Source: Candidatus Eiseniibacteriota bacterium (GTDB lineage Bacteria; ARS69). Taken from it: a stretch of 22,271 nucleotides of DNA. Shown in pieces: positions 1-22,271 of the stretch (positions are counted from its first letter, which is position 1; each line of letters begins with the position of its first letter). Under the pieces are notes generated by a model. The model was not told where the DNA came from and searched no databases. It saw only the letters and a list, made by a program, of their open reading frames with translations. Location of the stretch: contig JBQTGV010000189.1 of assembly GCA_052390515.1 (NCBI GenBank), positions 1-22,271 on the forward strand, written 5' to 3'. Position numbers and translations under genes: made by a program.

Positions 1-51
1 CGCCGTGTCCGGAGCCACGGACGGCGGAGGCCGGCGGCCACGAAGCGAGCG
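1..51. repeat. REP-like intergenic palindromic repeat, copy 1 (may extend past the window edge)
   Basis: cggagccacggacggcggaggccggcggccacgaagcgagcg closely matches 16501-16542. It contains a GCCAYGGAYGGC mini-hairpin motif, and a related unit (ggcacggatgcc) follows at ~53-64. Lies just downstream of a minus-strand stop codon. Confidence 0.6.
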
Positions 52-112
52 AGGCACGGATGCCGAGCGAGTGTAAGCGAGGCCATCTGATCATTTCTTT
101 CGAGACGGAACA

Positions 113-1696
113 CTAGCGGCGCAGGACGATGCGCTCCGTCGCGACGACACCGGTGGAGGCCGTGCCCCGCAGGAAGTAGACGCCCGACGGCATGTCGCCC
201 TCGGTGCTCCGCCCGTCCCACGTGAGCCAGCCGCCCGACGTTCCCGTCATCACCGGCTCGGGCCGGCTCAACAGCCGCCCGGCCACGTCATACACGGCGA
301 ACGCCGCCGTCGTGCCTTCCGCCACGCGGAAGACGGCGCGGGTGAGCCCGCCGCTGGGGTTCTCCAGCACTCGCAGCGCGAATCCGTCGAACGGCAGCTC
401 GCCGCCGAACTCCGCGGCCACGGCCGGCGGCGGCGCGGCGCTCGCGTCGATCTTGTAGACGTGGGCTTCGTAGTCCGCGAACCAGTCGATCACCTGCCCG
501 TTCACGACGGGCAGCCAGCGATTCTCGAAGAGCACTTCGATCCACTGGATGTTCGCGCCGACGTTGATGATCATGTCCCCGGAGGCCCCGCGCCGGCTCG
601 CGGCGAAGACGTAGCGCACGCCGCCCGAACCTCCGTTCTTCGCCAGGACATCGAGATCGGGCGAGCCGGAGCTGATGCCCGCGGCCTTCCCGTTCACGAG
701 CACGCTGGTGAGCGAGGCGACCTCGGCGATCACCGGCGCGATCACCGGCCAGCTCGCCGAGCCGTCGCCGAGCGGGTGGAACCAGTTGTGGCCGGCCCAG
801 ATCAGCCCGGTGGCGCCGTGGATGATCGACACGTACGCTTCCCAGCGGGCCTCCTTCGTGGGAATCCCCTTGTGCGCCTGGATGATCGCCCAGAGCGGCT
901 GGTTCGCCGCCTTGACTCCCTGCGCGATGGCGTCGAGTCCGTCCGGCAGCCGGTCCATCGGGCAGGTCCCGTTCCCGATGATGACGTACGGCGAACAGGT
1001 GCCCGGCCCCGGCGGGTACGGATAGCTCGTGAACAGCACGACGTTGCCCGCTGCCGCGTAACCCTTGAGATCCGAGATCCACGCGGCGCTGTCGGCGGAG
1101 ATGTGCACGGGCTCGAGCGCGATTCCCACGACCCGGTTGGGGCTCGCCGCGCGGAGCTGAGTGAAGGTGCTGCGGACGTGAACGCTGTCGACGTCCCCGA
1201 TCTTCGCGTTGGCGATCGACCAAGCGGGCTCGTCGCGGTTGGAGAAGGCGATGGCGGCCTTCGATCCGGCGAAGCAGCTGAGCACCGAGGCCAGCGAATC
1301 GGCCGGGTACATGAGCTTCGCCACCTCGAGCTCGGGCGTGGCGGGATTGTCCCACTCCCAGGTGTCGAAGGACCCGATCATGAGCTTGTAGCCGGTGGCG
1401 TCGGCGGAGTCCCGGATGGCCGCGCAGGACGGCATCGAGTCGGCGAACGCGTAGCCCTCGTCCCAGACGAAGTTCGCGCCGGACTGGCGGATGCGGTCGT
1501 TCCAGTTCGGGTAGCGGTCCCTGCCCAGTTGCAGCAGCCCCACGGGAAAGAACTTCTGTCCGTCGATACGCAGGATCTGGTCCGAGCCGACGGTCACCTG
1601 CTGGGCACGGGTCGGGGAGGCGTCCACTGCGAGCAGGACGCCGAGAACGGCGAGCGCGTTCTTCCACGCACGGGGCTGTTCCGGGGGGGATGCCAA
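113..1696 (-). CDS. Secreted glycoside-hydrolase-like (TIM-barrel) protein with C-terminal FlgD-Ig/T9SS-type sorting domain (527 aa)
   Basis: 3' part of ORF 113..3013. TTG at 1696 has AGGAG 7 nt upstream. Signal-peptide-like segment NALAVLGVLLAVDASPTRA-QQ; motifs FFPVGL, RDEP, YPYP, IIHGATGLIW; C-terminal NPS...VYDVAGRL...WDGR...SGVYFLR. The upstream part of the ORF is antisense shadow of the MBL gene. Confidence 0.75.
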   Translation of the reverse strand: MASPPEQPRAWKNALAVLGVLLAVDASPTRAQQVTVGSDQILRIDGQKFFPVGLLQLGRDRYPNWNDRIRQSGANFVWDEGYAFADSMPSCAAIRDSADATGYKLMIGSFDTWEWDNPATPELEVAKLMYPADSLASVLSCFAGSKAAIAFSNRDEPAWSIANAKIGDVDSVHVRSTFTQLRAASPNRVVGIALEPVHISADSAAWISDLKGYAAAGNVVLFTSYPYPPGPGTCSPYVIIGNGTCPMDRLPDGLDAIAQGVKAANQPLWAIIQAHKGIPTKEARWEAYVSIIHGATGLIWAGHNWFHPLGDGSASWPVIAPVIAEVASLTSVLVNGKAAGISSGSPDLDVLAKNGGSGGVRYVFAASRRGASGDMIINVGANIQWIEVLFENRWLPVVNGQVIDWFADYEAHVYKIDASAAPPPAVAAEFGGELPFDGFALRVLENPSGGLTRAVFRVAEGTTAAFAVYDVAGRLLSRPEPVMTGTSGGWLTWDGRSTEGDMPSGVYFLRGTASTGVVATERIVLRR

Positions 1697-1754
1697 GGCA
1701 CGGCTCCTTGGTGATGGGCTCGATGCGCCGCGGGTCCAGGCCGAGCAGGGCGCG

Positions 1755-1783
1755 ATTATAACGGGAGGCCGCCCCCGGTTCCA
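1755..1783 (-). promoter_or_regulatory. Putative sigma70 promoter for the 113..1696 gene
   Basis: Perfect TATAAT at 1760-1755 in a very GC-rich context; weak -35 TGGAAC 17 bp upstream. Confidence 0.5.
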
Positions 1784-1858
1784 TGGCGTAGTACGGCCAG
1801 CAGGCGATCGGCCTTGTGCGGCGCCCCCCTCGGTGGTATTCGCGGCCTCGGGGGTGGT

Positions 1859-3256
1859 ATGCGCCTCGAGTTCCACGGAGCCGCCGGGACCGTCACCGGA
1901 TCCAAGTACCGTCTGGAGACGGGGCGGGGCGCCGTCCTCGTCGACGCCGGGCTCTTCCAGGGGAAGAAGGCCCTGCGGCTCCGGAACTGGGAGTCTCCGG
2001 GCTTCGAGCCGGGCGCCATCGACGCCGTCCTGCTGACCCACGTCCACGTGGACCACGTGGGATACCTGCCGCGGCTCGTTCGGCTCGGATACCGCGGCCC
2101 CGTCTTCGCCACCGCCGCGACCGTTGACCTCGCCGCCATCGTCCTCCGCGACGCCGCCAAGATCCAGGAAGAGGACGCCGCCTACGCGAACCGCAAGGGC
2201 TTCTCGAAGCACAGCCCGGCGCTGCCGCTCTTCGATGCCGCGGACGCGGAGGCGGCGCTGCGGCTCCTTCGCCCGGTGCCGTTCGGGGAATGGATGGACA
2301 CGGCCGACGGCATCCGCGCGCGCTGGACGAACACCGGACACCTGCTCGGCGCGGCGATGATCGAGGTGGAGGCGAAGGGCGCACGCGACGAGACGCGTCT
2401 CCTGTTCAGCGGGGACGTCGGGCGATACGGCCAGCCGCTGCACGTCGACCCATCGCCCCGGCCGCCGAGCGATTGGCTCGTCATCGAGTCGACCTACGGC
2501 AACCGCACCCACCCCGGCGAGCCGATCGAGGATCAACTGCTCGAGCCGATGCGGCGGACGCTCTCGCGGCGCGGCGTGGTGCTCGTGCCGGCGTTCGCGG
2601 TGGGGCGGTCGCAGCTCGTGACCCTCGTGCTGCGGCGGCTCATGGGCCGCGGTACCCTGCCGGAAGTGCCCATCCACATCGACAGCCCCATGGCCGTCGA
2701 CGCGACGAGCATCTACTCGAAGTACCTCGACGCACGCAACGTGGACGCCGACGTGTTCGCCGACGGCCGTGCTGTGCTGTTTCCCGACTGTGTGGAGATG
2801 CATCGCACGGTGGACGAGTCGAAGCACCTCAACGCGCTCGACGGACCGCGCGTGATCATTTCGTCGTCGGGGATGATGGTCGGGGGGCGCATCCTGCATC
2901 ACCTGCGGCAGCGCTTGCCGGATCCGCGAAACCTCGTGTGCCTGGCCGGCTTCCAGGCGGAGGGGACGCGCGGGCGGGCGCTGGTCGACGGGGCGAAGAC
3001 GCTGCGCATGCACGGCGAGGACGTGCCGGTGCGAGCCGAGGTGGTGAACCTGTCAGGCTTCTCGGGTCACGCCGATGCCGGCGAGCTGATGCGCTGGTAC
3101 AGGACCGAGGCGACGGCGCCGCGCGGCGTCTTCGTGACGCACGGCGAGCCGGAGGCGGCCGCGGCCCTGGCGAAGCGGCTGGAGGCGGCGGGGGCGGGGG
3201 CCGTGCGGGTGCCGGACCTGGGGGAGGGGGTTCGTCTGAGCGCCGTGAGGACGTGA
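1859..3256 (+). CDS. MBL-fold metallo-hydrolase, beta-CASP RNA-processing ribonuclease family
   Basis: N-terminus MRLEFHGAAGTVTGS; motifs LVDAGLFQG, THVHVDHVG (HxHxDH), GHLLG, FSGDVG, ESTYG, PAFAVGR, FSGHAD, THGE. Confidence 0.95.
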   Translation: MRLEFHGAAGTVTGSKYRLETGRGAVLVDAGLFQGKKALRLRNWESPGFEPGAIDAVLLTHVHVDHVGYLPRLVRLGYRGPVFATAATVDLAAIVLRDAAKIQEEDAAYANRKGFSKHSPALPLFDAADAEAALRLLRPVPFGEWMDTADGIRARWTNTGHLLGAAMIEVEAKGARDETRLLFSGDVGRYGQPLHVDPSPRPPSDWLVIESTYGNRTHPGEPIEDQLLEPMRRTLSRRGVVLVPAFAVGRSQLVTLVLRRLMGRGTLPEVPIHIDSPMAVDATSIYSKYLDARNVDADVFADGRAVLFPDCVEMHRTVDESKHLNALDGPRVIISSSGMMVGGRILHHLRQRLPDPRNLVCLAGFQAEGTRGRALVDGAKTLRMHGEDVPVRAEVVNLSGFSGHADAGELMRWYRTEATAPRGVFVTHGEPEAAAALAKRLEAAGAGAVRVPDLGEGVRLSAVRT

Positions 3257-3662
3257 ATGAGGTCGCTTCCACTCCGCCGAAGTGAGCTCCTTCGCGACGT
3301 GCCTATCTCGCAGCCTGTGGTCGCCTCGGAGCGGTAGGCCGCGCAGCCGGCCGGTGTCGCTGCAACCAGGATCTCTTGGCCGCCCGAGTGCACGTAGCTA
3401 CCTGACGATGATCACCTCAGATCCCGCCTGCACATGGGCCGGACCAAAGTTGCCAAAACGACTGCCGACGGGAACGCAGGGAAGCGCTGGCAGTCCGCGG
3501 AAGGCGAGCCACTCAAGGGGGGTAGATGTCCGCGTCCCTCGGGACGCGGCCCCATTGAAGCGCTTCATGTGATCGCACTTGTCGTCAGCACGGCTCGGCG
3601 TAATTTGCCGGCCACGGCGCCTTCGCGGCTTCCCCAACTCACGCCTCCCCGTCAGGAGCCCC

Positions 3663-3720
3663 GAAGGTCTCCGTCTCCTCGAGGCTCCACTCCGTTCGCA
3701 AATTTGCGATAATCGAGGAG
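3663..3720 (+). repeat. Direct repeat copy 1 with TCGCAAATTTGCGA palindrome, GATAAT and RBS (putative TA promoter/operator)
   Basis: Aligns to 4628-4684 with 6 substitutions and 1 gap; 25-bp identical core 3690-3714; perfect palindrome 3696-3709. Confidence 0.85.
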
Positions 3721-3726
3721 ATTCGG

Positions 3727-4098
3727 GTGCCCAGGACAGAAGTCCTTCTCTATCGGGACGAGGACGGCGGCGTGCCCCTACGCGACTGGCTCGACGACCT
3801 GGAACCGAGAGCGCAGGCCAAGTGCCTTGCGTCGCTGAAGCGCCTAGAGGATCTGGGGCACGAGCTTCGAAGGCCCGAGGCCGATTACCTGCGGGACAGG
3901 ATCTACGAACTTCGCACGCGGATCGGGAGGGTCCACCTTCGAATGCTCTACGTCTTCCATGGCAGGCAAGCTGTCGTCGTTTCGCACGGCTTTGCCAAGG
4001 AAGGCGAGGTTCCTGCAAGAGAGATCGAGGTCGCCATCGACCGAAGGTCCCGATTCAAGGGAGAGGGGACCAGGCACGCCTTGCGGGGAGGGGAATGA
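3727..4098 (+). CDS. Type II toxin, RelE/ParE family (Gp49/DUF891, HigB-like)
   Basis: 123 aa; GTG start after GAGGAG; motifs PLRDWLDDL, LRRPEADYLRDRIYELR, RMLYVFHG, VVVSHGFAKE; ATGA overlap with the HTH gene. Confidence 0.9.
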   Translation: MPRTEVLLYRDEDGGVPLRDWLDDLEPRAQAKCLASLKRLEDLGHELRRPEADYLRDRIYELRTRIGRVHLRMLYVFHGRQAVVVSHGFAKEGEVPAREIEVAIDRRSRFKGEGTRHALRGGE

Positions 4099-4475
4099 AG
4101 ATGCCCAGGAAGCACGGTTTCGTGTCGCCGGCACTCCGGCATCTCGAGGACCGTTACATCGGCAGTGACCCGGAACGGAGAGCGGCGTACGAGGAGGCGC
4201 TGGCGAACGCTCAGGTCGCGCACGCCATTTGTGACCTTCGCTCCCGTGCCAAGCTCACCCAGCGGGAGCTCGCCCGGCTCGTCGGTACGTCCGCGTCCGT
4301 GATCTCCCGCCTCGAGGATGCCGGGTACGAAGGTCATTCTCTCGCCCTGCTTCGGCGCATCGCCAGCGCGCTCGGCCGGCGCATCGAGATTCGTTTCCTG
4401 CCGCGGCTCCGTGCGGCTTCCCGGTCGAGACCTGCAGCGCGGAGAACCGCGAGACGAAGAACACGCGCGCGCTGA
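4095..4475 (+). CDS. XRE-family HTH antitoxin (HigA-like)
   Basis: 126 aa; LRSRAKLTQRELARLVGTSASVISRLEDAGYEGHSLALLRRIASALG; toxin-first gene order with ATGA coupling. Confidence 0.9.
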   Translation: MKMPRKHGFVSPALRHLEDRYIGSDPERRAAYEEALANAQVAHAICDLRSRAKLTQRELARLVGTSASVISRLEDAGYEGHSLALLRRIASALGRRIEIRFLPRLRAASRSRPAARRTARRRTRAR

Positions 4476-4627
4476 GCTGAGCGACGCCTCCCGCGGAGGT
4501 GACAACGCGGTGCGCAATCCTGGTCCGACAGACCGTTCCTCGGCGCGCGTCGGCCGGCTCGGCGAGCATCCCCTGATCGTCACGACACGAGGCCCCGCCA
4601 CCCGTTGGTAGGCGCAGCGGCTCCACT

Positions 4628-4684
4628 GAAGATCTCAGCTCCTCAAGACTCCGCTCCGTTCGCAAATTTGCGATAATCAAGGAG
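4628..4684 (+). repeat. Direct repeat copy 2 with the same palindrome, upstream of the membrane-protein gene
   Basis: Identical core 4654-4678; palindrome 4660-4673; followed by AAGGAGGGAGG and GTG at 4699. Confidence 0.85.
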
Positions 4685-4698
4685 GGAGGTGAAGCGTA

Positions 4699-7302
4699 GT
4701 GCGCGGCCCGTGGCCCGACAGACTGTTCCTCGCGTCGATGACCTTCTCCATTCTCGTGGCGGTCGCGCACGCCATCTCCCTGCCGATCGCGTTCACCTAC
4801 GACGGCCTCGAGTATCTGGACCTCGCCGACGTCCTCGGTTCGCCGCGGTTCCCGGCGGACTGGCACGAGGCGCGAACGCCGCTCTTCCCGCTCCTGCTGA
4901 AGGCGGGAATGACGCTCTTCGGCCGGCAGCCCCTGGCCGTCATCGCCGTGCTCACCGCGTGCGGGCTGGCGACGGTGCTCGTGATCGGTGCGACGACCCG
5001 GGCGCTCGCCGGTCCGGTGGCCGGGGCGCTGGTGATGGCTCTCGTGTCACTCTATCCGACGGCGATCGCGCACCAGCATCTGGTCCTGACCGAGGCCGGT
5101 ACCGCGTTCCTCGTCGCGGCCGTGGTCGCCTTGTCGGCGAGGCGGGGGCAGGGGTCGGGGCTCTGGCGAAAGACCGCGGCGCTCGCACTCGTGGGCGGCG
5201 CGGCCTACTACTGGCGGCAGCCGGCGCTGGTGATGGCGCCGGCCGCGGCCGCGGTGCACATGGTCATGCACCTCCGGGGGACCCGGCTCCGGAGCCGGGC
5301 CGCGGGAATCGTGCTGCTGCAGGCGGTCCTGATCGGGGCCGTCCCCTTCGCCATGACGCGGCCGTGGCAGCCCTATCTCAACGACGCCGGCATGACGTCG
5401 GTCCACTTCTACGAGGGACTTCTCAAGCAGGCTCTTCTACCGATCGACCATCCACGGGCGGCGCCCTGGGCCGAGCGCTACCGGGAGGCCATCGAGGAGG
5501 CTCGTCGCGGCAACTTCTACTCCGGCCTTCGCACGGAGTCGTACCGCGCGCTGTCGGAAGACATGTTCGGTGGGCCGGCCGGCCGGCGCCGCGGCGGCGA
5601 GGAGCTCTTCCTCGAGCTGGTGAGGGAGCATCCCGGCGCGTACTTCCATGCGCTCGGACGGACGCTCATGCTGTTCGCGGGCGCGAAGTCGCTGGACAAC
5701 GAGAACTTCGTGCACCGGGGAATGGTGCTCTCCACGCTGCCCCCGGAGGAACGCATCGTGCGCGCGCTCGGCGAGCTGGGCGAACGAATCCGCGCCGACT
5801 TCGGCTACCCCGCGCGGGACTCGCTCGTGCTGCGAGTGATCCGTGGGCTGACGCTGCCCTATGACGGGCTGCTGCTCGCCGGAAGCCTGGCGACCGCGGT
5901 CGGCCTGCTGCTCGGGCTCGCTACGCGGAGCGGGACGCTGCTCGCCCTGTGCGGGATTCCCGTGGCCACCCTGCTTCCGTACGCCGTCGTGCTGGACTCC
6001 TTCGACCGCTATGCGCTCCCCGCGCATGTCCTGTTCGTCGCCAACGTCGTCATCCTCCCCGCGCTCGCCGCCCGCGAATTGGCCCGGCGGCGGCGGCGGC
6101 GCCCCCGACCCGGATCGGCCGGGAACGCCGGCTGCCACGAGTCACTTCTCGATGGGCATCCCCACCATGGAGCCGTACTCGGTCCACGAGCCGTCGTAGT
6201 TCCGCACGTGATCGAGCCCGAGCAGGTACTTGAGCACGAACCAGGTGTGGCTGGAGCGTTCGCCGATGCGGCAGTACGCGATGGTGTGCTTCTTCGGGTC
6301 CACCGCCGCCTTGCCCAGGTAGATCTCGCGCAGTTCGTCCGCGCTCTTGAACGAACCGTCCGCCGCCACCGCCGTGGACCACGGAACGCTCTTCGCCCCC
6401 GGAATGTGTCCGGCGCGCTGCGCCGTCTCGGTCATTCCCGGAGGCGCGATCACCTTGCCGGTGAACTCGTCCGCGCTGCGCACGTCGACGAGGTTCGTCT
6501 TCCCGCCCTTGACGGCCTGCAGGACGTCGTCCACGCGCGCGCGAACCGAGAGATCGGGACCGGAGGCCTTGTACGCGGCCGGCGTCACCCGCGGCACGTC
6601 CACGGTGAGCTTCTTGTCGCTCTCGTTCAGCCATTTCACACGCCCGCCGTCCATGAGCCGCACGTTCTCGTGGCCGTAGATCTTGAACAGCCAGAACGCG
6701 TACGCGGCGAACCAGTTGTTGTTGTCGCCGTAGAGGATCACGGTATCCTCGCGGTGGATGCCGGCGCCGCCCACCAGCTTCTCGAAGCCGGCCTTGTCCA
6801 GGATGTCACGGGTGAGCTGATCCTGGAGCTGGGTCTGCCAGTTGAAGCCGACCGCACCCTCGATGTGCCCGGCCTCGTAGGCCTTGGTGTCCACGTCGAC
6901 CTCGACCAGACGGATGCCCGGCTTGCCGAGGTTCTGCTTCACCCATTCGGTCGAGACGAGCACCTCGGGATGGGCGTGCGTGCTCATGGTCGAACTCCCC
7001 TGTGTGGAACTTCTCGCTTCGTTCATGTCCTGCTCCTTTCGTCCATGGGTCAAACCGAGGTGCCTTCCGCCAGCTCCGGAATGTGCTTGATCATGGCGGA
7101 GACGTACTTGAAGACGTTGTCGGGGAAGATCATGACGCCGAGCCCCTGGCGGTCGCGCTCGACGACGCGTCGCGCGCCCTCGAGGATCAGCCCGGAGCTC
7201 GGCCCGGCGAGCAGTCCTTCGTTCCGCGCCAGATCCAGCGCGCGGGTGTACGCCAGCTCGAAGTCGATCTCCAGCAGTTCGTCGATCAGCGAGGGATCGT
7301 AG
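4699..7302 (+). CDS. Polytopic membrane protein, probably GT-C/ArnT-PMT-like glycosyltransferase; credible coding to ~6100, then read-through with no stop until 7302
   Basis: Many hydrophobic segments; YDGLEYLDLA, RTPLFPLLL, LTEA and DRYALP resemble GT-C motifs. The C-terminal ~390 aa are antisense to the rhodanese and cysteine synthase genes. Confidence 0.6.
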   Translation: MRGPWPDRLFLASMTFSILVAVAHAISLPIAFTYDGLEYLDLADVLGSPRFPADWHEARTPLFPLLLKAGMTLFGRQPLAVIAVLTACGLATVLVIGATTRALAGPVAGALVMALVSLYPTAIAHQHLVLTEAGTAFLVAAVVALSARRGQGSGLWRKTAALALVGGAAYYWRQPALVMAPAAAAVHMVMHLRGTRLRSRAAGIVLLQAVLIGAVPFAMTRPWQPYLNDAGMTSVHFYEGLLKQALLPIDHPRAAPWAERYREAIEEARRGNFYSGLRTESYRALSEDMFGGPAGRRRGGEELFLELVREHPGAYFHALGRTLMLFAGAKSLDNENFVHRGMVLSTLPPEERIVRALGELGERIRADFGYPARDSLVLRVIRGLTLPYDGLLLAGSLATAVGLLLGLATRSGTLLALCGIPVATLLPYAVVLDSFDRYALPAHVLFVANVVILPALAARELARRRRRRPRPGSAGNAGCHESLLDGHPHHGAVLGPRAVVVPHVIEPEQVLEHEPGVAGAFADAAVRDGVLLRVHRRLAQVDLAQFVRALERTVRRHRRGPRNALRPRNVSGALRRLGHSRRRDHLAGELVRAAHVDEVRLPALDGLQDVVHARANREIGTGGLVRGRRHPRHVHGELLVALVQPFHTPAVHEPHVLVAVDLEQPERVRGEPVVVVAVEDHGILAVDAGAAHQLLEAGLVQDVTGELILELGLPVEADRTLDVPGLVGLGVHVDLDQTDARLAEVLLHPFGRDEHLGMGVRAHGRTPLCGTSRFVHVLLLSSMGQTEVPSASSGMCLIMAETYLKTLSGKIMTPSPWRSRSTTRRAPSRISPELGPASSPSFRARSSARVYASSKSISSSSSISEGS
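6142..6987 (-). CDS. Thiosulfate sulfurtransferase (tandem-domain rhodanese, SseA/CysA-like)
   Basis: MSTHAHPEVLVSTEW, GHIEGA, active-site loop YCRIGERSS, C-terminal YDGSWTEY signature. GGGGAG RBS; alternative start at 7026. Confidence 0.95.
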   Translation of the reverse strand: MSTHAHPEVLVSTEWVKQNLGKPGIRLVEVDVDTKAYEAGHIEGAVGFNWQTQLQDQLTRDILDKAGFEKLVGGAGIHREDTVILYGDNNNWFAAYAFWLFKIYGHENVRLMDGGRVKWLNESDKKLTVDVPRVTPAAYKASGPDLSVRARVDDVLQAVKGGKTNLVDVRSADEFTGKVIAPPGMTETAQRAGHIPGAKSVPWSTAVAADGSFKSADELREIYLGKAAVDPKKHTIAYCRIGERSSHTWFVLKYLLGLDHVRNYDGSWTEYGSMVGMPIEK

Positions 7303-8015
7303 AGCGCTGAGACCGATAGCTGCGAGACGTTGCGCAGGCCCGGAACGTCGTGCCCCTCCGTCGGCTGCACCGCGACCACCTTCACGGCCGGGTTGCGCTC
7401 CTTCAGGAAGCGGCCGCAGCCGGTGACCGTACCGCACGTGCCGAGGGAGACGAACAAGTGGGTGATGCGCCCTTCCGTCTGCCGCCAGATCTCCGGGCCG
7501 GTCGTCTCGTAGTGCACGGCCACGTTGCGCTCGTTCTCGTACTGGTTGGGCAGCGCGTAACGCTCCGGTTCGGCCTTCGCCCTCGTCTTGGCCATGTTGA
7601 TCGAACCGTCGGAGGCGCCGGGCGTCGGGCAGACGTCGTCGTTCATCACGTCGAGGTCCGCGCCGGCGATCTTCAAGAGCACCTTCTTCTCCAGCGGCAC
7701 TTTGTTCGGCACGACGGCGCGCATCCGGTAGCCGCGCGCCGCGGCGATGGCGGCGAGCGAGATCCCGGTGTTTCCCGAGGTGGGCTCGACGATGCCGCGG
7801 CCGCCGGTCAGGAGACCCCGCTCCTCCAGGTCCCGCACCAGCGCTCCGGCCGCGCGGTCCTTCACCGAGCCGAAGGGGTTCGCCCACTCGAGCTTGGCGA
7901 ACAGGGCGAAGTCCGCTACGGGGTTCAGTCGGCGGAGGCGCACGAGCGGCGTCGGGTTCTCCGGCCCGGGCAGCATCTGCAGCACGTCGTCGTAGACCGC
8001 GGTCTCGCGGTTCAT
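7050..8015 (-). CDS. PLP-dependent cysteine synthase family protein (CysK/CysM-like)
   Basis: AKLEWANPFGSVKDR (PLP lysine), EPTSGNTGI, NQYEN, HYETTGPEIW, GTCGT, GPSSG, IFPD. Confidence 0.93.
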   Translation of the reverse strand: MNRETAVYDDVLQMLPGPENPTPLVRLRRLNPVADFALFAKLEWANPFGSVKDRAAGALVRDLEERGLLTGGRGIVEPTSGNTGISLAAIAAARGYRMRAVVPNKVPLEKKVLLKIAGADLDVMNDDVCPTPGASDGSINMAKTRAKAEPERYALPNQYENERNVAVHYETTGPEIWRQTEGRITHLFVSLGTCGTVTGCGRFLKERNPAVKVVAVQPTEGHDVPGLRNVSQLSVSALYDPSLIDELLEIDFELAYTRALDLARNEGLLAGPSSGLILEGARRVVERDRQGLGVMIFPDNVFKYVSAMIKHIPELAEGTSV

Positions 8016-8031
8016 CGAATCTCCGCTCCGG

Positions 8032-8066
8032 AATGAAGAAGCCCACCGGTCCGGGAGCCGGTGGGC
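8032..8066 (-). terminator. Intrinsic terminator-like hairpin in the 5' leader of the cysteine synthase operon (attenuator)
   Basis: Minus strand GCCCACCGG-ctcccgga-CCGGTGGGC (9-bp stem) followed by TTCTTCATT. Confidence 0.75.
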
Positions 8067-8091
8067 CGCAAACCGCCGAATGTCCGGGATC

Positions 8092-8169
8092 TCAGGCGGA
8101 CCGGCGCGCGAGCCCCCGCGGCCCCGAAATGGAACAGGAACAGGCGAAGCTCGGGCTGTCCGGAGTCAT
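8092..8169 (-). CDS. Putative leaderless Cys-containing leader peptide MTPDSPSFACSCSISGPRGLARRSA (25 aa)
   Basis: ATG at 8169 lies 6 nt after the -10 box; TGT-TCC-TGT-TCC at 8142-8131; TGA at 8094-8092; precedes the terminator and cysteine synthase. Confidence 0.7.
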   Translation of the reverse strand: MTPDSPSFACSCSISGPRGLARRSA

Positions 8170-8175
8170 GGGCGC

Positions 8176-8204
8176 AAGGTAGGCGCGCGTCCGACGTACG
8201 TCAA
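8176..8204 (-). promoter_or_regulatory. sigma70-type promoter TTGACG-N17-TACCTT for the cysteine operon leader
   Basis: -35 TTGACG (8204-8199), 17-bp spacer, -10 TACCTT (8181-8176). Confidence 0.75.
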
Positions 8205-8250
8205 GGCTGGCCGGGGTGCGCCCGGCGGGCGCCGGACACCGAGCTCCGTG

Positions 8251-8835
8251 TCAGCCGCGTCGGAGCCCTGCTCTCGCGCCGCGCCTCCCGGGAGGCGGAG
8301 CCATCGCCACGTAGGTCACCTCGAAGGTCCCCGCCGCCAAAGAGGCGAAACGCGCGACGTCCGCCGCGGCGATCCCCGCTCCCTCTCCCGGATCCACCGT
8401 CAGCATGAACCCGTCCGTCACCATCCCCTCCTCCACCATCTCCTTGAACACCGTCGTCAGATCGAAGCGCAGCTCCACCGACGGGCTCCTCAGGTCCACC
8501 TCCCGAAGCGCAAAAAGCTCCGAGTCGTAGTCGCTGCCAGGCCGCGACCACCCCGCATCCCAGGTCACCGCTCCCGCCACCCACGGCGTCGTCACCGGAT
8601 GAACGCGCAGCGTCAGCACCCGGTCCACGACCATCCCGGTGGCGTCGAAACGAAGAACCGCGCGGCGAATGGCGATGTTCTCGAGCTCCACCGGGGAGTC
8701 CATCTTGAACAGCACGCGGCTGTCACCGCTCACATCGGCGATGGCCGTGAGGCCCGCCACCCTACGGGTGAGCTGCTCCGCGGAGGTCGCCGTAGCCAGG
8801 AGGCACGCCAGCGCCGTGATCAGCAGTTTCGTCAT
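8251..8835 (-). CDS. Secreted hypothetical protein, DNRLRE-like domain
   Basis: AGGAGGA RBS; signal peptide MTKLLITALACLLATATSA; segment LRVHPVTTPW...VTWDAGWSRPGSDY...FDLT resembles DNRLRE/disaggregatase-related domains. Confidence 0.7.
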   Translation of the reverse strand: MTKLLITALACLLATATSAEQLTRRVAGLTAIADVSGDSRVLFKMDSPVELENIAIRRAVLRFDATGMVVDRVLTLRVHPVTTPWVAGAVTWDAGWSRPGSDYDSELFALREVDLRSPSVELRFDLTTVFKEMVEEGMVTDGFMLTVDPGEGAGIAAADVARFASLAAGTFEVTYVAMAPPPGRRGARAGLRRG

Positions 8836-8847
8836 GGCCCTCCTCCT

Positions 8848-10158
8848 CTACCGATACCGCGACTTCGTCTTTCCCCAGGACTCCACGTTCACCGACACCG
8901 CGCCGCAGCCCACACCCAACGCTCCGATCTGGCCGCAGGATCCCGAATTGGCCGGCAGCGCCGGCGAGCTTTGCGAAACCGTGAAGTCTTTCTGGGAGGG
9001 ATCGCAGAGCAAAGGATCCACCTCCATGTCGGTGGAGCCGGGCGCGTAGTTCGCTCCGATGCCCTGAGCGTTCTGCCAGAAGAGATTACAACCGCTGGAA
9101 ATAGTGAAACCTGAAAGCACCCGCACGGCCGCAGCACCGGTGGAGCTAGCGATGATGTTGTTGAGGAGCTGACCGCCGCCTGCCGTGAAGACGACCGCAG
9201 CGCCGCCTGTGGAGGCAATCTGTGAGTTTCCGTAGAACGTGTTCCGCTGGACTACTCCCTTGTCGATGAACAGACCACCGCCATTCCCATTCGAGCCCGT
9301 GACGCTGTTGCCCACAAAGACGCAGTCCTCCACCACCGTCGGACCGTTCACCGCGATGGCCACCGCACCCCCTCCCGTGCTTCCGTTGATGTTGCCCTCG
9401 AAGTAGCAGCCGCGGATCGTTACGCCGCCGCTGTAGCCACCTCCACCGATCGCTCCACCCCCGTTCGCCGGAGACGAGTTCCCGATAAACTCGCAGTCCG
9501 TGATGATGGCTTGCGCGGGCAGGCCCACGCCGATCAGGGCTATCGCCTGGTCGGAGCACCCCGAAAACGTGCAGCCGGTGACGGTCAGAAGCGCACTGGA
9601 CTGCCGGATTCCTCCCCCAGCAGACGATGTGCAGTCGACGAACTCGCTGCTCACCACTTCGATGCTGGTGCTCCCCGAGGAGTGAATGCCTCCGCCTGCG
9701 CCGGTCTGGATCAAGCCAAGCAGTACGCAGTTCTTGACTGTGACTTTCAACGAAGACACCGCGTTGACTCCGCTTGCGCCCACCGGCCCACCGGTGATCG
9801 TGAAGCCGTCGATGATCGTCTGGTCCGTCACTAGACTGCGCGCGACCACAACCTCCGGCTGGAAGCCGGTCTGACCCATCATGTCCAGACTGGTCATCGC
9901 CGCACCCGCCTCCGACCGCAGCACCACCCCGTCTGTCAGGAAGGCCACCGCCGTCCGCGTCGATCCGGCGATCGTTCTCGTCTGGATGTCCGAGTACACT
10001 CCCGGAGCTACCAGCACTGTGTCCCCGGCCGTCGCGGCATCCAGCCCATCCTGGACTCTCGGGTATTCGCTGGGCACACGTATTACTGCAGCGCATGCTC
10101 GGAGCGGAACCCCTCCGAGCACCACGGCCGCAAGAAGTTGCAAGACCCTGCTGGTCAT
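8848..10158 (-). CDS. Secreted right-handed parallel beta-helix repeat protein with C-terminal SWGxxKxxY motif
   Basis: Signal peptide; IRVPSEYPRVQDGLDAATAGDTVLVAPGVY; repeated FxGN..GGGA/GGGI units; ends VESWGKTKSRYR. Confidence 0.88.
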   Translation of the reverse strand: MTSRVLQLLAAVVLGGVPLRACAAVIRVPSEYPRVQDGLDAATAGDTVLVAPGVYSDIQTRTIAGSTRTAVAFLTDGVVLRSEAGAAMTSLDMMGQTGFQPEVVVARSLVTDQTIIDGFTITGGPVGASGVNAVSSLKVTVKNCVLLGLIQTGAGGGIHSSGSTSIEVVSSEFVDCTSSAGGGIRQSSALLTVTGCTFSGCSDQAIALIGVGLPAQAIITDCEFIGNSSPANGGGAIGGGGYSGGVTIRGCYFEGNINGSTGGGAVAIAVNGPTVVEDCVFVGNSVTGSNGNGGGLFIDKGVVQRNTFYGNSQIASTGGAAVVFTAGGGQLLNNIIASSTGAAAVRVLSGFTISSGCNLFWQNAQGIGANYAPGSTDMEVDPLLCDPSQKDFTVSQSSPALPANSGSCGQIGALGVGCGAVSVNVESWGKTKSRYR

Positions 10159-10168
10159 CTTCGGTTGC

Positions 10169-11806
10169 TCACCTCACGATGGTAACCTTGCGGACCTCCC
10201 GGATTCCAGGCGCGGTGAGGCGCAGGAAGTAGATCCCTGGCCCGACCGGCCGGCCCTGGCCGTCGTGACCCGCCCAGCCAACGGTCAAGGCACCCGGGCT
10301 CAACTGCCTCACGGACTCGAGAACTCGTCGTCCCCGCACGTCGAAGACCTCCATTCGGCACTCGCCGACCACCTCCTGGCGAACGACCAACCCCAGCTCG
10401 ATGGTGCCGCGGGAGGGGTTGGGGTAGGGCCATCCCAGGGCCACGGCGGATCCCACCCCCGCACTGCGCACGGGCTCCTCCTCCTCCTCGGGGAGCACCG
10501 CCACGCCTGGTGGCGCCCACGTCGCTAGTTGCGGCGCGCCGGACGGCCTCACCGGGAAGCAGCTCGGCAGCGCGCCGGCGTCCTGGTCCCAGTTGGCGAA
10601 ATCTACCGACGCCGAGCCAGTCAGCCTGCTGGAGATCGCGGAACCGTCGCTGGGGAACGACGGTGTGCGGATCTGGACTGTGTCTTGTGGCACCTGGCTC
10701 GAACGCTCCAGGAACCAGTAGTTGTCCTTCGCTGGTAAGCTGCCGGTGCTGGTATTGGTGTCCACCAAGCGCGTATCGGTGTCGTCCACCATGAGCCGGT
10801 TCTTCCCCTTCTGACCTGCGGTATACGGACCCATCGAGAGACCCGCGACGTCATTAGCTCCCACCGAGTGAAAGGCTTCATCATCCTGAAGCGCCTCCAG
10901 TTTGTTGTCCGTGAAGCGGACCGCCGGTCCCGTGATCTGCAAGTCCCGGTACACCTCCACCGCCGCATCCCGCATCTCCCGGCAGTAGTTGCAGCTCACC
11001 TGGATGTCCTGGGTCTGCAGAACATCCAGCCCCGCAGTTTGCCACTCCTCGATGTAGTTCTGGGAAACCGTCACCGCTCGATTCGTTGAACCGCAGAGCC
11101 AGTTCAGCCACACCCCTCGATAGTCGGCCGGCGTCTGGATCGCATTCCCCGGCCCTCGAACGTAGTTCTTGGTGATGAGAACCGAGCGCGGACTCGGGGC
11201 AGGAGCGAGGCAAAACGTCTTGCCCCAGTGGAAGTGGATACCCTCGGCTCCAGCGGCGTTGTTGAAGCCGTCCATGCGAATGTCGTTTCCCCTCAGGTCC
11301 AGCTCATCGGCCCCGTCGGCGAAGATCCCGGTGGATCCCTTCGGGAAGTCCAGCTTGCTGCCCCGCTCCACCCGCACGCTCTCCACCACGGCACCCTGCC
11401 CCAGCGACCCCTTGACCCAGATCCCGGTGTCCTCGAAGTGATGGATCCGGGAGTTCCGGATCGTGGTCAGCGAATCCACGTAGTAGACAGTCAGCGGGAA
11501 CTTCGCGAAGCCGATGTCCACCGAGCTGATCACGCTGCCCGACCCCTCGTGGTCCACCGTCACCCCGTGCCAGTCGTCCCCGTTCACCGAGTCCATGGCC
11601 ACCGAGCGGAACACCGCCATGCTGTCGCTGCCCTGACCCTTGAACGTGTTCAGCTTGCCGTAGACCATCAGGTCCACCTTGCCGGTCTCCCCGAAAGGCA
11701 GATTGTTGGTCTCGGAGTTGGACGTCACCACCTGCGTGCCGCCCACCAGATTCCAGTAGTCCTCCGACCCGCTCGCCACCCCGTGGGCGTCCCGGCTGAT
11801 GGCCAC
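10169..11806 (-). CDS. Beta-helix-like extracellular protein with C-terminal FlgD-Ig/T9SS-type domain; 5'-truncated (frame open to 11878)
   Basis: C-terminal YPNPSRG...VFDVRGRRV...WAGHDGQGRPVGPGIYFLRL. No signal peptide or clear RBS at 11806, and coding-like codons continue upstream to the junction at ~11870. Confidence 0.75.
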   Translation of the reverse strand: MAISRDAHGVASGSEDYWNLVGGTQVVTSNSETNNLPFGETGKVDLMVYGKLNTFKGQGSDSMAVFRSVAMDSVNGDDWHGVTVDHEGSGSVISSVDIGFAKFPLTVYYVDSLTTIRNSRIHHFEDTGIWVKGSLGQGAVVESVRVERGSKLDFPKGSTGIFADGADELDLRGNDIRMDGFNNAAGAEGIHFHWGKTFCLAPAPSPRSVLITKNYVRGPGNAIQTPADYRGVWLNWLCGSTNRAVTVSQNYIEEWQTAGLDVLQTQDIQVSCNYCREMRDAAVEVYRDLQITGPAVRFTDNKLEALQDDEAFHSVGANDVAGLSMGPYTAGQKGKNRLMVDDTDTRLVDTNTSTGSLPAKDNYWFLERSSQVPQDTVQIRTPSFPSDGSAISSRLTGSASVDFANWDQDAGALPSCFPVRPSGAPQLATWAPPGVAVLPEEEEEPVRSAGVGSAVALGWPYPNPSRGTIELGLVVRQEVVGECRMEVFDVRGRRVLESVRQLSPGALTVGWAGHDGQGRPVGPGIYFLRLTAPGIREVRKVTIVR

Positions 11807-12698
11807 GTCCGTGTTGTTCAGGTAGATGTGCCGATTGCTCTCGATGTTCGAAAAGCTCAGGCTGTCCAGCTGACCAGATCACCTTGCCGAAGTCCGCATC
11901 GAAGATCGCCACCCGATCTTGATTTCGGAACGTGATCACCACGTGCTGAGGTCGGTACAGCAGATGCGTGCCGAAGAGATGGCCCTCCCGCATCCACTCC
12001 AATGCGTTCGCATGGAAGAGATCGACCCAGTGCCCTCCAGCTTGATCCCCCACGCCCACGAGCTGCGGAGGAAACACGTCCTCTCTGCCGGCCAGCGCGT
12101 CCAGAAACCCGAAGGAGCCGACCTCCGCACCGGTGTCAGCGTCGAGGATCGTCACCCGGTCGTCCCGTGTCTCGACGCTCGGGTGGATGCCCGCGACGAT
12201 CCGGCGCCGGAACGTAAGAAGCGCGATCCTGCCGTCAGGCCGAATCTCCGCGTCGTGGTGAGCGGTCATCGTTCGCTTCCAGAGAACACGACTCTCCGAG
12301 TCCAGTCGAGCGACGTAGCGGCAGCTGTCCGGAATGTGGTGGGTAAACACGGAGTCGCCACTCACGGGGTCTGCGCCGATGACAAGGAGACCCCCACCCT
12401 CGACCAGCTCGGCGTGCTCCCACAGCGCGCTCGGCTCGTGACTCCACGAGTGGATGGCGACCCCGAAAAGATCGATGAGATCCGCCCGACTCAGAGCTTG
12501 AACGACGTAGAACCGGTAACCTGGGCACGCTCGGGATTCGTCGAAGACGGTTGTGCCGGCGCGCGGATCTTCTACTACCGAGCCCGAAGCGTAAGGAAGC
12601 GATCGAACTGCTTCGAGCTCCTGGCCGACCTCTCGACCCGTGCCTTCACATCCCGCAAGGACTGCAGCCGCCAGCAAAGCCACACGTCTCGGGTTCAA
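11304..12698 (-). pseudogene. Arylsulfotransferase (ASST)-like beta-propeller lipoprotein, truncated; recognisable similarity only 12698 to ~11870
   Basis: TTG at 12698 overlaps the upstream TGA; lipobox VLAG-C; motifs SLPYA, AHHDA, DLFHANALEW, ITFRNQDRVAIFD...KVIW. The remainder is out-of-frame read-through over the next gene. Confidence 0.7.
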
Positions 12699-13030
12699 GG
12701 ACACTCGCGGGAGACGTCCTCCACGACCGCCCAGTATTGCCCGCCGGACTCCCGCACGCGGGACCGCCAGGTCACCTCTCGGTACTCGCCTTCCACACAC
12801 CGCCATACCGCGGTCATCAACAAGTCCTTCTTCTCCTCGCGGTTCTTCCACTCGTCCGGCTCGCCCAGTCGCTCGACGAATGCATCGGGCCCGCTGGCCA
12901 AGTAGTCTTCCTCCTCACGGTCCGTATTCGACAGATCCGCCGTCACCGCGCTGATTCCGCCGCATCCGGACGTGGCCAGCGCTCCGAGGGCGGCAACTGC
13001 TGCCGCGAAGGCGACGAGACTTCGCTTCAT
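12695..13030 (-). CDS. Small hypothetical lipoprotein (111 aa)
   Basis: MKRSLVAFAAAVAALGALATSG-C lipobox; GGAGG RBS; ATGA overlap with the methyltransferase stop. Confidence 0.8.
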   Translation of the reverse strand: MKRSLVAFAAAVAALGALATSGCGGISAVTADLSNTDREEEDYLASGPDAFVERLGEPDEWKNREEKKDLLMTAVWRCVEGEYREVTWRSRVRESGGQYWAVVEDVSRECP

Positions 13031-14301
13031 GACGTTCCTCCTTCCCGGACGAGCAGCGCCACGCTCTCGACGTGCGCGGTGACCGGGAACATGTCCACGG
13101 CCGCGAGGCTCTCGAGCTTCCACCCCGCGGCCGACAGTGCGCCCGCGTCCCGCGCTCCGGTCGCCGGATCGCATGAGACCGAGACGATGCGTCGCGGTGC
13201 GCGCTCGATCAGCGCGGCCCGTGCCTCGGGCGAAAGGCCGGCGCGCGGTGGGTCGAGGATCACGGTCTCCACCTCATCCCGTGGCACGGCACGCAACGTG
13301 ACCTCCGCCGGTTCCGCGCGCGCCTCACCCCGCACCGAGTTCCGCCGCAGGTTGCGCTTGAGGTAGCGCGCCGCGCGAGCGTCGGCCTCGCCGGCCACGA
13401 CCCTGGCGAATCCTGCTCCGAGACACACGGCGAACAGACCGACGCCGGAGTAGAGATCGAGCAACGTGCCGCGCTCTTCGCCGAGGCGCTCCTCGACCAG
13501 GCTCACCAGATGCTCGGTCACTGCGGCATTGACCTGGAAGAAGCTGGTCGCGTCGGCGCGAAGCTCCCGGCCGCGCACGCGGAAGCGCAGCTCCCGCTTG
13601 CCGGCGATCGGCACGCGGTCGGCCAGTAATCCGAGGATGGCCGGCGGCCGCTCCATCGACTGGCTCAGCGCGCCGAAGCGGCGGCGGTCCCGCTCGATCG
13701 GCGGATCACCCGTCTCCAGGAGCAGCACGGAGTTCCCGTCCGAGTCGATGCGCACCGCTGCCTTCTTCCACGGCGGCAGGAAGCGCATCCACGGCAGCAC
13801 CGTCTCGCGGAAGGGCGCCTCCATCAGCAGACAGTCGTCGATCGGCACGACGTCGTGGGAGCCGCGGCGCAGAAGGCCGGGCCGCCCCGCCGGATCGAAC
13901 GACATGCGCAGGCGGCCGCGCCAGCCGAACTCCGGGCCGATCGCCTCCGGTCCCTCGATCATCGGCTCGACGTCGAGCCGGCCGATCCGGCGGAACGCAT
14001 CGACGACGATCTGCCGCTTCATCGCGAGCTGCGCGCCGCGGTCGGCGTGCTGGTAGTCGCAGCCGCCGCAATCCGCGGCGTGGGGGCATGGCGCCGTTCG
14101 TCGTCCGGACGCCGCCGCCAGGACTTCGACCACTTCGGCCTCGGCGAAGCGCTTCTCCTCGCGCGTGAGCCGCACGCGGACCCGCTCGCCGGGCAGGGCA
14201 CCGGCGACGAGCACGACCTTGCCCTCGTGCCGCGCGAGGCACCGCCCGCGGGCCACGGCGCCTCCGACCTCGAGCTCCAGCAGTCCGGTGGCAGTCTCCA
14301 T
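13027..14301 (-). CDS. rlmD: TRAM-domain 23S rRNA (uracil-C5)-methyltransferase, RlmD/TrmA family
   Basis: TRAM domain (ALPGERV); CPHAADCGGC Fe-S motif; SFFQVN, DLYSGVG, LDPPRAG, VSCDP, DMFPVTAHVE. Alternative start at 14313. Confidence 0.9.
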   Translation of the reverse strand: METATGLLELEVGGAVARGRCLARHEGKVVLVAGALPGERVRVRLTREEKRFAEAEVVEVLAAASGRRTAPCPHAADCGGCDYQHADRGAQLAMKRQIVVDAFRRIGRLDVEPMIEGPEAIGPEFGWRGRLRMSFDPAGRPGLLRRGSHDVVPIDDCLLMEAPFRETVLPWMRFLPPWKKAAVRIDSDGNSVLLLETGDPPIERDRRRFGALSQSMERPPAILGLLADRVPIAGKRELRFRVRGRELRADATSFFQVNAAVTEHLVSLVEERLGEERGTLLDLYSGVGLFAVCLGAGFARVVAGEADARAARYLKRNLRRNSVRGEARAEPAEVTLRAVPRDEVETVILDPPRAGLSPEARAALIERAPRRIVSVSCDPATGARDAGALSAAGWKLESLAAVDMFPVTAHVESVALLVREGGTS

Positions 14302-14351
14302 GCCTCGCAGCATCGCACGAAACCGATTACCCTGTCCCGAGGAGGGCGAGG

Positions 14352-15299
14352 ATGAATGTTCGGCGGGTCGGATCCTCCGGGCTGCGCGTCAGCGAGGTGG
14401 CCCTCGGCAGCTGGCTGACCTACGGCGCGGCCGTCGACGAGCGGCGGTCCAAGGAGTGCGTTCGCGCGGCGCTGGACGAGGGGATCTTCTTCTTCGACAC
14501 CGCCGACGTGTACAACCGGGGCGAAGCGGAGCGCGTTCTCGGACGGGCGCTCGCCGGAGTGCGGCGTGCCGACCTCGTCATCGCCACGAAGGCGTACTTC
14601 CCGATGTCGGAGGGCCCCAACGACCGCGGGCTCTCGCGCAAGCATCTCTTCGAATCGATCCAGGCGAGCCTCGAACGCCTTCGCACCGACTACGTCGACC
14701 TGTACCAGTGCCATCGGTTCGACGGCAACGTGCCGGTCGCGGAGACCGTCCGCGCGATGGACGACCTCGTTCGCCAGGGGAAGACCCTGTACTGGGGAGT
14801 GTCCTGCTGGAACGAGACGCAGATCGCCGACGCGCTCTCGATCTGCGACCGCACCGGTGCCGTTCGCCCCGTCTCCAATCAGCCGCCGTACAACCTGATC
14901 GAGCGCGGCATCGAGGAGCGCGTGCTGCCGCTCTGCAAGAAGGAGGGGCTGGGGCAGCTCGTGTTCAGCCCGCTCGCCGAAGGGCTGCTCACCGGCAAGT
15001 ACCGGCAGGGGCAGCTCCCCGAAGGTTCGCGCGCGGCGAACGAGCGCACGTCGCAGTTCCTTCGCCCGCGCCTCACCGAGAGGAACCTCCGAGTCGTGGA
15101 CCGCCTGGCGAAGATCGCCGAGGGCGCCGGCCTCACGCTGCCGCGGCTCGCGCTGGCCTGGGCGCTGCGGGACGCGGGCGTCGCCAGCGTCATCATGGGC
15201 GCGACGCGCCCCGAGCAGGTCCGCGAGAACGCCGCCGCGTCCGGCGTGAAGCTCGGCGACGACGTGCTCCGGGAGATCGAGACCGCGCTGGCTGGTTGA
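14352..15299 (+). CDS. Aldo/keto reductase (Kv-beta-like subfamily)
   Basis: GLRVSEVALGSWLT, FDTADVY, IATK, GLSRKH, DYVDLYQCHRFD, NQPPYN, SPLAEGLLTGKY. Confidence 0.95.
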   Translation: MNVRRVGSSGLRVSEVALGSWLTYGAAVDERRSKECVRAALDEGIFFFDTADVYNRGEAERVLGRALAGVRRADLVIATKAYFPMSEGPNDRGLSRKHLFESIQASLERLRTDYVDLYQCHRFDGNVPVAETVRAMDDLVRQGKTLYWGVSCWNETQIADALSICDRTGAVRPVSNQPPYNLIERGIEERVLPLCKKEGLGQLVFSPLAEGLLTGKYRQGQLPEGSRAANERTSQFLRPRLTERNLRVVDRLAKIAEGAGLTLPRLALAWALRDAGVASVIMGATRPEQVRENAAASGVKLGDDVLREIETALAG

Positions 15300-15504
15300 C
15301 GCCGACGCGGGAGGCCTTCGCCCCACGTAGCCGGTCACGCGCTCCGGCACGAGTCGTGCAGCCGTTGCGGCCTCGGTGTCTCGCTTCGCCGCAGCGGCCC
15401 CACTGCCCGCCGCTTCCCGCGGGTGCGTTCGCCGGAAGACACCATCGACAACCCGGGACGCCGCGCGGCGATCGCAACCGAACCGCTCCCCCGGAGAACC
15501 GCCC

Positions 15505-15771
15505 ATGGGAAGACGTTTCGCTCCGAGGACTTCGACCCTGAGACGCATCCTCCTGCATCGGACGCGGGCTGCGCGGGACCTCGGCCTGTCCGTGCCGCGG
15601 CGGCTGGCCGGGGGTCCCACACAGACGCTGCCGCAGCGGATCGCGGTGCTGGACCGTTGGATCGCGGCCGATCTCGAGCTGGCCGGCGGGAAGCGCTTGC
15701 CGCCGTGGGAGCCCGAGGACGACGACGAGCTGGACGACGACGAGCCGACCCTCCCCTGCCGATTCTCGTGA
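15505..15771 (+). CDS. Small hypothetical protein (88 aa), Arg-rich N-terminus and acidic C-terminus
   Basis: GGAG RBS before ATG 15505; stop overlaps the next GTG (GTGA at 15768-15771). Confidence 0.55.
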   Translation: MGRRFAPRTSTLRRILLHRTRAARDLGLSVPRRLAGGPTQTLPQRIAVLDRWIAADLELAGGKRLPPWEPEDDDELDDDEPTLPCRFS

Positions 15772-16397
15772 GGCAGGAAGTCGCGCGGGTCGAGGCGGAG
15801 ATCGCGCTGTGCGTGCGCTGCTACGGAGCCGAGCCGCGCTGGCCGGTTCGCCTCGAGCGTCCGGAGGGACGTGGACGGGTGCTGCTGCTCGGGGAGCGGC
15901 CGCCGCGGGATGTGCTCGCCGCCGAGGAGCGGCTCGGGCTCGAAGGCCGGGACGCGACCACACGCTATCTCCGCGGACTGCTGCGCGAGTCCGGCATCCC
16001 CGAAGGCGAAGTGTTCGTCGCGGCGGCGCTGCTCTGCCGCCCGCGGTCGCTCGCGCTGGAAGCGGCCGTGCCTCGCCGCGTGTGTCTGTTCGAGTGCTCT
16101 GCGCACGTCCGTGAGTTGGTTCGCGCGGTGCAGCCGCGGCTCATCGTTCCGTTGGGCGCGGCGGCGTTGCACTCGGTGGCGCTCGCGTTTCCCGAGGAGC
16201 GGGCGCTCGCCGGCCTGCGCTTCCCGGACTCGGTGGGACGGACGGTCGCGGCCGGAGGCGCCTGGTTCCATCCGCTCTACCACGTCTCCGCGCGCGCGCG
16301 GGTCACGAGACCGGAGGCCGAGCAGACCGCGGACTGGCGCGCGCTCGGTCGTCTCTGGAGCTGGATCACCGCGGGGGAGGATGGAGCGCCGCCGTAG
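15768..16397 (+). CDS. Uracil-DNA glycosylase superfamily protein (Fe-S type, divergent), paralog 1
   Basis: CVRC...VLLLGERP...LLCRP...EC...QPRLIVPLG...PLYHVS. Confidence 0.8.
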   Translation: MRQEVARVEAEIALCVRCYGAEPRWPVRLERPEGRGRVLLLGERPPRDVLAAEERLGLEGRDATTRYLRGLLRESGIPEGEVFVAAALLCRPRSLALEAAVPRRVCLFECSAHVRELVRAVQPRLIVPLGAAALHSVALAFPEERALAGLRFPDSVGRTVAAGGAWFHPLYHVSARARVTRPEAEQTADWRALGRLWSWITAGEDGAPP

Positions 16398-16465
16398 GCC
16401 CTGCACGCCGCCGTTGTCGGGAGCTGGGGACTCTGCGCCGTTCCGTGGCTGATCGGCGGCAGGTT

Positions 16466-16543
16466 CCGCTCCGTTCGCACGAGCGTCGTCGCGGCGTCCG
16501 CGGAGCCATGGACGGCGAAGCGGCGCCGCCACGAAGCGAGCGG
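16466..16543. repeat. REP-like palindromic repeat copy 2 between convergent genes
   Basis: Nested inverted arms ccgctccgttcg/cgaagcgagcgg and gcggcgtccgc/gcggcgccgc around gccatggacggc; matches 1-51. Confidence 0.6.
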
Positions 16544-16558
16544 AGCCAGCTGGGGACG

Positions 16559-18811
16559 CTAGAACCGGACCTCCACGCCCACCGACGGAATGCCCGGGAT
16601 CCCGGTGCGCGTGATCCGCTCGGGAACGCGGTCTCCGTCGCGGTCGGCGAAGCGCCACGCGTACCACAGCACGTTCTCGTGGTTCGTCAGGTTGAGCCCT
16701 TCCGCGTAGGCGGTCATCTCCCAGCCGTTGAACCGGAAGTGCCGGCGCACCCGCACGTCGATGCGATGGTAGGCGGGCAGGCGCTCACCGTTGGGGCTGC
16801 CCTCTTCCAGGACCCACTGTCGGGAGAGACCGTCCCGGCTCCACGACTGCTCCGTGTAAGGCGTGCCGGAGTGGAACGAGTACGCCATCCCCAGGTCCCA
16901 GCCGGGAGAGAAGGCAAACGTGTTCGTCAACGAGAAGGCGTGCAGGCGGTCGAAGTCGCGGGAGAAGGTGACGCCGTCGGTGCCCCACTCGGACCGGCCG
17001 AGCGTGTAGGAGAACCACCAGTTCTCCGACGCCGTCTTGCGGTGTACGAAGGCCTCGACCCCGTGAGCCCGCCCCTCGCGCACGACGTGCCGTTCCACGA
17101 CGGCGCCCATCGTCCGGGTCACGACCCCGTCGAGCGCGGTGAAGCTCTTGTCCCACCCGTCGACGCCGACGCGCAGCGCGCCGGCCGTCCGCTCGACCCC
17201 GACGACCCGGTGCACCGCGCGATTGTGGCGCGCGCTGCGCACCTGCACCTCCTCCTCGAGATCGATCTCCGTCTTCGGTGCCTGGCCGTACACGCCCCAC
17301 GCCCCGTGCAGGGCGAAGCCTCGACCGAGCTGCCACGCTGCCGACGCCCGCGGATCGACCGTCATCTTCCCCGCGCCGGTCGCCCGTGTTGCGCGGAGCC
17401 CCGCGCTCGCCTCCACCGATGGCATGATCCTCCACGCATCCTGCACGAACAGAGAGGAGCGTACGCGATCGAAGCGGCCGCTCTCGGTGTGGTCCGTCAG
17501 CGTCCGCGCTTCGCCCGTGGCCGACACGACGACGACCTCGTCCGCGTGGTACCGGAAGGATCCCGTCTCGCGCTCCGCGGAGCCGCCGACCGTCAGGAGG
17601 TGCCCGCCGCCCGGATCCACCGCGGCTTCCAGCCTCGCGCCGACCCGTTCGACGTCCTGATCGTCGCGGTCCCCGATCATCACGTCCCGCGCCTGGATCG
17701 ACCGCGCCCAGTGCAGCGTGCCGTCGAGGTGCACTCCCGCCGCAGCAGCGCCGGCCGTCGCCCACGCGTAGTGGTCGACGTAGTCCGAGTTCACCGTATG
17801 CTGCTCGATGCCCTCGTCGTAGAACACGTGATCCTCGGATCGCAGGTAGTTGACCGAGAGCCGCCGTCCCGAATCCCCGCGGAGCACGCCGCGCAGCAGC
17901 AGGTCGCGGTAGGCCGACTCGACGGAGAGGTCGTCGCGCAGCGCGCGGAGGACGCGGTCCAGGTAGCCTTCCCGGACCGACGCCATCCAAGAAGCGCGCT
18001 CGTCGTGACGCTCCACGAAGGCGCGGCTGGACACGGCGTCGACGCCGACGGTGCCGTGCGTTCCGGGCCGACCTCCGTCCCGCAGCCGGACGTCGATGAC
18101 GCCGGAGAGCTTGTCCCCGAACCTCGCGGGGAAGCCGCCGGGGTACACATCCAGCTGCTCGACCGCGGCGAACGGCACGACGCCGGTGATGCCGCCGTAG
18201 TCACGCCCGTGGAAGAGCTGGCGAAGCTCGACGCCGTCGACCCGGACGAGCGTCTCGTCGGTATCCCCACCTCGGACGTGGAACTCCGCTCCGGCCTCGT
18301 CGGCGGTGACACCCGGAAGAACCCGGACCATCCGGAACGCGTCGTCCGCCGGGTTCGGGAGGGGCCGCCCCTCCTCGGCGAGCAGCGTTCTGCGCGCCTC
18401 CCCGATCCGCTCGCGCTCGAGGTCTCGCTCGGCGGTCACCTCCACCGGCGCCACCTCGTACAGCCGCGAATGCAGCAGGATCGTGACGCGGGTCGTTTCG
18501 CCGGAGCGGAGCTCCACGCGAAGGGGCGCGGACTCCTCGTAGGCCACGTGCGTCGCGCGAACCGTCCACGAGCCGGGCGTCACGCCGTCGAGCCGGAGCA
18601 CGCCGTCTCCGGAGGTGGCCAGCGCGGCCGCCGGCGGGGCGCCGAGCACCGTGGCGAACGGGATTCCACGGCCGGTGCCGGCATCCACGACGGATAGCTC
18701 GAGCGTGCCGCCGGGCGTACCCGCGCCCGACGCCGCAGCGACCTCGCTCGCGAAGGAGCCGAGTCCGCCGAGTACGAGCACGATGGGGGCGAAGAGGTTA
18801 GCCGGCCTCAA
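16559..18811 (-). CDS. TonB-dependent outer-membrane receptor with N-terminal carboxypeptidase-regulatory-like domain
   Basis: Signal peptide; plug motifs LPGV, VRGG...VDGV, GGFPARFGDKLSGVIDV; DPRAS; RLPAYHRIDVR; NLTNHEN; C-terminal Phe. Confidence 0.93.
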   Translation of the reverse strand: MRPANLFAPIVLVLGGLGSFASEVAAASGAGTPGGTLELSVVDAGTGRGIPFATVLGAPPAAALATSGDGVLRLDGVTPGSWTVRATHVAYEESAPLRVELRSGETTRVTILLHSRLYEVAPVEVTAERDLERERIGEARRTLLAEEGRPLPNPADDAFRMVRVLPGVTADEAGAEFHVRGGDTDETLVRVDGVELRQLFHGRDYGGITGVVPFAAVEQLDVYPGGFPARFGDKLSGVIDVRLRDGGRPGTHGTVGVDAVSSRAFVERHDERASWMASVREGYLDRVLRALRDDLSVESAYRDLLLRGVLRGDSGRRLSVNYLRSEDHVFYDEGIEQHTVNSDYVDHYAWATAGAAAAGVHLDGTLHWARSIQARDVMIGDRDDQDVERVGARLEAAVDPGGGHLLTVGGSAERETGSFRYHADEVVVVSATGEARTLTDHTESGRFDRVRSSLFVQDAWRIMPSVEASAGLRATRATGAGKMTVDPRASAAWQLGRGFALHGAWGVYGQAPKTEIDLEEEVQVRSARHNRAVHRVVGVERTAGALRVGVDGWDKSFTALDGVVTRTMGAVVERHVVREGRAHGVEAFVHRKTASENWWFSYTLGRSEWGTDGVTFSRDFDRLHAFSLTNTFAFSPGWDLGMAYSFHSGTPYTEQSWSRDGLSRQWVLEEGSPNGERLPAYHRIDVRVRRHFRFNGWEMTAYAEGLNLTNHENVLWYAWRFADRDGDRVPERITRTGIPGIPSVGVEVRF

Positions 18812-19058
18812 GGGTCGTGTGGGTCTCGGGTGAGCTCGCTGTTCAGAAACTGGGCTGCGCGAAACCAGACGGAGATTCTAGCAGATTCGCACAGCCGGGC
18901 GATGTCCCACGGGCGGTTGCGGGCCGCTCGGCGAGAGCGGCGGCCCCGGTCACGGCCGGCAAGCTTCGCCAAGAATGCGCAACTCCCCGTCCGCTCAAGC
19001 CGAACGCATGCGCATCCGTAAAGAGACGAGGGAGAGACTCACCGCGCGCGGGAGCCCC

Positions 19059-19373
19059 ATGTCCGTCGAAGACTTCCGGATCAACGCCGGCGTCCGACAG
19101 GTGCTGAGCAGCAACTGGGTGGACCTGCAGGTCCTGAACTTCGGGGCCGCCGGCCGCATCGTCTACTTCCACGGCCGGTTCCAGAAGGTCCGGGCGGCAC
19201 CCCGCCCCGGCGAGGGCGTGAAAGGAAAGAGCCCGGAGCAAAGCGCCGCGGAGAGCCTGGCTCTCCTCGAGAGCGTGGAGGAGCAGCTGCGAGGGGACCC
19301 GCAGGTCATCGACGTCGTCTTCCGGCTCGACAACTTCAAGAAGGTCCACGGCAAGTGGACCGTGGCGGCGTGA
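19059..19373 (+). CDS. Small hypothetical protein (104 aa), possibly BON-like fold
   Basis: GGAG RBS and strong GC3 bias; helix-strand-strand-helix-strand pattern (INAGVRQVL, VYFHGRF, VEEQLRGDPQVIDVVFRL). Confidence 0.7.
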   Translation: MSVEDFRINAGVRQVLSSNWVDLQVLNFGAAGRIVYFHGRFQKVRAAPRPGEGVKGKSPEQSAAESLALLESVEEQLRGDPQVIDVVFRLDNFKKVHGKWTVAA

Positions 19374-19377
19374 GGCG

Positions 19378-20703
19378 ATGAGCACGAACCTCTTGCATCC
19401 CGATCAGGTCGCGCTGCTCCGCGAGGATCTCCGCCGCGCGCTCGACGAGCACCCGGGTTGGGTGGACTTGTGGAACGCCCGTGGCCTGCTGCACGCCTTC
19501 GAGGGCGAGCTCGAGGCCGCCCGCCTCGCGTTCCACGAAGCCGTGTCGCGGGCGGAGCGCTACCAGCTGGCCCGCTGGAACGCGGCCTGGGTGGACCTGC
19601 TGCTCGGTCGGAAGGACGCGCCGGCGTTCGACGCCGGTCGCGACACCCGCGACCTCCCGCAGCCGGGCATCCTCCTGCACGTGGTGACGCGCCTGCTGGC
19701 CAACCGTCCTCCCGACCCGGAGTCCACACCGGAGAACTCCTCGATCTGCTTCGCGCTTGCGGCCGCGTTCGCCGCCCGGCGGGAGGAGATCCCCGCTCGC
19801 CGCATGATCGGCCGGCTCGGCGCCAGCGACCCGCGACTGCCGGAGCTGCTCATGATCGCAGGCCTCGGCACGCGCGAGCGCCCGGACCTGGCTCGGCTCG
19901 CCGAGCTGGGGAGCCCGCGCATGCTGAATCCGGGCTACGCGGACCTCTTCGCCCGCGCCGCGGCCACCGAGGCGGCGTCCGGCCGCGAGGAAGACGCTCT
20001 CCGCCTCTGTGCGCTCGCCGCTCTGCTGCGCGGGAACCGCGCCTACTTCCTCGTGCGTCGCGCCGAGATCCGCGGAAGGTCGGGACGGTCCGACGAGGTT
20101 CTCGCCGACCTGCGCGAGGCCGCCGCGGTCGACCCGACCTGGTATGCGCCGCATGCCGCGCTGGCCTACGAGCTGTCCGGACGCGGCTCACGGGACGAGG
20201 CGCTCGGCCACGCGGAGATCACCACGCGCCTCGAGCCGTACTACGCGGACCTGCTGTACCAGCACGGCCTTCTGCTGCACGCCGCCTCGCGCGACGAGGA
20301 CGCCCGGGGCATGATGACGGCCGCACTGCGCATCAATCCGCGGTACCACGTGTCGCGGGTCGCGCTGGCCAACCTGCTGTTCGAGGCCGGCCGCGAGCGC
20401 GAAGCGCTTCCCCACTACGAGAGCGTGCTCGCGGAAGGCATGGGGTCGCCGCTCCTTCTCGGCCGTTTCGGGTACTCGGCCCACGCCGCCGGACACCGGG
20501 CGCGCGCCGAGGAGCTCTTCCTCACGGCGATCTCCCGAGACCGCGACCGCGCCGACGTGCTGTGCCTCTACGGGCTCTTCCTCGCGGAGACGGACCGCAC
20601 CGTGGAAGCGCGAGCCATGTGGGAGCGTGCGCTGGCCGCCGGCCCTCCCCCGGAGCTGCGCGCGCGGATCGAGTCCTTGAAGAGCGGGGCGTCGCCGCGA
20701 TGA
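19378..20703 (+). CDS. Tetratricopeptide-repeat protein
   Basis: Repeated TPR units (HPGWVDLWNARG, NPGYADL, EPYYADLLYQHG, ALRINPRY...LANLL, ARAMWERAL). Confidence 0.88.
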   Translation: MSTNLLHPDQVALLREDLRRALDEHPGWVDLWNARGLLHAFEGELEAARLAFHEAVSRAERYQLARWNAAWVDLLLGRKDAPAFDAGRDTRDLPQPGILLHVVTRLLANRPPDPESTPENSSICFALAAAFAARREEIPARRMIGRLGASDPRLPELLMIAGLGTRERPDLARLAELGSPRMLNPGYADLFARAAATEAASGREEDALRLCALAALLRGNRAYFLVRRAEIRGRSGRSDEVLADLREAAAVDPTWYAPHAALAYELSGRGSRDEALGHAEITTRLEPYYADLLYQHGLLLHAASRDEDARGMMTAALRINPRYHVSRVALANLLFEAGREREALPHYESVLAEGMGSPLLLGRFGYSAHAAGHRARAEELFLTAISRDRDRADVLCLYGLFLAETDRTVEARAMWERALAAGPPPELRARIESLKSGASPR

Positions 20704-21320
20704 AGCAGGAGATGAAGAAGCAGCTCACCGCCTACTACGCCGCTGTCCGCTGCTGCAAGTCCTGCTACGGCGATCGCAGCAGCATCGTCGTCCCCGGCTC
20801 GCACAGCAAGCCGGCCGCGGCGGGAGTCCGCGTTCTGGTCGTCGGAGAGCAGCCGACCCGAGACGGCGACTTCGCCGGGGACACACCCGACCTCGCCACG
20901 CTGACGAGCTTCCTGGACAAGTCCGGCATCGAGCGCCGGGACGTGTACTACACGACCGCCGTGCTGTGCGTGCCGGAGAAGAGCGAGCTTCGCCCCGGTC
21001 GCCCCACGCCTCCGGAGGCGCGCAACTGCGCCGCCCATCTCAAGAGGCTCATCGACCTGCTCCGCCCGCAGGTCATCGTCCCACTGGGGCACACCTCCAT
21101 TCACGCCGTGCAATGGGTGTTCGACTCGTGGCCCGAGCTGCGCCGCTTCATCCTCAACTACGACTGCGGAACGGTGCTGGAGCGAAACGGCGTTGCGGTC
21201 TATCCTCTCTATCACCCGTCGCAGTCGACGTGGAGCGCGAGGCCGCGCTCCCGGCAGCTTCGGGACTGGCAGCGAATCCCGGCGATCCTCGAGTCGCTTC
21301 GGAGCCGCGCCGCTTCCTGA
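20700..21320 (+). CDS. Uracil-DNA glycosylase superfamily protein (Fe-S type, divergent), paralog 2
   Basis: ATGA overlap with the TPR gene; CKSC...VLVVGEQP...VLCVP...RPTPPEARNC...RPQVIVPLG...PLYHPS. Confidence 0.85.
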   Translation: MKQEMKKQLTAYYAAVRCCKSCYGDRSSIVVPGSHSKPAAAGVRVLVVGEQPTRDGDFAGDTPDLATLTSFLDKSGIERRDVYYTTAVLCVPEKSELRPGRPTPPEARNCAAHLKRLIDLLRPQVIVPLGHTSIHAVQWVFDSWPELRRFILNYDCGTVLERNGVAVYPLYHPSQSTWSARPRSRQLRDWQRIPAILESLRSRAAS

Positions 21321-21333
21321 GGGGGACTCGCGA

Positions 21334-22137
21334 ATGTCCCGTCGCCGGCTGCGCGTCGTCGCCCTCGGACTCGGCCCGATCGGTCAGGCCGTCTGCAAGG
21401 AGATCGCGGCGAGCGCCGACCTCGAGCTCGCCGGCGCGGTCGATCCGTCTCCGGCACTGGCCGGTAAGGACCTGGGAACGCTCCTCGGTGTCCGCTCGCT
21501 CTCGGGGCGGCGCGTCGCCCACTCCCTCGACGACCTTCCCGCGCGGAAGATCGACGTGGCGGCGCACCTCGCCGCGTCGCGCTTCGCCTCGGCCCGCCCC
21601 CACCTTCAGGAACTTCTCGGCCGCAGGCTCCCGGTCGTCACCACCTGCGAGGAGATGATCGCCGCGCGCTGGCGGTGGCCGGCCGAGGCGGGCGCGCTCG
21701 ACCGGGCCGCGCGCCGCGCCGGCGTGCCCGTGCTCACCACCGGGGTCAATCCCGGCTTCGTGATGGACCTGCTTCCGTCCGCGCTGGCGAACGTGTGCAT
21801 CCGGGTGGGGCGGGTCCACGTCACCCGCTGGGTGGATACCTCCACGCGGCGGCTCGCGCTTCAGGAGAAGACCGGCGTGGGCCTGCGCCCCGCGGAGTTC
21901 CGGCGCCTGGCCAAGGAGAACCGCGTCGGCCACGTCGGCCTGCGCGACTCCCTGATCTTCCTGATGAACCACCTCCCGCTGGAGGGTCTCGTGGAGGAGG
22001 AGACGATCCGGCCGCTGATCGCGGCGAAGTCGCGCAAGCGCGGCAGGTCGATGCTCCGGCGCGGCGACGTGTCCGGCGTGCACCAGACCGTCGTGGCGCG
22101 CAGCCAGTCCGGCCGGCGCGTCGTCGGCCATGGGTGA
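21334..22137 (+). CDS. NAD(P)H-dependent amine dehydrogenase family protein (Ord/DapB-like N-terminus), probably C-terminally truncated
   Basis: GLGPIG Rossmann motif; VVTTCEE, TGVNPGFVMD, RRLALQEKTGVG, GHVGL. Ends abruptly at RVVGHG*. Confidence 0.8.
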   Translation: MSRRRLRVVALGLGPIGQAVCKEIAASADLELAGAVDPSPALAGKDLGTLLGVRSLSGRRVAHSLDDLPARKIDVAAHLAASRFASARPHLQELLGRRLPVVTTCEEMIAARWRWPAEAGALDRAARRAGVPVLTTGVNPGFVMDLLPSALANVCIRVGRVHVTRWVDTSTRRLALQEKTGVGLRPAEFRRLAKENRVGHVGLRDSLIFLMNHLPLEGLVEEETIRPLIAAKSRKRGRSMLRRGDVSGVHQTVVARSQSGRRVVGHG

Positions 22138-22271
22138 TTGCGGGAAGAGATAGAAGGTGCCATCTGGTGTGTGGACATCGTAGCCGATCGCGCTCAGGGC
22201 GTTGGTCATCCGGTCGCGCTTGCGGCGCAGGTGGTCGAGGTCGATCGAGAGGTGTTCGAGGTCGGCCAGCG
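22120..22271 (-). pseudogene. Fragment of class I/II PLP-dependent aminotransferase (runs off the window; 3' end missing)
   Basis: IDLDHLRRKRDRMTNALSAIGYDVHTPDGTFYLFPQSPMADD matches the aspartate-aminotransferase C-terminal region. The expected PG..FG...R segment is absent and the frame continues as antisense of the Ord-like gene. Confidence 0.65.

Follow-up and report, generated by a model that had tools for sequence, protein, structure and literature searches.

A putative cysteine-sensing leader-peptide attenuator upstream of a CysM-like synthase and rhodanese operon in Candidatus Eiseniibacteriota

We analyzed a 22,271-nucleotide (nt) stretch of DNA from Candidatus Eiseniibacteriota (GenBank assembly GCA_052390515.1, contig JBQTGV010000189.1; hereafter, the window) and found on its minus strand a compact leader region in which a promoter-like element, a small open reading frame (sORF) with two cysteine codons, and a GC-rich hairpin with a U-rich tail precede a gene pair coding for a CysM-like cysteine synthase and a rhodanese. 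Judging from the sequence of this region and of its relatives, it is probably a ribosome-mediated, cysteinyl-tRNA-sensing transcription attenuator of the operon, a reading to which we assign a probability of roughly 0.7. An earlier note on this DNA had proposed a leaderless Cys leader peptide coupled to a terminator-type attenuator. The promoter, the ATG 6 nt on, the two TGT codons, and the hairpin with its tail are all present as it described them, and its reading is supported by four lines of evidence set out below, namely, the conservation of the Cys codons, covariation in the terminator, enrichment of poly-Cys sORFs ahead of orthologous genes, and a leaderless-start signal at a spacing of 6 nt.

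The first structural gene (7050..8015, minus strand) begins at an ATG (8015-8013) preceded by the Shine-Dalgarno sequence GGAGCGGAG (8013..8029 with the start codon), and its orthologs align from residue 1. The 321-amino-acid (aa) product is a CysM-like, PLP-dependent cysteine synthase (Pfam PALP, 1e-62), whose best solved relatives are enterobacterial cysteine synthase B (1.6e-60) and which scores 261.7 bits against NCBIfam cysKM, under the cut-off of 344. The second gene (6142..7026, minus strand) has its own AGGAG site, 26 nt past the cysM stop, and encodes a 294-aa two-domain rhodanese of the SseA/thiosulfate sulfurtransferase-like type (Pfam Rhodanese, 1.2e-31 in two stretches; NCBIfam NF008557, 1.2e-33, under the cut-off). 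This gene pair was found again in 88 of 158 related loci. Searches of the genome recovered no gene of the PAPS-reductase family and no CysE above the family cut-off.

The leader sORF (8092..8169, minus strand) consists of 25 codons and a TGA stop and translates as MTPDSPSFACSCSISGPRGLARRSA. Its Cys residues are specified by codons 10 and 12, both TGT (8142-8140 and 8136-8134), a codon that accounts for only 867 of the 8112 Cys codons (10.7%) in the 1497 long high-GC3 ORFs of the genome. Like the sORFs of known leader-peptide attenuators, this one has a high proportion of codons for its operon's amino acid, 2 of the 25 specifying Cys, compared with a Cys frequency of 0.9% across the long ORFs of the genome. 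By a rough estimate made without a program, a C-x-C motif would arise by chance in a few percent of 25-codon frames in DNA of 70% GC.

Upstream of the sORF (8176..8204, minus strand) lies a promoter-like element consisting of TTGACG (8204-8199), a 17-nt spacer, and TACCTT (8181-8176), with 6 nt between the last base of the -10 element and the leader ATG (8169-8167). No GGAG-like site was seen on reading the sequence upstream of this ATG, and the sORF is presumed to be leaderless, with a predicted transcription start at 8169. In a promoter scan, no site in this region of the window passed the sigma-70 rule, which the present element fails because its -10 hexamer agrees with the consensus at only three of six positions. 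The layout recurs, nonetheless, in relatives: two orthologous loci of the phylum show TTGACG-N18-TATCCT-N6-ATG and TTGACG-N17-TATCCT-N6-ATG, and a Gemmatimonadaceae metagenome-assembled genome (MAG) shows TTGACG-N18-TACGAT-N6-GTG, so that the 6-nt spacing between -10 element and start codon is kept across all four lineages. It is also a general feature of the genome, in which TANNNT stands 6 nt before the ATG or GTG of 73 long ORFs, compared with about 6 to 43 at other spacings. This genome-wide signal supports leaderless translation. A strict version of the promoter-start pattern matched 15 genome sites, at 11 of which the start opens an ORF of 100 aa or more; the leader at 8169..8092 is the only short Cys-containing ORF among them. 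Relaxing the -10 pattern yielded four sORFs genome-wide, and again only this leader has a -35 element. In three related loci (L031, L111, and L116), the same form of promoter stands 6 nt from the ATG of cysM itself.

Taken alone, each element of the window lies within chance expectation, and this is what could be said for regarding the locus as an unrelated short frame beside an ordinary hairpin. The elements gain significance because they are conserved in relatives, and this conservation, together with the enrichment of Cys sORFs described next, contradicts a chance origin and makes it hardly credible. Among 12 sampled genomes of the phylum, three carry an ortholog of the synthase (E <= 1e-90), and all three have the promoter-N6-ATG arrangement, a Cys sORF, and a hairpin. 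Across many phyla, upstream sORFs with at least three Cys in a 6-residue window were found at 24 of 145 orthologous loci, compared with 3 of 145 reverse-complement controls and 66 of 2900 shuffles; an alternative version of the count gave 18/158 versus 4/158 and 75/3160. With at least four Cys, the corresponding figures were 11/145, 0/145, and 2/2900.

A covariance model of the leader (R1) found it in the three phylum genomes G000, G007, and G010 and, among 160 related loci, at six loci outside the phylum that represent five distinct sequences (L112, L113, L114, L121, and L046, which is identical to L152). Four further matches of this model within the phylum (L195, L196, L198, and L200) were discarded as ordinary gene-end hairpins or coding DNA. 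In a quick protein tree, all nine leader loci belong to a single group of 20 rows (SH-aLRT, 92). The homologous leader is present in the candidate phylum, the Gemmatimonadaceae MAG, and metagenome lineages, and the protein-tree clade also holds Acidobacteriota. NCBI files Ca. Eiseniibacteriota under the candidate phyla rather than in the FCB group, to which the earlier note had likened it. Distinct types of leader precede the same gene pair in Myxococcota, Planctomycetota, and Acidobacteriota, and in another genome of the phylum (G004), a five-Cys sORF and a U-tract terminator stand before a siroheme-synthase-type gene.

The alignment of regions upstream of orthologs that the earlier note had proposed showed the Cys codons to be conserved and the terminator stem to covary. 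Homologous leaders have two to five Cys per peptide, arranged as C-S-C in the window, C-x-C-x-C in L002 and L003, and a tandem pair in L046; their N- and C-terminal residues vary, the Cys core is kept, and TGC and TGT are exchanged synonymously. The three phylum peptides share only this core (F/C-A-C-S-C, C-A-C-S-C, and C-V-C-T-C) and are otherwise unrelated in sequence and length (25, 29, and 31 aa). At codon 8, the window carries TTC where its relatives carry TGC, and its two-Cys peptide is a decayed version of a three-Cys core. This pattern bears on two other readings. One is that the sORF encodes a functional Cys micropeptide cotranscribed with the operon, for instance one that binds metal or sulfur and partners the enzymes. 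C-x-C motifs do bind metals, and L112 to L114 conserve an N-terminal MSRG and a CCSRS stretch; the lack of any relationship among the three phylum peptides outside the Cys core, and a terminator between the gene and its operon partners, which would be unexpected for a stoichiometric subunit, nevertheless make a micropeptide very improbable. The other is that the region is a structured RNA bound by a ligand or protein, i.e., a riboswitch-like element or a terminator controlled by an RNA-binding protein, in which the sORF is untranslated and has its Cys codons as a side effect of constraints on the RNA sequence. The codons do lie within a conserved block, CTGCGYCTGT, that could be a binding site or a helix strand. 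However, the frame stays open while flanking codons vary and TGC and TGT interchange, and a search of positions 7000 to 9000 matched no Rfam family even at E <= 10 beyond two chance-level hits to eukaryotic families. Moreover, nonhomologous leaders ahead of orthologs in other clades also have an open frame that begins with a start codon and contains runs of Cys, so a single RNA motif is hard to credit. We regard this second reading as improbable.

Between the sORF and the synthase gene lies the intrinsic terminator (8032..8066, minus strand), identified both by reading the sequence and by a terminator scan and comprising a 9-bp GC stem with arms GCCCACCGG (8066-8058) and CCGGTGGGC (8049-8041), an 8-nt loop, and the tail TTCTTCATT (8040-8032), whose U tract is interrupted (6 U in 9). 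The predicted energy of the hairpin is -19.1 kcal/mol. The scan reported it as 8067-8040 with 10 pairs, the only terminator-like site between 6000 and 9000, against a chance level of 1.5 such sites per 3 kb in shuffled sequence. Its place between sORF and first structural gene is that expected of a leader-peptide attenuator, its U tract being imperfect. An alignment of seven homologous leaders gave a consensus terminator stem of 16 pairs with compensatory changes: the alignment has 21 predicted pairs, 12 of them with both partners changed, and columns 129 and 147, for example, form AU in five leaders and GC in two. The hairpin could conceivably have been the terminator of the upstream gene (8835..8251), but in L002 and L003 the gene on that side is divergently oriented, which led us to reject this assignment.

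The proposed antiterminator consists of segment 2 (8107..8128; leader nt 42-63), the G-rich 3' half of the sORF, as its 5' strand and, as its 3' strand, segment 3 (8050..8070; leader nt 100-120), which comprises the terminator 5' arm, its C-rich loop, and 4 nt upstream. A nested CCGCC...GGCGG hairpin (8073..8099) is predicted between the two segments, all on the minus strand, and encloses the sORF stop codon (8094-8092); in L002, L003, L112, and L113, the stop codon likewise falls inside a small helix situated between the two segments. The helix of 8128-8107 with 8070-8050 is predicted to lie within about 1 to 3 kcal/mol of the terminator fold, as is the pairing of 8105-8097 with 8053-8045, which the earlier note had put forward as an alternative and which is feasible on paper. 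Its other candidate, an antiterminator formed by 8124-8115 and 8072-8063, is possible on paper and is the least favorable of the alternatives by about 5 kcal/mol.

Folding under ribosome constraints, another check that the note had suggested, gave an answer that depends on the codon. With RNA free from nt 41, as when a ribosome holds Cys10 in its A site, the pairing of segments 2 and 3 becomes the minimum-energy unconstrained fold (-46.6 kcal/mol, compared with -45.3 for the terminator), and the predicted P(terminator) falls to 0.36-0.44, from 0.98-1.0 when the RNA is naked or the ribosome stands at the stop codon. With a ribosome at the second Cys codon (Cys12; RNA free from nt 47), the terminator is still favored at equilibrium (P = 0.96). 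All eight further leaders folded have an analogous G-rich segment for which pairing with the 5' arm and loop of the terminator is predicted, and between L112 and L113, a G-to-A change in segment 2 has its counterpart in a C-to-U change in segment 3. The excess of this complementarity over dinucleotide shuffles is modest, the numbers of 500 shuffles being 47 in the window, 97 in L002, 87 in L003, 12 in L121, 133 in L112, 60 in L113, 5 in L114, and 98 in L127, and a comparison of cognate with noncognate segment 2/3 pairings was not significant (30 of 120 permutations). A 1:2 helix, which would sequester segment 2 when the ribosome does not stall, does not exceed shuffles in the window (144/500), is not significant in L002, L003, or L121 either, and is nominally significant in L112 to L114. 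The folding energy of the whole leader beats shuffles in L002 (z = -3.78) and L003 (z = -2.35) and shows no advantage over them in the window (z = 0.02). At equilibrium, the 18-bp hairpin of L002 and L003 prevails wherever the ribosome stands, and therefore any switch there must be kinetic. Given predicted energies close to those of the terminator fold, we consider the antiterminator of the window plausible and weakly supported.

Attenuation would, in our proposal, proceed as follows. Transcription would start at or beside the A of the sORF ATG (8169), so that a 70S ribosome would load on the leaderless mRNA and trail the polymerase. With ample Cys-tRNA, this ribosome would continue through the G-rich latter half of the sORF, reach the stop codon in the nested hairpin, and so keep the 5' arm of the terminator apart from segment 2; formation of the GC hairpin before the U-rich tail would follow, and transcription would end ahead of cysM. 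When Cys-tRNA is scarce, the ribosome would wait at codon 10 or 12, leaving segment 2 (8128-8107) free to pair with the emerging terminator 5' arm and loop (8070-8050); this pairing would block the hairpin, and the polymerase would read into cysM and the rhodanese gene.

The sORF could also sense cysteine through a read-out other than termination and antitermination, such as initiation of cysM translation (by masking of the Shine-Dalgarno sequence), mRNA stability, or Rho access, the hairpin then being a constitutive partial terminator or a stabilizing structure. Several observations fit such a read-out. The mechanism proven in mycobacteria is translational, according to the account of Canestrari et al. 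(10.1101/834739); under a strict rule, a U-tract terminator is present at 7 of the 24 poly-Cys loci and absent from the other 17; the hairpin of L002 and L003 is too stable to be lost at equilibrium; and the naked 160-nt fold of the leader pairs the 5' end of the sORF with the Shine-Dalgarno region. Against it, no pairing is predicted between the Cys tract and the Shine-Dalgarno sequence, which itself lies downstream of the hairpin; a covarying hairpin with a U-rich tail stands between sORF and Shine-Dalgarno sequence in nine of nine homologous leaders; and in each of these the predicted pairing between G-rich segment and terminator arm is seen again. On balance we think a nontermination read-out unlikely, and transcription attenuation remains our preferred reading.

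Leader-peptide attenuators are classically those of the trp, his, leu, thr, and ilv operons of enterobacteria. To our knowledge, cysteine stands alone among the common amino acids in that such control was described late for it, and we know only of a translational switch in mycobacteria and a prediction for cysS of Rhodobacterales. Shared with the classical systems are an sORF rich in the amino acid of the pathway and, as proposed for the window, mutually exclusive antiterminator and terminator helices with ribosome position as the switch; in contrast to them, the window leader would sense cysteine, the 1:2 anti-antiterminator helix is unsupported in the window, and the stop codon lies in the nested hairpin between segments 2 and 3 rather than adjoining segment 2. 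A leaderless leader-peptide mRNA has a reported precedent in the ilvBNC attenuator of Corynebacterium glutamicum (PMC11857589).

A close functional parallel is the mycobacterial "Cys ribulon," i.e., the polycysteine leaderless sORF attenuators Ms5788A and Rv0815A (Canestrari et al. 2020, 10.1101/834739). As in the account given there of Ms5788A, whose operon includes the thiosulfate sulfurtransferase cysA2, a Cys sORF, leaderless there and presumed so here, heads a cysteine/sulfur operon, in the window that of a CysM-like enzyme and a rhodanese, and pausing of the ribosome at Cys codons is proposed as the sensor. The read-out reported for Ms5788A is translational, with the poly-Cys tract pairing with the Shine-Dalgarno sequence of the next gene and no terminator described in that account, whereas the Cys region of the window is predicted to pair within the sORF. 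The Cys codons of Ms5788A are described as consecutive and at the 3' end, and at least two consecutive Cys codons are given as a defining feature of the ribulon; the window has C-S-C, and with its homologs in the phylum it shows two to three Cys codons that alternate with other codons in mid-sORF, followed by a covarying terminator. The lineages also differ, and sequence homology is not expected. For Actinobacteria, Seliverstov et al. (2005, PMC1262725) reported candidate leader ORFs with runs of Cys codons ahead of cbs and of cys operons; that report, confined to Actinobacteria, found no terminator hairpins and suggested Rho-dependent termination.

Similar in design is uORFC-8-2, predicted upstream of Rhodobacterales cysS as a uORF that carries two conserved Cys codons and is followed by an intrinsic terminator, and proposed as a Cys-tRNA sensor (Brewer et al. 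2021, PMC8632094). It is described there as targeting cysteinyl-tRNA synthetase, with a tandem pair of Cys codons at positions 14-15 and a range restricted to Alphaproteobacteria; the window leader precedes a cysM-like gene and has neither a cysS target nor tandem Cys codons near 14-15, and no sequence relation to uORFC-8-2 was seen (no Rfam match). The suggestion that a terminator-type, two-Cys attenuator may be undescribed therefore has to be narrowed: the type has already been described, because terminator-type Cys uORFs were predicted upstream of Rhodobacterales cysS (PMC8632094). The principle is classical, and the lineage and the cysM-rhodanese target operon are new.

A search for further Cys leaders in the genome recovered 211 frames with at least three Cys in a 6-residue window and 26 with at least four. 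Ten of these 26, along with one sORF of the relaxed promoter pattern, were inspected, and none was leader-like: most of the frames lie inside a longer open frame, and three are in a gap with no sulfur gene after it. No Cys sORF was found upstream of cysS, which is directly preceded by another gene without a leader, or upstream of two other PALP paralogs. As no other Cys leader was found in the genome, it offers no regulon-level support. On a broader scale, the cysM-rhodanese pair with its own Cys leader may be a self-regulating cassette that crosses phyla, the leader having been lost in some relatives where the same promoter drives a leaderless cysM, and terminator-type Cys attenuation of sulfur assimilation may be widespread and have evolved repeatedly outside Actinobacteria; we see the chances of this wider picture as evenly balanced.

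The locus and its relatives suggest that the classical terminator/antiterminator version of leader-peptide control exists for cysteine too, that it controls a conserved pair of genes for thiosulfate-type assimilation, encoding a CysM-like enzyme and a rhodanese, and that it is spread over several poorly studied phyla. The locus also offers independent evidence from sequence for leaderless translation as a common feature of the candidate phylum Ca. Eiseniibacteriota. For annotation, the gain would be one unannotated small ORF and one regulatory RNA; for physiology, the leader points to the operon as a cysteine-starvation response of this uncultured lineage.

The leader occupies a 235-nt minus-strand gap that separates an upstream ORF, with its stop at 8251, from a 321-codon gene, with its ATG at 8015. 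Here, a promoter-like TTGACG (8204 to 8199) is followed after 17 nt by TACCTT (8181 to 8176) and, after a further 6 nt, by the ATG (8169), lacking a Shine-Dalgarno site, of a 25-codon short ORF (sORF; 8169 to 8092; MTPDSPSFACSCSISGPRGLARRSA). A small hairpin enclosing the sORF stop codon lies between the sORF core and the terminator, a 9-bp GC hairpin (8066 to 8041) with the tail TTCTTCATT; this is followed by GGAGCGGAG and the downstream ATG. Every element named in an earlier note, which read the minus strand and proposed a Cys-sensing attenuator, was found in place. The window taken by itself proves nothing: the GC hairpin is the sole terminator-like site between 6000 and 9000, where shuffles expect 1.5 such sites; TTGACG/TACCTT fails the promoter rule of the scanning tool because its -10 agrees at only 3/6 positions; an Rfam search (E ≤ 10) recovered nothing relevant; and the folding energy of the whole leader is no better than that of shuffles (z = 0.02). 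Ahead of the -35 box and past the upstream stop (8251), a separate GC hairpin without a U tail (GCGCCC-GCC-GGGCGC; 8205 to 8250, minus strand) may serve the upstream gene as its end signal.

To the loci of relatives of the CysM-like protein, species genomes and metagenomes contributed 80 each (160 fetched). Alignments began within the first 12 residues in 169 of 190 loci, and the 145 of these with at least 250 nt upstream (L001 to L003 and L031 onward) were surveyed for frames of ≤110 codons in the last 300 nt whose start codon lies ahead of the Cys cluster. At least three Cys per 6-residue window were found in 24/145 loci in the forward orientation, 3/145 in the reverse complement, and 66/2,900 shuffles; for at least four Cys, the counts were 11/145, 0/145, and 2/2,900, the surveyed loci being kin rather than independent, with about a dozen distinct leader types by eye. 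An earlier variant of the count (18/158, 4/158, and 75/3,160, respectively) missed L002, an orthologous locus of the same phylum, because of its start-codon rule. Set beside these counts, a chance origin of the leader is unlikely. The leader types include CCCCR-ending peptides in Myxococcaceae-like loci, peptides with 6 to 7 Cys in Phycisphaerales, and peptides with VCACTC or PCCCCPC in Acidobacteriota. A strict rule detected a U-tract terminator in the last 200 nt of 7/24 poly-Cys loci versus 8/85 loci with at most one Cys; it missed L112 and L113, whose terminators are clear by eye. That so many poly-Cys loci lack a U tract motivates the main rival to the attenuator, a rather improbable one in our estimate, wherein the Cys sensor is kept and the read-out is translation, stability, or Rho. 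The mycobacterial precedent is also on its side: leaderless poly-Cys sORFs act translationally in mycobacteria (Canestrari et al., 10.1101/834739), and this case is cited as translational in PMC13236596. The Myxococcaceae-type leaders (L049, L058, L059, L161, and L169 to L173) have sORFs finishing in four Cys codons, an Arg codon, and the stop; the GC hairpins after them lack U tracts, and these leaders may be read out differently from the window leader.

Within the phylum, sampled by 12 species genomes of a single family, a cysM ortholog (E ≤ 1e-90) is present in three, including that of the window, and the leader is present in all three. Each has TTGACG, 17 to 18 nt, TATCCT or TACCTT, exactly 6 nt, and ATG; the sORFs have 25, 29, or 31 codons, and a hairpin precedes the gene. 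In the comparison upstream of orthologs that the earlier note proposed, the Cys core is kept in 3/3 (F-A-C-S-C in the window; C-A-C-S-C and C-V-C-T-C in the relatives), and the peptides are otherwise unrelated. That the sORF encodes a functional micropeptide is unlikely. TGC and TGT are swapped in this core and the residues between the Cys vary; an untranslated leader RNA bound by a protein or ligand is likewise improbable. Since the window has TTC where the two relatives have TGC, its two-Cys peptide is a decayed three-Cys core. The hairpin as a terminator of the upstream gene was ruled out, because that gene is divergent in both relatives.

The window's terminator stem was found again in four metagenome loci (L112, L113, L114, and L121), whose sORFs carry C-V-C-C, C-C-A-C-I-C-C, or C-V-C. 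A covariance model of these and the three phylum leaders recovered, from the 12 phylum genomes, a new full-length match (in genome G004) in addition to the three sites already known and, from the 160 related loci, its four source loci and one further distinct leader, L046, from a Gemmatimonadaceae MAG (identical to L152). The latter displays TTGACG-N18-TACGAT-N6-GTG and a 27-codon sORF that has tandem Cys and is G-rich in its second half; its hairpin carries the tail TTTTCCTT. In a quick maximum-likelihood tree of 93 proteins, 9/9 leader-bearing loci lie in one 20-row group (SH-aLRT 92), together with 10 leader-less loci, Acidobacteriota among them, and L127, whose Cys leader is a different one; the Myxococcaceae and Phycisphaerae poly-Cys loci form a separate 14-row clade. 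The RNAalifold consensus of the seven leaders is a 16-pair hairpin. Changes on both sides occur at 12/21 predicted pairs of this alignment (columns 129/147, AU in five and GC in two; columns 133/143, CG in four, AU in two, and GC in one), and L046 contributes a C-G to U-A change in the hairpin core. The terminator covariation is solid. The leader is a real regulatory element. With the Cys core conserved and the terminator covarying in relatives, a Cys-tRNA-sensing, ribosome-mediated transcription attenuator stays the best explanation, with a probability of about 0.7. A second Cys leader, built differently, is found in another genus of the phylum (L194, 1441 to 1660; G004:C1, about 1191987 to 1192206); a promoter-like TTGACT-N18-TAAGGT precedes a sORF of five Cys that is led by a Shine-Dalgarno site (MPMTAT...LCACLCCCL...), and the terminator, with TTTTTCTTT, is canonical; all lie upstream of a gene for a 130-aa NAD_binding_7 protein (siroheme-synthase N-domain type).

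The end of TANNNT lies exactly 6 nt ahead of an ATG/GTG near the head of long frames 73 times in the window's genome, compared with 34 at 7 nt and about 6 to 43 at the remaining 28 spacings; the 6-nt spacing of the window is thus the genome's preferred leaderless geometry. The strict pattern TTGACN-N16-18-TANNNT-N5-8-ATG/GTG has 15 sites; 11 of them head frames of 100 codons or more, and the window's leader is the sole short frame with Cys. We infer that transcription starts at the sORF ATG. Three leader-less loci of the 20-row group (L031, L111, and L116) have TTGAC(T/G/A)-N17-TA(C/A/T)(A/C)CC exactly 6 nt before the cysM ATG, so that cysM itself looks leaderless there; the leader may have been lost in them or inserted in the other loci. 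Near-identical Cys-rich short frames (…CGCCICGWSARMQ…) at two sites about 2.8 kb apart on contig C179 (minus strand) of this genome were rejected as leaders, being out of frame within longer coding frames that are themselves duplicated; the two sites mark a gene duplicated in tandem.

Numbered from the A of the sORF ATG, the Cys codons are nt 28 to 30 and 34 to 36, the stop is nt 76 to 78, and the terminator is nt 104 to 129. When a ribosome with Cys10 in its A site leaves the RNA free from nt 41, the fold of minimum energy pairs nt 42 to 63 with nt 100 to 120 around a nested hairpin; constrained folding gives it -46.6 kcal/mol and the terminator fold -45.3 kcal/mol. Of the two alternative pairings suggested earlier, the second (nt 65 to 73 with 117 to 125; -45.7 kcal/mol) comes near the terminator and the first (nt 46 to 55 with 98 to 107; -40.2 kcal/mol) is weaker. 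The predicted terminator probability is 0.98 for naked RNA and 1.0 with the ribosome at the stop codon. As to the ribosome effect proposed in the earlier note, the predicted probability falls to 0.36 to 0.44 with the RNA free from nt 41 (0.01 to 0.13 from nt 31 to 37), but stays at 0.96 from nt 47 (ribosome at Cys12). In all further leaders folded, with the transcript cut before the 3' arm (L002, L003, L112, L113, L114, L121, L046, and the separate Cys leader L127), a G-rich segment downstream of the Cys codons has the C-rich arm and loop of the terminator as its predicted partner; between L112 and L113, a change from G to A is matched by one from C to U. This complementarity beats dinucleotide shuffles modestly (47, 97, 87, 12, 133, 60, 5, and 98 of 500 in eight leaders; window, 47), cognate segment pairs are no better than noncognate ones (30/120), a helix of the Cys region with the G-rich second half of the sORF (8128 to 8107) is not above chance in the window (144/500), and in L002 and L003 an 18-bp hairpin wins at equilibrium whatever the ribosome position. 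Hence, an architecturally conserved antiterminator switch is plausible but undemonstrated and would have to be kinetic.

The downstream gene (8015 to 7050, minus strand) codes for a PLP-using member of the cysteine synthase family (Pfam PALP, 1e-62); it scores 261.7 bits with NCBIfam cysKM and 254.2 bits with cysM, both under the curated cutoffs, and cysteine synthase B of enterobacteria is its best solved relative (1.6e-60). A 294-codon two-domain rhodanese (7026 to 6142, minus strand) starts behind AGGAG 26 bases past the cysM stop, and a rhodanese follows in 88/158 related loci, several being truncated by contig ends. An 867-codon plus-strand frame (4699 to 7302), antisense to the entire rhodanese gene and matching PMT_2 glycosyltransferases in residues 59 to 216 only, probably reflects over-extension of a frame in high-GC DNA or else a gene with a frameshift. 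In the genome (95% complete), the PAPS-reductase family (CysH/CysD) has zero matches and no CysE scores above the family cutoff. The organism may thus lack O-acetylserine synthesis and the canonical assimilation of sulfate, and on these grounds the cysM-rhodanese pair may be an important sulfur entry route.

The attenuation mechanism itself is textbook: C. glutamicum ilvBNC has a leaderless leader peptide with a terminator (PMC11857589), Cys leader peptides without terminators were predicted in Actinobacteria (Seliverstov et al. 2005, PMC1262725), and uORF-mediated attenuation for cysteine was stated in 2020 not to have been described previously (Canestrari et al., 10.1101/834739). The suggestion that a terminator-type, two-Cys version is undescribed needs narrowing: for cysS of Rhodobacterales, Brewer et al. 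2021 (PMC8632094) predicted an upstream two-Cys uORF with a terminator. A full-text search of a limited collection recovered no paper on a terminator-bearing leader with Cys codons, whether ahead of cysteine synthase or anywhere in these phyla. What is new is cysteine as the amino acid, the conserved cysM-rhodanese pair as the target, a leader common to several phyla, and a read-out that appears to be termination.
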